From: a virus
Strand: one strand, 5' to 3'
DNA: 64,000 bases
Virus record (IMG/VR): IMGVR_UViG_3300011008_000022
Part shown: positions 1 to 64,000 of the stretch, one piece after another
Layout: every line of letters starts with the position of its first letter
Position numbering within the stretch: the first letter of the stretch is position 1
The notes under the pieces: generated by a model
Told to the model about the DNA's origin: nothing
The model's input: only the letters and a program-made list of their open reading frames with translations
Databases searched by the model: none
Translations under genes and position numbers: made by a program

Positions 1-1452
1 CGTGGCTTCTGGCATAATATGGATGGTACCAAGAATGCGGTTGCTAACAGCGACGACCGCCGAGGTAACATCAACCGTGCGGGATTCCAGTCTATTTATG
101 CCCGTGCCATTGCCGTGGCCAACGTCATTGAACGTGTGGTGGATGATGTAACCTACTATATCGCTCAGGATAGCGAATATGTGCCACAACAGGGCGACCG
201 CATACTGGAGAATGGTCTTGTTACCGTACAGATGCGTCAGTTCAATACTTCGCCGGCTACTTATTCGCCTGCTCCTGAGAAATGGTCGGTACTCTCTGTA
301 TCTGGTTACTTTGGTACGGATCATCCAGAACGTCAGAAGTTCTTTGTATATACCACGTCCTACATGGCTCGTTTCGAGGGTGTCAATACATGGGAATGGG
401 GCGAACATACCTTTATGGGTGGCTGGGGCGACCTCACGGGCTTCACGATGCTGGAAGACCACGACGGCCAAATCACTCGCAAGGAGTTTACGGGCGAAGG
501 CTTCGTAACCAAGGATGCACACATCTATGGTGTCGTCGATATGTTTACGCGCTTCTCCGACCGTATCGACATCCAACTGTCTCGACCTGATGGCACCATT
601 GCCGATGGTGAACAGCAACGGGCGGACTTCATCTTACGTGACGTGGAGGGTAGCATTATCTCCGGCAACTACACCTTGCAGATCACCCGTCAGTCGGGTA
701 ACGCTGCAGCAGATACAGCATGGAATGCGGCTATCGCTCAGAGATACCCTTCCGGCATACCGTCAGCGTTATATTTCCAGTTCTCTGATGTGCCGGAGAA
801 AGGGGCCGTATTCGTAGTGGCTGCTTCACGTCAGGTGACAACAGACACTACCACTGACACCTATACGACATCGGCATCATTCGTGCTCTCTCGTGCTTAT
901 CCACAAGAAACATTCCTCGGCCCTTGGGACTCTACAACGGAATATGAGCGCACACCACGTCAGTACCCCACCGTCACGCATGGTGGCTGTAAGTGGTATC
1001 TGAAGGTGGCTACAAGCCTGGGCGAAGAGCCACATCCTCTCAGTACATCATGGGGCATGGTATATGGTGCTAACGACCTATCCATTGCTTTCTACAATGA
1101 GAGCGGACAGCGCATCACATCGGCTGTGCAATATCCTGGCAGCGTCAACCTCTTCCTCGATCCGCATCTGCTGTGTGGCAACTTCGATATTACTAACGAA
1201 CTATCGGCTTCTGATTGGGTATGGTCACGCTATACGGGCAACTATGGCGAAGAGATTGATACTCGTACTCCTGCTGACCGTCAGGCTGACCAGGGATGGC
1301 CTAACGCTCACTGGCCGTCAACACCACAGACGCGCACCATCCGCATCAACAACGACGACATGCCGCCGTCATGGGGTAACGGTCCTATCGTCAACTTCAT
1401 CATCACGGCATCCTATAATGGTATCTCCATTCCAAATATAGTCCAGATGTAA
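1..1452 (+). CDS. hypothetical virion-block protein (5' end may lie upstream of window; first ATG at 19)
   Basis: Frame open from base 1 to stop at 1450-1452; 477 aa from ATG 19; no motif recognised; lies in + strand structural block. Confidence 0.6.
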   Translation, partial: RGFWHNMDGTKNAVANSDDRRGNINRAGFQSIYARAIAVANVIERVVDDVTYYIAQDSEYVPQQGDRILENGLVTVQMRQFNTSPATYSPAPEKWSVLSVSGYFGTDHPERQKFFVYTTSYMARFEGVNTWEWGEHTFMGGWGDLTGFTMLEDHDGQITRKEFTGEGFVTKDAHIYGVVDMFTRFSDRIDIQLSRPDGTIADGEQQRADFILRDVEGSIISGNYTLQITRQSGNAAADTAWNAAIAQRYPSGIPSALYFQFSDVPEKGAVFVVAASRQVTTDTTTDTYTTSASFVLSRAYPQETFLGPWDSTTEYERTPRQYPTVTHGGCKWYLKVATSLGEEPHPLSTSWGMVYGANDLSIAFYNESGQRITSAVQYPGSVNLFLDPHLLCGNFDITNELSASDWVWSRYTGNYGEEIDTRTPADRQADQGWPNAHWPSTPQTRTIRINNDDMPPSWGNGPIVNFIITASYNGISIPNIVQM

Positions 1453-1483
1453 CCACCGTGCCCAGCCGTTCTCGGCTGGGTCC
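1453..1483 (+). repeat. family-A hairpin, abuts stop codon
   Basis: ccaccgtgCCCAGCCGttctCGGCTGGGtcc. Confidence 0.9.
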
Positions 1484-1496
1484 TAAACAAAAGAAT

Positions 1497-2267
1497 ATGA
1501 AACAAGACAAATATTTCTTACGCTTTCAGCAGCTCTGCATTGGCATCCTGGCTCAGTCTGACAACTGCATGGAGTCACAACAGCAGTTCAAGTCTGCTCG
1601 CTCCGTTCCTGAACTGGTGACGGCATGGCAGCGATTTTGGGCGGGTGTCCTACACGAAGTACCTGAACAGGTCATCAAGGCTTTTGCTGACCTCTACCCC
1701 GTCTATCGTGATGACATTATTCGTGCCGGTGTCTATTATAACGAGGCTCCGCCTGTCGGCATCTATCCTGAAAACCCTATATCTCCCGTCTCACCCTCCG
1801 ATGCAGCCACCGTGCCCAGCGCTTCTCCGTTGGGTCCTACCACCAACGCCATGATACTCATCGGCGATGCTCCCGCCACCGTTCCCGATGATTCTCCATC
1901 GGGTGAAACAGCTTCTCCATCGGATCTCGTAATTCATGGCCGTAATCGTGTCTATGTCCTCGGCAACCTCCCCGTGACTGTCACCGACAATTCCAGCGTC
2001 CATGTCAACAGCGACCGTGCCGTAGTGACCGTATGTGGTTCTGCTCGTGCTAACATCGAACGGGGAACACTCATCGCTCGTGACCGTGCCGTAGTCAATG
2101 GCAAGGGTCTCATAACCTGCTACGACTCTACGACGATATATGTCTCTGGTGGTGTCCTGCACGATAAAGGACACCTCGATATCATCGCCTATAACGATGC
2201 GGTCATCAACAGCTTCACCAACCGTCGCATCAAACTCAACGACCAGGCAATCCTGAACATCGAATAA
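1497..2267 (+). CDS. hypothetical protein carrying two in-frame family-A hairpins
   Basis: ATG 1497 after A-rich leader; ORF-track start 1458 is a GTG inside the upstream hairpin (MPSRSRLGPK artefact); ATVPSASPLGPT and ATVPDDSPSGET are encoded by hairpins at 1807-1836 and 1876-1905. Confidence 0.7.
   Translation: MKQDKYFLRFQQLCIGILAQSDNCMESQQQFKSARSVPELVTAWQRFWAGVLHEVPEQVIKAFADLYPVYRDDIIRAGVYYNEAPPVGIYPENPISPVSPSDAATVPSASPLGPTTNAMILIGDAPATVPDDSPSGETASPSDLVIHGRNRVYVLGNLPVTVTDNSSVHVNSDRAVVTVCGSARANIERGTLIARDRAVVNGKGLITCYDSTTIYVSGGVLHDKGHLDIIAYNDAVINSFTNRRIKLNDQAILNIE
1807..1836 (+). repeat. family-A hairpin, in frame in CDS 1497..2267
   Basis: ccaccgtgCCCAGCGcttctcCGTTGGGtc (one G-T pair). 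Confidence 0.85.
1876..1905 (+). repeat. family-A hairpin, in frame in CDS 1497..2267
   Basis: ccaccgttCCCGATGattctcCATCGGGtg; a half copy (agcttctccatcgg) follows at 1910-1925. Confidence 0.85.
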
Positions 2268-2275
2268 TAGTCTCT

Positions 2276-2305
2276 CCACCGTGCCCAGTCGTTCTCGGCT
2301 GGGTC
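2276..2305 (+). repeat. family-A hairpin, intergenic
   Basis: ccaccgtgCCCAGTCGttctCGGCTGGGtc (one T-G pair). Confidence 0.9.
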
Positions 2306-2319
2306 CTAAAAGTAAAAGT

Positions 2320-4941
2320 ATGAATAGCCACATTGCCATAACAGCTCAGAAGAACGGCAAGCAGATTCCACTCAATCTGCCGGATGATTTTAGCATCGAC
2401 ATCGACGATCAAAATCCGCTCTTCAACGATAACGAAATGTTCTCATACCCCTGTAGGATGCCTATGGAGGGTAATCGTTTCTTGCTGGGCAATATCGATG
2501 ACCCGCTGAACATCGATCGCCCAGTAGGTCTCGAACATACGAAAATGCGTATCGTGGTGGATAACCAGCCGTTCCGTTCTGGTACGCTCGTCACCGCAGA
2601 GGATGAGGAGATAGACGGTGCGCTGACTATGAATATTTCGGCTTCTGACCATTCTATCGACGATCTGATTGGCGACTTGAAATGTCAGGACATCCCTCTG
2701 AAAGATAAAATCCTGATTGGCGAAAAGATTGGTGCTGTCACAGCTGCTATCAATTACCAGTATCACGTACATATCACATGGGATGGTAAGAAAGCGGACA
2801 CGGACACATGGCCGTCAGCAACGGATTCGTCTGAGGTGGTCTTCACACCACAGGCTTTGGGTTTCTCCTGCCCTGCAGAGTGTAACACCACAGGAAGTAA
2901 GGAGGAAGCGATTGTGGCTTCTGTCATCAACTATGACGATGGCAAGAAACGTAATAAGCCGTCCATCCGTCAGAGCTTTATCAATGTTAGCGAACCGTAC
3001 CCCAACGCGAAGTATTGCAATGCGCGAGTGGCTTACTATCACTATGGACTGGATGAGGAGGGCAAGAAGACCTCTAACAAAATCAATCCGCTCACGAAAA
3101 GGGGTGGACCAGAGAATAAATGGCCATACTGGGTGCTGGATGCTGACCGTCAGCAGTCGGGCATCTGCTTCTATGTCCTGTACTTCCTCGATTGTCTTTT
3201 CTCTTATCTGGGCGTGTCTTTCGATAACAGCGAACTGCTCCAGGTGGAGGATATGCGTCACCTGTGCTTCTTCACAACACACTGCAAGTACGATGAGGAA
3301 TATAAGTACCCGAACCAGGTGCCTTATTTTACCACCATCGAACAGATCAACGCCTGGCTGACATCGCGTGGCACAGGTGCTCACTTCGAGTTCCATGACG
3401 GTGGCAACCGCATGGTCAACAACGTGGACTATATCGACTCTAACGGTACTCGCCACCATGCAGAGGTGGGTAAGGATGGTGTCAACACGATTATGGTGGA
3501 GTCTATCGTCAACAGCCGCTCTGTATCGGGTAATATCATGCGCATGTATGCCAACAGCGAGAACTTCCCTGAAGAGTCGGTAAAAACGGTGCTGGATAGC
3601 CTATGGGCTTCTTTCGGTATTCGTTTTGAATATGACTACGAGAAAAAGCATGTACGTGCTTACTACGTCCGCGAGGTGTTCCGTGATACACAGGATCCTA
3701 TCGACTTCCCTGGACGGGTAATCTCCATGCACAAGATTGCTGAGAAGATTACGGGTGTACGCATGTGCTACTCGGCTGAAAGCAGCAGCAAGGAACAACA
3801 GGGTAATGTGCGCTCCGGCAAAAAGGACTATGATACGTCCTACGATTATATCGACTACCCCCAGAATGCTACCATCACGGATAAGCATTATGAAGAGATA
3901 TTCCGTACTCCTCAGCAGAATAATGCCAGTGGTAACACGAATGTCTATGTGGATAGGGCAACGGGTAACAAGTACCGTATCAAGGTGAATAGCGATGCGG
4001 AAACGGCTATGGACTTGAAGCCGGTGCTCTTTGAGGTAGGACAGTATAAGGGCGTGGAACTGGGCGACTGCTCAGAACTTAACGAGGACTTCATAGAGGA
4101 GATAAAATCGGACTTCGTGCCGATGGTCTTCAATGATGTAAACTATCAGAATGAGGTCAATTCTGCTGCTGGCTCCATGAAGTCGGATGGCTATCAGATC
4201 ATCCTGAATGCTGACCAGGAACAGCCTATCCTTGCGGCTTTCGTCGATGAGGAAATGGAACATGAGTTCCTGGAGCAACGCATCCGTCAGACATTGGCAT
4301 CTAATGTGGCTGAGTTCTATTTCGACGAGGTACTGGATGGCATGATAGAGAACTATGACCCGTCATCCTCTGATGATGGTAATAGTCCGCTGCAGACGGT
4401 CGATTGGGGACTGGCTATCGCTATCATGCGTGGTGGTGGTACGGATGCAACCATACAGACGTATGATCACAACTACGATGGCTTTGGTAACTCGAAATGG
4501 CGCACAGTGGCTGGTCTCTATGCGCTTACGTCTGACAGCCTCGATATGTGGGGCAATGAATACGACTATAACGGTGTATCTCCTGGCATCGGTGGTGGCG
4601 AACGCTTCTCATTGAAGATTCGCTCATGGGTACAGCCGGAATGGGCCAATGCTCCGCTGGTGGATGCTGACGTGGTGGATAGTCAGGGAAACATCGAGAA
4701 GAAAATCAAATCGCGTGGCCTCTTTGACACCTTCATGTCGGAATATGCGAACTTTATCCTAAAACGTCGTAAATACCGCGTCCGCATAGAGTGCTCTGCT
4801 GCTCAGGTGGCAGACGTGCCAAACCATTGGACGCGTCGATTCCGCATCAACGGCATGGTGGGCTTCATTAACAAATTGTCTTATAACGTCTCTGCAAAAG
4901 ATGGTCTTAACGGCCTCGAAGTGGAGTTCTATGTTCTATAA
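2320..4941 (+). CDS. large hypothetical virion-associated protein (873 aa)
   Basis: ATG 2320; track start 2281 is again a GTG inside a hairpin; long uninterrupted ORF; no catalytic motif recognised. Confidence 0.75.
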   Translation: MNSHIAITAQKNGKQIPLNLPDDFSIDIDDQNPLFNDNEMFSYPCRMPMEGNRFLLGNIDDPLNIDRPVGLEHTKMRIVVDNQPFRSGTLVTAEDEEIDGALTMNISASDHSIDDLIGDLKCQDIPLKDKILIGEKIGAVTAAINYQYHVHITWDGKKADTDTWPSATDSSEVVFTPQALGFSCPAECNTTGSKEEAIVASVINYDDGKKRNKPSIRQSFINVSEPYPNAKYCNARVAYYHYGLDEEGKKTSNKINPLTKRGGPENKWPYWVLDADRQQSGICFYVLYFLDCLFSYLGVSFDNSELLQVEDMRHLCFFTTHCKYDEEYKYPNQVPYFTTIEQINAWLTSRGTGAHFEFHDGGNRMVNNVDYIDSNGTRHHAEVGKDGVNTIMVESIVNSRSVSGNIMRMYANSENFPEESVKTVLDSLWASFGIRFEYDYEKKHVRAYYVREVFRDTQDPIDFPGRVISMHKIAEKITGVRMCYSAESSSKEQQGNVRSGKKDYDTSYDYIDYPQNATITDKHYEEIFRTPQQNNASGNTNVYVDRATGNKYRIKVNSDAETAMDLKPVLFEVGQYKGVELGDCSELNEDFIEEIKSDFVPMVFNDVNYQNEVNSAAGSMKSDGYQIILNADQEQPILAAFVDEEMEHEFLEQRIRQTLASNVAEFYFDEVLDGMIENYDPSSSDDGNSPLQTVDWGLAIAIMRGGGTDATIQTYDHNYDGFGNSKWRTVAGLYALTSDSLDMWGNEYDYNGVSPGIGGGERFSLKIRSWVQPEWANAPLVDADVVDSQGNIEKKIKSRGLFDTFMSEYANFILKRRKYRVRIECSAAQVADVPNHWTRRFRINGMVGFINKLSYNVSAKDGLNGLEVEFYVL

Positions 4942-4942
4942 T

Positions 4943-4972
4943 CACAGTGCCCGCTGATTCCGTCAGCGGGTC
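4943..4972 (+). repeat. family-A hairpin variant, 1 nt after the stop codon
   Basis: cacagtgCCCGCTGAttccgTCAGCGGGtc; fully compensated alternative stem. Confidence 0.85.
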
Positions 4973-4989
4973 TCTAAAACGTATAAAAA

Positions 4990-6108
4990 ATGCCTAAAAT
5001 TGAATTGTCCCTTCCCCGCTCCTGGAACCAGTGTACGCTACCTGCGCTCCGTGCTATTGCTGCCGTGCTGACTGACTGCTCGGCACGTATCGATCGCTTC
5101 CATCCTTTTGACATGATGGAGGTAAAGGTGGGGGTATTACTACGTTTAACGAATATCGAAGTGCTGGAACCAATCAACCCGCGAGTAGCGGTCGAAGAGC
5201 AATACTATACCTGCCGCCTACGTCCCTGGACTATCGATGAAGAATATAGTCGTTGGTTCCGTATGCTGCGATACTATCGCAGCTTCTGTGCTTGGTTCCG
5301 TCGCTCTGTCCTCGGACATGATGACACTTTCTCGCTATACGTGTGGCAAATCAATTACTGGCTCACTCCTCACAAAGATCAGGCAACAGGACGCATGGTG
5401 CCTGGTATGCTCGACTGGATGAATAGCGATAGTAAGAGCTTCCTTCAGCGCTTCCCGTTCCCGTCTGTCCGTCGTCGCTCTGGTAAGTGCTCTCGTAAGG
5501 TGACATTCAAGGGACCTAACACGTTTATGGATGGCTTCTCATGGCGACGCTACCGATTCGCTCAGGACTATATGCAGATGTATATCGAACAGCAAAACCA
5601 TTTGCTCGAACTGCAACAGTCTGGCAAGGTGTCGGCAAAGGACTTGCTGAAAGCAACAAAGGCCATGGATCTGTCTAAGGCGCTTTTCCTGGCTACTGTC
5701 TTCAATCGTAAGATAACATTTGTCAACGAGGAAACAGGACAGACTATCACCGATTATCATTACCAGTTTAATCAGCATTCAGATAACAGTCCTTTCTTCC
5801 GTAATTTCGACGATAAGGATTGGCAACTGGTGTGCCTATGGTGGGCGGGCATGATGCACTATTTGCATCAGACTTATCCCAAGGTGTTCAAGGTACAGAA
5901 GGTGAAAGGTAACAAGAAACCTGTCAACCCGCTCATGTTATATGCGCGTACAACGGCAACACTGGAGAAGTACCTCCACTCTACTGCAACGGACATAGAA
6001 AGGGAACCTTACTCCACCATCCTTCAGCAACTCGAAGACATCACACGTCGTAACGAGGAGATAGAAGCTGCAAACCGCAAAATGAGGGCACAATCCCGCC
6101 GTAAGTAG
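4990..6108 (+). CDS. hypothetical protein (372 aa)
   Basis: ATG 4990 after A-rich leader; stop 6106-6108 directly followed by a tandem pair of family-A hairpins. Confidence 0.75.
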   Translation: MPKIELSLPRSWNQCTLPALRAIAAVLTDCSARIDRFHPFDMMEVKVGVLLRLTNIEVLEPINPRVAVEEQYYTCRLRPWTIDEEYSRWFRMLRYYRSFCAWFRRSVLGHDDTFSLYVWQINYWLTPHKDQATGRMVPGMLDWMNSDSKSFLQRFPFPSVRRRSGKCSRKVTFKGPNTFMDGFSWRRYRFAQDYMQMYIEQQNHLLELQQSGKVSAKDLLKATKAMDLSKALFLATVFNRKITFVNEETGQTITDYHYQFNQHSDNSPFFRNFDDKDWQLVCLWWAGMMHYLHQTYPKVFKVQKVKGNKKPVNPLMLYARTTATLEKYLHSTATDIEREPYSTILQQLEDITRRNEEIEAANRKMRAQSRRK

Positions 6109-6175
6109 CCACCGTGCCCAGCGCTTTTTCGCTGGGTTTTCTTCGTCACCGTGCCCAGCCGTTCTCGGCTGGGTC
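6109..6175 (+). repeat. tandem pair of family-A hairpins, first abuts stop codon
   Basis: ccaccgtgCCCAGCGctttttCGCTGGGtt ... tcaccgtgCCCAGCCGttctCGGCTGGGtc. Confidence 0.9.
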
Positions 6176-6214
6176 TTCAAATCACTTTGTCCCGTCCTCG
6201 TCACTCGCATTCTG

Positions 6215-6222
6215 TATCTTTG
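6215..6222 (+). promoter_or_regulatory. Bacteroidota-type -7 promoter box TAnnTTTG
   Basis: tatctttg, about 60 nt upstream of ATG 6284. Confidence 0.6.
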
Positions 6223-6235
6223 CAATATAAAAATA

Positions 6236-6263
6236 GTTCTGTATGTCGCTATGTCTTAGCGAC
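6236..6263 (+). repeat. family-B hairpin in the 5' leader of 6284 gene
   Basis: gttctgtatGTCGCTAtgtctTAGCGAC. Confidence 0.85.
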
Positions 6264-6283
6264 TTTAAAAAGGAAATAAGATT

Positions 6284-8119
6284 ATGGCAAAAAAGACTTC
6301 TGCTCCCGTCACCCGCGTAAAGGCCAGCAACTTCATAAAAAAGGCTGCTGACCTGCATCGCCGTAACTACTCGGTACTCCTGCCAGGCGACCGCTCTTAC
6401 TATAATTTGGATGGCCCCAGCAGCGATATTTCTTGGGGCGACTTCATCGGCTCACAGCTTCGTGCCGGTGCAACCGAAAATGGTAAGTCTCAGCGTAAGT
6501 CTATACCTACGCTCTATTTCTCGTCAGGAAACGAAAGCCAACAGGGAGCTGAGAAGATTGGTACGCCTAACTTGGGATGGATAGAATGGGGCTATGGCAA
6601 CAACCTGCCTAACATCGTGGCATTGCTCACACACATGCTGCCATATACGGCTGCCGGTCTTAAATTCAACACGGATCTCTGTGCTGGACTCGGACCTCAG
6701 CCGATGTACGACTGTACGCAGTATGTGGGTGGTAACATCACACAGAAACTCATCCGCTATAAGGATGCAGGACAATGGCTGCGCGGACGTATCATCGACC
6801 TGCAGACACAGCTGCTGAACCTCGAACAGAAAAACACCACTCCCGATGATTCATCATCGGGCGAAGGCATGGGTGCTGCTGTTGGCTCTGTAACAGGACG
6901 TGGCGCGAAAAAGTCTGAGGTGTACGATGCACTTGTGGATTCTATCAACGAACAGATAAAGGAATTACAAGAGGCACATAAGGTATGGAAGACTACAGAT
7001 GAGGAGGTACAGAAGTTCCTCGATAATAATAATATCGCTCAGACATGGCTTTCGCTGGTGCTCGATCAGGAACTGTTTGGTATCTCGTTCCCAGAACTGT
7101 TGCTGAACCAGCAAGACCTCGACGAGAATGGAAACCCTGTCAAAACGAAGACTTGGACTCCTCGCGTGACGGGTATCGCCCACCGTTCATGCCATACGAC
7201 CCGCATGGAGCGTATGGATGAAATGGGTAAGATTAACTTCGTGTACTGCTCTACAAGATGGCTTGATAAATACTTCATCGAACAGGGTGGAGAGAATAAC
7301 GCGCCTATCAATGCTATACCTGCCCTCCATGTGCCCTCTCCTCTTGCTTCACTGGAGGAGAAGGTACGTGAGGCTCGCCAGAAAAATGTATCTGTCAACA
7401 ACAGACCGACGCACTTTGTTTTGCCGACGGTCTATCCTACCGCTGGTCGCCCATATTACCCGACTCCTGCCTGGTACTCTATCTTTGGTGGTGATATCTA
7501 CGAATACATCACAACGATATTCTCAGACCGCCTCTCTCGTAAGCGTAACAGCAATGTCATCGGACGTGTCATCTATCTGCATAACGATTACATGCAGCAG
7601 TTGTTTGTGGCCAAAAAAGCACAGGCTGATGCTAACAAACAGGCTGAGATACGCGACAAACTCTATACGCAGATCAACCAGTGGCTCGCCAATCGCAACA
7701 ATGCCGGACAGTCATTGCTGGCTTTCACATTCATGGGCACGGATGGTAAGGAGCATAAGAGCTTCGAGATTGTAGAGATCGAAAGCAACAATAAGGATGT
7801 GGTGGCAGCCAACGAGAAAGAGACGGCTGAACTGTCATCAGTGGTATTCATGGCTCTGGGTCTTGATGGTCGTCTGCTGGGTTCTTCGCCGCTGTCTCTC
7901 GTAGGTAGCAACGGTGGTACTGACATCCGCGAACGCTTCCTGCTTCGCTTGATCCTGAAATCACCGCAAATCAACATCATGCTTAAACCGCTGGAAGTGC
8001 TCTCTCGCTTCAACAAGTGGGACCGCCACCTGGTATGGCAGGTGCAAAAGCAGGCAATGACAACACTTGACCGCTCTAAATCGGGCGTGACAACACAATC
8101 TGACGACGAAGGTAAATAG
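6284..8119 (+). CDS. hypothetical virion-block protein (611 aa)
   Basis: Preceded by -7 box 6215-6222 and family-B leader hairpin 6236-6263; long ORF; function not recognisable by eye. Confidence 0.75.
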   Translation: MAKKTSAPVTRVKASNFIKKAADLHRRNYSVLLPGDRSYYNLDGPSSDISWGDFIGSQLRAGATENGKSQRKSIPTLYFSSGNESQQGAEKIGTPNLGWIEWGYGNNLPNIVALLTHMLPYTAAGLKFNTDLCAGLGPQPMYDCTQYVGGNITQKLIRYKDAGQWLRGRIIDLQTQLLNLEQKNTTPDDSSSGEGMGAAVGSVTGRGAKKSEVYDALVDSINEQIKELQEAHKVWKTTDEEVQKFLDNNNIAQTWLSLVLDQELFGISFPELLLNQQDLDENGNPVKTKTWTPRVTGIAHRSCHTTRMERMDEMGKINFVYCSTRWLDKYFIEQGGENNAPINAIPALHVPSPLASLEEKVREARQKNVSVNNRPTHFVLPTVYPTAGRPYYPTPAWYSIFGGDIYEYITTIFSDRLSRKRNSNVIGRVIYLHNDYMQQLFVAKKAQADANKQAEIRDKLYTQINQWLANRNNAGQSLLAFTFMGTDGKEHKSFEIVEIESNNKDVVAANEKETAELSSVVFMALGLDGRLLGSSPLSLVGSNGGTDIRERFLLRLILKSPQINIMLKPLEVLSRFNKWDRHLVWQVQKQAMTTLDRSKSGVTTQSDDEGK

Positions 8120-8146
8120 TTCTGTATGTCGCTATGTCATAGCGAC
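8119..8146 (+). repeat. family-B hairpin between 6284 and 8167 genes
   Basis: gttctgtatGTCGCTATGtCATAGCGAC. Confidence 0.9.
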
Positions 8147-8166
8147 CTCAAAATAAAAGAAAAGAT

Positions 8167-9204
8167 ATGGCACAAGGATTACTCATACAAGGTGCATCAC
8201 CACTCGTAGGCAGCCCTATCACTTATCAGGTGACAGCAGCGGTCATCAGTGGCGATTGCGCTTTTCATCGTGTCAAACTGACGGTATCGGCATTCCTCGA
8301 AGGTGTCGATATCAACTTTGCCGACCTCACGCTGTCCTCTCCGGCTGAGTCGGGAGAAATCCTGAAGTTCGACATCAGCAGCGCACTACGTGCTGTCGCA
8401 GATAAGTATGAGTACACTGTCAACCCGCCTGCCAACTATCCGCGTATCGGATATAGACTGTCTGCCTGCGATGAGTACATGCAGAACGGAGAGGTACACG
8501 ATAACGTGGGCGTGGTGACGATTGACACCATTCAGTATTGCATCATGGGTGCCTACTCGGATATGGAACGTCTGCTATCTGCTGGCAGCAAGTCGGCACA
8601 GCACTTTACACGCAAGCCGAACACGATGCCGGAGGTGGTGGCCGTAGGAGAGAGCATGGTATGCCCTCAGTCCTATGCTCAACCCGTCAGCAGTGGAAAT
8701 ATTACCGTAGGACCTACATCATCGGTGGTAAACATCGTCAACGAGGGATTGCAGACGGTCAATGGCCGTCAGGTGTATGCACTGCCTGCAGGACAGAAAG
8801 ACCGTTACGAGTTCCGCTTTGTCAATGGCCTGGGATGCCTCGAAAGCATCAGCGTAAAGGCTTTGCGTACCTCTGAAACGAACGTTACCCAGGAGTCTTT
8901 CATTCGCTCGGTGCAAGAGACGTTCAACTCATTCTCGCGAGGACTCGTGACTAAGAAAAACGATTACGAGACTTGGAAGATGTGTAGTGGACCGCTCGAC
9001 GAAGCATGGCATTCGTGGTTCATGCACGAGTTCATCATGGCTAAGTTCGCCTGGATAAAAATCAACGGACATTGGATAGGGTGCCACATCGTTCCTGAAG
9101 AAACAGTAGATGGCATCGATCGTACCAGCGGCAACTTCATGCAGGTGGAGTTCTCAGTACAACTTGACATCAATGGCAGCCCACTCGCTGCTTTGGCCAT
9201 ATAG
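8167..9204 (+). CDS. hypothetical virion-block protein (345 aa)
   Basis: Preceded by family-B hairpin 8119-8146; stop abutted by family-A hairpin 9205-9233. Confidence 0.75.
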   Translation: MAQGLLIQGASPLVGSPITYQVTAAVISGDCAFHRVKLTVSAFLEGVDINFADLTLSSPAESGEILKFDISSALRAVADKYEYTVNPPANYPRIGYRLSACDEYMQNGEVHDNVGVVTIDTIQYCIMGAYSDMERLLSAGSKSAQHFTRKPNTMPEVVAVGESMVCPQSYAQPVSSGNITVGPTSSVVNIVNEGLQTVNGRQVYALPAGQKDRYEFRFVNGLGCLESISVKALRTSETNVTQESFIRSVQETFNSFSRGLVTKKNDYETWKMCSGPLDEAWHSWFMHEFIMAKFAWIKINGHWIGCHIVPEETVDGIDRTSGNFMQVEFSVQLDINGSPLAALAI

Positions 9205-9233
9205 CCACCAATCCCAGCCGTTCTCGGCTGGAC
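9205..9233 (+). repeat. family-A hairpin, abuts stop codon
   Basis: ccaccaatCCCAGCCGttctCGGCTGGac. Confidence 0.85.
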
Positions 9234-9266
9234 CTCGAAAAGAAACAACATAATAATAAAATAAAA

Positions 9267-9776
9267 ATGAATAGTATCGTATCATTCTTCCAGAGCTTCT
9301 TCAGCTCAGTACCGCGACAGATTGCTGTCGGACTGGGAATTGTTTGGGCATGGCTGGAGCCAACACTCCCCTATGCCGCTATGTGTTTGTTTGCTGTTGT
9401 CATCGATTGCCTCACGGCATGGCGATTAAATCGGCGTGTGAAGGCTAAATATCCGAACGCAGGAGCCGATGGCAAACTGAAATCCTCACACATGTCGAAG
9501 ATGATATCAGACCTGGCTATCGTTTGGCTCTGCATCCTACTGGCAGACGGTGTGGATGATAATTTGCTCGAACACCTTGGAGGTCTCCACCTCGGCCAGT
9601 ATGTAGCAGCTATCTTTGTCCTCTGCACGGCTGTCTCGATACTCGAAAATGAGTCTTCATGCAATGGCGCTGCATGGGCAAGAGCCGTCCAGAAGATTGT
9701 CACCTCGAAAGTCGCTCGCCATATCGACATCGACGAGAAAGAATTGGAGGAGATCATACACGAGAAAAAAGAATAG
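9267..9776 (+). CDS. holin-like membrane protein (Phage_holin_4_1-like)
   Basis: 169 aa with several hydrophobic helices; VVIDCLTAW...KLKSSHMSK...SILENESSCNG resembles the D..TG / K..SS / SILEN pattern of the holin_4_1 family. Confidence 0.55.
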   Translation: MNSIVSFFQSFFSSVPRQIAVGLGIVWAWLEPTLPYAAMCLFAVVIDCLTAWRLNRRVKAKYPNAGADGKLKSSHMSKMISDLAIVWLCILLADGVDDNLLEHLGGLHLGQYVAAIFVLCTAVSILENESSCNGAAWARAVQKIVTSKVARHIDIDEKELEEIIHEKKE

Positions 9777-9806
9777 TCACCGTGCCCAGCCGCTCTCGGC
9801 TGGGTC
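9777..9806 (+). repeat. family-A hairpin, abuts stop codon
   Basis: tcaccgtgCCCAGCCGctctCGGCTGGGtc. Confidence 0.9.
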
Positions 9807-9820
9807 TCAATCTATAAGGT

Positions 9821-10384
9821 ATGAAAGCAAATATCAGCAAAATCCTCGAAAAATGGGCGGAATTGTACGAGCCTATCAGCCATGACCCCAAGAAAGGGTC
9901 TAAGGATAAGGCATACTATGAGATTCGTACCATCAATGACAATTCTGGCTTCATGCGCAATCAGAATGCGGCTAAGTCACCGTGTATGGCATATTCTATC
10001 CTGATTGATGCTCAGGGCACGAATAACCACGTCGTCAACTATGCTCATGCCATCTACTTCCTCGTCAGGGCTAAATCCTACTCGCTGGCGAAAAATGCAC
10101 GTCAGGATGACGAACTGGGTGCCGACATTCAGATGACGATGGATGATTACGTCCAGGATCTGCTGGCATACCTGCGTGAACTGAAACGGACAGGGATATG
10201 TCCTATCACGGGTGCTACCTACGACCGTCCTACAATGGATGCACTAAGAGGAATGCAACTGGAGAGCGCTGAATGGGCTTCTGCGCCTGTCAAGTACGCT
10301 GAATGGCATGTAATGGGATTGAACATCGAACAAAACGCACCGCGACAACTGTGCGTGAATAAAGAACTCTATAAAAACGAATAG
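9821..10384 (+). CDS. hypothetical protein (187 aa)
   Basis: ORF with ATG in A-rich context; follows holin-like gene. Confidence 0.7.
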   Translation: MKANISKILEKWAELYEPISHDPKKGSKDKAYYEIRTINDNSGFMRNQNAAKSPCMAYSILIDAQGTNNHVVNYAHAIYFLVRAKSYSLAKNARQDDELGADIQMTMDDYVQDLLAYLRELKRTGICPITGATYDRPTMDALRGMQLESAEWASAPVKYAEWHVMGLNIEQNAPRQLCVNKELYKNE

Positions 10385-10388
10385 CATT

Positions 10389-11066
10389 ATGGAAAAATTT
10401 AACTATCAACAACCGTGCTGCATCGAGAGCACACTGCCACAGCTGCTGAAGAAATACGACTGGCTGCCATTCCAGACAAGTGGCGATGTGACAGTAGAGA
10501 AAATCCTGAAGGCTGTAAGCTACCTCGCTGGCAACAACCTCGACATCACTATCTGCCTGCCGGCTATCGACGTAACAATCCTGCGCCTATTCGCTTGGTA
10601 CCATAGACGTGGATGGCTGAAAGCGTTTACCGTCTTAACGGCAACAGACCAAAGCGAACTGATCCGTAACGAATTGCCAAAGGAACTGCCACTAACCATC
10701 GTGGATAGTGCCGACATCCCCGAAAACTATGGTATGTTGGTCATCAAAGGTGAACTGAGCAATGTCATCGTCAATGGTCCGATCTTCTCAGTCGTCACAC
10801 CAGGCATCTGTTCCTATACGGCATACTATGGCAAAGACCCAGAGCGTATCGCTCAACTGACCGACACCATCAATGCCCGCATCCGCGTCGCTGATGCCAA
10901 AAAGAAAAGGGCTGCAAGGAAAACAACCCCAAAGAAAAAAGGCACCACCACTCCCGCCTCCGAAGCTCCTGCTCCCGCTGATGGTTCCACTGTGCTCGGC
11001 GATTCTGTCGTCGAGGAAAAAGACTCCACCTCTCCCGCTGCTTCTCCAGCGGGCACTGATGAATAA
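10389..11066 (+). CDS. hypothetical protein with K/T/P-rich C-terminus
   Basis: 225 aa; 4-nt gap from previous gene; C-terminal low-complexity tail contains two in-frame hairpins (10987-11056). Confidence 0.7.
   Translation: MEKFNYQQPCCIESTLPQLLKKYDWLPFQTSGDVTVEKILKAVSYLAGNNLDITICLPAIDVTILRLFAWYHRRGWLKAFTVLTATDQSELIRNELPKELPLTIVDSADIPENYGMLVIKGELSNVIVNGPIFSVVTPGICSYTAYYGKDPERIAQLTDTINARIRVADAKKKRAARKTTPKKKGTTTPASEAPAPADGSTVLGDSVVEEKDSTSPAASPAGTDE
10987..11056 (+). repeat. two family-A-type hairpins in frame in CDS 10389..11066
   Basis: ccactgtgCTCGGCGAttctgTCGTCGAG and ccacctctCCCGCTGcttctcCAGCGGGcac. Confidence 0.75.
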
Positions 11067-11109
11067 CCATACCGCTGCACCGCAACGGTAAATTCGCGTT
11101 ACTCCTGCA

Positions 11110-11186
11110 CCCAGCCGCCCGTTATCGGCTGGGTGTTTTCTTTTCCAGCGCTTCCGCCACTGTGCCCAGCCGTTCTCGGCTGGGTT
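11110..11186 (+). repeat. two family-A hairpins between convergent genes
   Basis: CCCAGCCGcccgttatCGGCTGGGtgttttctttt and ccactgtgCCCAGCCGttctCGGCTGGGtt. Confidence 0.85.
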
Positions 11187-11753
11187 TTATCCTTCTTTCT
11201 GCTGAATGTTGGCCACGGCATCCTTAACCTCCTCCCATGCCACCATTTCCAATTTGCGAGTATCAGGATCATACTCACCAACAAAGGCAATGGCCTCATG
11301 CAAGGCATCATCGGTGCGGTCGGCAATCACAAAGAACTCGAACGGCTCAATAGGAGGCACCTGAACGGAACCAGGCACAAGACCGGCACGGACAGCACGA
11401 CGGATGCGGTCGGCTTCTGCCTTCGGCAATACAACCACCTGAGCCTTGCGCTCACGGATGGCTGCCTGCTCCAACTCACGGGCATGTTCCTCCCACTTCT
11501 CATTCTGCAACTTCCACACCATATAAAGATAGGCGTTATTCAGGAAATTACGCCAGCGCTCCCACCCTTGACCAATAAACACAACTGCCAAAGGCTCGGC
11601 AATATACAAACGACGCTCACGGGCATTCCACATCAGCATGTTCGACTCAAACAGCTGCTCTAAGTAACCAAACACGCGACTGGTTTTCACCATTTCCTTA
11701 CGCTTCTTCTTTGCGGCTCTCTTCTTACGCCACTCCTTAAAAAATCCAAACAT
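11187..11753 (-). CDS. hypothetical protein (188 aa)
   Basis: Natural-looking basic N-terminus; converges on 10389..11066 with hairpins between them; preferred over overlapping + ORF 11133..11663, which starts inside the hairpins. Confidence 0.7.
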   Translation of the reverse strand: MFGFFKEWRKKRAAKKKRKEMVKTSRVFGYLEQLFESNMLMWNARERRLYIAEPLAVVFIGQGWERWRNFLNNAYLYMVWKLQNEKWEEHARELEQAAIRERKAQVVVLPKAEADRIRRAVRAGLVPGSVQVPPIEPFEFFVIADRTDDALHEAIAFVGEYDPDTRKLEMVAWEEVKDAVANIQQKEG

Positions 11754-11778
11754 ATTCTAAAAGTATTAAGTGAAAAAT

Positions 11779-11905
11779 GTTTCGTCTATTGTTCGGCGAT
11801 TGCATCGCCGCTTTTCGTTCTGTGCCCAGCGCTTTTCCGCTGGTCCTGTATGTCGCTATGTCATAGCGACCTTAGCCATCGTGCCCAGCCGTTCTCGGCT
11901 GGGTC
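11779..11905 (+). repeat. composite C-A-B-A hairpin cluster between two minus-strand genes, all in + orientation
   Basis: gtttcgtctattgttcGGCGATtgcATCGCC; tgtgCCCAGCGcttttcCGCTGGtcc; ctgtatGTCGCTATGtCATAGCGAC; ccatcgtgCCCAGCCGttctCGGCTGGGtc. Confidence 0.9.
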
Positions 11906-12220
11906 TTATCCATAGATCTTCGTCCCGTCTATATCCACAATCAGGAAGTCCCACACATACCTGATAGCCCCAGAGTCCACAAACTGCACCCTGCGCAAAT
12001 GCTTACGACGGTCAACATCCAACGAAATCACCATGCCGCTCTCCAGTCGCCCGCTCTTCGTCACAAAACGGACGAAAAACGGCACTCTGGCCAACTTCTG
12101 TACGCCAGGAGGGGGATTGTACCCTACAGTCATCAGTCCCGTGCGTTTATCCTGCCACGTCCACTTCTCTGCGAACATGCGCACCTTCTGCCAGTGCTCA
12201 CTTGGTTGTCTTTTTGGCAT
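11906..12220 (-). CDS. hypothetical protein (104 aa)
   Basis: ATG 12220 (MPKRQPSEHW) lies about 30 nt downstream of a minus-strand -7 box (TATCTTTG, + coords about 12248-12262); track start 12250 would sit inside the promoter. Confidence 0.6.
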   Translation of the reverse strand: MPKRQPSEHWQKVRMFAEKWTWQDKRTGLMTVGYNPPPGVQKLARVPFFVRFVTKSGRLESGMVISLDVDRRKHLRRVQFVDSGAIRYVWDFLIVDIDGTKIYG

Positions 12221-12279
12221 AATGCTCCTTTTTTGATGATTACTTCGCAAAGATAGTTATTCTCCCCTACTCCACCGTG

Positions 12280-12343
12280 ACAAATTTTTCCCCTATTTTT
12301 GAACCAATTTTAGTCAGAATGAAAAATTTTCCCCCTATTTCTT
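12280..12343. promoter_or_regulatory. two direct repeats AAATTTTTCCCCTATTT in a divergent promoter region (candidate operators)
   Basis: caaatttttcccctatttttg and aaaaattttccccctatttcttg between genes 11906..12220(-) and 12402(+). Confidence 0.55.
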
Positions 12344-12364
12344 GTAAATATCAAAATATATTCG

Positions 12365-12372
12365 TATCTTTG
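12365..12372 (+). promoter_or_regulatory. -7 promoter box
   Basis: attcgTATCTTTGcacc upstream of the XRE gene. Confidence 0.65.
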
Positions 12373-12401
12373 CACCAAAAATAACAAAATAAAATAAGAT
12401 T

Positions 12402-12728
12402 ATGACCTCAAAATTAGACCTTAATCGTGCTTTTAGTGAGCACGGAGTTACTTCTAAGACCGTTGCAGAGCGCATCGGACTGACACCACAGACCATCAGC
12501 GCTTATGTCAACGGCAACCCCACCGTCAAGAGCCTCTATCAGATAGCAGATGCACTTGAATGTGATGTGCGCGACCTGTTCTATCCCGTCGAGGATGCCA
12601 CAGAGGAAACCACCACTCCCGATGCCTCTCCATCGGGCACAAACGGCCCTCGTGCCTCTGCTCTGATTACATGTCCGCATTGCGGCACAGTCCTCTCAGC
12701 ATCCCTTTCGGTCTTCAACAAATCATAA
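12402..12728 (+). CDS. XRE/Cro-CI family HTH transcriptional regulator
   Basis: KTVAERIGLTPQTISAYVNG helix-turn-helix; C-terminal CPHCG; in-frame hairpin 12610-12640 (TTTPDASPSGT). Confidence 0.8.
   Translation: MTSKLDLNRAFSEHGVTSKTVAERIGLTPQTISAYVNGNPTVKSLYQIADALECDVRDLFYPVEDATEETTTPDASPSGTNGPRASALITCPHCGTVLSASLSVFNKS
12610..12640 (+). repeat. family-A hairpin, in frame in the XRE regulator gene
   Basis: ccaccactCCCGATGcctctcCATCGGGcac. Confidence 0.85.
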
Positions 12729-12745
12729 ATTCATAAATTCATCAA
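12722..12745 (+). repeat. TTCATMA heptamer array before a start codon
   Basis: atcataaattcataaattcatcaa, ATG at 12749. Confidence 0.75.
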
Positions 12746-12748
12746 ACA

Positions 12749-13276
12749 ATGAAAAAGCAATTATTTTCTTCCCTCCTGTTTTGTTTGGTGTGTTGCTGTG
12801 TTGCAGCAACTTTCCCCCAGTCTGCTAACGCTCAGGTGGAGTTCTCGAAGTTCAAACTCAGTAAGGATGAGCCTTTCGGTGCTTTCCCTGGACGTAAGAT
12901 GCTCAATACCAAATTCAAGGTGACTGCCGACCGCGACCTGAAATATATCCTCGTGGACTATTACATCGTCAATGCCGTTGGCGATGTTATCTCCGGCTAC
13001 ACACAGGCCATCAAGAATGATACCCTGGAGTTCATCAAACCCAAACGCATGGAATGTACTGGTCCATACAACGCAGGCAAGTCCTACTCCCCTTGGGTCA
13101 GCGGTGTAATCACCTACCCTAACAAAGACATCACCGCCTTCCCGTTCCAAATACAAGTCATGTATATGGGCACCGATGATTGGGTCACAATCCCTATCAC
13201 CAAAGATAACCTCACCACCTATTTTCCCTCCCTCAAATGGATTGAATATAGTCGAAAGAATAAGAAAATCCTATAA
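12749..13276 (+). CDS. secreted hypothetical protein (moron candidate)
   Basis: Signal peptide MKKQLFSSLLFCLVCCCVAATFPQSANA; followed by its own terminator at 13285-13313. Confidence 0.75.
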   Translation: MKKQLFSSLLFCLVCCCVAATFPQSANAQVEFSKFKLSKDEPFGAFPGRKMLNTKFKVTADRDLKYILVDYYIVNAVGDVISGYTQAIKNDTLEFIKPKRMECTGPYNAGKSYSPWVSGVITYPNKDITAFPFQIQVMYMGTDDWVTIPITKDNLTTYFPSLKWIEYSRKNKKIL

Positions 13277-13284
13277 TTATTACT

Positions 13285-13313
13285 CCCCGCCGATTTCGGT
13301 GGGGTTTCTTTTT
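13285..13313 (+). terminator. intrinsic terminator (family-A-like stem plus T-run)
   Basis: CCCCGCCGAttTCGGTGGGGtttcttttt. Confidence 0.8.
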
Positions 13314-13341
13314 GCGATGGCATCGCTACAACAATAACAAC

Positions 13342-14475
13342 ATGAATTACAAATCATATCTACCATTGAGCATGGCACTCGCCATGCTTTTCTCTTGCGA
13401 GAAACCTATATTGAATGAAGAGGATGCCAACGACACCCCCAAAACCATCACCTTTCAACTATTCTCCCCTGCACAGACACGTTCCACGAGATCAGCAGCA
13501 GCTATCACCGACTTCAAGAAAATCTATATCTATGACAGTAAAGGTGGCTATCAAGAGCAGCTGCTGGAGCAGTCTGCAGATGACCCCGATTTCGGCTCAC
13601 CAACCATCACCCTCACGGGTGGCCATCACCAACTGACCTTCGCCGCCATCGATAATGCGGATGCCTACCTCGATGGTAGCGTACTCAGACAGGAAACTAT
13701 GGGCGACACGTTCCTGAAAACCATCGACATCAACACTCAGAATGCACCCGCCAACCAGCGCATCGTGCTCAAACGTGTGGTAGCCGGCATCCTCTATAAG
13801 GGAGAGGGCACCGTGACACTCAGCGGACTGCGCAACGGTCTCTCGCTGTCCTCCGCGAAACCCGCTAAGGCAACAACCACAAAGACACTCTCAACGGGAC
13901 AACAGCTCTATACCCTTGTGCCCGATGACGAGACGGTGGTCATGGATGGTAAACGTAACATCCATATCCTCCAGAATGCCTTTACCGTCATCTACGACAA
14001 CGACGGCACACATACCGACCCAGAAGACCCTACCAACGGCGAATATCTCCTGACAGAAAATGATACCGCACAGATCTATGTCGCACGGATGGAACTTACC
14101 GACATCACACTGGAGAATACACCCGACCCGCAAGCCGCCTATGCAGCACAGATGTACCCCAATCGTATGCCTACCCGACGCGAAGCATACGGCTTCGTCA
14201 AAAAGGAACTGCCGGAAGACTTCTGGACGGGTGCCCGATGCCTCGCCTACGACCGACCCGAAGACAAAGGCTTCCTCGGTGCTACTGGTTGGGGCAGTGG
14301 CGACTACTACACCTTCACATGGGGACCTAACGGCACCTCCAACAAAGCAGGCACCAAAACCGCCTACTCTATCAAACCTATCCGCGTAGTCCCCATAGTC
14401 CCAATCTCCCAGTCCTTCACCCTCGACGGCGACTTCACCTGGTCCACTGACACCACCACCGTCGTCAAATTCTGA
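13342..14475 (+). CDS. lipoprotein, possible fimbrillin-like N-terminus and DUF1566-like C-terminus
   Basis: ATG 13342 (track start 13312 is a TTG inside a hairpin); lipobox AMLFS-C; C-terminal WGSGDYYTF...YSIKPIRVV resembles DUF1566-type endings; own terminator 14687-14714. Confidence 0.7.
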   Translation: MNYKSYLPLSMALAMLFSCEKPILNEEDANDTPKTITFQLFSPAQTRSTRSAAAITDFKKIYIYDSKGGYQEQLLEQSADDPDFGSPTITLTGGHHQLTFAAIDNADAYLDGSVLRQETMGDTFLKTIDINTQNAPANQRIVLKRVVAGILYKGEGTVTLSGLRNGLSLSSAKPAKATTTKTLSTGQQLYTLVPDDETVVMDGKRNIHILQNAFTVIYDNDGTHTDPEDPTNGEYLLTENDTAQIYVARMELTDITLENTPDPQAAYAAQMYPNRMPTRREAYGFVKKELPEDFWTGARCLAYDRPEDKGFLGATGWGSGDYYTFTWGPNGTSNKAGTKTAYSIKPIRVVPIVPISQSFTLDGDFTWSTDTTTVVKF

Positions 14476-14496
14476 CTCCGAGATCTACGACACTCA

Positions 14497-14612
14497 CTAC
14501 AACGTAGTCCCAGCGCTCCAAGTAGCATCTGACCTCTACAACGTAGTATCAGTGCTTCAAAGAGTAATCTGAACTCCTACAACGTAGTAAATAGCGTCGT
14601 AACGTAGTAAAA
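14497..14612 (+). repeat. three tandem ~40-bp units starting CTACAACGTAGT, plus a half unit
   Basis: ctacaacgtagt at 14499, 14537 and 14578; cgtaacgtagt at 14599. Confidence 0.8.
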
Positions 14613-14686
14613 TCAAATTTTAATCTAAAATTTTTAGAAACATTTAGTAAACAACATTAAGTTTAACCCAGCGATGCCACCGCAGC

Positions 14687-14714
14687 CCCACCGAACTCAT
14701 CGGTGGGGTTTTTG
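14687..14714 (+). terminator. intrinsic terminator (family-A-like stem plus T-run)
   Basis: CCCCACCGAactcaTCGGTGGGGttttt. Confidence 0.8.
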
Positions 14715-14745
14715 TTTCGTCATTTGCAAGGCGATTGTATCGCCC
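14715..14745 (+). repeat. family-C motif
   Basis: gtttcgtcatttgcaaGGCGATtgtATCGCC directly after terminator 14687-14714. Confidence 0.85.
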
Positions 14746-14761
14746 TAATCTCCGCCCTGCC

Positions 14762-14908
14762 GCACAAAACATCCGCCATGTCGCACAAAACACCCGCCAT
14801 GTCGCACAAAACACCCGCTCAGTCGAACGAAGTACCCGCTCCATCGAACGAAGTACCCGCTCCATCGAACGAAGTACCCGCCATGTCGAACGAAATCACC
14901 GATCTATA
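14762..14908 (+). repeat. seven tandem 21-bp repeats in two subfamilies
   Basis: 3 x cgcacaaaacacccgccatgt-like, then 4 x cgaacgaagtacccgctccat-like, head to tail without spacers. Confidence 0.9.
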
Positions 14909-15012
14909 CCTTTCTACACCGCATTTCTACACCTTTCTATACCTCTCTATACCATTTTCCTCTAACTACATACAACACTTTTCTCTAACTCCATCATTTT
15001 TCCTCTAACTGT
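14905..15012 (+). repeat. short phased repeats (about 10-11 nt TA(C/T)ACCTTTC x5, then TTTTCCTCTAAC x3)
   Basis: ctatacctttc tacaccgcatttc tacacctttc tatacctctc tataccatttt; ttttcctctaac at about 14956, 14981 and 15000. Confidence 0.75.
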
Positions 15013-15019
15013 TCGCCCA

Positions 15020-15115
15020 GGTTGGTACAAACCTTAGTACAACACAGTACAAACCTCTGATTAGGTTAGTACAAACCTTAGTATAACAAAATACTAACCC
15101 CGCTCAGGTTAGTAT
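15020..15115. repeat. palindromic 16-mers AGGTTnGTACAAACCT (x2) plus hairpin TACTAACC/GGTTAGTA
   Basis: aggttggtacaaacct 15020-15035; aggttagtacaaacct 15064-15079; tactaaccccgctcaggttagta 15093-15115. Confidence 0.8.
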
Positions 15116-15121
15116 TTTCTA

Positions 15122-15156
15122 TTCATAAATCCATTATTTCATCAATTCATAATTCA
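15122..15156 (+). repeat. TTCATMA array, orphan (only a 5-codon ORF follows)
   Basis: attcataaatccattatttcatcaattcataattc. Confidence 0.65.
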
Positions 15157-15339
15157 ATGGGATATACAAAATAATTCTTTTATCTTCTAAAAATGAATTA
15201 TTTTGCACACCCCAAAGTTAGTGTGCAGTGCGTGTCAAAAATTGCCACCGATTTGAGGGGTGCGGTGGTAGAGTGCTGCCCAAAATCGCTTGTAACTTAT
15301 TGAAAATCAGAGTAACCACCTCGAAAAAACAGTCCCATT

Positions 15340-15650
15340 CTCGCCCTCGACCGCCGCCTCACTGGATGGGCACCCCCTCCCCCTTCCCCCTGAATTGCTG
15401 CAAATATGCCGCCGGCCCTCCTGGATGGGTGCCTGATGCCCTCGAAGAGGTGCCGAGGGTGTCCGGCTGGCTCAGATCATCACCCAGAACGCCGCCCAGG
15501 GTGCCTCTCTGCTGCCCGTCATCGGTGGCCGGTGGTGGTGCTCTGCTGACATCCTGAAGAGGTGCCCGCGCTGCTGGTGGTGCTCTGCCGGTGCTCATGG
15601 ATGCCAGAACCGCCGCCCAGGGTGCCGAGGTGGTGCCGGTGGTGGTGTGT
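15340..15650. repeat. GC-rich non-coding block with internal direct repeats and about 7 RGGTGCC motifs
   Basis: gaagaggtgcc x2 (15445, 15557); ccgcccagggtgcc x2 (15492, 15611); ggtggtgctctgc x2 (15535, 15578); ctggatggg x2 (15362, 15422); flanked by AT-rich DNA. Confidence 0.7.
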
Positions 15651-15740
15651 GCTTTTATATATATAATAAGGTAAAACAAAGTATAATTTGTTTATAAGTG
15701 TTAAAAATTCGATTAAATACGAATTTATTTTGTTTTTTGT

Positions 15741-15772
15741 TTGGTGGTATCAAATTTTATTTTTACCTTTGC
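15741..15772 (+). promoter_or_regulatory. -33 TTTG / -7 TACCTTTG promoter
   Basis: tttgg...(20 nt)...tacctttg upstream of the 15826 gene. Confidence 0.6.
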
Positions 15773-15825
15773 AGCAGATTTAAAAAGTTATTCACCGCGC
15801 CACCGGCGCACAAAATTAAAAAATT

Positions 15826-16176
15826 ATGAAAAATTCCGCTTTTGTTCTCGCTTTGATGCAGATTGCAACCGCTAACCCTGAAGGATTCACCGTTAACGCT
15901 CAGACCTTGCAACCAATTACAAAAGGCTACGCCGTAGCCCTGGCAGATACTCAGAACAGCCACGACACCGCCGGCCTTCTCTCTGTTATAGACTACGCCC
16001 AGAACCACGCCGACACCGTGAACGCGATCGGCGGATGGCTCGACACTGAAAGTAACAAATTTTATTTTGATGCTACAGTAATTTGTGACGATCTCGAAGC
16101 CGCGTTAATACTGGGCCGCCGTAATAATCAGATCGCAATTTTTGACCTGGAGAAAATGGAAGAAATCAGGCTTTAA
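15826..16176 (+). CDS. hypothetical protein (116 aa), GC-richer island
   Basis: Preceded by -33/-7 promoter at 15741-15772; GCC-rich codon usage differs from neighbouring genes. Confidence 0.65.
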   Translation: MKNSAFVLALMQIATANPEGFTVNAQTLQPITKGYAVALADTQNSHDTAGLLSVIDYAQNHADTVNAIGGWLDTESNKFYFDATVICDDLEAALILGRRNNQIAIFDLEKMEEIRL

Positions 16177-16223
16177 AGCCTGGTTTCTCTCCTCATGTTA
16201 TAACCGTTTAATATTATTATATT

Positions 16224-16430
16224 ATGACTAATTATGCCCGCATCTATCGCGCCGAACTTCAGGAACTGAAGCCCGCACCCGCTTTTTATCGTTTCGCGCT
16301 GCGTCTCGTCATCGCTGCCGCCCGTATCGCTGACCGCTACCCGCGCACCGTTTCCGCTATCCTCTGGGCCGGCTCTCTCTGGGCTGTCGTTTATATCTTT
16401 TTAAATTATCGTTTTACTACTTATTTATAA
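16224..16430 (+). CDS. small membrane protein (68 aa)
   Basis: Two hydrophobic segments; tightly spaced with flanking genes. Confidence 0.55.
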   Translation: MTNYARIYRAELQELKPAPAFYRFALRLVIAAARIADRYPRTVSAILWAGSLWAVVYIFLNYRFTTYL

Positions 16431-16434
16431 AACT

Positions 16435-16770
16435 ATGAACACCACAAAGAACACCACCACCGCCGCCCCTGTTGCTGATTCTGAGGGCCGCCGCTGTTAT
16501 ACTTATATTATCGCCGTTTCTGGCCGTCTCTGGAGCCTGTGCGCTTCTGAATGGTGGGGAACCCCTGACGAAATGAGAACGAACGCCGCGAGCATGGCAA
16601 CCGCCGCCCGCATTTTCCGACACTCTGCCGCCGTTGCTGTCTATGAGCTGCGAAACGATGACTATTTATATTTTGTGCATGGTTGCGAGCTGCCAGGAAC
16701 CAACGACGCACCGGCCACCTTCCACCGCTACGCCCCGCCAGTGATCCGCCGCCAGTGTGCCAACAAATAA
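16435..16770 (+). CDS. hypothetical protein (111 aa)
   Basis: ATG 4 nt after previous stop. Confidence 0.6.
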   Translation: MNTTKNTTTAAPVADSEGRRCYTYIIAVSGRLWSLCASEWWGTPDEMRTNAASMATAARIFRHSAAVAVYELRNDDYLYFVHGCELPGTNDAPATFHRYAPPVIRRQCANK

Positions 16771-16822
16771 CCCCTATTTATAGTCCGTTTTATTATTCAC
16801 AGATTTTTAAAATTTTCCGATT

Positions 16823-19129
16823 ATGAAATACTTTGTAAATTTCCCCTATACTGCCGAGAGTTTAAAAAATGAGTTCCGCACCCTGTCTTTGAAGTTGCAC
16901 CCAGACACGGGAGGCGATGCCGAGGAGTTCGCCGCCATGATGAACGAATACGAGCAGATCGCCCGCAACCTGTCAGGAACTAAACAACACGCCCAGAGCG
17001 AAGCAGAACGCCAGGCAGAAGAAGCCCGCCGCCGTGAGGAGGAGGAAGAGCGCCGAGAGTGGGAAGCCTACCAGGAGCGCCAGCGCCAGGAACGGGAAGC
17101 AGAGCGCAAAGCAGAGGAAGAGCGCAAAGCTAAGGCCCGCCCCATCTACGAAAAGCGCTGCAAGAAATGGGCGCACCTCATGGAAGATTTAACCCCATTT
17201 ATAGAGGCTGAAAATAATGCCTATAAAAACGAGCGCCAGGCTGCCGAGACTTTCGGCTATCGTTCTGCAGAATATAAGGAGGCAGGCAAAGCCACGAAAG
17301 CCGCCAGAACTGCCACACATGCAGCCCGCCGCCGTAATCTCTTGAAGATGGCGCAAACAGCTTTCAAGGGTGTTAAATTCTCCCTTCGTTACGATAACGG
17401 CTGGGGCGGTGGTTTTATTATCGCATGGACTGACGGCCCAAGCCTGGAAGAGTTCAAGGCTGCAACCGATTACGATCTGTTTGTTTCAGTCTGGGACACC
17501 TTCGACGGTATGACAGACTGTGCCGACTATGAGCGGGCAGATTTTACAGACTTTGCCGATAAGTACAGCGGCCATCATGGAGAGGTGGAATTTGACCGTA
17601 CAATTAGCGACGAGAACAGGCAGAAAATGGCCGACGTTTTAAAGCGTCTTAATCCTGACTTTACAGACCCAGAGGCCCGCGAGCGTTACGACTGCAACAG
17701 CTGGGAAGATATCGCCGTCTTTATAGACGAGGAAAAAATCAGAGAATTTTTCCGTATCTTTGGCGCTGACTTTGACAGCGTGACCGATGAGCAGAAGAGA
17801 GCACAGCGCACAAGCCGCCACAACTTCCGCGACTATATGGACAGCCGCAAGACCTTAGCCGGTTGGATCAACGCCCTGGCCGACTTCATCACATTTAAAA
17901 CGGATGACGAGAAGAAGGCCGAGAAGCCCGCAGAGTTTGCCCCCCGTTATGGTGCCACCCTTCGCGCACTGTTTAAGCTCGTAGGCGGTCAGTCTGCCGC
18001 ATTCTGGCAGCGCGACCCCAAAACCCGCAAGAGTTCCCCGCTGTCATTGTCTGAACTCATCGAGGCCCTGGAACGTGGCGAGGCCGTAGCCTATGGAAAA
18101 AAACATGAGTACACCGACGCAGAAGGTAATATCGAGTCCGTAATTTATTGGGGTGTAAATAATGGCGGATATAAGGTACAAAAAGCCCGTGCCGAGAAGT
18201 TCGCCGCCGCTGGTTATACTCTCAGCAGTTCCGGCCATTCTTCCACCTATGCCGACGTAGAAATTACCGGCATAACTCCAGAGACTGCCGCCGCTCTTCG
18301 TGCTGAACTCGCAGACATCGAGAGACAGCGCCAGCAGTGGGAGACCAAACAGACCGCACAGAAGCCCCAGAACAGCGCCGAGACTGCCGAGCAGTCCAAC
18401 ACACAGCCCACCGACTCCGAGGCCGTCAGCGCTCCGCAAACAGTCGTAGCAGATGCCCCCGCCGATGGCTTGCAGCTCATCGACACCGCCGAGGGTGTGG
18501 CCGTCGTCTCTGAGGACTGGAAAACGACGTATTTTAATAAAAAGCACATCAAGGCCCACGGCTGCCACTGGAACAAGGAGGCGAAACGATGGGAAGCCAC
18601 CGACCCCGACGACGTGGCAAAGGTTCGCGCATGGTTTGCTCTTCGCACAGAAGAGCAGACCACCCCAGAGGCCGACACGTTAGAGGATGCCCAGAATATC
18701 ACAGAAAACGCCCAGGACAGCGCCGAGACTGTCGAGCAGTCCAACACACAGCCCACAGACTCCGAGGCCGTCAGCGAGGACGCACAGCAGCCCGCCAGCG
18801 TTTCCCCACTCTTCGAGGCAGTGGCCGACCTCTTCCGCACCTTTGCCGACATCATCCAGCAGGCCAAACGGTGGGAGGGCGTGACCATTCCAGCCGCCAC
18901 CCTCGAACGATGCGCACAGAACACCGCCGCCCGCCTCTCTGAGGTGTGCGCCTGTCTGGGCAGTCTCACGCCTGACAGCCGCGAACAGTTCGACGCGCTG
19001 GGTGTCATCTTCTGGACGCTCTCCGACAAGATCAAGACTGGCACCGACCCCGACACCCTCCAGAGTGCCACCGACTACGCCCGCGCCCAGCTCTTCGACC
19101 TCATCGAGCGCACACAAACAGAGAACTAG
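16823..19129 (+). CDS. J-domain (DnaJ-like) protein with charged coiled coil and large C-terminal extension
   Basis: N-terminus LKNEFRTLSLKLHPDTGGDAEEFAAMMNEYEQI carries the HPD signature of J domains; E/R/K-rich helix follows; 55-nt in-frame direct repeat (AETAEQSNTQPTDSEAVS twice). Confidence 0.8.
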   Translation: MKYFVNFPYTAESLKNEFRTLSLKLHPDTGGDAEEFAAMMNEYEQIARNLSGTKQHAQSEAERQAEEARRREEEEERREWEAYQERQRQEREAERKAEEERKAKARPIYEKRCKKWAHLMEDLTPFIEAENNAYKNERQAAETFGYRSAEYKEAGKATKAARTATHAARRRNLLKMAQTAFKGVKFSLRYDNGWGGGFIIAWTDGPSLEEFKAATDYDLFVSVWDTFDGMTDCADYERADFTDFADKYSGHHGEVEFDRTISDENRQKMADVLKRLNPDFTDPEARERYDCNSWEDIAVFIDEEKIREFFRIFGADFDSVTDEQKRAQRTSRHNFRDYMDSRKTLAGWINALADFITFKTDDEKKAEKPAEFAPRYGATLRALFKLVGGQSAAFWQRDPKTRKSSPLSLSELIEALERGEAVAYGKKHEYTDAEGNIESVIYWGVNNGGYKVQKARAEKFAAAGYTLSSSGHSSTYADVEITGITPETAAALRAELADIERQRQQWETKQTAQKPQNSAETAEQSNTQPTDSEAVSAPQTVVADAPADGLQLIDTAEGVAVVSEDWKTTYFNKKHIKAHGCHWNKEAKRWEATDPDDVAKVRAWFALRTEEQTTPEADTLEDAQNITENAQDSAETVEQSNTQPTDSEAVSEDAQQPASVSPLFEAVADLFRTFADIIQQAKRWEGVTIPAATLERCAQNTAARLSEVCACLGSLTPDSREQFDALGVIFWTLSDKIKTGTDPDTLQSATDYARAQLFDLIERTQTEN

Positions 19130-19270
19130 GCGCGAGCAGTCCGCGAGGCTGTCAGCTCTGACGACTCCGACCCACTGGAGAAGGCCGCTTGATATAGCGG
19201 CCTCCCCTTCCCCTCTCTTAATGTTATAGCACATCCCAAAAATCAGAAAATTTTAAAAATCTACAAAATC

Positions 19271-19522
19271 ATGGTTACAATTTCACAGAATGCCATCGCC
19301 ACCGTTAAACAGCTTAACGACCAACTTTTTGAAGCTGAGTGTGAACTGGAAGCCCAGCAGCGGGCAGTCTCTAAGTATCGCTATTATCTGGCAGCAGAAG
19401 CCAATCAGGAAACAGTCATGGATCTACGTGGTGCCATAAAGAACCTGCAGGGCTGTCAGCAGCGCGTCGATCATCTGCGCCAGCGTCTCACCGACACCCT
19501 CGAAAATATCTGGTCATTATAG
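19271..19522 (+). CDS. hypothetical protein (83 aa)
   Basis: Helical/coiled-coil-like sequence; ATG in A-rich context. Confidence 0.6.
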   Translation: MVTISQNAIATVKQLNDQLFEAECELEAQQRAVSKYRYYLAAEANQETVMDLRGAIKNLQGCQQRVDHLRQRLTDTLENIWSL

Positions 19523-19542
19523 ACCATCTCAAAAATCCCCGT

Positions 19543-19574
19543 TTTCATCATTTCATCGTTTCATCAATTCATTA
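19543..19574 (+). repeat. TTCATMA array before ATG 19579
   Basis: tttcatcatttcatcgtttcatcaattcatta. Confidence 0.8.
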
Positions 19575-19578
19575 AATT

Positions 19579-19827
19579 ATGGTCATCATCAACGGTCACA
19601 AGTTCTACGAGGTCCCTACCTCTTGCGGCACCTGTCCTTTCCTCCTCACTGGTAACACCTCCACCCCTGGCGTATCTACCGGCTACAGCAAAGGTCTGTG
19701 CGTCCAGTGGAACGAAACCCACCACACCTGGGCCAACATTCCCCGCCGCTGTTCTAAGCTCTTCCGCCGTGCTTTTGACCTCTACAATGACACCGGCGAG
19801 AATTTAGTTATCACTAAAAAAGAGTAA
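19579..19827 (+). CDS. hypothetical Cys-containing protein (82 aa)
   Basis: Start preceded by TTCATCA array 19543-19574. Confidence 0.6.
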   Translation: MVIINGHKFYEVPTSCGTCPFLLTGNTSTPGVSTGYSKGLCVQWNETHHTWANIPRRCSKLFRRAFDLYNDTGENLVITKKE

Positions 19828-19872
19828 AAAACCAACAAATTTCGATTTTATTTTAATTTTCCTGCAAAATTA

Positions 19873-19904
19873 TTTGGCAGTATCAAAATATATTCGTATC
19901 TTTG
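19873..19904 (+). promoter_or_regulatory. early promoter cassette copy 1 (-33 TTTG, -7 TATCTTTG)
   Basis: atatttggcagtatcaaaatatattcgtatctttgcacc. Confidence 0.7.
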
Positions 19905-19923
19905 CACCGACAAATAAAAGTTT

Positions 19924-19946
19924 AACCGAGCCACGAGGCTCACAAA
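19924..19946 (+). promoter_or_regulatory. conserved 5' leader hairpin (L1)
   Basis: aaccGAGCCacgaGGCTCacaaaa. Confidence 0.75.
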
Positions 19947-19959
19947 AAAGTATTTCATC

Positions 19960-20790
19960 ATGTTACAGACAGCAACAACTCAGGCACCATTTGCCGCAAT
20001 CAACATTCAGAACATCGCTAAACAGCGAGAGAACAAACAGGCTACCTTCTCTGCTATCATTCAGAACAACTGGGAAGCATGTAAGAACCGCTTTCGTGTT
20101 ACGTTCACCAATGGCACCACCGAGATCAAGCGCCTCTTTACTAACAGCGGAATGGTCTGCGAGTATGGCAAAGGCCGCCGTACCTATGGCCATTATGCCT
20201 ATATCGACAACTGGCAGAAGGTAGAACCTGTGAAGCCAGCCCCCAAATATAGTTATAGCATGTTCCACCGCAATACCACCAAGGCCGCCGCTCTCCTGGC
20301 TGCCTCTGGCTTGTGGCCCGAAATGCAGAAGCGCATGGCTGTTATGTCCCAGTTCTCCCAGTCTGAATATAACGAGATTATGGATATCTATCAGAAGAGC
20401 TGGGACTGCGACTATCGCGACACAGAGAAGCGTCAGGAACTGGAAAAGTCCTTCAACGACTTCTTCACCTCTCGTGGCACTACTCCCGACTACTACCACT
20501 TCAAGCAACTCAGCGAGAAGTCACAGATCATCAGCATCCCCTTCGGCAAAGATGGGAGTTATGAGCGCCGCATGGTTGCCAACCATTTAGAGCAGGCCCA
20601 GCAGTCCGCTGCCGACTATGACGATGGCTTTGGCGTTCGTTGGTATGGCAGCTATGATTACAGCGTCTCTGTCAGCAAGAAAGATGGTGTACTTCGTGGC
20701 TGGTACTCTGCCGAGTACAAAGGTTGTGGCAATGGCCATTATTACCTCCTACTCGATGCTACTCATGCCATCTATTGCGAAGACGATTGA
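19960..20790 (+). CDS. hypothetical early protein (276 aa)
   Basis: Downstream of promoter cassette (-7 box 19897-19904) and leader hairpin 19924-19946. Confidence 0.75.
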   Translation: MLQTATTQAPFAAINIQNIAKQRENKQATFSAIIQNNWEACKNRFRVTFTNGTTEIKRLFTNSGMVCEYGKGRRTYGHYAYIDNWQKVEPVKPAPKYSYSMFHRNTTKAAALLAASGLWPEMQKRMAVMSQFSQSEYNEIMDIYQKSWDCDYRDTEKRQELEKSFNDFFTSRGTTPDYYHFKQLSEKSQIISIPFGKDGSYERRMVANHLEQAQQSAADYDDGFGVRWYGSYDYSVSVSKKDGVLRGWYSAEYKGCGNGHYYLLLDATHAIYCEDD

Positions 20791-20791
20791 C

Positions 20792-20822
20792 CCACCGTGC
20801 CCAGCCTTTCTCGGCTGGGTCC
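20792..20822 (+). repeat. family-A hairpin, 1 nt after the stop codon
   Basis: ccaccgtgCCCAGCCtttctcGGCTGGGtcc. Confidence 0.9.
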
Positions 20823-20826
20823 CTCT

Positions 20827-20858
20827 TTTCATTCATTCATCAATTCATCAAATCATTA
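20827..20858 (+). repeat. TTCATMA array
   Basis: tttcattcattcatcaattcatcaaatcatta. Confidence 0.8.
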
Positions 20859-20880
20859 ACCGAGCTTTCAGGCTCACGAA
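20858..20880 (+). promoter_or_regulatory. conserved 5' leader hairpin (L2)
   Basis: aaccGAGCtttcagGCTCacgaaaa. Confidence 0.7.
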
Positions 20881-20893
20881 AAAAATCAAACTT

Positions 20894-21139
20894 ATGGATA
20901 TCAAAATCAAGAAAATTGTTTCCTGGATTTTCCCTTATTTCGGGAACGACCACATCATGCCCTATGGCTCTCTTCTCGTTACTGACGGAAAGACTGAGCG
21001 CGTATGCCATACCAAGGGCGACCGCTATCACGATAACGATGGCTATCAGTACATCACCTTCAATCGTCGCCGTTATGAAGTTCTCGCCTCTGGCAATCCA
21101 GCACGAGGCATGAAAATCTCTCTGCGCCCTGTTGCTTAA
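20894..21139 (+). CDS. hypothetical protein (81 aa)
   Basis: ATG 20894 (MDIKIKK) downstream of leader hairpin 20858-20880; the longer track ORF from 20618 overlaps the previous gene. Confidence 0.6.
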   Translation: MDIKIKKIVSWIFPYFGNDHIMPYGSLLVTDGKTERVCHTKGDRYHDNDGYQYITFNRRRYEVLASGNPARGMKISLRPVA

Positions 21140-21170
21140 TTCATCATTTCATCAATTCATCAATTCATCA
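21139..21170 (+). repeat. TTCATMA array before ATG 21175
   Basis: aattcatcatttcatcaattcatcaattcatca. Confidence 0.8.
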
Positions 21171-21174
21171 TATT

Positions 21175-21291
21175 ATGGCAAAGAATTATAAAGTCGAGAA
21201 TGGCAAGCATTTGAAAGCCATTAGAAGCCCTTATGATGGCCGTGTAGTCGGCTGGATAGATATAACTGAAAGTTCAACGAAAAACTCATAA
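21175..21291 (+). CDS. small hypothetical protein (38 aa)
   Basis: MAKNYKVENGKHLKAIRSPYDGRVVGWIDITESSTKNS; below the ORF-track cutoff; start preceded by TTCATCA array as for neighbouring genes. Confidence 0.4.
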   Translation: MAKNYKVENGKHLKAIRSPYDGRVVGWIDITESSTKNS

Positions 21292-21303
21292 ATTCGTCAA
21301 GTT

Positions 21304-21570
21304 ATGAAAGCAATGGAATCCTATCATTCTGGTACTGTCGGCTTCGATATTCTACACACAGATGTTGTCGAGGTAGAACGTCGTACAATTACGATTAAAA
21401 CCTATAATGGTAATATCACCAGACCAGGCAACAGAGTCATGCGCTGCCGTCACTGTGGAAATGAATGGGTGGAGTCTATCACAAGCCCCCAGGTTCTTTC
21501 TCAGGATGTGCTAAACGAACTCCATGAGTATTTCAGCGATTATACAGAATGTAAACAGAAAAAAGCATAA
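21304..21570 (+). CDS. hypothetical protein (88 aa)
   Basis: Contains CRHCG; ATG in A-rich context. Confidence 0.6.
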   Translation: MKAMESYHSGTVGFDILHTDVVEVERRTITIKTYNGNITRPGNRVMRCRHCGNEWVESITSPQVLSQDVLNELHEYFSDYTECKQKKA

Positions 21571-21587
21571 GTAAACCCGCCACAACT

Positions 21588-23096
21588 ATGAACATGTTTT
21601 CTTATAACTCCGATTTCTACCCCACCCCGAAAGAAGTTATTGCCCAGATGATGATGGGCGAAGATATAGTAGGCAAAACCATTCTCGAACCCTCTGCCGG
21701 TTCTGGCAATATCGTTGACTGGCTCAAAGAGAATGGAGTCAAGGAGGTCATCGCCTGCGAGAATGACCCTACCCTACTCCGCATTCTACGCGGAAAGTGT
21801 GACATCCTGGCTGAAGACTTCCTGACAGTCACCTCCGAACAGGTCAGCCACTGCGACTATATCGTAATGAACCCGCCCTTCTCTCATGGTGCCGAGCACA
21901 TTCTTCACGCCTTCGATATTGCCCCCGCTGGCTGCACCGTCGTGGCCCTCTGTAATAGCAGCAACTTTGACTCTTTCTACCGCAACAAGACCAAACAGCG
22001 CCTCGCCGAGACTATCGACCTCTACGGACAGCGCGAGTCGCTGGGTAATGTCTTCCACACTGCCGACCGTCAGACAGATGTCAACATCGAACTTATCAAG
22101 CTATACAAGGAGGGTGCCGGTGCCAGTGAGTTCGACGGTTATATCTTTGAGCAGTACGACTCAGACACTGCTGGCACTCAGGAAGGACTCATGCAATACA
22201 ACTTCGTGCGCGATATTGTGAACCGTTACGTCTCTGCTGTTCGCATGTTCGATGAAGTTATGGCTATGTCAAAGCGCATCAATGAGGTGGCCGACTTCTA
22301 CGACTTCCGCACCGTCACCGACCCTAAGACCGGCGAAACTCGCCAGGAGCCACAATACTATGGCGGACTGCCTATCACCTTTGGCGCTCAGACCAAGGGC
22401 GAACACCCCACCGCTATCAGTCACCAGCGCTATAAGCGAGAACTGCAGAAGCACTACTGGCACATCATTTTCCAGAAGCTCAACATGGAGAAGTATGCCA
22501 CCCGCGAACTCCGTGAGCAGATCAACCGCTTCATCGAGTCCCAGAAGTGCGCACCATTCACCATGAAGAATGTCTATCGCGTCATCGATATGGTCATCCA
22601 GACTAACGGACAGCGAATGCTTACCGCCCTGGAAGAAGCCTTCGACCTCATTTGCTCACTATCTGCCGAGAACTCCACCGCTGGCGAGAAATGGAAGACC
22701 AACGCTAACTATATGGTCAATCGCCGCTTCATCGTTGACTACATCACAGAGGGTTATTTCTATGGCTCCACCCGTCCAACTGTTGACTTCCCTTGTGGTG
22801 GCCGTACCGACCGCATGGAGGATGTCTGCAAGGCACTGTGCTACCTCACTGGACGCAATTACGACGAGATAGGCCGCCTAACTCAGGTAGGCCGTGGCCA
22901 ACAGTGGGGACAGTGGTTTGAGTGGGGCTTCTTCCGCTGCCGTGGCTATAAAAAGGGCACCATGCACTTTGAGTTCCTGGACGAAGACGTGTGGGCACGT
23001 TTCAATTACGAGGTAGCCGTCCAGAAGTCCAAGACAAAAGGCTGGGACCTCCCAAAGGTCACACCTAAAAAGTCGAAAAAAACAAAAGCCGCCTAA
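21588..23096 (+). CDS. N6-adenine DNA methyltransferase with DUF4942-like C-terminal domain
   Basis: FYPTP...ILEPSAGSGNI (SAM motif I) and IVMNPPF (motif IV, NPPF). Confidence 0.8.
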   Translation: MNMFSYNSDFYPTPKEVIAQMMMGEDIVGKTILEPSAGSGNIVDWLKENGVKEVIACENDPTLLRILRGKCDILAEDFLTVTSEQVSHCDYIVMNPPFSHGAEHILHAFDIAPAGCTVVALCNSSNFDSFYRNKTKQRLAETIDLYGQRESLGNVFHTADRQTDVNIELIKLYKEGAGASEFDGYIFEQYDSDTAGTQEGLMQYNFVRDIVNRYVSAVRMFDEVMAMSKRINEVADFYDFRTVTDPKTGETRQEPQYYGGLPITFGAQTKGEHPTAISHQRYKRELQKHYWHIIFQKLNMEKYATRELREQINRFIESQKCAPFTMKNVYRVIDMVIQTNGQRMLTALEEAFDLICSLSAENSTAGEKWKTNANYMVNRRFIVDYITEGYFYGSTRPTVDFPCGGRTDRMEDVCKALCYLTGRNYDEIGRLTQVGRGQQWGQWFEWGFFRCRGYKKGTMHFEFLDEDVWARFNYEVAVQKSKTKGWDLPKVTPKKSKKTKAA

Positions 23097-23107
23097 CCCC
23101 TACCCGC

Positions 23108-23130
23108 CCCCACTGGTTCCCCCAGTGGGG
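23108..23130 (+). repeat. family-A-like hairpin variant after the methyltransferase gene
   Basis: CCCCACTGGttcccCCAGTGGGG. Confidence 0.7.
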
Positions 23131-23136
23131 TGCTCT

Positions 23137-23167
23137 GTTTCGTTTATTGTCAGGCGATTTTATCGCC
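23137..23167 (+). repeat. family-C motif
   Basis: gtttcgtttattgtcaGGCGATtttATCGCC. Confidence 0.85.
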
Positions 23168-23212
23168 AAAACAAAAAAAAATCACTAAAAATCAAAATTT
23201 TATCGAAAAATA

Positions 23213-23244
23213 TTTGGTAATATCAAATTATATTCGTATCTTTG
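23213..23244 (+). promoter_or_regulatory. early promoter cassette copy 2
   Basis: atatttggtaatatcaaattatattcgtatctttgcacc. Confidence 0.7.
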
Positions 23245-23263
23245 CACCGACAAATAAAAGTTT

Positions 23264-23286
23264 AACCGAGGGAATCCCTCACAAAA
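23264..23286 (+). promoter_or_regulatory. conserved 5' leader hairpin (L3)
   Basis: aaccGAGGGaatCCCTCacaaaa. Confidence 0.75.
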
Positions 23287-23300
23287 AACATTTTCAGCGT

Positions 23301-23735
23301 ATGACAATCCAAGAATTTAAGAACGAAGCCGCCCGCCGAGGTCACACCTTCGACAATAGCGACAATGCCTCTCGTGCATGGTCTCGCTCATGGGGCCTTA
23401 CCTGGTGGCGCAATGTATGGTTCTATCGTGAGTACCGTCTGGGTGCTTTCACCTATCGTACTGGTCGCGTCCGCCATCGCCATCACTCTTACACTAACAC
23501 CGAGTATCGTATTAACGACTCTGAGGTTTCACAACGTGAGTTCCTAAAGGCTCTCGACACCTTTCAGGCTCCCGCCCTCTCTGCCGATGAGCAGTCCTAC
23601 ATCCAGCAGCAAGAGCAGCTTGCGCGTCAGGCTGCAGCCCGTCGTGCTGCATGGCACCGCTCCCACCCTTCACGCTCTCGCCGTCAGACCTCTTCCGATC
23701 ATGCCGTGCAACTCACATTCAATTTCGCTGCATGA
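23301..23735 (+). CDS. hypothetical early protein (144 aa)
   Basis: ATG 23301 downstream of promoter cassette (-7 box 23237-23244) and leader hairpin 23264-23286; the track start 23130 would span the promoter. Confidence 0.65.
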   Translation: MTIQEFKNEAARRGHTFDNSDNASRAWSRSWGLTWWRNVWFYREYRLGAFTYRTGRVRHRHHSYTNTEYRINDSEVSQREFLKALDTFQAPALSADEQSYIQQQEQLARQAAARRAAWHRSHPSRSRRQTSSDHAVQLTFNFAA

Positions 23736-23766
23736 TTTCATCAATTCATAAATTCATCTATTCACC
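23736..23766 (+). repeat. TTCATMA array
   Basis: tttcatcaattcataaattcatctattcacc. Confidence 0.8.
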
Positions 23767-23792
23767 GTTTCACTAAAAAACACTAAACAATT

Positions 23793-24359
23793 ATGGATAA
23801 ATTTAATTTTGGAGTTATCAGACCATATATGGTCGAAGAACAGCGCATGATAAATCGTTATGCTAACGAGAATGAGGGCACTCTGCCCATGCTGCATTCA
23901 CCTCATATCAAGTTGGGTCACTATGACACTCAGACTATCGCCTCTGTTGCTATGCGTGGTCTTACCCTGAATGGCTGGACGTGTAAGCAAACCTATAAGT
24001 GGTGGCAGGACTATCGCCGCCACCATTCTGCCCTCTATCCTGGCTCATGCTCTTCTGAGGTCTCTTGTGGTCCTAAGATTTTCGAGCGCGTATGGAACAC
24101 GCTGGCTGAATGGCTGCCATATCATCTGCCTAAGATTACCAACAGCCGGTGGTACTATATGAACATCACCGACTGGGACGGACGCAGACGCAAGTGGTAT
24201 TTCGACCGCCCAGACGATGCCACCGCCGTGCATTATTTCTTGCACCATAAAAAATCAGATCACGATATCAACGAATATCATTCCCTTTATTCTGTCACCT
24301 GGGACGGTCAGAATTTCGTCAACCCGAAACGCCTTTCAGTCTCACACAAAGCTGCATAA
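23793..24359 (+). CDS. hypothetical protein (188 aa)
   Basis: Preceded by TTCATCA array and a conserved leader TTCACCGTTTCACTAAAAAACA..CAATTATG. Confidence 0.7.
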   Translation: MDKFNFGVIRPYMVEEQRMINRYANENEGTLPMLHSPHIKLGHYDTQTIASVAMRGLTLNGWTCKQTYKWWQDYRRHHSALYPGSCSSEVSCGPKIFERVWNTLAEWLPYHLPKITNSRWYYMNITDWDGRRRKWYFDRPDDATAVHYFLHHKKSDHDINEYHSLYSVTWDGQNFVNPKRLSVSHKAA

Positions 24360-24395
24360 ATTCATTCATTCATTATTTCATCAATTCATCAATTC
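24358..24395 (+). repeat. TTCATMA array running into ATG 24396
   Basis: aaattcattcattcattatttcatcaattcatcaattc. Confidence 0.8.
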
Positions 24396-24740
24396 ATGTC
24401 ACACTATCTCTACACATTCACCCTCTCCACAGCCACCGGCGACCATGGCCACCAGTACCCGCTACTCACCGCCAACGAATACCCCTGGATGAACGTCCAG
24501 ATTATCCCCACACCCGACTCTCAGCGCTCCCTCATTCTCGAAGCGCTCAACAAGCGGGGTGGGGGAGTGGCCACCGTCTCAGGGCGCACCGACTTCGTGG
24601 CTATCCAGGCCGGTGGCGGTTCCGAAGAGCACCCCACCATCCCTATCACCCGCCAGAACTACCAACATGTCGCCGCCATTCTCCGCGACTGCCTCCAAGC
24701 AGCTGCCGACCACTGGGCCGCTACTCACCCCGTCGAGTAG
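24396..24740 (+). CDS. hypothetical protein (114 aa)
   Basis: ATG embedded in the last unit of TTCATCA array 24358-24395. Confidence 0.6.
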   Translation: MSHYLYTFTLSTATGDHGHQYPLLTANEYPWMNVQIIPTPDSQRSLILEALNKRGGGVATVSGRTDFVAIQAGGGSEEHPTIPITRQNYQHVAAILRDCLQAAADHWAATHPVE

Positions 24741-24744
24741 AGCG

Positions 24745-24764
24745 CCCAGCGGTTCCCTTGCTGG
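24745..24764 (+). repeat. degenerate family-A hairpin
   Basis: cCCAGCggttcccttGCTGG. Confidence 0.55.
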
Positions 24765-24770
24765 TCCTCT

Positions 24771-24801
24771 GTCCCGTCTCTTTTAGGGCGATTTTATCGC
24801 C
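24771..24801 (+). repeat. family-C motif
   Basis: gtcccgtctcttttagGGCGATtttATCGCC. Confidence 0.8.
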
Positions 24802-24845
24802 AAAACAAAAAAATTAGCCAAAAATCAAATTTTTCTCGAAAAATA

Positions 24846-24877
24846 TTTGGCAGTATCAAAATATATTCGTATCTTTG
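24846..24877 (+). promoter_or_regulatory. early promoter cassette copy 3
   Basis: atatttggcagtatcaaaatatattcgtatctttgcagc. Confidence 0.7.
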
Positions 24878-24903
24878 CAGCGTAAAACAATAAATAATAT
24901 GTT

Positions 24904-24927
24904 TCACCGAGGGTCAGCCCTCACAAA
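24904..24927 (+). promoter_or_regulatory. conserved 5' leader hairpin (L4)
   Basis: caccGAGGGtcagCCCTCacaaa. Confidence 0.75.
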
Positions 24928-24939
24928 TAAACAAAGAAT

Positions 24940-25356
24940 ATGAAAGTAACAATCGACAATTTCAACAACCAACTGGAAGTCACCGTTCAGGGCGACACCA
25001 TGACCGTAGCGTTAGAACGTGGCCACTTCGTGCTATCTGATGCAGTCAATACTGAGTGCTCTTTTGAGACAGAAGAAGACTACGCCAGACTGTTGCACGA
25101 TGCAGCTCTGTCGTTAGTAACGCTGGGTACAGACGTTACCAGTTTCGATGAGTGGGAGAACCTGTTTAGCTCATGGGCCGACGATGAGCCTGGCGACGAT
25201 GCAGATCCCGAAGACCTCGAAGCCTATCACAAGTGCCTGGCGAATGACCGTGCCGACTTTGAGCGCGAACAGGATGCCGCCCGCAACTGGCAGTCACTGA
25301 CTGACCTCGATGCAAAAGCCATCTGGGACTACCTCGAAAACCGCTGGCAAATCTAA
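24940..25356 (+). CDS. highly acidic hypothetical protein (138 aa)
   Basis: Downstream of promoter cassette (-7 box 24870-24877) and leader hairpin 24904-24927; D/E-rich throughout. Confidence 0.7.
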   Translation: MKVTIDNFNNQLEVTVQGDTMTVALERGHFVLSDAVNTECSFETEEDYARLLHDAALSLVTLGTDVTSFDEWENLFSSWADDEPGDDADPEDLEAYHKCLANDRADFEREQDAARNWQSLTDLDAKAIWDYLENRWQI

Positions 25357-25398
25357 TCATTCATCAATTCATACATTCATAAAATCATCAATTCATTA
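25356..25398 (+). repeat. TTCATMA array
   Basis: atcattcatcaattcatacattcataaaatcatcaattcatta. Confidence 0.8.
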
Positions 25399-25417
25399 AA
25401 TATAGGAGAAACAAATT

Positions 25418-25750
25418 ATGAATAAAGAGATTACAATGGAGTTCGTTGCCGGCACCGTTGCCGACTTCCTGAACGCAGTCAATGAGGGTGAACAGTTCGC
25501 CTACGAGAATGCCGTACATACTTTCAAGAATAGCACAGAGCTGAACGATGAGCAGGAAGCTATGTTGAGAAATTCCCTGTACCATTTGGAAATTATGGAA
25601 AACAATATCCCTGATGTTGAAACTATGAAGCCAATCGTAGCATGTGAGTGTCACATCATCTTCTGGACGCTTGCTGCAGACTGGCATTGCATCAATACTC
25701 GCACCCTGGGAGATAGTGACGAGTATATATCACAGAACCCGAAGAACTAA
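25418..25750 (+). CDS. acidic hypothetical protein (110 aa)
   Basis: Preceded by TTCATCA array 25356-25398. Confidence 0.65.
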   Translation: MNKEITMEFVAGTVADFLNAVNEGEQFAYENAVHTFKNSTELNDEQEAMLRNSLYHLEIMENNIPDVETMKPIVACECHIIFWTLAADWHCINTRTLGDSDEYISQNPKN

Positions 25751-25807
25751 CCTCCCGTTATAGCACCCCCAGTTATTCACCGTTTCACTAAAAAACAGAA
25801 AACAATT

Positions 25808-27442
25808 ATGACACATTCAGATTATATCAACGCCGTTGGCCGCGCCAACTACTACTCCCACATGTACTATGTCGCATCCGCTCCCGTTGTGAGCGATGCC
25901 GAGTTTGATGCCCTCGTCGCTCAGATCGAGCAGTACGAACGCCTCAATCCCTCACACATTCTCCCAGACAGTCCCACCCAGCAGGTAGGCTCCGACCTCA
26001 ATGGCAATGGCCGTATCGTCCACCGCACCCCTATGCTCTCCTGTCAGAAGGCTCAGGACATCCAGAAGGTTGCTTCGTGGATCAACAAGACCAACCAGCG
26101 CATGAACGCCCTCACCGGCGACAACCACACTGGCGGTTACAAGCTCGTAGCCATGTGGAAGTACGACGGCATTTCTTGCTCTCTCGTCTATCAGGATGGC
26201 CAACTCATCAGCGCTGCCACTCGTGGCGATGGTAGGGTAGGGCAGGACATCACCGCCCACGCCCTCTGCATCCCCTCCATCCCTCAGCAGCTCCGCGAGA
26301 CGGGTGCCACCTACTCCCTCGCCGGTCGTATTGAGGTCCGTGGCGAAATCGTCTGCAGCAAGCGCAACCTCCACCTACTTTCCACTCGTTACACCGATTG
26401 CCGCACAGCAGCTTCCGCTCTCTGCAACCAGTCAGTGCCCGACGCTATCGATCTCGCCATGCTCGACTTCATCCCCTGGGATGCCTATATCGACGACGCT
26501 ATCAGCAGTCAGATTCAGTTCTCTTGCACCCCGCTCGGCTACCCCTGGCATAAGTTCGACTTCCTCCATCGCCTTTGCTTCATCCACCGTCCTGACGTAT
26601 GGACCGCCCACACTCTCGACGATGTTCAGCAGCTGCTGGCGAAGCGTGAGGCAGAACGTGCCGCTTTCGACTTCCCCGTTGATGGTATCGTCCTCCGCAT
26701 CATGCACGATGACTATTTCCGCGCCCTGGGTGCCACCGCACACCATCCTCATGGCTCTATCGCCTACAAGTTCGCACCCGCTAAGGCCATCACCACATGC
26801 CGCCGTATAGAGGTGACTGTAGGTAAGACTGGCAAGCGCACCCCCGTCGCTTACTTCGACTTTGTGACCCTCCTCGACCGCGAAGTACATTCCGCCTCCC
26901 TCTATTCAGAGAAGACAGCCAACGACCTCGGCATCTATCCAGGTGCCACCATCGAGGTAGGTCTGTCAAACGACATCACCCCAAAGGTCTTTCGCGTTAT
27001 AGCCACTGCCGGCGCTTCTGTTTCCTCCGTAGGCGATGGCTCTGCCGTCGCTCCTTCCCAGCCGCTCTCGGCTGGGGTAGGGGACAATGTTACGGAAAAT
27101 AACCCCTTATCTCCCGCCTCTGACGAAGCTCCCGCCGATTGTCCCGTATGTGGCGACACTATTGCCACCGATGACGAAGAGGAAGAAGTCTGGCTCGCCC
27201 CCTCTCTCTTCTCCGACGAAGCTCCCGCCACCGCTGCCCCTGTCGCCTCTGACAAAGAAGCCGCTCCTACCACAGCGCTCGGTGGTTCTCCCACCGATGA
27301 ACCCGCCACCCCTCACCATAGCACCACCGCCGCAGTTCTCGCCACTGTCGCCTGTGCTGCAGTCCTCTGTTGCTTTGGTGCAGTAGTCCTGGGTGCTGCC
27401 GTCTTCTGTCTGCCCCTCATAGCCGGCACCCTCCGCGTATAG
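25808..27442 (+). CDS. NAD-dependent DNA ligase-like protein lacking HhH/BRCT, with hydrophobic C-terminal tail
   Basis: Domain Ia-like YYSHMYYVASAPVVSDAEFDAL...DSPTQQVGS; adenylation site WKYDGISCSL; ATRGDGRVGQDIT; IEVRGEI; SIAYKFAP; OB-like VGKTGKRTPVAYF. Only a CPVCG remnant of the Zn finger remains. The protein ends in about 35 hydrophobic residues. Confidence 0.8.
   Translation: MTHSDYINAVGRANYYSHMYYVASAPVVSDAEFDALVAQIEQYERLNPSHILPDSPTQQVGSDLNGNGRIVHRTPMLSCQKAQDIQKVASWINKTNQRMNALTGDNHTGGYKLVAMWKYDGISCSLVYQDGQLISAATRGDGRVGQDITAHALCIPSIPQQLRETGATYSLAGRIEVRGEIVCSKRNLHLLSTRYTDCRTAASALCNQSVPDAIDLAMLDFIPWDAYIDDAISSQIQFSCTPLGYPWHKFDFLHRLCFIHRPDVWTAHTLDDVQQLLAKREAERAAFDFPVDGIVLRIMHDDYFRALGATAHHPHGSIAYKFAPAKAITTCRRIEVTVGKTGKRTPVAYFDFVTLLDREVHSASLYSEKTANDLGIYPGATIEVGLSNDITPKVFRVIATAGASVSSVGDGSAVAPSQPLSAGVGDNVTENNPLSPASDEAPADCPVCGDTIATDDEEEEVWLAPSLFSDEAPATAAPVASDKEAAPTTALGGSPTDEPATPHHSTTAAVLATVACAAVLCCFGAVVLGAAVFCLPLIAGTLRV
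27057..27076 (+). repeat. family-A hairpin, in frame in the ligase gene
   Basis: CCCAGCCGctctCGGCTGGG (peptide PSQPLSAG). Confidence 0.85.
27279..27297 (+). repeat. family-A-type hairpin variant, in frame in the ligase gene
   Basis: TCGGTGGttctcCCACCGA (peptide LGGSPTD). Confidence 0.65.
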
Positions 27443-27457
27443 CGGATCTCCCGCTGG
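27441..27457 (+). repeat. short family-A-like hairpin overlapping the ligase stop codon
   Basis: AGCGGatctcCCGCTgg. Confidence 0.5.
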
Positions 27458-27468
27458 TCATCCGGCTC

Positions 27469-27496
27469 GTTCCGCATGTGGCTATGTTATAGCCAT
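27469..27496 (+). repeat. family-B hairpin, stem variant
   Basis: gttccgcatgTGGCTATgttATAGCCAt. Confidence 0.75.
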
Positions 27497-27511
27497 CCTC
27501 CCAAATCACAA

Positions 27512-27540
27512 ATTTCATCAATTCATCAAATCATCATTCA
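27512..27540 (+). repeat. TTCATMA array before ATG 27541
   Basis: atttcatcaattcatcaaatcatcattca. Confidence 0.8.
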
Positions 27541-28359
27541 ATGGAAAATCAATTCAACACCGTTCAGCCCAACCCCATCTGGGATGGCGAACTTTCACAG
27601 TATAGTCAGCACTTCATGTCGGGTATGCAGTTCCACGCACCCTTCATCGTCACCAAGTATCAGCAGCGTTCCGACCTCGGCGACTGCATCATCAGCACCC
27701 GTCCGCCTTATCTCGTTTGCAAGATCCACGGCTTCAAGACAGCAGCTGCTGCCGGACGCACCGACAATCCCAAGCTGGTGGCCATGGCCGAACGTGAGGA
27801 ACAGGCTCGTGTCGAATACCTCCAGCAGCGCCAGCAGGCGTTCCGCAATCGTATTGAAGCCGACCGTCATGGCATCACCATCCGCCAGCTCATTGAACAG
27901 CAGGGACGTGTCTATGACGAAGAACTCGATGAGCCGCGCATCGTCTGCAAGGTGCCTGGTCTTAATGTCTATCTCGAACTCGTAGGCTGCCTCCAGCCGC
28001 TTTCTGATGAAGACCCCGAATGGCTCGGCGACAATGGCATCCTCGCCACGCTCGACTCCATGATGCAGTGGGCACCAAACATCTACGACCGCGCCGATCG
28101 CCGTGCTCGTGCCTCTCAGTTCTCCGACATTCAGCCCCTCGACTCCTGGATTGACCCCTACAATCCTGACCTCCGCCCCTGGATGCCTCGCAAACGTGGC
28201 CTCGGTCATACTTTCATCGACCCCAGCCGCCGCCCTGATCTGCTTTACTCCAAGGCACCGCAAGGCGCTGCCGACTATGGCATGATACGCACCATCAAGG
28301 AGGCCACCGCCCACAATGCCGCCCAGGGCATAGCCCCCGAAGACTATGGCCACCGTTAG
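27541..28359 (+). CDS. hypothetical protein (272 aa)
   Basis: Preceded by TTCATCA array 27512-27540. Confidence 0.7.
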   Translation: MENQFNTVQPNPIWDGELSQYSQHFMSGMQFHAPFIVTKYQQRSDLGDCIISTRPPYLVCKIHGFKTAAAAGRTDNPKLVAMAEREEQARVEYLQQRQQAFRNRIEADRHGITIRQLIEQQGRVYDEELDEPRIVCKVPGLNVYLELVGCLQPLSDEDPEWLGDNGILATLDSMMQWAPNIYDRADRRARASQFSDIQPLDSWIDPYNPDLRPWMPRKRGLGHTFIDPSRRPDLLYSKAPQGAADYGMIRTIKEATAHNAAQGIAPEDYGHR

Positions 28360-28398
28360 CCCCTATATGTCGTTATAGCGCACCTCAAAAATCACAAA

Positions 28399-28449
28399 AT
28401 TTCATCATTTCATCAATTCATACATTCATATATTCATAAATTCATAAAA
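28399..28449 (+). repeat. TTCATMA array (longest, about 6 units) upstream of the parA promoter
   Basis: atttcatcatttcatcaattcatacattcatatattcataaattcataaaa. Confidence 0.8.
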
Positions 28450-28464
28450 TAAACATCATTTTAT

Positions 28465-28495
28465 TTTGTAAAATCAAAATTTATTTTTATCTTTG
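28465..28495 (+). promoter_or_regulatory. parA promoter (-33 TTTG, 19 nt spacer, -7 TATCTTTG)
   Basis: ttttgtaaaatcaaaatttatttttatctttgcacc. Confidence 0.65.
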
Positions 28496-28521
28496 CACCA
28501 AAATTATCAAATTATATCATT

Positions 28522-29385
28522 ATGGCACGTATTAAAGAAATCCTGGCATTCGCCAACAATAAGGGTGGGGTAGCCAAAACCACCACCGTCCAGAACGTCG
28601 CTGCCGGTCTTCTCCGGCGCAACAGTCGTCTGCGCATCCTCTGCATCGATCTCGACCCGCAGGGCAATCTTTCTTCCCTCCTCGGCTGGCGCGATAAGAT
28701 GAAGGAGTACCACGCTAAGAACCTCGCCACTCTCACCGTGGCCGATGCCCTCCGCGATGGCGACAACAACCACCTGCCTGTCTATCAGTCTCGCAAGGGT
28801 CTCTACTATGTCCCCGCCTCTGCCGGACTGTCCGACATCGACCCTGACCTCCATCGTCAGATGCAGTCCAAGCTGGTGCTTTCGTCACTCTTTGGCAATG
28901 ACATCTTCGACATGGACCACCTCTACCTCGGTGCAAAGGCACTCGATGGCGAATACATTGAAGACACCTTCGACTATGTGCTCATCGACTGTGCTCCTGC
29001 CCTCTCCGAACTAACCTTCAACGCGCTCGCTGCCGCCTCTGGTGTCATCATCCCCGTGCAGCTCGGCTCGCTTTCAGTCGATGGCATTGGCCGCATGGTC
29101 GAAGCCTACAAGAATGTCAAGCGCAAACTCAATGCCGACCTCGACATGCGGGGCTTGCTCATTGTCATGGCCGACGAGCGCACCCGACTGGCTCGTGAGA
29201 CTACCGACTACCTCCGCGACCAGTACGACACCACTATCTTTAAGACGCGCATCCGCCAGTGTGTTAAGGTGGGCGAAAGCCAGTTCCAGCATGAGGACAT
29301 CTTCACCTATGCCCCCGAATGCACCGCCTCTCACGACTACCGCGACTTCGTTTCCGAACTCATCAAAACCCAAAATCCTGAATAA
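28522..29385 (+). CDS. parA: ParA/Soj-family partition ATPase
   Basis: Deviant Walker A NNKGGVAKTTT near the N-terminus; DCAP Walker B-like region; own promoter (-33 at 28465-28468, -7 at 28488-28495). Confidence 0.85.
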   Translation: MARIKEILAFANNKGGVAKTTTVQNVAAGLLRRNSRLRILCIDLDPQGNLSSLLGWRDKMKEYHAKNLATLTVADALRDGDNNHLPVYQSRKGLYYVPASAGLSDIDPDLHRQMQSKLVLSSLFGNDIFDMDHLYLGAKALDGEYIEDTFDYVLIDCAPALSELTFNALAAASGVIIPVQLGSLSVDGIGRMVEAYKNVKRKLNADLDMRGLLIVMADERTRLARETTDYLRDQYDTTIFKTRIRQCVKVGESQFQHEDIFTYAPECTASHDYRDFVSELIKTQNPE

Positions 29386-29387
29386 TT

Positions 29388-29732
29388 ATGGCTGTCAAAT
29401 CATTCAAAAAGACTTCCAAAAAGTCCATCGTTGCCGGTTCCCCCGCTATTGAGGAACACGAGCAGATCATGTCCTCCGTCCGTGCTGAGTCTGCCGAACC
29501 TGCTCCAAGCGGTTCTCCCGCTGCCCCCGCTTCCGCTGCGTCAGCATCAGGCACCACCATCGGTGTCTTCTCCACGCTCAACACCGAACCGCTGAAGAAC
29601 GTCCAGACGCGCGTACCGCTCTCTATCTATGAGAAACTGAACCGCATGAAGTATTTTGCCGGACAGCGCACCTCTATCGGCGACATTGTGGCACAGGCCA
29701 TTCAGGAGTATTGCGACCGGCATCCCGTCTGA
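29388..29732 (+). CDS. ParG-like ribbon-helix-helix centromere-binding protein (candidate)
   Basis: Starts 3 nt after parA; disordered N-terminus; C-terminal TRVPLSIYEKLNRMKYFAGQRTSIGDIVAQAIQEY fits a strand-helix-helix pattern. Confidence 0.55.
   Translation: MAVKSFKKTSKKSIVAGSPAIEEHEQIMSSVRAESAEPAPSGSPAAPASAASASGTTIGVFSTLNTEPLKNVQTRVPLSIYEKLNRMKYFAGQRTSIGDIVAQAIQEYCDRHPV
29508..29522 (+). repeat. short family-A-like hairpin, in frame in the ParG-like gene
   Basis: AGCGGttctcCCGCT (peptide PSGSPAA). Confidence 0.55.
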
Positions 29733-29748
29733 TTGGGGTGGGGTATAG

Positions 29749-29809
29749 GTTACGCTTTTTTACCCCTAAATTACGTTCCTTATCCCCATAGGGTTACGCT
29801 TTTTACCCC
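29749..29809 (-). repeat. three inverted Rep iterons
   Basis: GTTACGcttttttACCCC, aTTACGttccttaTCCCC, GTTACGctttttACCCC; these are reverse complements of the GGGGTnnnnnnnCGTAAC units. Confidence 0.8.
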
Positions 29810-29814
29810 CTAAA

Positions 29815-29890
29815 CATGATATATATCTTTATTTATTATATAGTATTGATAAATTTTCTTTTATATGATTATAAGAATATATAATTACCT
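29815..29890. promoter_or_regulatory. AT-rich stretch between iteron sets (candidate DNA unwinding element of the plasmid-type origin)
   Basis: atgatatatatctttatttattatatagtattgataaattttcttttatatgattataagaatatataatt. Confidence 0.6.
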
Positions 29891-29944
29891 GCGCCCTCCA
29901 TTGGCTCACAACCCCCGTAAATACTGGCTTTCTGCCGTTTCGGT

Positions 29945-30190
29945 GGGGTATTTCTCCGTAGCCTTCGGTGGCATTCTCCGTAACCTTTGGGCTGTTCTTG
30001 GTAACGGTGGGGTGCATTTCCGGCCACTCTCTTCGTTAGGGGTCATTTTCCGTAACTCTCTCCCCGTTGTTCTCTATGTTGCTATACCATCGCAACTCTT
30101 CTATAAGGGGTCATTTTCCGTAACTCTCCCCCGTCCGTGCATGTGGCTATGCCATAGCCACCAGTCATTTAAGGGGTAAATCTTCGTAAC
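29945..30190 (+). repeat. seven direct Rep iterons (about 18 nt; first four spaced about 20-23 nt)
   Basis: GGGGTAtttctcCGTAGC 29945; GGTGGCattctcCGTAAC 29967; tGGGCTgttcttGGTAAC 29988; GGGGTGcatttcCGGCCA 30009; GGGGTCattttcCGTAAC 30039 and 30107; GGGGTAaatcttCGTAAC 30173, abutting the rep ATG. Confidence 0.85.
30133..30161 (+). repeat. family-B hairpin, stem variant, inside the iteron region
   Basis: gtccgtgcatGTGGCTATGcCATAGCCAC. Confidence 0.85.
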
Positions 30191-30191
30191 T

Positions 30192-31661
30192 ATGGCAAAG
30201 AAAACTGATAAGATGCAGCAGCTCATCAAGTCTGACAATAGCATCATCCGCGAACTCCGCGACCAGAAGTGGATCTACAATCCAAAAGTCTATGCTCAGG
30301 TGGCAGGCGACTTCTCCCTCATGCACCAGCGCGTCCTCATGGGTGTACTCGAAAAGTTGCAGGACCGCATCGCCTATTCTGCTTCCGAACATCAAAAGAA
30401 CCAGCAACTCTGGCTGCCGCTTTTCGCACCAGAGGAAATGAATACCTCCGTTGACTTCGAGATCGAGGCTCGTGACCTGGGTGTCACTCCTGGCCACTAT
30501 CCCGAACTGGCTCAGGCACTCGGCGACCTCGTAAGCATGAAGATAGGCTATCCGAAGAAAAAGGGCAATAAGACCGTCTATGTCTTCGCCTCGCTCTTCT
30601 CTCGCATTGAAATGCCTACCTCCGATAATGGCTGGCGCACCGGCAAAATCCGTGTCAAGATGGATAAGGAGAATGTCAACGACTTCCTCTCTATGGATCG
30701 TGGTTATACCGACCATATCGCCCGCATAGCCCAGTTCTCAAAGAAACAGCGCACACCGCGCATCTATATCTATCTCTCCACCTTCAAGTACAAAGGACGT
30801 AACGAGGTGGAGTACCCCGAACTCTGCGAATTTCTCGGCATCGACGATGCTACCTACGTCGCTACTCATAAGGCCGAGAAACCCGATGTCAAACCTACCG
30901 ACAATCCCTTCCACAAGTTCTCAAAGGTCAAGAAACTCATCCTCGACCCCTCTAAGGCCGAAATGGATGCTTTCTCTGCTGACCGCAAAATCGACTTCTC
31001 TTTCACCTACGAACCGCTCTATAAGGATGGACGCAAAAAGGGCAATCCTACCCATATCGAGTTTGTCATTGTCCCTGGTGCCCTCGGCATCGAACGCGAA
31101 CAGGAACGCAAGCGCCACAACCAGATACAGGCGCTCATCAATGCCCTCACCCGTCAGTGGTCCGACCTCCATGCCTACGACCTCCTCGAAGTCGCTAAGG
31201 ATGTTGCTGATGATTGGCTCGACGACTTCTGCAACTATGCCTATGATGATGTGCGCCGCCAGGTGGAGAAAACACAGCCCGACCATGTAGCCGAATACGT
31301 CCTCACCCTCCTGCAGACGTGGGTCAAGAATAAGACCAACGAGGCTCGCCGTTTGGAGGTAGAGCGCAAACGTCAGTACGACATCTTCGTCCAGCAGCAG
31401 GCAGAAAGCCGGTGGCGTTCGCTGATGCAGGAACTCGGCGCACAGACCCCTCTCCGTGCCCGTCAGATCAACATCGAGCGCTATGACGAAGAAACTCACA
31501 CCCTCACCATCGCCCTCGCCGGCAAGGATATCTACGACCAGATAGAACCTATCACCGACGACCAGGGCAACACCATCACCAAAGGCATCTATCAGGATAT
31601 CTGGTTTTCTCTTGTGCGCAAATACTTTCCCCGCTCCATAGTCCAGTACCGCATGTCCTGA
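30192..31661 (+). CDS. iteron-type plasmid replication initiator (Rep_3/RepB-like)
   Basis: N-terminal IKSDNSIIREL...DFSLMHQRVLMGVLEKL resembles initiator Rep N-termini; seven upstream iterons with the last abutting the ATG; inverted iterons on both sides. Confidence 0.7.
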   Translation: MAKKTDKMQQLIKSDNSIIRELRDQKWIYNPKVYAQVAGDFSLMHQRVLMGVLEKLQDRIAYSASEHQKNQQLWLPLFAPEEMNTSVDFEIEARDLGVTPGHYPELAQALGDLVSMKIGYPKKKGNKTVYVFASLFSRIEMPTSDNGWRTGKIRVKMDKENVNDFLSMDRGYTDHIARIAQFSKKQRTPRIYIYLSTFKYKGRNEVEYPELCEFLGIDDATYVATHKAEKPDVKPTDNPFHKFSKVKKLILDPSKAEMDAFSADRKIDFSFTYEPLYKDGRKKGNPTHIEFVIVPGALGIEREQERKRHNQIQALINALTRQWSDLHAYDLLEVAKDVADDWLDDFCNYAYDDVRRQVEKTQPDHVAEYVLTLLQTWVKNKTNEARRLEVERKRQYDIFVQQQAESRWRSLMQELGAQTPLRARQINIERYDEETHTLTIALAGKDIYDQIEPITDDQGNTITKGIYQDIWFSLVRKYFPRSIVQYRMS

Positions 31662-31662
31662 A

Positions 31663-31680
31663 GTTACGCTTTTTTACCCC
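31663..31680 (-). repeat. inverted iteron immediately after the rep stop
   Basis: GTTACGcttttttACCCC, identical to the copy at 29749. Confidence 0.8.
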
Positions 31681-31688
31681 TAACCGTT

Positions 31689-31715
31689 CCCAGCCTTTCT
31701 CGGCTGGGCTTTTTT
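31689..31715 (+). terminator. family-A hairpin with T-run after rep
   Basis: CCCAGCCtttctcGGCTGGGctttttt. Confidence 0.8.
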
Positions 31716-31741
31716 GTCCCTTTCCTCTCGCTGGTTCTTCA

Positions 31742-31749
31742 TATCTTTG
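31742..31749 (+). promoter_or_regulatory. -7 promoter box
   Basis: catatctttgcc upstream of the 31776 gene. Confidence 0.55.
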
Positions 31750-31775
31750 CCATTGTAATCAAAGATATTATAGCC

Positions 31776-32393
31776 ATGCAGAAAAAATCACTTATTCCCC
31801 GTTCCGTGTGCTGCTATCTCGTAGCAGCCTTATGTGCTTTCTCTGTGCTCTCTTGCACCACGTCTCGTACCGCCACCTCCACTGTCACCCATAGTGAGGG
31901 CGATAGCCTCCGTGCGCTCTCAGCTCAGTATGCTGCCGTCTCACAGCAGCTGTCTCGTTACGACTCCCTCTTTGCCCAGATGCAGGCTCGCATCACTGCC
32001 CAGCAGTCCACACAAGAGCAAAGCACTGAGCGTATCCAGGAGTCCGTCACCACCTATCTCGACTCCCTGGGGCGTGAGGTACGTCAGGAAAACCGCACCA
32101 TCGACCGCAACCTCTCTCGTCAGACAGAACTACGCTACGAGCAACAGATCTCCTCACTCCAACAGCAGCTGTCACAGGAAACGGCTCGTACCGACTCCCT
32201 CTCAGAAGCCCTCTACATGCTCCAACAGGTCAACTGGCTCGACTCCCTCAATCAGCAATCATATAAAGAACCAGCGCCCTCCCGCATTCAGTCGTGGTGG
32301 GATGGCTTAGTCCTCCATCTGGGCTATATCGCCCTCTTTGGCATCCTCGGTGTCCTCATCTTCCTCGTCGCCCGCTACTTCCTATGCAAATAA
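31776..32393 (+). CDS. lipoprotein with coiled-coil centre and C-terminal TM helix (u-spanin-like architecture)
   Basis: Lipobox FSVLS-C; Q/S/L-rich heptad-like middle; C-terminal LGYIALFGILGVLIFLVARYF; -7 box at 31742-31749. Confidence 0.7.
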   Translation: MQKKSLIPRSVCCYLVAALCAFSVLSCTTSRTATSTVTHSEGDSLRALSAQYAAVSQQLSRYDSLFAQMQARITAQQSTQEQSTERIQESVTTYLDSLGREVRQENRTIDRNLSRQTELRYEQQISSLQQQLSQETARTDSLSEALYMLQQVNWLDSLNQQSYKEPAPSRIQSWWDGLVLHLGYIALFGILGVLIFLVARYFLCK

Positions 32394-32399
32394 CAGAAG

Positions 32400-32419
32400 C
32401 CCAGCCGTTCTCGGCTGGG
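32400..32419 (+). repeat. family-A hairpin between convergent genes
   Basis: CCCAGCCGttctCGGCTGGG. Confidence 0.9.
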
Positions 32420-32429
32420 CCTCTCGTTA

Positions 32430-32460
32430 GTTTCGTCCATTGTCCGGCGATTCCATCGCC
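32430..32460 (+). repeat. family-C motif
   Basis: gtttcgtccattgtccGGCGATtccATCGCC. Confidence 0.85.
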
Positions 32461-32463
32461 GTC

Positions 32464-33078
32464 TTATTTCCTTTTCAGCATTTCCGCCAGCCGTGCCTGT
32501 TGCTCTTTCGTCACAACCATTTCCGCTGCCTGCTGCTTCATGTACTCCTGCATCTGCTTCGTCGTGCGTTCCTCCCATGCCTTGTGCAACTTCTTAAAGT
32601 GGCAGAAAGCCTTATTGACCCACTTCGTGCGCTTATAGCCATGCTTCATGCCCAGATAGCTGCTCATGGTAATCTTCACGTCGTTGGCACCCAGTTCCAC
32701 CTTTGGCTCCATGTCGCGGATAGTCATCTTCCTATATGCCTTCTTCAACTTCCTTGGCAACCGCTCCTTTTTAAAGAACATTCTCTTAATCCTCTTCTTA
32801 TCCGCTTTACTGAAGTAGTGCTTCACATTAACGCTTATGCTAAAAGGCTCCTTGGGCACCTCCACTTTCGGCGCTACCATTTCCGGCTCAATAAAGACAG
32901 AAGGAGTCACCTTGACGTTATGCTGCTCTATCACGTTCGACATCGGCACCGGCTGCCCAGGCACAATAGGGTGGTCTATTGACGGCTTAATCAGATACAC
33001 CTTTGTCGTATCAAATGCCGGCATTCCCGCTAAATCATACGTCAGCATACCAGGCTTTAAGTTCTTCAAATCATCCAT
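32464..33078 (-). CDS. hypothetical protein (204 aa)
   Basis: Lys-rich natural sequence; preferred over overlapping + ORF 32440..32982. Confidence 0.7.
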   Translation of the reverse strand: MDDLKNLKPGMLTYDLAGMPAFDTTKVYLIKPSIDHPIVPGQPVPMSNVIEQHNVKVTPSVFIEPEMVAPKVEVPKEPFSISVNVKHYFSKADKKRIKRMFFKKERLPRKLKKAYRKMTIRDMEPKVELGANDVKITMSSYLGMKHGYKRTKWVNKAFCHFKKLHKAWEERTTKQMQEYMKQQAAEMVVTKEQQARLAEMLKRK

Positions 33079-33093
33079 TGCTTTTCCTATGTT

Positions 33094-33720
33094 TTATTCA
33101 AGTGATTTCCATTGCGCTTGCGTCACATCTTTATCCTCTGCAGCGTCAAGTATCTCCTCTATGGATTTCTCGCCAACCACACCCACATAGATGCCAGCGG
33201 TAATGGTGCCGGTATCATCATCCAGATTGTCGTATCTCAGTTCTATCAACTCCGTTTTTTCAAGAGTCTCTAAAAGTTTCTGACGTGCCTCCAGTTCAAG
33301 ATGGTATTTCCTACGGCTCGTTTCCATTTCGTTATAGCCTTTTAGAAACGATGCCTTGTATCTATAAGTATGCTCAATGCGCTCCATGCGCACATTATGG
33401 GCCACCATGAGCACTTTGTCATAGGAAAACGGGTCGTTAATCTGACGCATGTGTTTCAGCAGGTCGTTATTCTTCTCTGTCAGTTTTGCGTTCTGCTCCA
33501 CCAGGACCTTGCTACCCTCACGCATCACCTCCATTTGCTCCTTCATCACTTCATTCTGTTTCCTGAATAGGATGTTAGAGGTTATCACCAGCATATACAG
33601 CAGATCGAGCACTCCATGAAAAGTGTCCCCCTTCATAAAGAAGTAAAAGGAGAAAAGTATTAGACCACACATCAGCAGCCCGTTAAATGCCCAAAAGCAA
33701 ATTGTCTTCAATGTCTTCAT
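33094..33720 (-). CDS. membrane-anchored coiled-coil protein (208 aa)
   Basis: Two N-terminal hydrophobic helices followed by a charged helical region. Confidence 0.7.
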   Translation of the reverse strand: MKTLKTICFWAFNGLLMCGLILFSFYFFMKGDTFHGVLDLLYMLVITSNILFRKQNEVMKEQMEVMREGSKVLVEQNAKLTEKNNDLLKHMRQINDPFSYDKVLMVAHNVRMERIEHTYRYKASFLKGYNEMETSRRKYHLELEARQKLLETLEKTELIELRYDNLDDDTGTITAGIYVGVVGEKSIEEILDAAEDKDVTQAQWKSLE

Positions 33721-33724
33721 GTCT

Positions 33725-34222
33725 TTATAGCTTTTTGTTCATACTAACTGTAAATCCCTGCTGTCCTTCAGGGTTCTCATCGTATATCTCAAATCCCAAC
33801 TTTCTATACCAGGGAATGAGGAAAGTCCCTTTGCGGGCACTCAGGTATATCTGTTCCAGCCCCTGCTCTCTCGCCACTCTCTCAACGCGCTTCATTAGCT
33901 GGGTACCAACACCCTTCTGTCGCTCTTCCTCCAACACCTGTAACGATGTAATGGCACCGGCATCTGTGCGCTCGTTTTCGATAGACAGCATCACCATTCC
34001 TCGGCCACCATCGACGATGATAGTAAACGATTTACCCCACCACCACAGGTTTTCGTGGATAATCTCTTTACACTGCCTTCTTTCCCATACAGAACCATGA
34101 TGAAAAAACTGCTGTGCCACACGCTTCTCTTCAGGAGAAAAGCGACTACGATATTGCTCTTCCTCTACGATGGCCTCTTGCACAGCCTGTTTCAGTTTCA
34201 TTAGCTTTTTGAAATCTACCAT
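33725..34222 (-). CDS. GNAT-family N-acetyltransferase
   Basis: LQVLEEERQKGVGTQLM (Q/RxxGxG/A acetyl-CoA motif A) and YRKLGFE motif B-like. Confidence 0.75.
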   Translation of the reverse strand: MVDFKKLMKLKQAVQEAIVEEEQYRSRFSPEEKRVAQQFFHHGSVWERRQCKEIIHENLWWWGKSFTIIVDGGRGMVMLSIENERTDAGAITSLQVLEEERQKGVGTQLMKRVERVAREQGLEQIYLSARKGTFLIPWYRKLGFEIYDENPEGQQGFTVSMNKKL

Positions 34223-34225
34223 AAC

Positions 34226-34591
34226 TCAATCTTTTTTTATCAGTTCGTGTGCATCATAACCGCACCAGGTATTGATACCGCTGACAGCCTGCATCAGCTC
34301 GTGCCAATGAGAATACGCCCCCTCTATCCACAGCATCTTTCCGCTGGTATAGATGTATATCTTTTGAATGTTTTTATAGTGGATGCGAAGTCTGTCAACG
34401 ATGGATATCAATTCCTCTCTCAGCAGATAGAACGGGTCGCCACCAGTGAGGCATACCGTATGAGCTTGTTTCAGGTCCTCTACTGTTATCACAGGCAGTT
34501 TGTCTATGTCATAGAGTCTGTTGCAACATAGCGGGCAGTTGTGGCCGCATTTGTGCGTGATGTAAAGATGATATATCTGTTCCATAATCAT
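34226..34591 (-). CDS. small radical-SAM activase-like protein (NrdG/QueE COG0602-like)
   Basis: HKCGHNCPLCCN (CX3CX2C cluster motif), VCLTGGDPF (GGEP-like SAM motif), IYIYTSG; only 121 aa. Confidence 0.6.
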   Translation of the reverse strand: MIMEQIYHLYITHKCGHNCPLCCNRLYDIDKLPVITVEDLKQAHTVCLTGGDPFYLLREELISIVDRLRIHYKNIQKIYIYTSGKMLWIEGAYSHWHELMQAVSGINTWCGYDAHELIKKD

Positions 34592-34605
34592 ATAATTAAA
34601 ATGAT

Positions 34606-34998
34606 TTATTTAACTTCAGTAAATATGGTATGACGTTCCACGAAATATGCCTCACACCTAATCAATTTACCCTTTTTATCCCGCTCGTGGTTACGGTATC
34701 TTATATCCGTGCCGTCGAGGAACAGCTGACAGTTACGCTTCGACGACATAAACAGTCGCCATTCCGCTTCCAGATACACCCACTCTTCACCCTTGGGCTT
34801 AGAGTCAGTCATCAGTCGCTCCATCAACTTCTGCCCCATGTCACGGGCACCCTGGTAGTAGGAGGCATACATGGCCAGTCGTTGCACACTGATTTTTACC
34901 TCGTGCTCAACGGCAAACAGCTTCGCCCGTTCATCCTGCCGACGCTCTAAAATCTGCCTCGCCTGCTCAATGATTTTGTCCTCTTGCTTCGTATTCAT
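34606..34998 (-). CDS. hypothetical protein (130 aa)
   Basis: Start preceded on the minus strand by a TTCATCA-type array (34999-35020). Confidence 0.7.
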   Translation of the reverse strand: MNTKQEDKIIEQARQILERRQDERAKLFAVEHEVKISVQRLAMYASYYQGARDMGQKLMERLMTDSKPKGEEWVYLEAEWRLFMSSKRNCQLFLDGTDIRYRNHERDKKGKLIRCEAYFVERHTIFTEVK

Positions 34999-35020
34999 AA
35001 ATTTATGAATTGATGATTTG
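34999..35020 (-). repeat. TTCATMA array on the minus strand before ATG 34998
   Basis: Minus strand caaatcatcaattcataaatttATG; orientation follows the gene. Confidence 0.7.
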
Positions 35021-35857
35021 TTAGAAAAATAAGTCTATCATTTTCTGGCTCATGTAGTAGGGAGGCTTATGCTTGTGCGCCTTGTTATATTCACGAGCCT
35101 TTGCTATATGCTCCTTAGTATGTTCGCTATCCACAATCCAGAAGTCATCATGCGACTTCCATGCGATAGAGTATTCAATGTTTCCATCTTTATCCAGGAC
35201 ATAGACGGAAATATCTCTGTAAGTGCGACATTCACGCCCAGTAATATGACCATAGAGCGTAGCATAGTCACCTTCCACGATACACGTTTGCCCAGTCTCT
35301 TTGTGACGTATCAGATAACCAGGCATAAAGCGCACGAAGTTCGCATTATACTCCAGCATCTTATTGATGGCCGGAATAAAGTATTGCTCCCATTGCTCAT
35401 CGGTATATACATGCTTCTCTATATACAGTCGTGCATCATCCAACATCTGCTCAGAACTCTTGATGTCGTTGCCGTCGTGAGTCATTTCGTAAGTAAGATA
35501 TTCCACCTCGTCGCCACCCATGGCCATGCGGTTCTGCATCGCACAGATGTTTCCGTGCCACAACTCCATTGTGCGCTCAAACATTTCCACCGTCTCAGGA
35601 TTGATTGGTCTCGCTTTCAACTGTTCAAGTGTTATGGTGTTCTTTTCCTGGGATTTCTCCTTTTTCTTCTCCATCAGTTCCTGTGCTAAACCGATGATAT
35701 AATTACACGTCCCCGTCAGCTCTTCTAAATTCTCAAAATGGAATTTAATACTGTTAGGCTCTCGCATGTTGATGCACTTCAACTCCATAAAGAAGCTGTC
35801 ACCAGTCGCTTCACTCACGGTGCAACAAATCTCCGCTCTTTTAAATACCTTTTCCAT
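35021..35857 (-). CDS. hypothetical protein (278 aa)
   Basis: Long ORF tightly packed in the minus-strand operon. Confidence 0.7.
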   Translation of the reverse strand: MEKVFKRAEICCTVSEATGDSFFMELKCINMREPNSIKFHFENLEELTGTCNYIIGLAQELMEKKKEKSQEKNTITLEQLKARPINPETVEMFERTMELWHGNICAMQNRMAMGGDEVEYLTYEMTHDGNDIKSSEQMLDDARLYIEKHVYTDEQWEQYFIPAINKMLEYNANFVRFMPGYLIRHKETGQTCIVEGDYATLYGHITGRECRTYRDISVYVLDKDGNIEYSIAWKSHDDFWIVDSEHTKEHIAKAREYNKAHKHKPPYYMSQKMIDLFF

Positions 35858-36142
35858 CTATTTATATCTAAAACTTTTACTGATTCTAAATTTGTTGTCA
35901 GCAGCTTTTCTTCCGAAAAATATGGCAAACCTGAATTGAATGCAGAGGAATGAAAGTTCTGTGGCAATATACCATCGTCTGCCCCATCCTTTATAATATT
36001 TCATGTAAGGAAATTGCACGATTAAAGAGGGGATGAGGTGCAAGTAGGCTCCATTGATTCCGTAACCAATGGAGAAACCAAATTGTAGCAATATTATTTT
36101 GAGTCTGATATTTAACTCTTGTCTGTATTCTGGTATCTTCAT
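35858..36142 (-). CDS. hypothetical small protein (94 aa), possibly membrane
   Basis: Abuts the downstream ATG and overlaps the upstream stop by ATGA. Confidence 0.5.
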   Translation of the reverse strand: MKIPEYRQELNIRLKIILLQFGFSIGYGINGAYLHLIPSLIVQFPYMKYYKGWGRRWYIATELSFLCIQFRFAIFFGRKAADNKFRISKSFRYK

Positions 36143-36489
36143 TTCTCTTCAAATAAATTATTCAACTTCCACTCAAAATCTTTATCACTCTTAATCACAT
36201 GGTCAAAGGGCGTTTCTATCTTTTCGATGATGGCGATGTATATCAGACATGCCAAAACGTTAAACCCGTAGTCAGCATCTGTATGGTTCCCTGAGTAGTA
36301 TGCCTGTGCGCGTATGCGTAACATATACCTCACGAAGTCGCTCTGCTCAGTTACTAATGTAATAGCCGTATGAAGAAAACAGGAGTATTTAGGCTTATAC
36401 TGATAGTCCCAAGCCTTGTATATCGCCATTAACTCATCAGGAGTCTTGCGGCTTAATCTGATCAGAGCGAGTATTTCTTCTTTTTTCAT
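36139..36489 (-). CDS. hypothetical protein (116 aa)
   Basis: 4-nt overlaps at both ends (translational coupling). Confidence 0.65.
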   Translation of the reverse strand: MKKEEILALIRLSRKTPDELMAIYKAWDYQYKPKYSCFLHTAITLVTEQSDFVRYMLRIRAQAYYSGNHTDADYGFNVLACLIYIAIIEKIETPFDHVIKSDKDFEWKLNNLFEEK

Positions 36490-37304
36490 CGAGTAGTATA
36501 TGTCATGTTATCACTCTTCACACTCACGCTCACCAGTCTCAGCCGATTGTCACCGTCACTCAGGTTCGCATTCAGCCACTCCTGAACACTCTCTTTCAGG
36601 AACTCTGCAGCATCGTTAGCAGGGTAGTGGTCACACCAAGGGTACGTCAGTTCCACCTCTATCTTCATCGTCTTAGGCATCTTCTGGCGGTCCTCTTTCC
36701 ACAGTTCAATGGCTTGCTGCATCAGATCGTCATCGTTCACCTCCTTTTTAGGATTTGCCATTACCAGGCTCTCCCATCTTCTCATATCCTTTGCCCACTC
36801 TTTCCGCAGAGCTTCCGGCACTTCTATCACCCTGTCGTGAATTTGGCCTAAAGTACCTATTGCCGACGGCCCTGCATACGGATTGCCACTGATACCACTG
36901 CTCAGATAGCCAAAACCATGATGGAAGTCCCACATCCTTCCCCAGAACGGGAAAAACGGCTTATCGTTAGGCTTTGCAGGTCGCCACCAGTCCTCTTCCT
37001 TAAAGGTGATGTCATCGGTAGTCTTTCCCAGCTTCTCAGGATGCTTCTCGAAGTCCTTAAACTTTGTTTTCACGTAGTCTATCTGCTTCTCGATCTCCTC
37101 TTTCGATGGTCCTGTCATGTTGGGCCATATCTTCTTTGTCTGGGCGAAGCTATCCACCGTCAGTTTCTCCACTTTCGGTTTCAGCGTCTCGTATTCCTCC
37201 ACAGTGAGACCCCTGATAGGACCAAAGTCAGACTCCTGGCATAGCAATCTCCATACCAGGCCGTCCACCCACCATAAGTGACAATAAACAAACTCTTCTT
37301 TCAT
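36486..37304 (-). CDS. hypothetical protein (272 aa)
   Basis: Long ORF; family-B hairpin upstream at 37322-37349. Confidence 0.7.
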   Translation of the reverse strand: MKEEFVYCHLWWVDGLVWRLLCQESDFGPIRGLTVEEYETLKPKVEKLTVDSFAQTKKIWPNMTGPSKEEIEKQIDYVKTKFKDFEKHPEKLGKTTDDITFKEEDWWRPAKPNDKPFFPFWGRMWDFHHGFGYLSSGISGNPYAGPSAIGTLGQIHDRVIEVPEALRKEWAKDMRRWESLVMANPKKEVNDDDLMQQAIELWKEDRQKMPKTMKIEVELTYPWCDHYPANDAAEFLKESVQEWLNANLSDGDNRLRLVSVSVKSDNMTYTTR

Positions 37305-37321
37305 GTCTCTTCTATTTTTTT

Positions 37322-37349
37322 GTTCTGTATGTCGCTATGCCATAGCGAC
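37322..37349 (+). repeat. family-B hairpin between minus-strand genes, + orientation
   Basis: gttctgtatGTCGCTATGcCATAGCGAC. Confidence 0.9.
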
Positions 37350-37357
37350 TCATTCTT

Positions 37358-38166
37358 TCACTCCTCAAAGTCCAGCGTCATCTGCCTGCCAGCCTCTTTG
37401 ATGCGTTTCTCGGCGATGGCGAAATACTTGGGGTCTTTCTCGATGCCTATATATTGCCGCTTCTCAATCACAGCAGCCACACAGGTAGTGCCGCTCCCCA
37501 TCGTATTGTCAAGAATTACCCCCCCGAATTGGTATAAGTCCTAATCAGATAGCGAAGCAGATCCACGGGCTTTTGTGTCGGATGGTACACCGTCGTCTCG
37601 TGCTCCTTCTGAATATGGATAATCGACTGAGGGAATTTCTCGTTAGGTCGGGTAGGGGCCACTTTCTTGATCTGCTTATCGTAGTCATACGTCCTGCCCG
37701 TCTTGAACTGTCCGTAACAGTTGTTAGTCCTCGGATGCTCCAACTTCCCTTGCGAGTGGTTCGGCTCACCAATGCCCATCTGAGGGTTATACACTGGCAG
37801 CTGCTTATAGAACACACAGATGTCCTCATGGCAGCGCATTGGCATCCTGTTCGCATTCAGGAACCCTGTTCCACGTCCTTTGTCCCATATCAGGTTATAT
37901 CGCCACAGTTTCCTGTTACTCTGCATCAGGTCGCTGGTAAACATCCCCTGACCAAACAGAGCAATCACACCTCTCGGCTTGATGATGCGCTCATAGTGCG
38001 CCCAAAGAGGCTCAAAGGGTATCATCCTATCCCATTGCGCATTCGGGTTATCCTTATGTAGCACCTGGTATGGCAAATCACAGATAATCGCATCTATGCT
38101 CTTATCTGCTATCCCTGCCATCAGTTCCAGACAGTCGCCCTGGTATATGTGGTTTGCTTCTAACAT
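37358..38166 (-). CDS. N4/N6 DNA methyltransferase (PF01555-like), reading frame broken at a G7 tract
   Basis: N-terminal part 37516..38166 has DAIICDLPY (motif IV) and HPTQKP and ends ..YTNSGG-stop. With one extra G at 37519-37525 it continues [40 protein letters not shown] (motif I) to a stop at 37358-37360. Confidence 0.8.
37519..37525 (-). repeat. homopolymer G7 (minus strand) interrupting methyltransferase 37358..38166
   Basis: Minus strand aattcGGGGGGGtaattc; 8 G would restore the frame. Confidence 0.9.
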
Positions 38167-38178
38167 ATCTCTATCTTT

Positions 38179-38206
38179 GTTCTGTCTGCAGCTATGTCAT
38201 AGCGAC
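38179..38206 (+). repeat. family-B hairpin between minus-strand genes, + orientation
   Basis: gttctgtctgcaGCTATGtCATAGCgac. Confidence 0.8.
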
Positions 38207-38211
38207 TCCAT

Positions 38212-38388
38212 CTATCCCTTTTTCTGATGTATCTCTTTTTGCATAGCCCTGGCTATTTGCTGGTAGCGCACCTTGTGAATGTCGCTCGTGGTTGAAACCA
38301 TCTGCAGGTCCCTCATATATAGCTGTCCTGCCATCGTTGCCAACCTCGCCAGCCGTTTCACCCTCGGCTCATGTATGTTTATACTCAT
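38212..38388 (-). CDS. small hypothetical protein (58 aa)
   Basis: MSINIHEPRVKRLARLATMAGQLYMRDLQM...; below track cutoff; fills the gap between two family-B hairpins. Confidence 0.4.
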   Translation of the reverse strand: MSINIHEPRVKRLARLATMAGQLYMRDLQMVSTTSDIHKVRYQQIARAMQKEIHQKKG

Positions 38389-38396
38389 TCCTTTTC

Positions 38397-38424
38397 GTTC
38401 TGTATGTGGCTATGTCATAGCCAC
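38397..38424 (+). repeat. family-B hairpin, stem variant, + orientation
   Basis: gttctgtatGTGGCTATGtCATAGCCAC. Confidence 0.9.
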
Positions 38425-39553
38425 CCGTCAAATTCCAATTCATACTGGAGGAACTTCTCGGCATACCATTTCTTGTAGGCTTTTCCACTGATCCACCAGT
38501 CGAAGATGTTTCCGGCTATTTCCTGCTCTTGCTCATCAGTCAAGCCGTCAGGCGATGAGCAATCTGAAAACCCGCTTTCCAGTGGTTCGGGTCTGGGTGT
38601 TGGATGAACCCGTAATCGTCGGTCTTTCCCCCAGCGTATCGGCTTCCAGTCTTTTCCAATACCGTACCACAGGGTTTGTTGTGGTAAGCGTTCTTTGCAA
38701 TACCCCCCCCGAACGGATGGCTATGATAGCCTTTATCCAGTTTCTTCTTACGTGAGGCCATCGCTCGTTTTCAACCGTTTTCTGTCTGGGTGGCGACATC
38801 GGACAGCAGATGCAACCTATGCGGGTAAATCCTTGGTCGTAGAGTTCGCAGTGTGGCACCTGTACCACCTTATTCAGAAATTCCCATACATCCCTTTCAG
38901 TCCAGTGGATGATAGGCGATATCAACAGTGTTTCTTTACCACTGATGCAGCCTATGGTCTTCTCTTCTTTGGCATTGGTGATATTCACCTCACCCTTCTT
39001 TCGTGTGCTCGGCGATTTGGTCGCCGATAGCTTTTCTTTCCTGAACTTCTCAAAGGCTTTCAGATCACCGCTGAATGAGTAGTTGCTAATCTCCACCTCA
39101 TTACGTTTGGCCCTGTTCCGACTCTCCTGGTGTCTGATGCCGATGAGTGTCACTTTGCCCGCACCGGCTTTCTCCTTGAACTCTTCGCAGCACCATCTTA
39201 CTTTCTTGGTAGGTAGCAGCTGCTTTCTCAGAGCAACATGGTAGATGCTATCCTTGGGTTTGATGAGTTCCACTTCTGGATATTCCCGTTTCACAAAACG
39301 GATCACCTCTGGCGGGTCCACAGAAGTCAAATTCATGTGTCCCTCGAATTGTACGCCGGCCAACTGTGCAATATGGATGAGCGCCTGACTGTCTTTGCCT
39401 CCGCTGAAAGCAAGGTAATACCCCCCCCCTCGTATCGTAGGCCAGTGCCAACTTCTCAGCCTTACGCAGTAGGCTGATGGAGTATTCCATCTTCCTGCGT
39501 AGCCGTTTGCTGGCTCTTCCATACGCTTGTGCCAATGTCATGTTTATCTTCAT
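38415..39553 (-). CDS. PAPS-reductase/DndC-like PP-loop protein, frame broken at G9 and G8 tracts
   Basis: Core YYLAFSGGKDSQALIHIA (PP-loop SGGKDS) and RIGCICCP. The natural-looking N-terminus MKINMTLAQAYG...LALAYDTRGG is in another frame and joins if tract 39421-39429 has 8 G. After tract 38703-38710 all three frames stay open, and the longest ends at 38415. Confidence 0.7.
38703..38710 (-). repeat. homopolymer G8 (minus strand) in the PAPS-reductase-like gene
   Basis: Minus strand ccgttcGGGGGGGGtattgc; all three frames are open downstream. Confidence 0.9.
39421..39429 (-). repeat. homopolymer G9 (minus strand) in the PAPS-reductase-like gene
   Basis: Minus strand gatacgaGGGGGGGGGtattac; 8 G would join the N-terminus to the PP-loop core. 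Confidence 0.9.
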
Positions 39554-39656
39554 TATATGTCTCTTATTTCCAATATTCCGAAAAAATAAGCCCCTTTTTC
39601 GTGACTTTTTCTCTTATTCTCTATTTAAATGGCAAATTAAGCAGTTTTTGACCGCC

Positions 39657-39848
39657 TTATTTTGTCAAATATAACTCCCGCTCCTCTTCATCGCAGTGGT
39701 CAATAATCGTTGGCTCCTCGCCCTTTGCTCTTTGCGGACAGAATGCTGTCGTCTGCTGGAAGCGCTCACAGCTCTGCTTCAACAGACAGCGCTCCCCATG
39801 ACAGAGTAACATCAAATGTTTTCCCATAGCTCTTAATGTTTCGTTCAT
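39657..39848 (-). CDS. small Cys-rich hypothetical protein (63 aa)
   Basis: Six Cys residues; start codon lies inside the flank of family-C motif 39838-39868. Confidence 0.5.
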   Translation of the reverse strand: MNETLRAMGKHLMLLCHGERCLLKQSCERFQQTTAFCPQRAKGEEPTIIDHCDEEERELYLTK

Positions 39849-39868
39849 TGTAAGGCGATTGCATCGCC
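39838..39868 (+). repeat. family-C motif, + orientation in the minus-strand block
   Basis: gtttcgttcattgtaaGGCGATtgcATCGCC. Confidence 0.85.
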
Positions 39869-39872
39869 GTCC

Positions 39873-40471
39873 TCAGTTAAACCATTTAATCACCGTGTCG
39901 CCCTGATAGCCTTTCACCCACACAAACCAGGCATAGGCCGTCGCGCTCCCGCTGATCTTATCAAACTCACCATTCATGGCACATAGCAGTCTCGATGAAC
40001 TGACCCATACTCGTGCCGGAGGCTGTGTCCTGAACAGGTGCTTTCTCCCTCGCCCTTCCAAAAAGGTAAGTTTGAGAAACATGCACACCTTTTTCCCCTC
40101 TGGAATAATCTGCAGCGCTTTCTCCACAAACTCTTGTGCATAGGCATAAGGCGGGTTTGTAATGATGTCCCCGTCCCATTGTAGATTGTCGATAGCCAGA
40201 AAGTCGGCCACTTCTCCATAACCTCGATCGATGATATCTCGCGAAGTAACGGAATACCCCCCCTAATAAGCACCTTACTGATGTGACCCTCGCCACAGGC
40301 AGGTTCCAGGATGGGACCGTCAAACTTTTCCAGACGTAGCAGCCACTCCGTCGCCTTTGGCTCAGTGGCATAGTAGTCACCCCAAGCCCGCTCATGGTCG
40401 GTATGGTTACTGGCACCCAGCGTCTTAAACACCGATGCCCTGCCTCCTACCCAGTCTTTCTTCTCGCTCAT
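39873..40471 (-). CDS. N6-adenine DNA methyltransferase, reading frame broken at a G7 tract
   Basis: N-terminal part has ILEPACGEGHI (motif I) and ends in frame ..VLIRGG. With one extra G at 40257-40263 it continues YSVTSRDIIDRGYGEVADFLAIDNLQWDGDIITNPPY (motif IV). Probable ATG at 40471 overlaps the upstream stop (TGATG). Confidence 0.8.
40257..40263 (-). repeat. homopolymer G7 (minus strand) interrupting methyltransferase 39873..40471
   Basis: Minus strand cttattaGGGGGGGtattcc; 8 G would restore the frame. Confidence 0.9.
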
Positions 40472-40605
40472 CACATCAAAAGGTTTTTCTCTCTCAATAT
40501 ACTTTTCACTCGTGCCGGCTTCACCTTGGCAATGCTGGCAATGTTCTGTATCTGCCATCCCTCTTGATGCAGAGCGATGATCTGTTGTTCAATAGTCTTA
40601 TTCAT
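40471..40605 (-). CDS. small HTH protein (44 aa, resolvase/Hin-type HTH-like)
   Basis: MNKTIEQQIIALHQEGWQIQNIASIAKVKPARVKSILREKNLLM; below track cutoff; stop overlaps the methyltransferase start. Confidence 0.5.
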   Translation of the reverse strand: MNKTIEQQIIALHQEGWQIQNIASIAKVKPARVKSILREKNLLM

Positions 40606-40607
40606 AG

Positions 40608-41672
40608 TTATAGTGTAATTTTTACTTCTACATTATCGATAGTCAGTACCACGCCGCCTCGCCAGCCACGCCTCTGTATCTCGTCTATCAGCTCCTTATC
40701 CGTGAAGTATTCAAGAGTAGTTGGCACAGCGGTCTTTCCTGGTTGCACTTGGCCATGACCAAAGCCACCGATAAAGTCATCTATGCCTCTTTCTATATGC
40801 TCATTCAGCTCCTCTTCAGCAGGGGCATGGTTGTTTTCCTCTTGCTCCTCTTCTCCCGCCACCGTGCCCTGCCGTTCTTGGCTGGGTTCTTCCACTACTC
40901 CCAGCGTATCTCCGCTGGGTCTCTCCACTGTGTCCGCTGTTTCTCCAACGGGTATTTTAGGCACTAAGCCTTTTCTTCCCTGTCGGCTCTCTCGTGGTTC
41001 AAAAGAGGAAAGATCTTTCTCATCACACCAGTAGAAACCACCAGCCAACCGTTTCTTATCGATGGCCCTGCTGATGTTCTTAATGCCCAGCCCATGTTCG
41101 GCTGCACCCATCGACTCCCACACCCTGACAACCTTCAGCGTCGAGGGGTCTATTTGTGCAACCTTGCGCTTGGCTCGGTTCTTACTTCTTCCCAACGTGT
41201 CCCGTTCACCCTGATAGGGATTTTTCGGCGTCACCCGTGTTTGCTTCCTTTGTTCCATAACTGGCGTATTTTGTTCTGATTTTAACACTTTTCGTTCCAA
41301 TTTCGGCTCTTTCCGTTCCAATTTTAACGCTTTCCGTTCTTTCTGCTCCTTTTCCGCAGGCAGAGGCATCGCCTCTGCACCATCCAGGATGGCTCTGTAG
41401 TCAAACGTCGGCATCGGGCATTCCTCTGGCGCTTCATCATGCGCAAAGTTCAGCACATGCACCATCACACTGGCAGCGCGTGTCTTATCCTCCACGAACA
41501 CAGGGCCACGCTTTTTCATCGCCTCTGTCAACACCGATAGCGTCAGCATTTTGCAGGGCGTGTCAAAGTCTAACTTCCTCCACACCTGCATAAAGGCACT
41601 GCGCGTCTTGATATATAGCGTCTGCCTCTGTTTCTGCTTACCCCATTTTTCGTATGCTTCTTTCAGTGTCAT
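40608..41672 (-). CDS. DNA-binding protein with NUMOD-like motif; no catalytic domain recognised
   Basis: VAQIDPSTLKVVRVWESMGAAEHGLGIKNISRAIDKKRLAGGFYW resembles NUMOD1-type modules of homing endonucleases. Probable start MTLKEAYEKW at 41672. Two + oriented family-A hairpins sit in frame at 40858-40920. Confidence 0.6.
   Translation of the reverse strand: MTLKEAYEKWGKQKQRQTLYIKTRSAFMQVWRKLDFDTPCKMLTLSVLTEAMKKRGPVFVEDKTRAASVMVHVLNFAHDEAPEECPMPTFDYRAILDGAEAMPLPAEKEQKERKALKLERKEPKLERKVLKSEQNTPVMEQRKQTRVTPKNPYQGERDTLGRSKNRAKRKVAQIDPSTLKVVRVWESMGAAEHGLGIKNISRAIDKKRLAGGFYWCDEKDLSSFEPRESRQGRKGLVPKIPVGETADTVERPSGDTLGVVEEPSQERQGTVAGEEEQEENNHAPAEEELNEHIERGIDDFIGGFGHGQVQPGKTAVPTTLEYFTDKELIDEIQRRGWRGGVVLTIDNVEVKITL
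40858..40920 (+). repeat. two family-A hairpins inside minus-strand CDS 40608..41672, still in + orientation
   Basis: ccaccgtgCCCTGCCGttctTGGCTGGGtt and ccactactCCCAGCGtatctcCGCTGGGtc. Confidence 0.85.
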
Positions 41673-41678
41673 CTTTTT

Positions 41679-41709
41679 GCTTCGTTCTTTGTCAGGCGAT
41701 TGCATCGCC
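41679..41709 (+). repeat. family-C motif, + orientation in the minus-strand block
   Basis: gcttcgttctttgtcaGGCGATtgcATCGCC. Confidence 0.85.
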
Positions 41710-41722
41710 GTCCTTATATGCT

Positions 41723-42160
41723 TTATCTATTTCTTTTATACCCCAGCGCCCGCATCATGGCAGCAGTTTCCTTGATGCCAGGCACCATCGAAAATTCGGT
41801 GGTCGATGCAATCACCTTCACCTTGGCCAATGAATAGCGGGTACAACAATATTCCGTTTTCGTGATATGGGGAACTTCATCCAGACTGGTAGGCAATAAG
41901 TCAATCTCCTTATCGCTCTTATGGTCCCGATAGATGGCCTTCGTCTTGCGAAGCATTCCCTCCGGCACCTCCATCGTTACACAGACATCAGTATCTACAT
42001 TGCCACTCAGGTAATGGATGGCCTCTTTCGGATCATCAGTCGTAAAACAAAAACCGCGACTCTCAGAACGAAAGCCTCTATGCTTACTCTCGTTCACCAG
42101 CAGCTGACCGGCTTGCAGCCGCCGCCACTCTTCTGCGCTCATAAATCTGTGTACTACCAT
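41723..42160 (-). CDS. hypothetical protein (145 aa)
   Basis: ORF between a family-C motif and family-A hairpin 42174-42199. Confidence 0.65.
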   Translation of the reverse strand: MVVHRFMSAEEWRRLQAGQLLVNESKHRGFRSESRGFCFTTDDPKEAIHYLSGNVDTDVCVTMEVPEGMLRKTKAIYRDHKSDKEIDLLPTSLDEVPHITKTEYCCTRYSLAKVKVIASTTEFSMVPGIKETAAMMRALGYKRNR

Positions 42161-42173
42161 CTGTCTTCGTTAG

Positions 42174-42199
42174 TGTGCCCAGCCGTTCTCGGCTGGGTC
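42174..42199 (+). repeat. family-A hairpin between two minus-strand genes, + orientation
   Basis: tgtgCCCAGCCGttctCGGCTGGGtc. Confidence 0.9.
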
Positions 42200-42220
42200 T
42201 CTACACCTTATTATTATATA

Positions 42221-42547
42221 TTATATAGAGTCAATGAGTGTCATGCCACCCACAGCTCGCTCCGTCACAAAGATGGCAGGCTCATTCATCATGCCAACCT
42301 TCATCACAAAGCCCTTATCTTCCAGTCTGCTCAGGTATATCGTCAGAGGATCGCCCAACTTCGTGGGATATGCCTTGAAGAATGTGCGCAACTTCGTCTC
42401 GTCGAAAAACAAAGTCGCTGCCGATTCTCCCTCTACTGGTTGGAAGGCATCTACGAACGCATCTATCTTTTGGGGAATAACGAAATCCTCCAGCGACGCG
42501 CCCTCTTCTTTGGCTTCCTCAAAAACGTCTTTCTTTTTATGACCCAT
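42221..42547 (-). CDS. hypothetical protein (108 aa)
   Basis: Minus-strand -7 box (TACCTTTG, + coords 42576-42583) about 30 nt upstream of the ATG. Confidence 0.65.
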   Translation of the reverse strand: MGHKKKDVFEEAKEEGASLEDFVIPQKIDAFVDAFQPVEGESAATLFFDETKLRTFFKAYPTKLGDPLTIYLSRLEDKGFVMKVGMMNEPAIFVTERAVGGMTLIDSI

Positions 42548-42679
42548 GACCGTAAAAATTATAGTTTATCTTTGGCAAAGGTACAAATAATTTTATAATT
42601 ACAAATTAAAACTAAGATTTATTTTGTAATTTTTATGAAAATCCCAAATATAAAATCTGTTTTTCTCAAATATTTTATG

Positions 42680-42687
42680 TAACTTTG
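42680..42687 (+). promoter_or_regulatory. -7 promoter box
   Basis: tgtaactttgcc upstream of the 42757 gene. Confidence 0.55.
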
Positions 42688-42723
42688 CCCCCGAAATCGA
42701 TAAAATAATCTCGTTCCACTCTC

Positions 42724-42741
42724 TCCTGCGATAAATCGCAG
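42724..42741 (+). repeat. C-like hairpin in the 5' leader of 42757 gene
   Basis: CCTGCGATaaATCGCAGG. Confidence 0.7.
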
Positions 42742-42756
42742 GACCTAAAAACTAAG

Positions 42757-43656
42757 ATGATGTCTAAAATCAAACATTACTACCAGTGCGACATGTATAG
42801 CACCATCGGCAAGCAGCTCCAAAAATATTGGGACAGCATTATCCGTGCCGCATCCCGTGCCGATGACTATGCCCGTAAGTATGGCGCTTCCAGCTACGAA
42901 GCCCCAGTACAATACTTCGAGGGTGGGGTAGATTACCTCATTTTCGACCACACTCCCGACCTCAAAGTGTGGCGTAAGAAAATTACGGATGCCGAGGGTA
43001 CCGACCTCTACGAACCTAACTGCATGTATCGTTCTGATGTGCTCGTCATGCCTGATGACCGCTTCCATCCCTCCGACACATGGGATAAGACATACTCCAA
43101 GGAACACCTCGCCTGGAAGGATGCCAAACAGCTGAAGACCTTTGACCAGTGGGCTGCCATTGCCAAACTGAAACGGACTGATGACCGTGAGGCCGACATG
43201 AAGGCGCTCGATCAACTGATGTCTCGCTATACATTCGTCACCTTCCTCCATTTCTATGGCGACGAAGCCACCACCGTGCCTGATGCTTCTCCATCGGGTA
43301 GCCGTTTCCCGCAGGGACGTGCCGCCGGTCGCACAGCAGCTGCTCGTGCTCGTGCTGCTGCCAGTGGCAAGAATGCTCCCGACTGCCCTCAATGGCTCCG
43401 CAAAGCCATCCGTGCCGAGAAAGACCGTCAGGCGCTTCCCGTTGTCGAGATCTATCCGCTCATGGCGATGCTTGATATGCGTCCATCCACCACAGGTCGC
43501 AGCGTCACGCTCAATGTTACGCCGCAGTTCTTCCTTTATGGAGAGACATTTTTCATCGGTACTGAGTACCCATGCCATGCAGAGGGATTGCACCCCACCA
43601 CAGAGGGCAATTTCATCTGCAACATGAATGCCGCCAAACGTCAGCGCAACAATTAG
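42757..43656 (+). CDS. hypothetical protein (299 aa)
   Basis: -7 box at 42680-42687 and leader hairpin at 42724-42741; in-frame hairpin 43271-43300 (TTVPDASPSGS). Confidence 0.7.
   Translation: MMSKIKHYYQCDMYSTIGKQLQKYWDSIIRAASRADDYARKYGASSYEAPVQYFEGGVDYLIFDHTPDLKVWRKKITDAEGTDLYEPNCMYRSDVLVMPDDRFHPSDTWDKTYSKEHLAWKDAKQLKTFDQWAAIAKLKRTDDREADMKALDQLMSRYTFVTFLHFYGDEATTVPDASPSGSRFPQGRAAGRTAAARARAAASGKNAPDCPQWLRKAIRAEKDRQALPVVEIYPLMAMLDMRPSTTGRSVTLNVTPQFFLYGETFFIGTEYPCHAEGLHPTTEGNFICNMNAAKRQRNN
43271..43300 (+). repeat. family-A hairpin, in frame in CDS 42757..43656
   Basis: ccaccgtgCCTGATGcttctcCATCGGGta (one T-G pair). Confidence 0.85.
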
Positions 43657-43835
43657 ACCTCATACGATTAAAAATAGTTATTAAGTAATGATTTGTTTTA
43701 GTAGATTAGTAGTTTGGACCGAAACATAGTCAAGTGTGACTTTGTGACATAAGGTTAAATATCGAATGTAATTCATGGTATTAGATTTTAAGGTTGCCGC
43801 CTGCCCTGTCGCGATGACACAGCAGGCGGTTTTTC

Positions 43836-44621
43836 CTACGTCTCTTCTGGCCCGTCGTCTGCAGCTATTCCTGACATGAACGAACCACGCTGGCTCCGTT
43901 GGTAGAACTTCGTCAACTCGGCATTCTGCCGCTCAATGATATCCATTAGCCGATTGCGCTCCGCATCAAATCCTGCTTGACAGTCTCGCCTGATGTGGTC
44001 CTCGCGCTCATGGTGCTCACGCTCCAGTTTGATAATCTCCTTTGTGTGCTCCAACCGCAATCGCAGTATAGTTTCACTCTCACACTCCCCACCGACTGCC
44101 TCAATGGGTCTGTCCGTGTGCACAGTGGTTTCCCCACTGGGAATGTTGCCACCACTCCCAGCCGTTTTCGGCTGGGTAATATCCCGTTCCTTTGCCGCCG
44201 CTTCCTCCTCGGCATCGCGCATCTTCAATAACTGTTCTTTGCGTTCCAGTCCAGCCGTCACCGCTGCTGCCTGTGCCCTGCTGCTCACCTGGCGCTCCCT
44301 AACCTGTGTCTCGATGATACTCTTTCCGGCACCATTGCCGATGCCGTAACCGTCCGTTGGCATGGTCTGACTGTCTTCAGTGGGTCTTTCGATAGTCAGC
44401 GTACTCTTACCGTCACCGTCGAAGAAGAAACCGCTTATCGGTATGTTATAGTAGTTACACAACCTTAGCATAGCCGTGACATGGATGGGGGTCTTCCCGT
44501 CAAGCCAACGGTTAATGCCAGTATAATCTGAACTCCCTAACGCCTCTAACAGGTCTTTCTTCGATAACTTGTTGGCCTCTTTGAACTCTCGCAGAAAACC
44601 ATAATTGAAACTGTAGTCCAT
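43836..44621 (-). CDS. CI-like repressor candidate (XRE-type HTH N-terminus)
   Basis: LSKKDLLEALGSSDYTGINRWLDGKTPIHVTAMLRLCNYYNIPISGFF; divergent from the 44828 gene; carries a + oriented family-A hairpin at 44149-44178. Confidence 0.65.
   Translation of the reverse strand: MDYSFNYGFLREFKEANKLSKKDLLEALGSSDYTGINRWLDGKTPIHVTAMLRLCNYYNIPISGFFFDGDGKSTLTIERPTEDSQTMPTDGYGIGNGAGKSIIETQVRERQVSSRAQAAAVTAGLERKEQLLKMRDAEEEAAAKERDITQPKTAGSGGNIPSGETTVHTDRPIEAVGGECESETILRLRLEHTKEIIKLEREHHEREDHIRRDCQAGFDAERNRLMDIIERQNAELTKFYQRSQRGSFMSGIAADDGPEET
44149..44178 (+). repeat. family-A hairpin inside the minus-strand repressor gene, + orientation
   Basis: ccaccactCCCAGCCGttttCGGCTGGGta. Confidence 0.85.
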
Positions 44622-44762
44622 AACTAATTATTTATATATATTTAACAATAAAGGTTGTATATCGCATAGTTTCCACCTTATATTATCTTTAATTATTAAA
44701 CGCCAAAATCTGACATTAAATTTTATCTAAATGTTAAATTTCCAACAAAAACTAATATAATC

Positions 44763-44794
44763 TTTGATTTTTCAAATTAAAATTCGTATCTTTG
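44763..44794 (+). promoter_or_regulatory. -33 TTTG / -7 TATCTTTG promoter facing the CI-like repressor gene
   Basis: tctttgatttttcaaattaaaattcgtatctttgcac. Confidence 0.65.
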
Positions 44795-44827
44795 CACAAA
44801 ATTACAAAAATATTTTTATATATCAAC

Positions 44828-45298
44828 ATGATTATTGAGAAGTTACAACAGCCAGAGGTACACTTCCAGTGTGATGATCTGACTCCAAATCAGAAAAAAC
44901 TGTTAGCAGAGGTCATGCTTCGCCACGAAATGAAGTGGGGACTGGCCTACAACCGTTTCTTCCGATTTGGATTCAAAGAATGGGAATTGAAAGGCATCGA
45001 CCAGATCAAACGCGACTTCCTCTCTCAACATCAGGAGGAGATTTTTCCGCCTAACCTGGATATGTCGCAGCCTACACCCGACGACATGGTTAGTGGCAAA
45101 GGCGTGTTCTACCGTATGCTCGGCATGACCATCGGCATGAAAAAACTGTTCATGGAACACATGAACACACTCGGTATGGGTTCCAACTCCGTTATCAATA
45201 AGTTCTCCAACGATGATTGGGCGGACTACGAAAAGGTGGGAATACTCACCATCCTAAAGGAGTTTGAACGTGAGGCTGCAGCTCTAAGCGAAACATAA
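44828..45298 (+). CDS. hypothetical early protein (156 aa)
   Basis: ATG 44828 about 35 nt downstream of the -7 box 44787-44794; track start 44792 lies inside the promoter. Confidence 0.65.
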   Translation: MIIEKLQQPEVHFQCDDLTPNQKKLLAEVMLRHEMKWGLAYNRFFRFGFKEWELKGIDQIKRDFLSQHQEEIFPPNLDMSQPTPDDMVSGKGVFYRMLGMTIGMKKLFMEHMNTLGMGSNSVINKFSNDDWADYEKVGILTILKEFEREAAALSET

Positions 45299-45687
45299 TG
45301 AGACAGCCATGTCGAAGAAAACCAGGAAGACCGCTGAAAGACCGTCGCAGACATCTTCTTATAGCGGCTACAACAGACTTTCGAGGACCCGATGAAGACC
45401 AACTCTTCTTCCTCTTTCGCGGTGCCTCGCATCGTCTGCTATCTGATGTGTTCCGTTTTCTCATCGGCAATGGTAATGGTATCGCTCGTCAGGTGGTCAT
45501 CACCGAAGAGCACGACACCATCAAACGTAATGGTAAGGGGTATTGGCGCATGGCAGTGAAACTCTGTGAACCAAACTACCACTTCTGCAGCCTGGAAGAT
45601 ATGCGCATACTCATCGATGCAGCGTTCCATCGTCATCATCCCTGCTCAGTCCATTGGCTCACCATTGATAAGTTCCTAAACGTATAG
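45298..45687 (+). CDS. hypothetical basic protein (129 aa)
   Basis: TAATG overlap with the previous gene; N-terminal RKPGRPLKDRRR. Confidence 0.5.
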   Translation: MRQPCRRKPGRPLKDRRRHLLIAATTDFRGPDEDQLFFLFRGASHRLLSDVFRFLIGNGNGIARQVVITEEHDTIKRNGKGYWRMAVKLCEPNYHFCSLEDMRILIDAAFHRHHPCSVHWLTIDKFLNV

Positions 45688-45688
45688 C

Positions 45689-45716
45689 AACCGTCCCAGC
45701 CGTTCTCGGCTGGGTA
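45689..45716 (+). repeat. family-A hairpin, intergenic
   Basis: caaccgtCCCAGCCGttctCGGCTGGGta. Confidence 0.9.
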
Positions 45717-45730
45717 CTAAAAGCAAAAAT

Positions 45731-46369
45731 ATGAAACTGATTGATATTACATTCGACCTTGAAAGCCTATCGCTGGCTTCTAATGCTGCCATCGTACAGA
45801 TAGCTGCTGTTGTTTTCAATCGTCATGCGTCCTCTGCTGACGAGTTGTTTCCCATCAATATCCCGCCGTTCGAGTGCAAGGTGGATATCCGATCTTGCGT
45901 AGCCGACGGGTTCGATTTCTCACCATCTACCGTGAAGTGGTGGGCTGAAAAGCCGGAAGAGGTAAAGACCGAAGTGCTCTCTGGCGATTGCTATCCGCTG
46001 CAGGAGGTATTCGCTAACTTCATCGAATGGCTCAACGAGGTAAAAACGGCCACACAGTCTGACATGCTCTGCCTCTGGGCACAAGGCTCTGACTTCGACA
46101 TCAGCGTTTTGCGCACCATACTGCGCACCTACAACCTCGAAGAGCGCTTCCCTGTGCCGTACCATAACTATCGCGATGCTCGTACATTCATTGCCGAGAT
46201 AGGTAGCCATTTCGCTGCCAACGAAGAGGCATTGGCCGACCATGCTAAGATCTACGAGGCCCTGCCTAAATATACGGGCGATGGCAACGTCCATAATGCC
46301 GTTTACGACTGCCTCCGCACCTCCTGGTCTGTATGGCAGTGCTTCTCTCTTCTCCCTGACCCTGCATAA
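45731..46369 (+). CDS. DEDDh 3'-5' exonuclease (DnaQ-like)
   Basis: ITFDLESL (Exo I), LWAQGSDFDISVL (Exo II), HNAVYDC (Exo III). Confidence 0.75.
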   Translation: MKLIDITFDLESLSLASNAAIVQIAAVVFNRHASSADELFPINIPPFECKVDIRSCVADGFDFSPSTVKWWAEKPEEVKTEVLSGDCYPLQEVFANFIEWLNEVKTATQSDMLCLWAQGSDFDISVLRTILRTYNLEERFPVPYHNYRDARTFIAEIGSHFAANEEALADHAKIYEALPKYTGDGNVHNAVYDCLRTSWSVWQCFSLLPDPA

Positions 46370-46377
46370 TATTTGGT

Positions 46378-49300
46378 ATGATCTACGACCCACTCATAGA
46401 CGAACTTGCAGCATTACCGCTGAACCTCCTCATACAACCTGCCGACCAGCAGACAGAAGAGGGACAGACGGCATGTTGGTGTCCGTTCTGTAAGGGTAAT
46501 GCCAGTGCGTCCGCTGGTTCTGCTGGCGGGAAAAGCACTCCGCATTTCATCATCTACCACCGTCGTCGTGGTGGTCTCTATGGCAAACCTGTCGAATATT
46601 GGTTCTGTACCAAGACGCGACGGGGTGGCTATGGAGCCATCGAACTGTATGCGGCAATGATGGGGCTGGGCTATTGGTGGCGTAAGGATGCACACGCTCC
46701 GCAGACATTCATCTGTGTGGGAGAGGATCTGCGACATGCCTGCCTCGGATTGGCCGAGAAGATGGGACATACCCGTGAGGAAATCAAAGAGAAGTGGCCA
46801 CAGCTGCTGGCTCGTGACTACCGAGAGACTGCCGTGCGACCACAAGAGGTGCTGACATTCGAGCCTAAGACGGACTTTACACCGCAGGATCTCGCAGCAC
46901 TCGGATGCACCACATGGCTCTCACGCGATGGCATCGAACAGTATGGCTTCGATACGGCCAACAAAGAGGCTGACTGGCATTTCCACCCGTCCATGATTCA
47001 AAAGGACTTTCACGTTTATGCGGTTGGTAAGGTGACGCTGCCTGCTGTCTCTCGCCAGGGCGAACCTCAGTCTGAGGTGCTGGTATCTACGCCTTGGAAC
47101 CCTATCTTTGTCGCGCTCGCCGATGATGAGAACGAGGATTGTGGCTCTATCTTCCGTCCGGCCATCGAGGAACAGCCCCCTATGGTATTCTCTACAACCG
47201 AGGAGCATACCACTACCAAGGTAAGCCGTTGGCTGGCGGGCGATAAGGTCTTCTTACGCGCTGTCGAACTGCGCACATCCGACACGACGGGTGTACGCAA
47301 GGCCATTCAGGAACTCGACCCAGAGGAACGGGTGACTGAGGTAAAACAGGAATGGCAGGAGTCTTCCGATAAAAACGGCAACCCGAAAATGGAACTGATA
47401 GACGTGCCCATCCGTGATAAGGATATCAAGGCTCGTGCTGTTATCTATTGCACCTCGGCTCAGGATGCCATAGCCACCTACTACCACCTGAAGGCACTGC
47501 GACACACATACCCCAAGCAGTTCGGCAACCGCTGGTATCATGTGTGCTTCCCTTATGGCGATGTGCCTTTCTCGAATATTCATTATAATAAGATGCACCG
47601 CTTTGCGGATAACATCTACACCCTTTTCGCCTCTGACACGAAACAGACACTCCGTGCCCGTGACATCAGCTGCCGCTATCGTGACGTGCTACGTGCCCAA
47701 CTGCCAGAGACAATGACAGACAGGGCACACCTTTATTTCCCACGTCTCTTCTGTCACCCCTCACAGACGGTACGCGACTTCTTCCTGGCTTACCACATGC
47801 TGCCGCGTGAGGCGTTCCAGAACGATGAGGACATCAACCGCCTCTTCTCATCATGTATCACGTCGGCTCTCAGCAGCGACCCCTTCGAGCGAAAAGAGAA
47901 AAGGGATAAGAATGGCATGGTGAAGGAGGTGTATTATACCATCAATCCAGCTACCCTTTGGGAGTTTATGGCCAGTGCGGGCTATGCTCGCGACGTGCGT
48001 CCCGATGAGCCGGATAAGATAGGACGTTATGTGCATATCGATGGCCCTTTTGCCGACGAACTGGAACCGCAGTCTATGGTGCAGGCCACCATCGAACACC
48101 TGAAGGCGTATGCACGTCAACTCAACGACGCTCGCCCTGGCCTTCCCGATGAATATGAGCTGATGGTGCAGTCTGTGCTTCGTGCAAATAAGGAGATCAA
48201 CGAGAAGACGATAGCCTCGCTCCCCGCTGTCAAGATGAACTATAACGAGGGCTATGGTCGCCACATCGAACATTTCTTCTACGAGAATGGTGCGCTTCGT
48301 ATCACCGACAACGAGATAACTTTGCTTCCCTACGATCAGATAGACTTCAACGTGGAACGTGGCGAGAAACTGCATTGGAACATCACGCCGCTAAAAGAAC
48401 TGCCGTTCGAGATTTCCGAAAACCCCGACTATCGTCGTCGTTTGGAGGCTATCAAGGCTAAAGAGGCTGAAAAGGATGACAACGGCAAACCGCTCTATAC
48501 GCTCTCCCAACTGGAACAGGATAAAAACGACCTGGCTCTCTGGGCACAGTCTCATCGCTGGCTCGTCGATTGGAAGGGTAAGCATGAGGATGAAATGTGG
48601 CCCACGCTCCGCGTCATTCGTGGCTTTGCGAATGAGGAGTGGGAACAGGAACAGCGCCTGATTCACGATGGCAAACAGTTTTCTTCTGAGGAACAGATGA
48701 AACTGGATTGTCGTTTTGCTAACCTGATATTCTGTTTGGGACGTATGCTCTGGCGCTACCGTGATAGCAAGTCCAACTGTATCAGTTATCTCATCGAAAA
48801 CGTGGTGTCTGCAGCCAACCGTGCTGAAGGTGGCTCAGGTAAATCTACATTCGTGCGTATCTTTGCCGGCTGTGCAGCGCATATCCTGAACATCAACGGA
48901 CGCGACCTTATTAGTAATAAGGAGTTCTCGGCTAACCTGGCTGAGTATCAGCACCACAAACACCGCATCGTACACTGGGAGGATGTGGATGCCTCACTCG
49001 ATTTCGGTAAGCTCTACAACCTCACCACCGGCGACTTCTCCGTCCGCTATATGTATAAGGACCGTATCACCATTCCTTTGTCTGAGGGTCCTGGTCATGT
49101 GGTCACGTCTAACTATCCGCTTCACGACCTCGACGACTCTACCATGCGTCGTGTCTGTCTGGGTGGTTTCTCTCATCGCTTCTGTGGCCAAAATATAATG
49201 AAGAACAAAGCGGCTCGCTATATTTCGGACATCATGCCCGACTTCAATGCCGTTTCTCCTGAAAAACTCTCCGCCACCTCTCGCAATCAGATTGCTATGA

Positions 49301-50046
49301 TATGCGCCCTCGCTGTGCAGTTTGTCATGCGCTACGATGAGAAGGTGGACGCTCAGAAGAAGTACATGGAACAGCGTACCCTCACACAGTCACTCGGAGA
49401 GGCGTTCCTGCGTTTCGCTCGTGTGTTCTTTGCTCAGGAACATGTCTATGGTGTTCCCGTCGATCTCGACTCTATGCTGGAAGAATATAAGTCCGACTTT
49501 GCCGAGGCATCGAAAAATAAGACTGACTCATTCTCTCCCAAGGCATTCAAACGCCGCATCCTCGATTACTGCGAGACTGCCGGCATTCTGATGAACCCGC
49601 CACAACTCTTCAAGAAAGCGGATGGTAAGGTGCTCAAAAAGGCTGAACAGACCAACTACTTCGCACACCAGGCTTGGTGTACGCGCCGTTACTTCGAGGG
49701 CCGTGAATGGGAGGAGGATGCAACGATTGCACCTAAGCAGATCCGTGAATTGGTACGCACCGAACATGCGGTATATTTCTATCGCTCCGGCAAAGATACC
49801 ATACCCGCTAACAACGATGAACTGATGAAGGCTTACGAGGCATTCCTGGCACAGCCCGATCCAGCACCAATCACTGATGATAATGGTCATATCGTAGCAC
49901 TCACCGAAGAGGAACAGCAACGCTGGCGCTCATACCTCGATGGCCGTCAGCGCAAAAGGGCTTCTGGCGCTGCTCCTGCCACGCCAACAGCAGCAACCGC
50001 CACACCTGCCTCTACTGCACCGCCCGAAGATGACCTCCCCTTCTAA
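46378..50046 (+). CDS. primase-helicase (CHC2-like zinc finger plus P-loop NTPase)
   Basis: CWCPFCKG...TPHFIIY...GGYGAIELYAAMMGL resembles a CHC2 primase finger; Walker A AEGGSGKSTF; 1222 aa; C-terminus ends EDDLPF. Confidence 0.7.
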   Translation: MIYDPLIDELAALPLNLLIQPADQQTEEGQTACWCPFCKGNASASAGSAGGKSTPHFIIYHRRRGGLYGKPVEYWFCTKTRRGGYGAIELYAAMMGLGYWWRKDAHAPQTFICVGEDLRHACLGLAEKMGHTREEIKEKWPQLLARDYRETAVRPQEVLTFEPKTDFTPQDLAALGCTTWLSRDGIEQYGFDTANKEADWHFHPSMIQKDFHVYAVGKVTLPAVSRQGEPQSEVLVSTPWNPIFVALADDENEDCGSIFRPAIEEQPPMVFSTTEEHTTTKVSRWLAGDKVFLRAVELRTSDTTGVRKAIQELDPEERVTEVKQEWQESSDKNGNPKMELIDVPIRDKDIKARAVIYCTSAQDAIATYYHLKALRHTYPKQFGNRWYHVCFPYGDVPFSNIHYNKMHRFADNIYTLFASDTKQTLRARDISCRYRDVLRAQLPETMTDRAHLYFPRLFCHPSQTVRDFFLAYHMLPREAFQNDEDINRLFSSCITSALSSDPFERKEKRDKNGMVKEVYYTINPATLWEFMASAGYARDVRPDEPDKIGRYVHIDGPFADELEPQSMVQATIEHLKAYARQLNDARPGLPDEYELMVQSVLRANKEINEKTIASLPAVKMNYNEGYGRHIEHFFYENGALRITDNEITLLPYDQIDFNVERGEKLHWNITPLKELPFEISENPDYRRRLEAIKAKEAEKDDNGKPLYTLSQLEQDKNDLALWAQSHRWLVDWKGKHEDEMWPTLRVIRGFANEEWEQEQRLIHDGKQFSSEEQMKLDCRFANLIFCLGRMLWRYRDSKSNCISYLIENVVSAANRAEGGSGKSTFVRIFAGCAAHILNINGRDLISNKEFSANLAEYQHHKHRIVHWEDVDASLDFGKLYNLTTGDFSVRYMYKDRITIPLSEGPGHVVTSNYPLHDLDDSTMRRVCLGGFSHRFCGQNIMKNKAARYISDIMPDFNAVSPEKLSATSRNQIAMICALAVQFVMRYDEKVDAQKKYMEQRTLTQSLGEAFLRFARVFFAQEHVYGVPVDLDSMLEEYKSDFAEASKNKTDSFSPKAFKRRILDYCETAGILMNPPQLFKKADGKVLKKAEQTNYFAHQAWCTRRYFEGREWEEDATIAPKQIRELVRTEHAVYFYRSGKDTIPANNDELMKAYEAFLAQPDPAPITDDNGHIVALTEEEQQRWRSYLDGRQRKRASGAAPATPTAATATPASTAPPEDDLPF

Positions 50047-50048
50047 GT

Positions 50049-50077
50049 CCCTGTGTCCAGCCGTTCTCGGCTGGGTC
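50049..50077 (+). repeat. family-A hairpin after the primase-helicase gene
   Basis: ccctgtgtCCAGCCGttctCGGCTGGgtc. Confidence 0.9.
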
Positions 50078-50129
50078 TCACTAAGGAAACAACGTAATAA
50101 CAATAAAAAATTAACTTAAAAGTAAAATT

Positions 50130-50729
50130 ATGGCACGTTACAGATTTTCTATCGACATCGGCACCTTTATCGGTGCCAGGTTCTTAAACCTCACACTCAC
50201 AGAGGGTGGTAAACCCATTCCTGGCATCTTCATCCCTGCTGGCATCAATGGCATAGAGATACAACAGGACACCCGCGATGAGGGTAAGCGCAACGCCTCC
50301 GGCTTCCGTGCATTCCTGAACTTCCTCCAGCGCTCGTGCAATGGTAAGTACATCGATGCAGTGAAACAGTCACTCATGCGCAAAGGCGAAGAAATCACAC
50401 TCTACAACGTCCCTGCCTATCAGGTGGCCTACACGCTGCCCGAAGAGAAACGTAACAAAATCCGTGCGGCTCTCAAAGCGCGTGTCATCGCTGATCATCC
50501 TGAATGGAAAGACCAGTCCGACACACAGGGAACCGACCTCTCACGCGCTATCTCTATGCTGGTTCCCTATCAGATGGGCGACTCCTACCTGGTGGAAGAC
50601 CAGAACACGCAGCAGCCACGTAACAGCTCCGCACCTGTCGCTCAGGGTGTAGCCGGCTATACTCAGCCTGCCTCTTCTGAATACGACCCGTTTGGCGGTG
50701 GCGAAGCCAACGACGACCTCCCATTCTAA
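50130..50729 (+). CDS. SSB-like protein (non-canonical N-terminus, canonical SSB C-terminal tip)
   Basis: Q/P/G/S-rich linker followed by a terminal DPFGGGEANDDLPF, which matches the SSB-Ct tip consensus DDD(I/L)PF; sits between the primase-helicase and the clamp. Confidence 0.45.
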   Translation: MARYRFSIDIGTFIGARFLNLTLTEGGKPIPGIFIPAGINGIEIQQDTRDEGKRNASGFRAFLNFLQRSCNGKYIDAVKQSLMRKGEEITLYNVPAYQVAYTLPEEKRNKIRAALKARVIADHPEWKDQSDTQGTDLSRAISMLVPYQMGDSYLVEDQNTQQPRNSSAPVAQGVAGYTQPASSEYDPFGGGEANDDLPF

Positions 50730-50730
50730 C

Positions 50731-50759
50731 CCCTGTGCCCAGCCGTTCTCGGCTGGGTC
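50731..50759 (+). repeat. family-A hairpin after the SSB-like gene
   Basis: ccctgtgCCCAGCCGttctCGGCTGGGtc. Confidence 0.9.
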
Positions 50760-50777
50760 CCTAAAAAAGCATTAACA

Positions 50778-51929
50778 ATGAAATTCAACGTATCATCCCG
50801 CGAACTGCTCCGTGTTCTGAAGGCCACCGGCGCAGTCATCCAACGCAAATGCAGCCTTCCCATCCTGACCAGCCACCTCTTTACGCAGGTAGGCGATAAG
50901 TTCTTCATCACTGGCTCGTCACTGGAGAACGCCCTCACCATGCCGGTGGGCATCCTCATGGATGCTGGCGACACATTCCAGCCGTTCTGCCTGCCTGCTG
51001 CCGACATCATCCCGCTACTTGGCTCTCTGCCTGAACAGCCAGTGACGTTCGATATCGACATGACCGCACATATCGCTCGTGTCATCTATCAGAGCGGACA
51101 GGTGTCTGTACCTATCGAAGACTCTGCCGAATATCCCAAGGTGGCTGATGTGGCCACACCTAAAACGGCTTTCACCGTTCCTGCCAATATATTCTTCCCT
51201 GCTGTCAAGGCTGCCAACGGCTGTACGGCTGTCGATGACACCCTGCGTCCGCAGATGTCTGCAGTAGCCCTCGACGTGAAAGATGAACAGGTTATCTTTG
51301 TGGGTACCGACGGCCATAGCCTCTATAAGTATGAGTATTTCCATGGTGCGCCGTTCCTGTCAGGCGAAAAGACGGTCATCCTCATTCCTAACACCATCGT
51401 AGGATCACTCCAGACACCATTCCTCGGTGTAGAAGCTATTGAAGTGCTGTACGACGGTAAGCATGTATGCCTCCGTGCTGGTGATATCTCTTTCACCATT
51501 CGTGACATCGAAAAGAAATATCCCAACTACAACAGCGTCATTCCAAAGAGTAACCCTTATCATGTGATACTGCCGGTGGCATCACTCCTCGGTGCCCTCA
51601 AACGTGTGCAGCTGATGGCCTCCGATGCCTCTAATATGGTCAAGCTCTCTAAGGATGGTATGTTTGTCAACCTCTCCGCTGCCGACATCGATTTCTCGAA
51701 GTCTGCCTCTGAGAACCTGACACTCGCCGAGGTGGATAAGCCGCTGACGCTGCCAGACGCTTTCGCCATCGGCTTCAAGGCGGTTACGCTCCTGAAACTG
51801 CTGGATAACATCAGTACCGACAATGTGCGTATCGAACTCTCTGACCCTGCTCATGCTATGCTGATTAAAGAGGATGCGGAAAACTCCGTCCTCACCGAAT
51901 TGTGTATGCCAATGAAACTCGAAGAATAA
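50778..51929 (+). CDS. dnaN: DNA polymerase III beta sliding clamp
   Basis: 383 aa; [46 protein letters not shown] match conserved DnaN blocks. Confidence 0.9.
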
Positions 51930-52363
51930 TGAAAATAGATATCATCAACAACTCCCACCACCCACTCCCTGAATATGCCACAGCTCAGTCTGCAGGCATG
52001 GATCTTCGTGCTAACCTCACAGAGCCTATCGTTCTGCAACCCATGGAGCGTGTATTAGTCCCCACCGGCCTGCATATCGCACTCCCCGCAGGCTACGAGG
52101 CTCAGGTGCGCCCACGCTCAGGACTCGCCCTGAAACATGGTATCACCGTGCTCAATGCACCAGGCACCATCGATGCCGACTACCGTGGCGAAATTGGTGT
52201 GTTGCTCATCAATCTTAGCAACATCCCCTTCGAGATCACCGATGGCGAACGCATCGCCCAACTGGTGATTGCTTCTTACGAACAGGCAGAGTGGAACCCA
52301 GTGACAGTCCTCGACGATACCGAACGTGGCGATGGCGGTTACGGACATACCGGCACAAAGTAA
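51929..52363 (+). CDS. dut: dUTP diphosphatase
   Basis: [40 protein letters not shown] (dUTPase motifs 1-5); TAATG overlap with dnaN. Confidence 0.9.
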
Positions 52364-52779
52364 TGGATAATATGTATAACTGTGATTTTATCGCAAAGTC
52401 ACTTGTTGCTGATGAGGGCTGTGCCACCAACTGTCCTGGTGTTACTCACCGTATAGAGGTGGCCTGCTTCTTCCGGCATGGCCGCACATCCTATTTCATT
52501 GCGAAAGATGGCCGTGTCCTATCAGCTCCTACAGCCACCGTGCTCGATGGTTCTCCATCGAGTCCTGGCGCTCTCTGTAAGGAGATAGCATCTTTCAACG
52601 GCAAGGGCTATCGCCGTGTCCGTCTCGCTGGTAAGAACTTTAAGGTGCATCGCCTCGTGGCAGAAGCCTTTGTCCCTAACCCAGACAACCTTCCCCACGT
52701 CATCCATATCGATGGCAACCGCACCAATAATCATTTCTCTAACCTCAAATGGTCCGCCACCCAGTCTAACCGCGAATGA
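52363..52779 (+). CDS. HNH homing-type endonuclease (HNH_3/NUMOD4-like)
   Basis: VHRLVAEAFVPNPDNLPHVIHIDGNRTNNHFSNLKW; TAATG overlap with dut; in-frame hairpin 52535-52564. Confidence 0.75.
   Translation: MDNMYNCDFIAKSLVADEGCATNCPGVTHRIEVACFFRHGRTSYFIAKDGRVLSAPTATVLDGSPSSPGALCKEIASFNGKGYRRVRLAGKNFKVHRLVAEAFVPNPDNLPHVIHIDGNRTNNHFSNLKWSATQSNRE
52535..52564 (+). repeat. family-A hairpin, in frame in the HNH gene
   Basis: ccaccgtgCTCGATGGttctCCATCGAGtc (both arms changed relative to CCCGATGG/CCATCGGG). Confidence 0.85.
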
Positions 52780-52967
52780 AGCATCAGAAGAAAAAGAACC
52801 ACGACCCACGACGGCTGGAGCGCATCGATCCCTACGATATCAAGCGCCCACTCCCGTCACCATCCAGAACTTCCACAAAGTCCTACATCCGTGGTGACAT
52901 CCGTCCCCGCCGTCGCCCTATCATTACAGCGCTGATAATCGTAATTCTTGTTTTAATTCCTATATGA
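52776..52967 (+). CDS. small basic protein with C-terminal TM helix (63 aa)
   Basis: ATGA overlaps at both ends. Confidence 0.45.
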   Translation: MKHQKKKNHDPRRLERIDPYDIKRPLPSPSRTSTKSYIRGDIRPRRRPIITALIIVILVLIPI

Positions 52968-54580
52968 AAGAGAATATTAAACTACTATATATAGATTTAT
53001 TTTGTGGTGCTGGAGGCACCTCTACTGGAGTGGAATATGCACGAGTGCATGGAGAAAAATGTGCTCGTGTTATTGCCTGTGTAAACCACGATGCTAACGC
53101 TATTCTATCACATCAGGCAAATCATCCTGATACGCTCCACTTTACTGAGGATATTCGTACTTTGGAACTGTCGCCATTGGTAGCACACCTGGAAAAGATG
53201 AAATTGCAATATCCTGATGCTCATGTGGTATTGTGGGCCAGTTTGGAATGCACGAATTTTAGCAGGGCAAAAGGTGGCCAGCCTCGTGACGCTGATTCAC
53301 GAACATTAGCTGAACATTTGTTCCGATATATTGAAGCCTTACGTCCTCATTATATTCAAATTGAGAATGTAGAAGAATTTATGTGCTGGGGCGAACTCGA
53401 TGAGCATGGAAAGCCTGTCAGCAAACATAAAGGCACATCATATCTCCGATGGGTACGTAATGTATGTCACTATGGTTATGATTTTGATTGGCGCATCCTG
53501 AATGCTGCAGATTTTGGCGCATATACTTCAAGAAAGCGTTTCTTTGGTCAGTTTGCTCTTCATGGCCTGCCTATTGTTTTCCCAATTTCAACTCACACAA
53601 AAGTGGTAGATGATAGTGGCATGTTCCATGACTATGAACAATGGAAACCTGTTAAGGAAGTTTTAGATTTGAATGACGAGGGGACCAGTATCTTTGGAAA
53701 GAAAAAGCCTTTATGTGAGCGTACTCTTGAACGTATCTATGCTGGTTTGGTCAAATTCGTTGCTGGTGGTAAAAAACAGCACGAGGCATGGATATTGAAG
53801 TACAACTCCATGAACAAAAACCACTATCATGTAGCGCCATCTATTGATGAGCCGTGTCCTACCGTGACAGTCCAAAACCGTCTTGGACTGGTTAAGTGTA
53901 ATTTTTTGTCAAAACAGTTTGGTGGCAGTCCTGAAGGTAAGAATATTCCTATTGATGGTCCTGCCGGTGCTATTACTACCAGGGATCATCATGCTTTCAT
54001 TACTGCCTATTACGGTAATGGTTTTAATCATTCAATAGAAGAACCTGCTCCGACTATTACAACCTCAGATAGGTTTGGTATTGTTAAAAGTGTCTTTATG
54101 GCGAACGAATATAGTGGTGGCGGCCAGATTTCTGATTTGGAAGCCCCCTGTCCTGCTGTGCTTACTACACCTAAACAGAAAATCGTTTCAGCGCAATATT
54201 TGATGAACCCCCAATACCAGAGTGAGGGAGGAAGTATAGATAGCCCCTGTTTTACTCTGATTGCCAGAATGGATAAGATGCCCCCTTATCTTATTAGTAC
54301 CGAGAAAGGACTGGGGATTGCTATTTATGAAGATGACAGCCCTATGACTAAAAAGGTTAAAGAGTTTATGGCTATGTATGGCATCGTTGATATAAAGATG
54401 CGTATGCTTAAAATTACTGAATTGAAAAAGATTATGGGTTTCCCAGAAGATTACGTGCTTATAGGAACTCAGGCAGAGCAAAAGAAATTTATCGGTAATG
54501 CTGTAGAGGTGAATATGAGCCGAGTGCTTTGTGAGGCATTATGTGCTCGTCTGGCAAAAGAAAATCGTATAGCAGTATAA
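52964..54580 (+). CDS. DNA (cytosine-5) methyltransferase
   Basis: DLFCGAGGTS (motif I), ECTNFS (motif IV variant), IENVEEF (VI), TSRKRFF (VIII), GNAVEV (X); visibly AT-richer than its neighbours. Confidence 0.85.
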   Translation: MKENIKLLYIDLFCGAGGTSTGVEYARVHGEKCARVIACVNHDANAILSHQANHPDTLHFTEDIRTLELSPLVAHLEKMKLQYPDAHVVLWASLECTNFSRAKGGQPRDADSRTLAEHLFRYIEALRPHYIQIENVEEFMCWGELDEHGKPVSKHKGTSYLRWVRNVCHYGYDFDWRILNAADFGAYTSRKRFFGQFALHGLPIVFPISTHTKVVDDSGMFHDYEQWKPVKEVLDLNDEGTSIFGKKKPLCERTLERIYAGLVKFVAGGKKQHEAWILKYNSMNKNHYHVAPSIDEPCPTVTVQNRLGLVKCNFLSKQFGGSPEGKNIPIDGPAGAITTRDHHAFITAYYGNGFNHSIEEPAPTITTSDRFGIVKSVFMANEYSGGGQISDLEAPCPAVLTTPKQKIVSAQYLMNPQYQSEGGSIDSPCFTLIARMDKMPPYLISTEKGLGIAIYEDDSPMTKKVKEFMAMYGIVDIKMRMLKITELKKIMGFPEDYVLIGTQAEQKKFIGNAVEVNMSRVLCEALCARLAKENRIAV

Positions 54581-54594
54581 TATCATTCTTCCCC

Positions 54595-54622
54595 GTTCCG
54601 TCTGTCGCTATGCCATAGCGAC
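54595..54622 (+). repeat. family-B hairpin after the C5-methyltransferase gene
   Basis: gttccgtctGTCGCTATGcCATAGCGAC. Confidence 0.9.
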
Positions 54623-54627
54623 ATTCT

Positions 54628-54695
54628 CCACTACTCCCAGCCGTTCTCGGCTGGGTTTTTCTTTTCCTCCCAGCGCTTCTCCGCTGGGTCTTTTT
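54628..54695 (+). terminator. two family-A hairpins, each with a T-run, after the C5-methyltransferase gene
   Basis: ccactactCCCAGCCGttctCGGCTGGGttttt and CCCAGCGcttctcCGCTGGGtcttttt. Confidence 0.8.
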
Positions 54696-54721
54696 GTCCC
54701 GTCCTCGCTGCCGCTTCTTCG

Positions 54722-54729
54722 TATCTTTG
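54722..54729 (+). promoter_or_regulatory. -7 promoter box for the tail operon
   Basis: cgtatctttgtgc upstream of ATG 54745. Confidence 0.6.
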
Positions 54730-54744
54730 TGCAAAATAAGAACA

Positions 54745-55269
54745 ATGGCAGCACAACTCGAAAAACCAATGCGTCGCCCGAATGTGGTCCTGCGCCGCTT
54801 CGCGATGGATGCCGTGCAAGCACTTCAGGCGAACATGCAGACACAGCATGTGTTCCCGACGGAGATCTACCCAGGCTTCCGTCAGGTCAACGAGTATCGT
54901 CACAGACATGGCTCCTGGTATGCCACTGGTAAAGGTGCCCGCTCTTTTACTTCCCGCATCGATGCCACTCCTGGGCATGAAGCTATCAGCCTCGGTTTCC
55001 GCGACTACCTGCGTTTCGTCGATATGGGTACTGTCGGTGGCCGACCGCTCGACGTGGTGCGCCGTGACCGTAAGGCCCGCCATAACCGCCGCTATGTCCG
55101 CCAGTGGATTGCCGTCATGGGCGAAAGCGCCCGACCATCGATAATGATGGAGGCTCGACATGTAGCCTCTCGTATGCAGCGCTATTACGAAGACTTCTAC
55201 GGACGCGAACTGTCAGTAGAGGTGTTCCGTGATATCGAAGACCTGCCACCACTCGTGTTCCAATTCTAA
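54745..55269 (+). CDS. hypothetical protein upstream of the tape measure (174 aa)
   Basis: ATG 54745 downstream of the -7 box 54722-54729; position typical of a tail assembly chaperone, but no slippery site seen. Confidence 0.6.
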   Translation: MAAQLEKPMRRPNVVLRRFAMDAVQALQANMQTQHVFPTEIYPGFRQVNEYRHRHGSWYATGKGARSFTSRIDATPGHEAISLGFRDYLRFVDMGTVGGRPLDVVRRDRKARHNRRYVRQWIAVMGESARPSIMMEARHVASRMQRYYEDFYGRELSVEVFRDIEDLPPLVFQF

Positions 55270-55281
55270 TATCTACCAATT

Positions 55282-58200
55282 ATGGCCGATAAACAGATAT
55301 ACATCAAAATCAGTGCGGATTCAGCACAACCAGTAGCAGCCGTAAAAGCCATGCGCAACGAACTGTCGCGCTTGCAGAAGGCGTATGATGCCATCAACAC
55401 GTCCACAGCTACTGGCGCTCAACGTGCCCAGAAACTGCAAAAGGAAATGGCCGACCTCCGTGCGCTCATCAAACAGCAGGAGGCTGACATGAATAAAGTG
55501 TCGAAGGTGATTACCAATCTGTCGAATGCGTCTTTGTCTCAGCTCAACCAGGCGCTTCGTCAGGTGAAAAAGGAAATCTCGCGCACCAGTGAGTCCAGCC
55601 CGAAACTGGAAGAGTTACGCCAGAAATACAAGGCTATTACCGACCAGATTAAGGTGATGAATGGCGAAATGATTAACATCAAAAAGCACATGGGCGAACT
55701 CTCCACGCAGACGGATTCCTGGCTGCAACGTGCCATCAATCAGCAGAAACAGCTGGTGGAGTCCACGCAGAAGACGAGTAGCGCTTATCAGGGACAGGTC
55801 AACATCCTACACCAACTCCAAAACGAACAGGCGCGTCGTGCTGTCTCTACCATCAGCGATGGGGGGGCTTCTGCCGATGCACTCCGCACCGCTCGTGCTA
55901 ACCTGGTGTCTTATCGCGACCAACTGGGTAAGGGTGGCATCCTGCCGGCATCGGGCAATGTGGCTACTGAGATCGAGCGCATCAATGCCGAACTGAAAAA
56001 GTGTGATGACCAACTGGACGCTATCGCTGGCAAGGAGAAACAGATTGAATTGACCACCGACCAACTCCAGCAAAAGGCTGATAATATCATCCTCGACCCC
56101 AAGAAATTCTCGCCAAAGGAGATAAAGGCTGCCATCGATGAGATTCAGAAGAAGTTGAACAACCTCGGCACGAATGATACTGCTCGTAAGAAACTCAACG
56201 AACAGATGAAGCAGCTGAAAAACATTCTCGATGGTGTCGATCACGAACTGGTGAATATCGGGGACCTCTTGAAGCCTGGCAACCTCCGCAAAGCACCACT
56301 CGAAACGCTCCAAAAGGCTGCAAAGCAGTTGGAGAATGAAATGGCAAAGCTCAACCGCGACCAACAGCAGTATATCGATAAGCAAAAACAACTCGCCGCT
56401 ATCCGTGGCGAGATAGAACGTACCACCGGCGCTATTAACCGTCAGGGGTCTGCATGGAAAACGACGTTTCGCAATATCTCTATGTACTTCGGTGTCTTCC
56501 AACTGTTTTCTATCGCTCAACAGAAACTGCAGGGGATGTTGCAAAGCAACCTGGCTTATTCTGACCAACTCGCCGACATCCGCAAGGTGACGGGTCTCGC
56601 CACCAAGGAGGTCAACGAACTATCTGACAGCCTGGCAACGCTCAACACGCGCTCTACGGTACAGGATTTGGCCGACCTCGCTTATCAAGGCGGTAAGATG
56701 GGATTCGGAAAGTACGGTGTAGAAGGCATGAGCGCATTCGTCCGCGCTGCCGACCAGGTAAAGGTGGCGCTGTCTGATGACCTCGGCGATGACAGCCTCT
56801 TGCAGATCTCCAAGCTCGTCGATACCATGGGACTGATACCTAAACTGGGTGTCGAACGTTCCATGCTTGCTGTCGGCTCATCCATCAACCAGCTTTCGGC
56901 CACTTCTACGGCATCAGGAACGCATATCGTGGACTTCGCGAAGCGCCTCACAGGTCTCTCGCGTATCACGGGTATCACAACGCCGGAACTACTGGCACTC
57001 GGCTCGGCTGCCGATGCACTTGGGCAGGCTCCTGAAGTCGCGGCCACGGCTTTCGGTAAACTCTTCACGTCGCTGCAAACCAACCACAACCTGATTGAAC
57101 AGCAGCTGAACATGGAAAAGGGCACCATCAACAACCTCTTCTCACAGGGTAAGGCGATGGAGGCTATTCTTCAAATCATGGAGAAGATGCGCGAAAAGGG
57201 TAATATGAATGCCCTCGGCAACATCTGGAAAGACCTCGGTTCTGAGGGACAGCGCCTGATAGGTGTCATGGCTACCATGTCTAAGAATGTCGATACCGTT
57301 CGTGCTCATGTCGAAGAGTCTAACGTCGCCTTTGAGGAAGCTACGTCTCTTACCAATGAGTACGCTCTGAAACAGGACACAGCCAATGCCATTCTCGAAA
57401 AGGGTAACAACCTCTGGGCAAAGGCTTTCACCAACCCTGAAGGGGTGGATATGGTCAAGCAGATGGCTCAGGCATGGTACGACCTCTCGAAGTCGATGAC
57501 TTCCAACGAGGCTTCCATGTGGATAATGAAAAATCTCCTCGGACTGATTGCTGCTGAATTGAAGATACTCCTCGCACTCCTGCCGGCAATCCTCACAGGT
57601 TTGCTCTTCAAGGGTGCCTCTGTCGCTATCATCGGCCTCGCATCGTCTATCGGACTCATGGGTAAGAATGCGGTACTCGCCACCCTGCAGACAAAGGGAT
57701 TGGTGGCTGCATGGCACGCCCTGAATACGGCTCAGAAGATGAACGTCATCGGCCTCTGTATCTCTCTTCTCACGGGTCTCGCTATCGCCATCGCTTCTGT
57801 CATCAAGAAAGGCAACGAGGCTACTACATGGATGCAGGGCTTCAATAGCACCATGTCCGACTTCAACCGTGAGTTTGCTATTGCTGACGACCGCCTGAAG
57901 CGCTTTAAGAAGGCTATCGATGATGCTGCTACTGGCTCACGTCAACGTGCAGCTGCCATCCGTAATTTCAACAAGGAATATGGGCAGTATCTCTCGAAGA
58001 TGCTCACCGAGAAATCTACGGCTGATGATATCGCCAAAGCCTATAAGGAGGTGGTGAAGCAACTCCGTGCGAAGATTGCCCTTCAGATGAAGGAAAAGGA
58101 TATCACCTCACAGGTGGCTCCTCGTGTCGGATGGTCTGCCGACCGCCTCACAGAATACGACAACGTGGCAGGTGGCTCTGCCTACAATGGCACATGGCTG

Positions 58201-61071
58201 AAAGCCTATGTCGATGACATGAGGGCTGCCGGAAAGTCTGTCGAAGATATCAATAAAGACCTGGCAAAGAAACTGGGTGTCGAAGGCAAGGTGGCTCGTG
58301 ATGCTTATAACCGCCGTTCTGATAAGACTTTGCGTACTACTTTCTTCGATCAAGAGAGTTATCGGGCACAGGCGCAATATGATATGGATGGTGGTTTTGC
58401 TGCCGCCAGAAATACGACCCGCGCCCTCACCCAAGCCGAACAGATGTTGTATGCCGCTACTCGTTATGCTACGCAGGCGTACTCCGCATCCAACGCCATG
58501 AACCGCGTCAATAAGAAGTGGAAGCCGTTTGAGGAGGACCTATCGACGGTCACTGATGAGACTCCTGGCACCCTCGACAACGATGCACCCGATAAGGAAG
58601 CCGAGAAGCGCCGCAAGGCTGAGGAAGCGGCTCGACGCAAGGCGCTCCGTGCGGAAATGAAGGAGGAACAGGCTAAGGCTCAGGCTATCGTCGATAATGT
58701 CAAGAACTACTACGAGCGTCAGATTGCTGCCATTACGGAAATGGCTACAAAGACGGGCATGGATTCTGAACTCCAGAAGAAACTCGTCGATGGTATGACC
58801 GTCCGCATGAATAATGCACTGGCTAATGTCCGTCAGGCTATCGCTGGCACTGAGAACGATTGGGCTGACTTCCGCCAGTCGATGATAAATGACCTCTACG
58901 AACCGCTGTCTGAGGATGGTACTAACCAGTCCACACAGTTGCTCGATAACATCATCCATAATGATATCGACAAACTGAAGGAAATGATTACGGTTCTCTC
59001 GAAAGAACTGGGACAGAATGGCTCTGTGCTTCTCGATCAGATATGGCGTAAGGCTACTGAGAATGAACTGAAAAACGCTAACCAACAGAACAAGGCATAC
59101 CAGGAGCGTCAGAGGGTGCTTCTGGAAAAGAACTATACGGGCAAGGTAAACCTCGACTACGAGAACCAGATGGAACAGTTTGGTGTCGCCGAACTGACCT
59201 CTGAACAGATTGCTCAGATGATGGGGTGGTCGCAGAAGGGTAACAACGAGGCTATCCAACAGTTTCTCGATGACCGTACCGAACAGTGGCAAAAGGCGTT
59301 TGCATCGGCCCGTAAGAATGTCGTTGACCTGCTCTCTGTCGATGCCAACAGTGAGGATGCACCTGATAAGGTGCTCACTATCCTCTTCGGTAAGGATTAC
59401 AAGTCTTATCTCGCCGGCACGGGCCTCTCGTCACTGCTCGATATGTCTGCCGACCAGTTCAAGGTGTTCTACCAGAAACTCATCGAATACTCTGATGCCT
59501 ATACTGATGCTCAGAAGAAAGCCTACGACGAGGCAAAACGTCGGGCGGATTTCATCTTTAATAACAATCCTACCATTCAGAGTATCGACCAGTCAACACA
59601 ACAGCTGTCAACCATCAACAGCGACCAGCAACGCTTCGAGTCTGATAAGAACATCGGACAGCAGATGGGTATGTCCTGGAACATCGATTCTGACCCCGAA
59701 ATTCTGCGCTATCGCCTGCTGGCTGAACGTGCCCGTCTCTACTATGAGGATATGGCGCGTCTGCGTGAACAGGATAAGATCTCTGAACAGCAGCTGACGG
59801 ATGCAAAGCGTCAGATGATGGAGGCTCAGTCTAACATGGCCGACCAGGTGGCTCGTAAGTTCCATGAGCGGGTGTCTCTGCTCCAGAACTTCTCCGAACC
59901 GCTGAACACCTTTGCCGAAGGGGTAGGGGAGTCGCTGGGTAACATGATCTACGACACCGAACAGTCGGATGTCAAGATGAAAGACTTGCTGAAAGACATG
60001 CTGAAGTCGTATGTGAAGATGTCGCTGCAACTTATTGCCCAGGACCTCACACGCCGTGTCACTAAGCAACTCTACTACCGTCAGGAGGAAATGGATGAGA
60101 CAATGCACCAGCAGACCATGCTGCAAATACAGCAGCTCTACCAGTCGCTGATGTTGACAGCTCAGACTACTGGCGATGCAGCGCGTCTTACACAACACGC
60201 CACATCGAATGCTACCGAACTGTCAGCAGAGGCGGGTGCTACCACTGGTAAGGTGGGCCTCGGTATTGCCGGTGGTGCAGCTAAGATCATCGGCACCCTG
60301 GGCTTCTGGGGTATTCCGCTGATTGGTGTGATTACGGCACTCTTGATGGGACTGCTCTCTTGGGCTATCGGATTGGCTTTCGGTGGCGATGACAGCGGTG
60401 CCAGTGCATCGGATGCTACGCCTAACGTCAAACTCGCCACAGGTATGTTGACGTATGACAGCGGTAACGTGCAGAGTGTGGGCAACGGTTCTCCCGTTGC
60501 TTCTCCCTCCGGCTATGCGCCCTCCGCCTCTCCTGGTGGTAGTGGTGCGCCCGCTGGTGCTGCCGGCGGGGATAGAACGCCTGTCCTCGGTTCTGATGGC
60601 TATGTCTATCAGGCTCGCCAGGTGCCACAACTGCAGACGGGTCTCGTCACGTCGCCTATCGCCACCATGGTCAACGGACAACCGTCACTGGTTGGCGAAC
60701 GTGGCCCTGAAATGGTGATTGGACGCGAGACAACAGCAGCAATGCAGATGGCACGTCCCGACCTCCTCGCGGCTATCGTGAAGTTTGATAAGAACTACTC
60801 CAATGGCCATGCCTATCGCACCTATGACGAAGGCAACCTCTCCGACTTCGCCACCGTGCCCGATGGATCTCCATCGGGTGAAGGCACTCTCACCAAAGAG
60901 GATATCGACGGACTCCGTTCTACGCTCTCCGAGTTTACAGCGGTCATGCTGGCTATCAAGCGCAACGGCCTCCATGTCAACAAGTACGGACGTGGTGGCA
61001 TCGCTCAGGAGTCGCAGGATGGCGCTAATTTCATGCGTCGTAACTCCGGCGACCGTCTCTGGAAAGGTTAG
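55282..61071 (+). CDS. tail tape measure protein
   Basis: 1929 aa; long coiled-coil regions; TP901-type core (ADLAYQGGKMGFG...SINQLSATSTASGTHIVDFAKRL...LGSAADALGQ); central hydrophobic segments; in-frame hairpin 60851-60880. Confidence 0.85.
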   Translation: MADKQIYIKISADSAQPVAAVKAMRNELSRLQKAYDAINTSTATGAQRAQKLQKEMADLRALIKQQEADMNKVSKVITNLSNASLSQLNQALRQVKKEISRTSESSPKLEELRQKYKAITDQIKVMNGEMINIKKHMGELSTQTDSWLQRAINQQKQLVESTQKTSSAYQGQVNILHQLQNEQARRAVSTISDGGASADALRTARANLVSYRDQLGKGGILPASGNVATEIERINAELKKCDDQLDAIAGKEKQIELTTDQLQQKADNIILDPKKFSPKEIKAAIDEIQKKLNNLGTNDTARKKLNEQMKQLKNILDGVDHELVNIGDLLKPGNLRKAPLETLQKAAKQLENEMAKLNRDQQQYIDKQKQLAAIRGEIERTTGAINRQGSAWKTTFRNISMYFGVFQLFSIAQQKLQGMLQSNLAYSDQLADIRKVTGLATKEVNELSDSLATLNTRSTVQDLADLAYQGGKMGFGKYGVEGMSAFVRAADQVKVALSDDLGDDSLLQISKLVDTMGLIPKLGVERSMLAVGSSINQLSATSTASGTHIVDFAKRLTGLSRITGITTPELLALGSAADALGQAPEVAATAFGKLFTSLQTNHNLIEQQLNMEKGTINNLFSQGKAMEAILQIMEKMREKGNMNALGNIWKDLGSEGQRLIGVMATMSKNVDTVRAHVEESNVAFEEATSLTNEYALKQDTANAILEKGNNLWAKAFTNPEGVDMVKQMAQAWYDLSKSMTSNEASMWIMKNLLGLIAAELKILLALLPAILTGLLFKGASVAIIGLASSIGLMGKNAVLATLQTKGLVAAWHALNTAQKMNVIGLCISLLTGLAIAIASVIKKGNEATTWMQGFNSTMSDFNREFAIADDRLKRFKKAIDDAATGSRQRAAAIRNFNKEYGQYLSKMLTEKSTADDIAKAYKEVVKQLRAKIALQMKEKDITSQVAPRVGWSADRLTEYDNVAGGSAYNGTWLKAYVDDMRAAGKSVEDINKDLAKKLGVEGKVARDAYNRRSDKTLRTTFFDQESYRAQAQYDMDGGFAAARNTTRALTQAEQMLYAATRYATQAYSASNAMNRVNKKWKPFEEDLSTVTDETPGTLDNDAPDKEAEKRRKAEEAARRKALRAEMKEEQAKAQAIVDNVKNYYERQIAAITEMATKTGMDSELQKKLVDGMTVRMNNALANVRQAIAGTENDWADFRQSMINDLYEPLSEDGTNQSTQLLDNIIHNDIDKLKEMITVLSKELGQNGSVLLDQIWRKATENELKNANQQNKAYQERQRVLLEKNYTGKVNLDYENQMEQFGVAELTSEQIAQMMGWSQKGNNEAIQQFLDDRTEQWQKAFASARKNVVDLLSVDANSEDAPDKVLTILFGKDYKSYLAGTGLSSLLDMSADQFKVFYQKLIEYSDAYTDAQKKAYDEAKRRADFIFNNNPTIQSIDQSTQQLSTINSDQQRFESDKNIGQQMGMSWNIDSDPEILRYRLLAERARLYYEDMARLREQDKISEQQLTDAKRQMMEAQSNMADQVARKFHERVSLLQNFSEPLNTFAEGVGESLGNMIYDTEQSDVKMKDLLKDMLKSYVKMSLQLIAQDLTRRVTKQLYYRQEEMDETMHQQTMLQIQQLYQSLMLTAQTTGDAARLTQHATSNATELSAEAGATTGKVGLGIAGGAAKIIGTLGFWGIPLIGVITALLMGLLSWAIGLAFGGDDSGASASDATPNVKLATGMLTYDSGNVQSVGNGSPVASPSGYAPSASPGGSGAPAGAAGGDRTPVLGSDGYVYQARQVPQLQTGLVTSPIATMVNGQPSLVGERGPEMVIGRETTAAMQMARPDLLAAIVKFDKNYSNGHAYRTYDEGNLSDFATVPDGSPSGEGTLTKEDIDGLRSTLSEFTAVMLAIKRNGLHVNKYGRGGIAQESQDGANFMRRNSGDRLWKG
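60851..60880 (+). repeat. family-A hairpin, in frame in the tape-measure gene
   Basis: ccaccgtgCCCGATGGatctCCATCGGGtg (peptide ATVPDGSPSG). Confidence 0.9.
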
Positions 61072-61101
61072 TCACCGTGCCCAGCAGTTTTCGGCTGGGT
61101 T
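61072..61101 (+). repeat. family-A hairpin, abuts the tape-measure stop codon
   Basis: tcaccgtgCCCAGCAGttttCGGCTGGGtt. Confidence 0.85.
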
Positions 61102-61102
61102 C

Positions 61103-61141
61103 TCATAAATTCATAAATTCATTAAATTATCAATTCATCAA
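61103..61141 (+). repeat. TTCATMA array before the ACP gene
   Basis: ctcataaattcataaattcattaaattatcaattcatca. Confidence 0.8.
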
Positions 61142-61144
61142 ATT

Positions 61145-61408
61145 ATGGAAGAAAAACTTTTCGCTCGTATCGTGGCGCTCCTCACCGCCCACTTCGACAA
61201 CATGCCTGCAGCCGAGGACATCCACCTCGACGACAATCTGCATGAAGACCTCAATCTCGATTCTATCGACATTGTGGACTTCATTATGATGTGTGAAACG
61301 AACTTCAACATTAAACTCGACATGACAGATGCGAAGAACACGCACACCCTGCGCGACCTCATCCGTTCTATCATCGAAGTAAAGCCCAGCCTATGCGACG
61401 CACAGTAA
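61145..61408 (+). CDS. acyl carrier protein
   Basis: 87 aa acidic four-helix pattern with the phosphopantetheine-site motif DLNLDSIDIVDFI (DSxD). Confidence 0.75.
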   Translation: MEEKLFARIVALLTAHFDNMPAAEDIHLDDNLHEDLNLDSIDIVDFIMMCETNFNIKLDMTDAKNTHTLRDLIRSIIEVKPSLCDAQ

Positions 61409-62625
61409 TCACGGGCATGGGCATCTGGTCCTGCATCGGTCAGTCCGTTCAGGAGGTGGCTCAGTCTCTCCGTCTTGGAAAGAGTGGCATCGGCATCGAT
61501 CCTGAGCGTACCGCCTACGGCTACCAATCACCCCTTACCGGCATCGTGCCGCGTCCCGACATCAAGGCTCAGGGATTGCGACGCTCTCAGCGCATCACAC
61601 TCTCCGAACCTGGTGAATATGGCTACATGGCCATGAAAGAGGCGCTGACGATGGCTCCTGTCAGCGACCTCTATCGCTGTGGCCTTATCGTCAGCAATGA
61701 CAGCACTGCTGGCGCTCTCGCTGAGACAGAGGCTATCATGGCGGAATACCATGACAGCCGACGACTGGGTGCCGGCATGGTGTTCCGCACCCTCAATAGC
61801 TCGGTATCTATGTCGCTGGCTTCCATCTTTGGCATCGGTGGCCTCACACTCTCCGTCTCTGCTGCCTGTGCCGGTGGTGGCCACGCTATCGGTCTCGCTC
61901 ATTCGCTCATTCAGTCCGGCCAACTGGACTGCTGCATTGTGGTAGGCGCTCAGGAGGTAGGACTACATGCCTATACATCCTTTGATGCACTCGGTCTCTT
62001 CAGCAAGCGTACCGACAACCCAGCAGCTGCCTCACGTCCGTTTGACACAGAGCGTGACGGCCTCGTGCCCTCTGGTGGCGCTGCCTGCGTTATCCTCGAA
62101 ACAGCCGGACATGCCGCTATGGGAAACAGAAAACCCTTGGCCATGGTCGATGGCTATGGCTTCTCCACCAGTCCCGATCTCGTTTCTCCCTCTTCCGATG
62201 CTATTTACCAGTCCATGACCGCCGCCCTATCTGCCGCCACTGTGCCCAGCGGTTCTCCGCTGGGTCCTGGTATCTCCGCTATCATGGCTCACGCTACCTC
62301 CACGCCCGATGGCGACCGTGCCGAGGCAGAAGCTATCCACCGCTTCTGTCTTGATAATGGTCTATCTCATCCTTTCGTCATCAGCACCAAGGCGCTCACA
62401 GGTCACGAGTGCTGGATGTCGGGTGTCTCTCAGATCGTCTATGCACTCATACAGATGCAAGGTGGTTTCATAGCACCAAACATCAACCTCCGCACCATCG
62501 ACCCAGCAGCAGCTACGCTACGCATTCCAACAGCGCCAACCGTCACCACGCTAACCACCGTTCTCTGCAACGCCTTCGGTTTCGGTGGCACCAACAGTAG
62601 CCTGGTAATCTCTCGCGCTGGCTAA
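61393..62625 (+). CDS. beta-ketoacyl-ACP synthase (KAS I/II, FabF/FabB-like)
   Basis: VITGMGIWS, active-site SAACAGGGHAIG (Cys), HATSTPDGDRAE (His), TGHECWMSG (His), NAFGFGGTNSSLVI; overlaps the ACP gene by 16 nt; in-frame hairpin 62237-62266. Confidence 0.85.
   Translation: MRRTVITGMGIWSCIGQSVQEVAQSLRLGKSGIGIDPERTAYGYQSPLTGIVPRPDIKAQGLRRSQRITLSEPGEYGYMAMKEALTMAPVSDLYRCGLIVSNDSTAGALAETEAIMAEYHDSRRLGAGMVFRTLNSSVSMSLASIFGIGGLTLSVSAACAGGGHAIGLAHSLIQSGQLDCCIVVGAQEVGLHAYTSFDALGLFSKRTDNPAAASRPFDTERDGLVPSGGAACVILETAGHAAMGNRKPLAMVDGYGFSTSPDLVSPSSDAIYQSMTAALSAATVPSGSPLGPGISAIMAHATSTPDGDRAEAEAIHRFCLDNGLSHPFVISTKALTGHECWMSGVSQIVYALIQMQGGFIAPNINLRTIDPAAATLRIPTAPTVTTLTTVLCNAFGFGGTNSSLVISRAG
62237..62266 (+). 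repeat. family-A hairpin, in frame in the ketoacyl synthase gene
   Basis: ccactgtgCCCAGCGGttctCCGCTGGGtc (peptide ATVPSGSPLG). Confidence 0.9.
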
Positions 62626-62655
62626 TCACCGTGCCCAGCGCCTCTCCGCTGGGCT
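62626..62655 (+). repeat. family-A hairpin, abuts the KAS stop codon
   Basis: tcaccgtgCCCAGCGcctctcCGCTGGGct. Confidence 0.9.
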
Positions 62656-62773
62656 TCGCTAACTATTCTTGTACTACCGCTCTGTCGGTAATGTCTTCAT
62701 TCGGTGGCTGTGCTGTGAAGCACGGCCACCGCCTTTCTATCATCCTCTCCATCGCTCGTCACTAATCAAAAAG

Positions 62774-62793
62774 CCCAGCCGTTATCGGCTGGG
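62774..62793 (+). repeat. family-A hairpin in a non-coding region
   Basis: CCCAGCCGttatCGGCTGGG. Confidence 0.85.
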
Positions 62794-63061
62794 TCTCTAT
62801 CTGTCTTCGTCTATTGTGTGGGACTGTATCGCCACCTCCGCGCTCATCGGTAATATCCAGCGCCGCAAGGCGCTGTGTCAGCGTCAGTGTCATTGGCTGG
62901 GGCACCTACGGTGGTATCATTCACAGCGGCAACGCCGCTGTCCTCTATATAGCGCAAATAGGCGCATATTACCCCAATTTAATACATGGTGCAAAGGTAA
63001 TCATTTTCCGCGACATCACCAAACTTTTTCGCCACTATTTTCTAATTATTTTCCCGCTCCC

Positions 63062-63089
63062 GTTCTGCATGTCGCTATGTCATAGCGAC
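63062..63089 (+). repeat. family-B hairpin in a non-coding region
   Basis: gttctgcatGTCGCTATGtCATAGCGAC. Confidence 0.9.
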
Positions 63090-63102
63090 CAGGACTCCTC
63101 TT

Positions 63103-63127
63103 CCACTCCCAGCCGTTCTTGGCTGGG
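63103..63127 (+). repeat. family-A hairpin in a non-coding region
   Basis: ccactCCCAGCCGttctTGGCTGGG. Confidence 0.8.
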
Positions 63128-63800
63128 CATATCTATCTACCCCGCGCCCCTCAGTGATGGCAAAAGTAATTTCGAGGATGGCATCTTTCTCCCTCTCTTT
63201 CCCCTATTTACCGCGCCTCTCCCTCATTTTTACCCTCCAAAAAGTAAAAATGACGTTATTTTGGCATACCTCATCCTAATTTTGCGAAAAATTCTTTTGA
63301 AGAAATGATAAAATCCCGTACCCTAAAAGTGATTGAGCAATAAAGCGAAAGCTCCGCTTTCTCCTTTGAGTATCAACGAGTTGTGGGGGAACGGGGTAAG
63401 CAGTTAAGCGGTGCGTTTTGCTACTTTTCAGTGTAATTTCTGAATTTCTATTTTTCTCCTGTATGCGCTAAAGTTTGTAGAGAAATGGGTAAAAATAACT
63501 TTTTACTATGATAATGTAATGAGTATCAACGACTTACACGAAAACAAAAACGTCTTTTTGATAACTTTTTCCAACTCTCCACAACTTTTACCCAGAATTT
63601 TCACCTTGCATGTTCCGATGGATGGGGCTGCAAAAAGTTATTTTGAAAGTTCAAGGAAGAAAATCTCCCCATTCAGGGAAAAATCTCCCTCGAAAGTGTT
63701 AAAACTTATATCAAATTAGAAAATAATTGGTATTTTATTTTGTAAATTCAAAGTTTATCTTTAATTTTACGGCAAAATAACAAATATAATCTCAGTTTAT

Positions 63801-64000
63801 ATGAAAACCTATCTTATTCTACTCAACTGGGTATTCATCGCCGCTATCATAGGCATCTGCCAGTGGCAACACCCGCTCATCGCTGGTTGGGCTTTCTTGG
63901 TCGGCTTCCTCATGGGGGCATTCTTAACAGTTGGTCTTGTTACCGTCCAGTTCGCTAAGGACCCGTCCAACGAGAAGGAATGGCGCTGGCGACATAGCTA
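63801..64000 (+). CDS. membrane protein, 3' end outside window
   Basis: ATG 63801 (MKTYLILLNWVFIAAIIGICQW...) open to the window end; two hydrophobic helices; AT-rich promoter-like region upstream. Confidence 0.45.
   Translation, partial: MKTYLILLNWVFIAAIIGICQWQHPLIAGWAFLVGFLMGAFLTVGLVTVQFAKDPSNEKEWRWRHS

Follow-up and report, generated by a model that had tools for sequence, protein, structure and literature searches.

Conserved, length-variable poly-G tracts as probable contingency loci in the DNA-modification genes of a Prevotella-linked phage

RESULTS

Three DNA-modification genes and their poly-G tracts

The stretch of viral DNA analyzed here, which we call the window, is 64 kb long and carries on its minus strand two DNA methyltransferase genes (MT1 and MT2) and, between them, a gene resembling phosphoadenosine phosphosulfate (PAPS) reductases. 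Four G7 to G9 runs, each followed by TAWT, lie on the same strand, and each falls at a frame break of one of these otherwise intact genes (Table 1). The positions, the flanking TAWT, and the coincidence with frame breaks had all been reported in an earlier note on this DNA, and a run search combined with translations confirms them.

Table 1. Genes, poly-G tracts, and associated elements of the modification region
Feature	Coordinates	Strand	Description
MT1	37358..38166	-	Beta-class N6/N4 DNA methyltransferase; DLPY...HPTQKP...GSGTT; split at T1
T1	37519-37525	-	G7+TAATT; between motif VIII and motif I of MT1
PAPS-reductase-like PP-loop gene	38415..39553	-	SGGKDS core, Cys-rich CICCPM; broken at T2 and T3
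Hairpin	38531..38560	-	GCTCATC-(16 nt)-GATGAGC; conserved, ends linker
Linker insertion	38561..38702	-	Clade-specific; stop-free in all three sense frames
T2	38703-38710	-	G8+TATTG; end of catalytic core of PAPS-reductase-like gene
T3	39421-39429	-	G9+TATTA; just upstream of SGGKDS PP-loop
MT2	39873..40471	-	Small DNA methyltransferase; motif I EPACGEG, motif IV NPPY; split at T4
T4	40257-40263	-	G7+TATTC; between motif I and NPPY of MT2

Read with 8 G at its tract, MT1 is a protein of 269 aa that matches PF01555 over the whole profile (positions 1 to 221 of 221; E = 2.8e-29; 103 bits against a cut-off of 26.7) and also matches phrog_67 and Type II methyltransferase models; its match to a CcrM-like model falls below the cut-off. 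MT2, likewise read with 8 G, is a protein of 199 aa that matches the phrog_799 DNA methyltransferase family (E = 1.4e-61) and has no Pfam match. MT1 is thereby placed with Type II or orphan beta-class enzymes and MT2 with a phage methyltransferase family, not with Type I or Type III restriction-modification systems, and neither gene has a res or hsd gene adjacent to it. The earlier note had invoked the phasevarions of bacteria, a label that would presuppose a methylation-controlled regulon and goes too far here.

The PAPS-reductase-like gene matches PF01507 (E = 3e-21; 76.6 bits against a cut-off of 22.5) and phrog_424, and it encodes a conserved C-terminal helix, WWISGKxYxxWYAExFLQ. Its matches to BrxP (2.7e-11 over 75 residues) and SspD (8.6e-5) are weak and partial, and no DndD/E, SspB/C, or BREX core partner genes were found in its neighborhood. 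Homologues that lack the tracts read through in one frame.

Both methyltransferases and the N-terminal junction of the PAPS-reductase-like gene at T3 (..TRGGYYLAFSGGKDS) come into frame at 8 G, as had been proposed and as the repaired translations bear out; the window is one G short at T1 and T4 and one G long at T3. T2 opens three different C-terminal frames at 7, 8, and 9 G. The window consensus of 7/8/9/7 (T1/T2/T3/T4) is an all-OFF arrangement: MT1, MT2, and the PAPS-reductase-like gene each read OFF.

The number of G7 words in the window is about what chance would provide (8 overlapping matches against 5.85 expected), and we rejected an excess of G7 runs as such; only context, clustering, and position stand out. 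The motif GGGGGGGTAWT has 4 matches against 0.01 expected from dinucleotide shuffles, all of them on one strand, within 2.8 kb, and at a frame break. Among the glycine codons of the window, GGG is the least used (7%). The other G or C runs of at least 6 nt in the 64 kb are a G6 on the minus strand (17940-17945) and a G7 on the plus strand in the tape measure gene (55861-55867). The earlier note had listed the latter alone. We considered the tape-measure G7 as a fifth tract and dismissed it: it arises from a synonymous change specific to the window, the corresponding sequence being GGTGGGG in 6 of 6 relatives.

Tract lengths vary among close relatives

We compared the tracts with those of relatives from rumen and gut metagenomes. 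Tracts occur at homologous codons in relatives down to ~65 to 70% nucleotide identity, where synonymous divergence is saturated (dS > 2), and their lengths range from G6 to G10. At T1, lengths run from G6 to G9, with 5 of 10 unique sequences reading in frame compared with 16 of 16 tract-less ones; at T4, from G7 to G9 (6 of 12 unique sequences in frame; tract-less, 3/3). The ranges are G6 to G10 both at T2, where 12/39 are in frame (tract-less, 64/64), and at T3, where 10 of 32 unique sequences keep the frame (tract-less, 43/45). Pooled over all sites, the frame is intact in 33 of 93 tract-bearing sequences compared with 126 of 128 tract-less ones. The earlier note had suggested this comparison, and its outcome is that the tracts are conserved but variable, with in-frame and out-of-frame alleles both numerous. 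The pooled proportion is close to that expected of random lengths, and it would also fit with expression that is independent of DNA length.

Length differences separate genomes that are otherwise nearly identical. Contigs L010 and L129 have no mismatches over 10,823 nt, and their single indel is T2; L083 and L085 differ by 40 mismatches over 6.7 kb, again with T2 as the single indel; in L008 versus L009 the single indel is T4. Inside the three genes, frame-breaking indels among close relatives occur at the tracts only. Of the contigs near to the window, L182 is 99.99% identical over 7.6 kb and has the same tract lengths (7/9/8/7 when read from T4 to T1), and L002 is 97.6% identical over 7 kb; L183 has no mismatches and carries 7 G at T1 and 9 G at T2. 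L182 and L183 may stem from samples related to that of the window. The exact OFF allele of MT1 found in the window is present on 4 other contigs, and among protein-database relatives of MT1 at 88% identity or more, full-length clusters have 345 members and truncated clusters 232, the latter ending exactly at the tract (..NSGG/..MGGG).

These patterns bear on whether the breaks are homopolymer miscalls in tracts that are truly all in frame. Homopolymers of G7 to G10 are error-prone on several platforms, and many of the related contigs are low-coverage metagenome assemblies (3.8x for L182), so miscalls contribute some share of the length variation. As the whole explanation, however, assembly error is unlikely, and we give very little credence to a uniformly in-frame truth. 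Separate assemblies of one strain agree in their out-of-frame lengths, errors both too short and too long would be needed at one site, the variation appears in SPAdes-style and JGI contigs alike, and hundreds of database members have the truncated form. The tape-measure G7, over which the closest relatives have no indels across 3.5 to 4 kb, serves as a control, and other coding homopolymers are likewise free of such indels. Miscalls would also leave unexplained why the tracts are conserved against codon usage and across saturated synonymous divergence.

A distant BLAST search of the GenBank phage collection returned only two tiny matches (~71% identity), and thus no annotated relative in that collection. 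A related 90-kb contig, NZ_BEWV01000204.1, was co-assembled with the isolate Prevotella sp. MGM1.

Selection on both sides of the tracts

With all three genes out of frame in the window, one might suppose that the modification module is being lost and that the homopolymers are merely where inactivating indels have struck. Across lineages with saturated dS, however, dN/dS is 0.03 to 0.17 on both sides of every tract (0.03 to 0.07 on either side of T4 in MT2; 0.04 to 0.11 in the core of the PAPS-reductase-like gene), and such low values mean that the genes are not pseudogenes. In-frame alleles are common, the tracts themselves are conserved, and close relatives have no other frame-breaking lesions. 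The earlier note had held that plain pseudogenes would be recognizable by relatives without homopolymers and a fixed out-of-frame length; the relatives carry tracts, and the lengths vary. We regard decay as ruled out by dN/dS, its residual probability being negligible. The comparative data point instead to tracts that are maintained by selection in genes that would be functional when ON.

A strand-bound context and the case for recoding

Across the clade, the spectrum of G runs is bimodal (G4, 861; G5, 124; G6, 12; G7 or more, 101), and the strand bias among the long ones is 96:5. It is the G strand that carries the 3' context G(n)-TA/CA, irrespective of which strand codes and even where the mRNA holds poly-C, which points to a feature of the DNA and not of the mRNA. 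This conserved TA/CA context has no role in a simple slippage model. The further tract-bearing genes of relatives also belong to DNA modification, namely a C5-methyltransferase and a radical-SAM-like gene adjoining the PAPS gene. Those relatives have tandem ..IEYE(L/M) modules and the radical-SAM-like gene, all absent from the window save for a weak C5-methyltransferase C-terminal match (54323-54496). In a separate human-gut clade, a G8 tract evolved at another codon of this PAPS gene and has G9 and G10 variants. A hairpin of the form GGTA...TACC anchoring the 3' ends of the tracts was examined as a general feature and discarded, the TACC enrichment coming from the homologous T2 and T3 sites only.

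The context is pertinent to a rival in which the tracts act during expression: RNA polymerase would stutter on G8 to G9, or the ribosome would shift on G GGG GGG, so that full-length enzyme is made from any tract length, the length in DNA drifts near-neutrally, and the tracts tune enzyme amount without a heritable switch. In-frame alleles at chance frequency in ORFs under strong purifying selection are what this rival would predict; the same strain retains 7/9/8/7 in another assembly; and the 0-frame codon immediately after the window's G7 at T1 is a TAA stop, a classic shift stimulator. Yet programmed sites normally hold one fixed out-of-frame arrangement, whereas relatives show 0, +1, and -1 at T1, T3, and T4, and the G(n)TA context remains with the G strand when the tract in mRNA is poly-C. 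Bacterial transcriptional slippage, moreover, is documented mainly at A/T runs, which also counts against such recoding. On balance we consider it improbable as the basis of the tracts; ribosomal recoding and transcriptional slippage, which the earlier note had raised as alternatives, are possible contributors and are not needed.

T2, a three-frame linker, and a conserved hairpin

A local argument for recoding comes from T2, where the tract feeds a linker that is only 12 to 22 aa long in tract-less homologues. Of 37 unique relatives, 23 have all three frames of the linker open, compared with at most 0.2% of composition-matched shuffles, and the linker alignment holds blocks in which no codon position varies. 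At G7 or G10, the reading frame reaches the C-terminal helix; at G9, it yields a conserved linker peptide and stops before the helix; at G8, the length in the window, it yields neither. G8 is the commonest T2 length in the window's subclade, yet it fits neither productive frame. The earlier claim that 7 G and 9 G select different C-termini therefore stands in that the two differ, and is amended in that the C-terminal motif is reached at 7 or 10 G and 9 G gives the linker peptide only.

The hairpin that closes the linker has a 7-bp stem that is paired in 100% of cells over 20 distinct sequences, with one covarying pair (C-G 12, A-U 7, G-C 1), and its loop is invariant at synonymous positions. 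Both alternative-frame stops lie in the loop (TGA 38550-38548 and TGA 38542-38540), as does the TTG (38543-38541) that opens the ORF of the C-terminal motif. The hairpin begins 6 nt downstream of GGGTTTT, and in the window's subclade this canonical -1 heptamer, G_GGT_TTT (38573-38567), together with the hairpin would join the linker frame to the C-terminal motif. The heptamer is -1-compatible in some lineages only, however: its phases across lineages are 0:13, 2:10, and 1:5, and lineages in which no shift is needed conserve the hairpin just as well. We therefore set aside a -1 frameshift as the general join of linker and C terminus, the phase fitting only the window's subclade and two other lineages, and retain it as a local possibility in that subclade. 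No comparable stimulatory element was found at T1, T3, or T4.

DISCUSSION

We propose to read the four poly-G runs as conserved simple-sequence contingency loci that switch DNA-modification genes for the evasion of host defenses, and we put the probability of this reading at roughly 0.75. Several elements by which such loci are recognized are found here: a repeat within a coding sequence, length polymorphism among near-identical genomes, a reading frame set by length, and a tract that is maintained. The earlier note's suggestion that the tracts give stochastic switching of the phage's own modification state gains support from the conserved variable tracts, the mixture of alleles, and the purifying selection. 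Weighing against the reading are the near-random share of in-frame alleles, the prevalence of an unproductive G8 at T2 in the window's subclade, and a TA/CA context that simple slippage leaves without a part to play.

Under the proposed mechanism, slipped-strand mispairing during replication of the phage DNA would add or remove G residues in vivo at high frequency and reversibly. Because a tract lies within coding sequence, every length change would toggle its gene; one tract would toggle MT1 and one MT2, and two would act on the PAPS-reductase-like enzyme. A progeny burst would then be a mixture of modification states with at least 8 combinations, in which some progeny might bear methylation or another mark that shields them from the restriction-modification system of the next host and others would lack a mark that modification-dependent defenses target. 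T2 would work differently, shifting translation among the three open frames of the inserted linker, two of which stop in the hairpin loop at the start of the conserved C-terminal segment; that segment might then be fused, re-initiated, or lost. In this Prevotella-linked phage of ~100 kb, the tracts most likely serve the progeny as random on/off switches of each modification, a hedge against differing host defenses.

A broader picture can be drawn, which as a whole we offer tentatively and would sooner doubt than assert. Poly-G switching might be built into a family of Prevotella/Bacteroidales phages of ~90 to 105 kb. DNA-level tracts (at least 7 G and then TA/CA, on the G strand) would sit in every modification gene, that is, in two to three methyltransferases, the PAPS-reductase-like gene, its radical-SAM partner, and a C5-methyltransferase with tandem mini-modules resembling target-recognition domains, and would generate a combinatorial epigenetic repertoire. 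T2 would be a frame selector and not an on/off switch, sending translation through the three-frame linker up to a conserved stop/start hairpin, and one gene would give alternative isoforms, fused or split. From the conserved flank one would deduce sequence-dependent slippage or a dedicated factor instead of passive polymerase error.

For phages, reports of contingency loci are all very recent and concern the receptor-binding genes of Campylobacter phages and A-tracts, including that of agt, in T-even phages. The Campylobacter phage tracts reportedly lie in genes for receptor-binding proteins and alter host recognition. If our reading is true, abundant gut and rumen phages of Bacteroidales apply the same principle to their own epigenetic armor, with several independently switching genes in an arrangement conserved across a large uncultured family. 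This bears on the means by which phages withstand the highly varied restriction-modification and modification-dependent defenses of Prevotella, on host-range prediction, and on metagenomic annotation, in which "frameshifted" phage genes are often split or discarded. A new mechanism could emerge from the linker open in three frames and from the strand-specific context G(n)TA.

In the literature collection that was searched, no prior description of poly-G tracts in methyltransferase or PAPS-reductase genes of Prevotella or gut phages was found. A paper on the CJIE1 prophage was considered as a precedent for a poly-G phage methylase and discarded, the tracts there being in host genes. In Campylobacter phages (Fletchervirus), polyG tracts were reported by Sorensen et al. 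(2021, Cell Rep 35:109214) as that work is cited in PMC12823448; by that account, poly-G in a phage coding sequence likewise shifts the frame through its length and diversifies progeny phenotype. The tracts described here differ in residing in modification genes of a Prevotella-linked phage of ~50% G+C, in their conserved G(n)-TA/CA context, and in that one of them feeds a linker open in three frames.

In the agt gene of phage T2, an A9 tract switches DNA glucosylation (Gomez, Barrick & Waters 2025, bioRxiv; PMC12633550), allowing escape from the modification-dependent TgvAB defense at the cost of sensitivity to McrA/BC (PMC12633550). There, as here, a homopolymer lies in a phage modification gene, and the proposed logic of epigenetic bet-hedging is the same. 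The A9 in that glucosyltransferase gene, however, belongs to a large set of unremarkable A/T runs in a genome rich in AT, whereas the present family gathers several G7 to G10 tracts in its modification module and retains them family-wide despite codon usage; the switching proposed here is read from comparative data.

In phase-variable Type III and Type I mod genes, simple sequence repeats in the methyltransferase ORF give ON/OFF switching by slipped-strand mispairing (reviewed in PMC12707154). Phasevarions of this kind occur in Haemophilus, Neisseria, Helicobacter, and Campylobacter, where chromosomal restriction-modification genes re-program host expression; here the genes are orphan phage methyltransferases and a PAPS-reductase-like enzyme, with the phage as the unit of selection. 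Programmed -1/+1 frameshifting and transcriptional slippage, known from dnaX, prfB, IS elements, and phage tail chaperones (reviewed in PMC5009743), share with our tracts a slippery or homopolymeric junction of two frames, and the heptamer and hairpin beyond T2 resemble a -1 signal. Those sites have a fixed sequence and frame, whereas the tracts here vary in length and in-frame alleles are common. What is new in this phage family is the strand-bound G(n)-TA/CA context and, at T2, a linker open in three frames that ends at a conserved hairpin.

Poly-G tracts at the frame breaks of three DNA-modification genes

The earlier note placed four minus-strand G tracts (T1 to T4), each at a point where a gene changes frame, in the window, and a run listing reproduces both their coordinates and their lengths (see the table). 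Elsewhere in the 64-kb window, just two G/C runs reach six or more, a G6 (17940) and a G7 (55861). Changing tract length in silico bears out the accompanying claim about eight G: at this length the beta-class N6/N4 methyltransferase gene MT1 (37358-38166) is restored to 269 aa, the NPPY methyltransferase gene MT2 (39873-40471) to 199 aa, and the N-terminal junction of the PAPS-reductase-like PP-loop gene (38415-39553, minus strand; hereafter the PAPS gene) is repaired. MT1 matches PF01555 across the entire profile and also phrog_67, MT2 matches phrog_799 ("DNA methyltransferase"), and the PAPS-reductase-like protein matches PF01507 and phrog_424, with weak matches to BrxP and SspD. The G7 word count of the window is ordinary (8 versus 5.85 expected). 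GGGGGGGTAWT occurs four times against an expectation of 0.01, and all four copies, each of which coincides with a frame break, lie on one strand within 2.8 kb. GGG is the least used glycine codon in the window (7%).

Some PHROG families match MT1 only before T1 (phrog_12862) or only after it (phrog_18293, phrog_8769, and others), so phage databases may often hold this methyltransferase family under split annotations. About 14 copies of a palindromic repeat that forms a hairpin, GCTATGRCATAGC, are present (28 both-strand matches versus 2.5 expected); near the tract genes the repeat immediately precedes gene starts, with ACAGAAC and an A-rich stretch between it and the ATG. It could serve the phage as a promoter, a terminator, or a regulatory element. 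Compared with the window, the relative L002 (L numbers denote contigs homologous to the window) has a 39-nt in-frame insertion within a lysine/glutamate-rich repeat (..KERKALKLERKEPKLERK..) in the region of 41301, a repeat-number polymorphism in a 365-aa minus-strand ORF (40608-41705) upstream of the tract genes.

Positions of tracts and associated features, with the fraction of unique homologous sequences in frame at each tract (frame state was read from the conserved protein segments flanking the tract)
Feature	Position	Strand	Sequence	In frame, tract-less	In frame, tract-bearing
T1, MT1	37519-37525	minus	G7-TAATT	16/16	5/10
T2, PAPS gene, C-terminal junction	38703-38710	minus	G8-TATTG	64/64	12/39
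T3, PAPS gene, N-terminal junction	39421-39429	minus	G9-TATTA	43/45	10/32
T4, MT2	40257-40263	minus	G7-TATTC	3/3	6/12
Conserved hairpin at linker end	38560-38531	minus	GCTCNTC-16 nt-GANGAGC		
Loop stop, one alternative frame	38550-38548		TGA		
Loop stop, other alternative frame	38542-38540		TGA		
Loop TTG opening the C-terminal-motif ORF	38543-38541		TTG		
Palindromic repeat copies	6248, 8131, 11855, 22263, 27481, 30146, 37334-37346, 38191-38203, 38409-38421, 54607, 63074		GCTATGRCATAGC		
Mini-ORF module arrays in relatives	L090 9905-10472; L012 10051-10868; L161 1-540; L162 about 109-385; L007 about 4984				

Tract length and frame state among relatives

No close relative of the window was found among annotated GenBank phages; relatives of the PAPS gene are numerous in IMG/VR, JGI/ENA metagenomes, and GTDB genomes. 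Identity to the window is 99.99% across 7.6 kb in L182, 97.6% in L002/L084, about 95% in L083, L085, and L086, and 81 to 85% in L001/L081, L082, L087, and L088; L183 has 0 mismatches across 5.5 kb. Related contigs measure 90 to 107 kb, and the window and its relatives therefore form a family of tailed phages with genomes of roughly 100 kb. They are associated with Prevotella/Bacteroidales: L169 (90,283 bp, NZ_BEWV01000204.1, the same contig as L007) was assembled together with the isolate Prevotella sp. MGM1, and L167, a 100.6-kb contig, was binned with a rumen Prevotella MAG.

The earlier note proposed comparing tract lengths in related genomes, and this comparison finds the G tract kept at all four homologous positions, with conserved flanks and a length of 6 to 10. 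Near-identical contigs differ solely or mainly at the tracts. The single indel between L010 and L129 is at T2, with 0 mismatches in 10,823 nt; that between L083 and L085 is also at T2, with 40 mismatches in 6.7 kb; that between L008 and L009 is at T4; and L011 and L107 differ as G6 versus G10, with 16 mismatches. When the window is compared with its close relatives, all frame-breaking indels within the three genes fall at tracts, the remaining indels being intergenic. In a large protein database, MT1 relatives of at least 88% identity comprise 345 members in full-length clusters and 232 in clusters that lose the frame exactly at ..NSGG/..MGGG; the window's own out-of-frame (OFF) MT1 allele recurs on four other contigs, identical at every residue. 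L182 carries the tract lengths of the window (7/9/8/7), and L183 has seven G at T1 and nine at T2. The combinations of in-frame (ON) and OFF states at T4/T3/T1 look independent across relatives: ON/ON/ON in L082, OFF/ON/OFF in L001, OFF/OFF/ON in L088, and OFF/OFF/OFF in the window.

Selection on the interrupted genes

Segments on either side of every tract have dN/dS values of 0.03 to 0.17, in comparisons that include pairs with dS above 2 or saturated, which shows that protein-level selection still acts on the gene parts that OFF genomes leave out of frame. Pseudogenization of the three genes is rejected on the same values. The G runs have outlasted full synonymous-site turnover although GGG is the least favored glycine codon, and run lengths in the clade's loci, counted as unique contexts, are bimodal (G4, 861; G5, 124; G6, 12; G7 or more, 101). 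The tape-measure G7 (55861-55867, plus strand) served as a control. It is in frame, the homologous site reads GATGGTGGGG in 6/6 relatives, and the run results from a synonymous GGT to GGG change specific to the window; the tape-measure gene has no indels over 3.5 to 4 kb in the closest relatives. That the frame breaks are assembly errors is very improbable, as such errors would not explain why the tracts are conserved, why identical OFF lengths recur, or why the controls are clean.

A strand-specific 3' context

Clade tracts of G7 or longer are followed by TA in 71% of cases and by CA in 15%, and have a strand bias of 96:5; TA follows the shorter runs (G4, G5) in 8 to 13%. The TA occurs in every codon phase (GG-TAT, G-GTA, and GGT-ATT), and where the coding strand carries poly-C (L011, L018, L079) the G strand reads G(n)TA all the same. 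Both observations indicate that the context belongs to the G strand of the DNA and is not a codon or mRNA signal. A general GGTA...TACC hairpin as the source of the context was tested and rejected. Slippage by RNA polymerase or by ribosomes may supplement DNA-level switching or replace it, and the near-random in-frame share of tract-bearing alleles is consistent with such a role; as the main mechanism, however, slippage is opposed by the variation in tract length, by the existence of in-frame alleles, and by this DNA-strand-specific context.

T2 as a candidate selector of linker frame

In tract-less homologues, 12 to 22 residues separate the catalytic core from the C-terminal motif WWISGKxYxxWYAExFLQ; in the window's clade, a 140- to 300-nt insertion beginning at T2 takes the place of this short linker. 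The earlier note held that different lengths at T2 open different C-terminal frames, and in silico the frame is indeed open at each of three lengths. As a refinement of that claim, the G9 frame encodes a peptide conserved in relatives (GIAKNAY..PCGTVL..GFIQHPDPNHW) and halts before the C-terminal motif. The G7/G10 frame reaches the motif via a different peptide, and the observed G8 frame contains neither. The linker is stop-free in all three frames in 23/37 unique relatives versus at most 0.2% of shuffles, holds blocks invariant at every codon position, and ends at a hairpin that is paired in 20/20 distinct sequences, one pair covarying as C-G, A-U, and G-C; synonymous positions in its loop are invariant. 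Extra (second and third) tracts within the linker are frequent in relatives (G7, G8A7, G9A6, G10, C9). We conclude from these sequence comparisons that T2 probably sets which linker frame is read, rather than acting as a plain on/off switch. In the window's subclade, the heptamer G_GGT_TTT (38573-38567), which precedes the hairpin by 6 nt, has the phase that a -1 shift would need, with a predicted product (..HPDPNHWKAGF/SDCSSPDGLTDEQ..) close to the in-frame L094 sequence. Because its phase differs in other lineages, such a shift is only a local possibility for this subclade.

Other tract-bearing genes

Homologues of the three window genes hold 101 of the 155 different tract contexts among the retrieved loci; the other carriers are a radical-SAM-like gene, a C5-cytosine methyltransferase (PF00145), and arrays of ..IEYE(L/M) modules. 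The radical-SAM-like gene (CxxxCxxC, RGCPNKCRWC; weak PF04055 match) is absent from the window. In some relatives it immediately follows the PAPS gene, an arrangement suggesting that the two could form a two-enzyme modification pathway, and has its own G7-G8 tract near the 5' end (L003, 7346; L008/L010, about 7254; L092, 2601). The modules, likewise absent from the window, are tandem mini-ORFs of 45 to 65 aa ending in ..(I/V)(L/F)(I/V)EY(E/D/S)(L/M/I)*, every one with its own G7-G10 tract (5 to 6 tracts per 600 to 800 nt). They adjoin C5-methyltransferase motifs (..SPSGPALCLAGGG.., ..RKLTPRECYSLMGVP..) and look like phase-variable target-recognition cassettes. In the window, a weak match to C5-cytosine methyltransferase C-terminal motifs (..RMLKITELKKIMGFPEDY..GTQAEQKKFIGNAV) lies at 54323-54496 (plus strand), shortly before the tape-measure gene; L161 and L162 have tract-bearing modules in place of the region upstream of the matching point.

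A separate human-gut clade (L024-L047 and L069-L077) carries a G8 at another codon of the PAPS gene (locus position about 6141), where QAGVKF has become QGGVKF (CAG GCT GGA GTA to CAG GGG GGG GTG). This tract is mostly an in-frame G8, with frameshifted G9 and G10 variants and tract-less or interrupted versions, and its 3' context is TG, not TA. It arose independently of the window's tracts. Taken together, the tract-bearing genes argue that these phages have repeatedly acquired poly-G switching in genes for DNA modification.

Proposed mechanism and comparison with known systems

Slipped-strand mispairing at the DNA level, acting on conserved contingency loci, is the reading with the best support. 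The earlier note's idea, that the clustered tracts switch the phage's own DNA-modification state stochastically, fits tracts that are conserved and length-variable in genes under purifying selection. Slipped-strand mispairing would alter tract length in the DNA, and the two methyltransferases and the PAPS-reductase-like modification enzyme would each be turned ON or OFF independently and heritably. The phage would probably benefit by bet-hedging, since unmodified DNA is cut by restriction-modification systems and modified DNA is attacked by other defenses. Two features appear new: the G(n)TA/CA context, and a linker that is open in three frames and closes at a stop/start hairpin.

Our literature search turned up no earlier account of a Prevotella or gut phage with poly-G tracts in its DNA-modification genes. 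Benler et al. 2021 (PMC8008677) described Bacteroidetes "Quimbyviridae" phages with a reverse transcriptase split across three frames, for which programmed frameshifts were assumed; that gene may merit a second look for homopolymers. The switching proposed here is analogous to the way in which polyG tracts diversify Campylobacter phages (Sorensen 2021, as cited in PMC12823448). Bet-hedging between opposed defenses has been demonstrated for the A9 tract of the phage T2 agt gene (PMC12633550), and it is in this proposed benefit that the window's tracts would resemble it.

What the first reader, a model, noticed from the sequence alone, without database searches (positions are those of the whole stretch)
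50020..50729. The same C-terminal DDLPF tip on the primase-helicase and on the SSB-like protein, next to a phage-encoded beta clamp
The 1222-aa primase-helicase ends ...PPEDDLPF. The next gene product ends ...GGGEANDDLPF after a Q/P/G-rich linker. D-D-(D)-(I/L)-P-F at the extreme C-terminus is the established SSB-Ct protein-interaction tip. The 199-aa protein therefore looks like a functional SSB despite an N-terminus I cannot match to a canonical OB-fold SSB. A helicase-primase carrying an SSB tip is unusual. It suggests that it mimics SSB to dock the same partners: host SSB-interactome proteins, or the phage clamp encoded immediately downstream.
Basis: partly seen in the sequence, partly recalled or inferred. 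Interest (0 to 1): 0.65.

Follow-up and report, generated by a model that had tools for sequence, protein, structure and literature searches.

The report
Shared SSB-type tail in phage replisome
In a family of ~100-kb gut and rumen Prevotella phages, the replicative helicase and a neighbouring small protein of unknown fold both end in the same D-L-P-F "docking tip" that bacterial single-strand-binding proteins use to recruit partners, which suggests that the phage connects its own replication proteins through the host's SSB docking code.

Summary
The 1222-aa protein (46378..50046) ends EDDLPF. The next protein (199 aa, 50130..50729) ends NDDLPF. A beta clamp gene follows at 50778..51929. Across 149 distinct helicase homologues (down to 35% identity) the last two residues are P-F in 148, and P-Y in one. 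154 of 159 small-protein homologues end in PF, while the linkers before the tip are hypervariable. The gene order helicase, small protein, DnaN holds in 99 of 99 loci.

The tip equals the SSB-Ct of Bacteroidota SSBs (DLPF). The small protein has the SSB layout: a basic folded domain, a disordered A/P/Q/G-rich linker of about 40 aa, and an acidic tip. Its domain matches no OB fold, no gp2.5 fold, no Pfam or PHROG family and no PDB structure. It is an orphan family.

The large protein is a D5/E5-like SF3 helicase with a toprim-like region that lacks the DxD motif, so "primase" is unproven. I found no canonical SSB and no DNA polymerase in about 90% of the genome.

Best reading: the shared tip is an SSB-Ct-type docking tail. 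It follows the logic of T7 gp4 and gp2.5 but uses the bacterial SSB code. The receptor is unresolved. Candidates are host SSB-interacting proteins (about 0.45) or the phage clamp (about 0.35; one near-isogenic pair points that way).

The parts
46378..50046 (+). 1222-aa D5/E5-like SF3 replicative helicase. It has an N-terminal Zn-ribbon-like CxCxxC...H motif, a toprim-like region (about residues 350-440) and a Walker A motif GGSGKST (residues 818-824).
   Evidence: Pfam DUF5906 at E 1.3e-5, below the gathering score. TIGR01613 P4-family primase C-terminal domain at E 6e-4. AF2 model with pLDDT 86. Foldseek PDB top hits are ASFV PrimPol, MPXV E5 and vaccinia D5 at E 5e-11 to 1e-8 over about 600 columns. 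hhalign against the Polaribacter phage Leef_1 'DNA primase/TOPRIM' protein gives E 1e-28.
49948..50025 (+). Low-complexity A/T/P-rich linker of the helicase (RKRASGAAPATPTAATATPASTAPP), which follows the last predicted helix.
   Evidence: Hypervariable in 58 homologues. pLDDT is below 50 from residue 1195.
50026..50043 (+). Helicase C-terminal tip E-D-D-L-P-F-COOH.
   Evidence: Conservation profile: F(0) 148/149, P(-1) 149/149, L or M at -2 in 129/149, D at -3 in 122/149, mostly E or D at -4 and -5.
50058..50074 (+). Copy of the repeated hairpin CAGCCG-TTCT-CGGCTG(G), 12 nt after the helicase stop codon.
   Evidence: There are 22 copies in the window against 0.02 expected.
50130..50600 (+). 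Folded N-terminal domain (residues 1-157) of the 199-aa orphan protein. It is basic (pI 8.7), has six beta strands followed by an alpha/beta part, and has no recognisable fold.
   Evidence: AF2 core pLDDT about 85. Foldseek finds no PDB hit with E below 2 and one BFVD hit to an uncharacterised 123-aa phage protein at E 5e-4. No Pfam, PHROG or NCBIfam hit. pI.
50601..50711 (+). Disordered A/P/Q/G/S-rich linker (residues 158-194) that includes a second aromatic motif, Y-D-P-F.
   Evidence: pLDDT below 50 for residues 159-182 and 190-196. Hypervariable in alignments A1 and A2. Composition.
50712..50726 (+). Small-protein C-terminal tip D-D-L-P-F-COOH.
   Evidence: D196, P198 and F199 are invariant and L197 is at least 90% conserved in A1. 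hhalign aligns only this tail to E. coli SSB ...DFDDDIPF.
50740..50756 (+). Second copy of the repeated hairpin, 11 nt after the small-protein stop codon.
50778..51929 (+). Phage-encoded beta sliding clamp (DnaN, 383 aa). The core of the canonical peptide-binding cleft is retained.
   Evidence: When aligned to E. coli beta, T172/G174/H175/L177/P242/V247/M362/P363/M364/L366 are kept, and subsite 2 (N320/Y323/V344/S346) has diverged.
45731..46369 (+). Rv2179c-like / DnaQ-like 3'-5' exonuclease. It lies directly upstream of the helicase and is syntenic in related phages.
   Evidence: Pfam PF16473 at E 2.5e-25 and PHROG 255 exonuclease. Synteny.

Best explanation
The two adjacent genes encode a D5/E5-like SF3 replicative helicase and a 199-aa orphan-family protein. 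The small protein is built like a bacterial SSB: a basic folded domain, a disordered linker of about 40 aa and an acidic tip. Both end in the same short linear motif, [DE]-D-L-P-F-COOH. This is the SSB-Ct protein-docking tip in the form used by Bacteroidota SSBs.

Proposed mechanism. The tip is a shared docking tail that plugs both phage replisome parts into the same SSB-Ct-binding pocket or pockets. The phage (or phage-plasmid) is about 100 kb and infects Prevotella. It encodes no recognisable DNA polymerase and no canonical SSB. It does encode a beta clamp, a DnaQ-like exonuclease, an NAD ligase and primase-like proteins. It therefore must use host Pol III and host fork proteins.

I propose two roles. 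First, the small protein coats phage ssDNA in place of host SSB and presents the host-type tip. Second, the hexameric helicase presents six copies of the same tip. These tether host SSB-interacting proteins (the polymerase and restart or repair factors) to the fork, replacing the DnaB-tau contact that an SF3 helicase lacks. This is the logic of T7, where the gp4 helicase and the gp2.5 SSB carry similar acidic tails ending in Phe and bind the same patches on the polymerase. Here it is written in the bacterial SSB-Ct code.

Shown: the motif itself, its extreme conservation on both families, the hypervariable disordered linkers, the synteny with DnaN, the SF3 helicase fold, and the absence of any detectable OB fold, canonical SSB or polymerase.
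Inferred: ssDNA binding by the small protein, and the identity of the receptor. My estimates for the receptor are host SSB-interacting proteins about 0.45, the phage clamp about 0.35 and something else about 0.2.
For: - Motif and chance.
- Conservation: 58 helicase homologues at 35-99% identity all end in PF after variable linkers. The small-protein family does the same (45 close homologues; 43 representative clusters in 1.84 billion proteins). In its 40-member alignment the tail is the most conserved part. Pooled census: 149/149 P and 148/149 F in helicases; 154/159 small proteins end in PF.
- The conservation profile is F and P invariant, D at -3 nearly so, and -2 tolerant (L, M, V, Y, C, P, A or S in helicases). 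This matches SSB-Ct recognition, which depends on the terminal Phe and its carboxylate, on Pro176 as shown by the ssb113 mutation, and on an acidic run. That last comparison is established knowledge, recalled rather than tested here.
- DDDLPF and DLPF are authentic SSB tips: S. aureus and B. subtilis (PMC5531588); Flavobacterium psychrophilum and Psychroflexus torquis, both Bacteroidota (PMC3991886).
- Hosts are Prevotella, Prevotellaceae or Bacteroidaceae.
- SSB-like architecture: a disordered region; domain pI 8.7, whole protein 5.5, A/P/Q/G linker.
- No SSB or DNA polymerase family in any window ORF scanned or in about 20 kb of flanking genome from relatives.
- SF3 helicase fold.
- T7 precedent: gp2.5 ends ...EDGDF and gp4 ends ...NDTDF. 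Both tails bind gp5 basic patches (PMC12593628; PMC12339929).
Against: - No experiment and no complex model exists.
- The small protein's domain shows no similarity to any known ssDNA-binding fold, so ssDNA binding is inferred from layout and context only.
- The SSB tip was not checked in Prevotella itself. The evidence is at phylum level, from a paper.
- About 10 kb of the ~103-kb genome was not inspected, and several large ORFs have no annotation. A very divergent polymerase or SSB cannot be fully excluded.
- Some data point to the phage clamp as the receptor instead (see the first rival).
Confidence: 0.5

Rival explanations
1. The DLPF tails are clamp-binding motifs for the phage's own beta clamp. 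The helicase and the small protein are both tethered to the phage DnaN through its canonical hydrophobic cleft, giving a clamp-centred replisome. The likeness to SSB-Ct is then secondary, or the phage clamp has evolved to read an SSB-Ct-like peptide. This does not exclude host partners as well.
For: - The small protein and DnaN are adjacent in 99/99 loci. This includes L024, which has the pair but no SF3 helicase within 10 kb on either side.
- The phage DnaN keeps the core of subsite 1.
- Radical changes at tail position -2 associate with changes in the DnaN C-terminal 'MPM' strand (E. coli 362-364): table [[8,1],[7,23]], p=7.5e-4.
- In the near-isogenic pair L005 and L061, DnaN is 98.7% identical with 5 differences and the small proteins are 97.5% identical. 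The tail change KDDLPF to NGDYPF coincides with P363L in DnaN. P363 is invariant in every other DnaN tabulated here, 100+ loci.
- L-P-F resembles the end of hexapeptide clamp-binding motifs such as Hda QLSLPL and Pol IV QLVLGL-COOH (recalled from memory, not tested here).
Against: - The association is not specific. Column 364 ranks only 19th of 229 DnaN columns, and the deviant genomes are more divergent overall.
- Within-clade pairs show only 8.0% against 6.4% pocket substitutions.
- L/M switches in the helicase occur with an identical DnaN.
- The defining Q and L at positions 1 and 2 of a clamp-binding motif are replaced by acidic residues.
- The key hydrophobic at -2 can be C, P, A or S in helicases.
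- The invariant Pro and the near-invariant Asp are SSB-Ct hallmarks, not clamp-binding-motif hallmarks.
Confidence: 0.35
2. The tails act inside the phage replisome without host proteins or the clamp. As in E. coli SSB, T7 gp2.5 and T4 gp32, the acidic tail folds back onto the basic DNA-binding surface of the small protein and auto-inhibits it. The helicase tail binds that same surface to load or hand off the small protein onto freshly unwound ssDNA. Alternatively, both tails bind another phage protein such as the Rv2179c-like exonuclease, the BT4734-like primase or the ligase.
For: - The domain is basic (median pI 8.5 across the family) and the tip is acidic.
- The exonuclease, helicase and small-protein genes are tightly syntenic.
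- E. coli exonuclease I, a DEDD-family exonuclease, is a classic SSB-Ct binder (recalled from memory).
- In T7, gp2.5 tails contact both gp4 and gp5.
Against: - Electrostatic mimicry of ssDNA would not need an invariant Pro-Phe or the exact host-type tip.
- L024 keeps the tail on the small protein without the helicase or the exonuclease nearby.
- No covariation test was possible for these partners.
Confidence: 0.1
3. The small protein is an SSB-Ct decoy, not an SSB. It presents the host tip to titrate or redirect host SSB-interacting proteins, such as nucleases, RecQ, RecG or defence factors, away from host SSB. Or the LPF end is a ClpXP-type degron that sets protein turnover.
For: - No ssDNA-binding fold is detectable.
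- C-terminal LPF of SsbA is a ClpXP degron in Streptococcus mutans (PMC5143411).
Against: - The same tip on the replicative helicase and the fixed position inside the replication operon argue for recruitment, not inhibition.
- Judging by that paper's section headings, LPF recognition by ClpXP is strain-dependent and absent in other bacteria.
- A degron would not need the acidic run.
Confidence: 0.05

Closest known systems
Bacterial SSB C-terminal tip (SSB-Ct, D-D-D-[IL]-P-F) as an interaction hub
   Same: The terminal sequence is identical (DDLPF or DLPF). The architecture is the same: a folded domain, an intrinsically disordered linker rich in P/Q/G/A, and an acidic tip. The conservation pattern is the same: P and F invariant with an acidic run. 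The overall pI is about 5.5, as for SSBs.
   Different: The folded domain is not a detectable OB fold and has no homology to PF00436 SSBs. Only the last 13 residues align to E. coli SSB. The same tip also sits on an SF3 helicase.
Phage T7 gp4 helicase-primase and gp2.5 SSB, which share acidic C-terminal tails ending in Phe
   Same: A phage helicase and its ssDNA-binding partner carry the same kind of disordered acidic tail with a terminal aromatic residue. In T7 both dock to the same basic patches of the polymerase and couple unwinding, synthesis and SSB displacement.
   Different: The T7 tails (...DGDF and ...DTDF) are not the bacterial SSB-Ct, and they bind a phage-encoded polymerase. Here the tip is the host-type SSB-Ct. 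No phage polymerase was found. The helicase is SF3 (D5-like), not SF4 (DnaB-like). The small protein is not gp2.5-like.
NCLDV D5/E5-type and ASFV C962R primase-helicases; P4-alpha-like and Polaribacter phage Leef_1 TOPRIM-SF3 proteins
   Same: The SF3 helicase core with D5N-like and collar regions matches by Foldseek at E 5e-11. Homology to the Leef_1 'DNA primase/TOPRIM' protein covers residues 347-1077.
   Different: None of these is known to end in an SSB-Ct, and the Leef_1 protein ends ...NLDFLGE. The toprim DxD motif (DIDKTG in Leef_1) is P-x-D-x-x-S in this family and ASDTKQ in the window protein.
Deinococcus DdrB, a non-OB 'alternative SSB' with a disordered C-terminus and a purported SSB-like motif
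   Same: It is a precedent for an ssDNA-binding protein with a novel fold and an SSB-like disordered tail (PMC3834827).
   Different: There is no structural match to DdrB among the Foldseek PDB hits. The DdrB motif was reported to be dispensable for radioresistance, whereas here the tip is the most conserved part of the protein.
Beta-clamp-binding motifs (QL[SD]LF; hexapeptide QLxLx[LF])
   Same: The location is C-terminal, the end L-x-F/L is hydrophobic, and a clamp is encoded next door with an intact subsite 1.
   Different: There is no Q or L at positions 1 and 2. The Pro is invariant and there is an acidic run. Position -2 is variable in helicases.

Membership tests
Canonical bacterial/phage OB-fold SSB (Pfam PF00436) | N-terminal OB-fold ssDNA-binding domain homologous to SSB | tested here: not met
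   No Pfam, NCBIfam or PHROG hit for the window protein or for 40 diverse family members. hhalign of the family profile against E. coli SSB aligns only the last 13 residues. Foldseek of the AF2 model finds no PDB hit with E below 2.
Canonical bacterial/phage OB-fold SSB (Pfam PF00436) | Intrinsically disordered, low-complexity linker after the folded domain | tested here: met
   pLDDT below 50 for residues 159-182 and 190-196. Composition is A 16%, P 14%, Q 13%, G 8%, and the length ranges from 30 to 54 aa across the family. The linker is hypervariable.
Canonical bacterial/phage OB-fold SSB (Pfam PF00436) | Acidic C-terminal tip D-D-(D)-[IL]-P-F-COOH | tested here: met
   NDDLPF in the window protein. 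154 of 159 family members end in PF, with D at -3 in 149 and L at -2 in 148.
Canonical bacterial/phage OB-fold SSB (Pfam PF00436) | Binds ssDNA, as a homotetramer or dimer | not testable with these tools
   This needs EMSA or fluorescence titration and SEC-MALS. The only indirect evidence is a basic domain (pI 8.7) with conserved Arg, Lys and aromatic residues.
T7 gp2.5-like SSB (DUF2815) | gp2.5-type OB fold | tested here: not met
   hhalign against T7 gp2.5 gives probability 0.6%. There is no Pfam hit. 1JE5-type structures are absent from the Foldseek hits.
T7-type system in which helicase and SSB share a tail | Helicase and SSB-like protein of one phage carry the same acidic tail with a terminal aromatic residue | tested here: met
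   for this phage family. for T7.
T7-type system in which helicase and SSB share a tail | Tails dock on a phage-encoded DNA polymerase | tested here: not met
   No DNA polymerase family appears in any scanned ORF of the window or of flanking genome parts from relatives. About 10 kb was not inspected.
SF3 helicase, D5/E5/P4-alpha type | SF3 AAA+ core with Walker A, and fold similarity to D5-like helicases | tested here: met
   GGSGKST is invariant. DUF5906 at E 1.3e-5, just below the gathering score. Foldseek at E 5e-11 to 1e-8 to ASFV PrimPol, MPXV E5 and vaccinia D5.
Primase-helicase fusion (toprim or AEP primase domain) | Catalytic primase motifs: toprim E plus DxD, or AEP DxD/H/D | tested here: inconclusive
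   The region at about residues 350-440 is homologous to the toprim region of the Leef_1 'DNA primase/TOPRIM' protein. However, the DxD motif (DIDKTG) is replaced by P-x-D-x-x-S, which is ASDTKQ in the window. The invariant acidic residues in the N-terminal half are only E89, D289 and E317. A separate BT4734-like_N/PriCT_2 gene exists.
Bacterial beta sliding clamp (DnaN) | Three beta-clamp domains and a hydrophobic peptide-binding cleft | tested here: met
   PF00712, PF02767 and PF02768. The cleft residues T172, G174, H175, L177, P242, V247, M362, P363, M364 and L366 are retained.
Clamp-binding motif (QL[SD]LF or QLxLx[LF]) | Q at position 1 and a hydrophobic residue at position 2 | tested here: not met
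   Positions -5 and -4 are mostly E, D, S, P or N.
Clamp-binding motif (QL[SD]LF or QLxLx[LF]) | Coevolution or physical contact with the clamp cleft | tested here: inconclusive
   The association gives p=7.5e-4 but is not column-specific. One near-isogenic case pairs P363L with the tail change L to Y. The within-clade test is weak.

The most novel reading that the evidence does not exclude
The 199-aa protein is a previously unrecognised, non-OB class of phage ssDNA-binding or hub protein that convergently acquired the bacterial SSB linker-and-tip module. The SF3 helicase of the same phages carries the identical tip so that helicase, SSB analogue and sliding clamp form one docking network. In the strongest version, the phage beta clamp's canonical cleft has been retuned to read the SSB-Ct code. 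That would merge two interaction systems thought to be separate, clamp-binding motifs and SSB-Ct, and would let a polymerase-less phage assemble a hybrid replisome around host Pol III.
Probability: 0.3. Interest if true: 0.8.

Novelty: new variant of a known kind. Interest (0 to 1): 0.6.

Why it matters
SSB-Ct docking is the organising principle of bacterial genome maintenance, and it is thought to belong to OB-fold SSBs. This family shows two departures. First, the same tip sits on a replicative SF3 helicase and is conserved across 149 distinct sequences. Second, it sits on an orphan protein with the SSB layout but no detectable OB fold.

If confirmed, this would show how a large phage or phage-plasmid of dominant gut and rumen Bacteroidales, lacking its own polymerase, builds a hybrid replisome from its own helicase, clamp and exonuclease and the host polymerase. 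It would give a bacterial-code counterpart of the T7 gp4/gp2.5 tail system. It could also add a new ssDNA-binding fold.

The hypothesis is directly testable with peptides. The family is abundant: 240 metagenome stretches matched, from human gut and rumen samples. No cultured phage or plasmid record carries the small protein.

Tried and rejected
1. OB or gp2.5 fold for the 199-aa protein. Pfam, PHROGs, NCBIfam, PDB phmmer and hmmsearch, hhalign against E. coli SSB and T7 gp2.5, and Foldseek against PDB and BFVD were all negative, apart from the tail and one uncharacterised viral protein.

2. Covariation between the two tails. The early pairs looked striking: DDVPF/DDVPF in L031, EDYPF/GDYPF in L005 and DPDMPF/DPDLPF in L023. 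With 42 non-redundant genomes the association at -2 is not significant, p=0.14. The codons differ, so simple gene conversion is not indicated.

3. Covariation between the tail and the clamp cleft. The first 17 genomes gave a perfect split between MPM and non-MPM. With 78 more loci the split weakened. A scan of all columns shows it is not specific to the cleft. The within-clade test is weak. Only the L005/L061 case remains suggestive.

4. Distant relatives in IMG/VR. Searches with single proteins or sub-alignments found nothing or could not be run.

5. Host SSB tip. A tblastn search of plasmids returned only Enterobacteriaceae. I relied on published Bacteroidota SSB tips instead.

6. Nucleotide match of the region to INPHARED phages: none.

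7. The exact-sequence look-up of the window's first protein was not on record.

8. Chance and annotation artefact were rejected on conservation.


Full report
OBSERVATION

The finding is correct at the stated coordinates.
- ORF 46378..50046 (+, 1222 aa) ends ...STAPPEDDLPF.
- ORF 50130..50729 (+, 199 aa) ends ...EYDPFGGGEANDDLPF after a Q/P/G/A/S-rich stretch.
- ORF 50778..51929 (+, 383 aa) is a beta sliding clamp. It hits all three Pfam beta-clamp domains, PHROG 947 at E 1.7e-40 and TIGR00663.

Among 798 stop-to-stop segments of at least 40 aa in six frames of the window, only these two end in PF. Both end in DDLPF and they are neighbours.

CONSERVATION

The helicase family:
- 58 cluster representatives at 35-99% identity over the full length all end in PF.
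- The PF is usually preceded by [DE][DE][LM].
- The 20-30 residues before it are unalignable low-complexity sequence.

The small-protein family is narrow. It has 45 close homologues and only 43 clusters at 50% identity among 1.84 billion proteins.
- In a 40-member alignment with 29% mean identity, the invariant columns are M1, P36, P198 and F199.
- L10, G15, I35, N40, G86, D196 and L197 are at least 90% conserved.
- The tip is therefore the most conserved part of the protein.

I pooled the database proteins with 127 fetched loci, including 78 from a metagenome scan.

| Position | 149 distinct helicases | 159 distinct small proteins |
|---|---|---|
| 0 | F in 148, Y in 1 | 154 end in PF |
| -1 | P in 149 | 154 end in PF |
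| -2 | L or M in 129 | L in 148 |
| -3 | D in 122 | D in 149 |

The five small-protein exceptions look truncated or frameshifted. The order helicase, small protein, DnaN on one strand holds in 99/99 loci, with median gaps of 28 and 18 nt.

WHAT THE ELEMENT IS

Relatives sit on 58-107 kb contigs that are binned with Prevotella, Prevotellaceae or Bacteroidaceae or are listed in IMG/VR. One is a 90-kb contig of the isolate Prevotella sp. MGM1. Contigs from different samples are circularly permuted relative to the window.

The window carries:
- a tape-measure gene, a holin and tail genes;
- several DNA methyltransferases;
- an NAD-dependent ligase;
- ParA and a weak Rep3-like initiator;
- dUTPase and an Rv2179c-like (DnaQ-like) exonuclease.

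It is therefore a ~100-kb siphovirus-like phage, probably a phage-plasmid. No nucleotide match exists in INPHARED. No homologue of the small protein exists in INPHARED phages or PLSDB plasmids.

No Pfam or PHROG family for a DNA polymerase or for any SSB (PF00436, gp2.5-like and so on) was hit by any of the window ORFs scanned. The same is true for about 20 kb of the remaining genome read from close relatives. That part encodes a head protease, tail proteins, an endolysin, ThyX, a BT4734-like_N/PriCT_2 primase-like protein and a Tad2-like protein. About 10 kb was not inspected.

THE 1222-AA PROTEIN

An AlphaFold2 model built with 48 homologues is confident, with pLDDT 86. Foldseek against the PDB returns ASFV PrimPol C962R, monkeypox E5 and vaccinia D5 at E 5e-11 to 1e-8 over about 600 columns.

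Together with the invariant Walker A motif GGSGKS and weak DUF5906 and TIGR01613 hits, this makes the C-terminal half a D5-like SF3 helicase.

Residues 347-1077 are homologous (hhalign E 1e-28) to the 'DNA primase/TOPRIM' protein of Polaribacter phage Leef_1. Where Leef_1 has the toprim DxD motif (DIDKTG), this family has P-x-D-x-x-S, which is ASDTKQ in the window. Primase activity is therefore unproven. Priming may be supplied by the separate BT4734-like/PriCT_2 gene just past the window end. The Leef_1 protein has no DLPF tail, so the tail is a specific acquisition of this family.

THE 199-AA PROTEIN

The AF2 model has mean pLDDT 74 and a core of about 85. It shows a folded domain at residues 1-157, with six beta strands followed by alpha/beta elements. 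After it comes a disordered stretch with pLDDT below 50.
- The domain is basic (pI 8.7; family median 8.5).
- The linker is rich in A, P, Q and G and is 30-54 aa long.
- The whole protein has pI 5.5, in the range reported for bacterial SSBs (PMC3991886).

The domain has no detectable relationship to any known ssDNA-binding fold:
- No Pfam, PHROG or NCBIfam hit for it or for 40 relatives.
- No PDB sequence hit.
- Foldseek finds no PDB hit with E below 2.
- One BFVD hit to an uncharacterised 123-aa phage protein.
- hhalign against T7 gp2.5 finds nothing.
- hhalign against E. coli SSB aligns only the last 13 residues...dDLPF to ...DFDDDIPF.

It is an orphan family with the SSB layout.

THE TIP IS AN SSB-CT

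DDDIPF is the E. coli SSB-Ct, and DDDLPF is that of S. aureus and B. subtilis SsbA (PMC5531588). The SSBs of the Bacteroidota Flavobacterium psychrophilum and Psychroflexus torquis end in DLPF (PMC3991886 Table 1). The phage tails therefore carry the tip of the host phylum.

The conservation profile is an invariant Pro-Phe, a near-invariant Asp at -3, an acidic run, and a more tolerant -2 position (L, M, V, Y, C, P, A or S in helicases). From established knowledge, this is what SSB-Ct recognition predicts. That recognition uses the Phe side chain and its carboxylate in a hydrophobic and basic pocket, and Pro176 is essential, as the ssb113 mutation shows.

MECHANISM

The best-supported reading is a shared docking tail. 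Both the helicase (six tails per hexamer) and the SSB-like protein plug into the same receptor pocket or pockets.

The closest precedent is T7. There gp2.5 (...EDGDF) and gp4 (...NDTDF) carry acidic tails that bind the same basic patches of the polymerase. These contacts couple unwinding, synthesis and SSB displacement (PMC12593628; PMC12339929).

Here the code is the bacterial SSB-Ct and no phage polymerase is found. The obvious receptors are therefore host SSB-interacting proteins. The phage would replace host SSB on its ssDNA while keeping the host interactome. It would also give its SF3 helicase a tether to host Pol III that DnaB normally gets through tau. This step is inferred, not shown.

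THE CLAMP ALTERNATIVE

Points in favour:
- The small protein and DnaN are always adjacent. This holds even in L024, which lacks the SF3 helicase within 10 kb on either side.
- The phage DnaN keeps the core of the canonical cleft.
- In the first 17 genomes, every genome with a non-L residue at tail position -2 had a changed DnaN C-terminal 'MPM' strand.

With 78 more loci the pattern weakened:
- The table is [[8,1],[7,23]], p=7.5e-4.
- The column ranks only 19th of 229, and the deviant genomes are more divergent overall.
- Within-clade pairs show 8.0% against 6.4% cleft substitutions.
- L/M switches in the helicase occur with an identical DnaN.

One near-isogenic case remains suggestive. L005 and L061 differ at 5 of about 383 DnaN residues and at 5 of about 200 small-protein residues. 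Three of the small-protein differences lie in the last six residues (KDDLPF to NGDYPF). One of the DnaN differences is P363L, at a cleft residue that is invariant in every other DnaN tabulated here, 100+ loci.

Against the clamp model, the tails lack the Q-L start of clamp-binding motifs, they tolerate C, P, A or S at the key hydrophobic position, and their invariant features are those of SSB-Ct.

I rate host SSB-interacting proteins at about 0.45, the phage clamp at about 0.35 (the two are not exclusive) and other partners at about 0.2.

Covariation between the two tails looked striking at first (V/V and Y/Y pairs) but is not significant in the larger sample, p=0.14.

VERDICT

The tip is a real, selected SSB-Ct-type tail on both proteins. 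The SSB function of the small protein and the identity of the partner remain inferences. The 'primase' label is unproven.
- This is a new variant of a known kind: SSB-Ct hubs and T7-style tail sharing. It includes an orphan-fold SSB-like protein and a helicase carrying a bacterial SSB-Ct.
- The family is abundant in gut and rumen metagenomes and is absent from cultured-phage databases.

Noticed in passing
window, 22 sites, e.g. 1463, 2286, 6156, 9215, 9787, 11167, 11886, 20802, 31691, 32402, 42180, 45697, 50058, 50740, 54638, 61082, 62776, 63110: The repeated hairpin CAGCCG-TTCT-CGGCTGG has 22 copies with at most 2 mismatches, all scored on the + strand, against 0.02 expected by shuffling. Most lie 5-40 nt after stop codons of + strand genes. 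Only some are followed by a T-run. It looks like a phage-wide intergenic RNA hairpin, perhaps a terminator, a processing or stabilising element, or a protein-binding site.
   Followed up: partly
window 61145..61408 and 61393..62625: An acyl carrier protein (PP-binding) and a FabF-like beta-ketoacyl synthase are encoded directly after the tape-measure gene of a phage. A PP-binding gene also occurs in the relative L047. This is an unusual auxiliary lipid or polyketide module.
   Followed up: no
window 28522..29385 and 30192..31661: A ParA-like partition ATPase lies next to a weak Rep3-like initiator (Rep3_C, E 0.004). Relatives sit on self-contained ~100-kb contigs that are circularly permuted between samples. 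Together this suggests a phage-plasmid lifestyle.
   Followed up: partly
L032:12799-13791 (starts about 190 nt past the window end): A separate 330-aa BT4734-like_N plus PriCT_2 protein is present, and it also occurs in the distant relative L025. It is a likely AEP-type primase. This may explain why the toprim-like region of the helicase has lost its DxD motif.
   Followed up: no
L007:9537-10151 and L007:10219-10833: One IMG/VR contig (13 kb, 100% identical small protein) carries two tandem copies of the small-protein ORF, each with the DDLPF tail, before DnaN. This is either a real duplication or an assembly artefact.
   Followed up: no
DnaN genes of L001-L129 compared with the small-protein genes: The phage clamp evolves much faster than its neighbour. 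In L031 the small protein is 75% identical to the window protein but DnaN is only 47% identical. In L005 the values are 59% and 34%. Cleft positions change at about the average rate of the protein.
   Followed up: partly
L006:5791-9528: One helicase homologue ends ...NLDEIPY instead of ...DLPF. It is the only one of 149 with a terminal Tyr. Its neighbour keeps IDDLPF.
   Followed up: no
L032:17536-17982; window 52291..52779; L032:13799-14731: Other accessory genes are present: a Tad2-like (anti-Thoeris) gene, an HNH_3 endonuclease between the dUTPase and the C5-methyltransferase, and ThyX. The window also carries at least four DNA methyltransferases.
   Followed up: no
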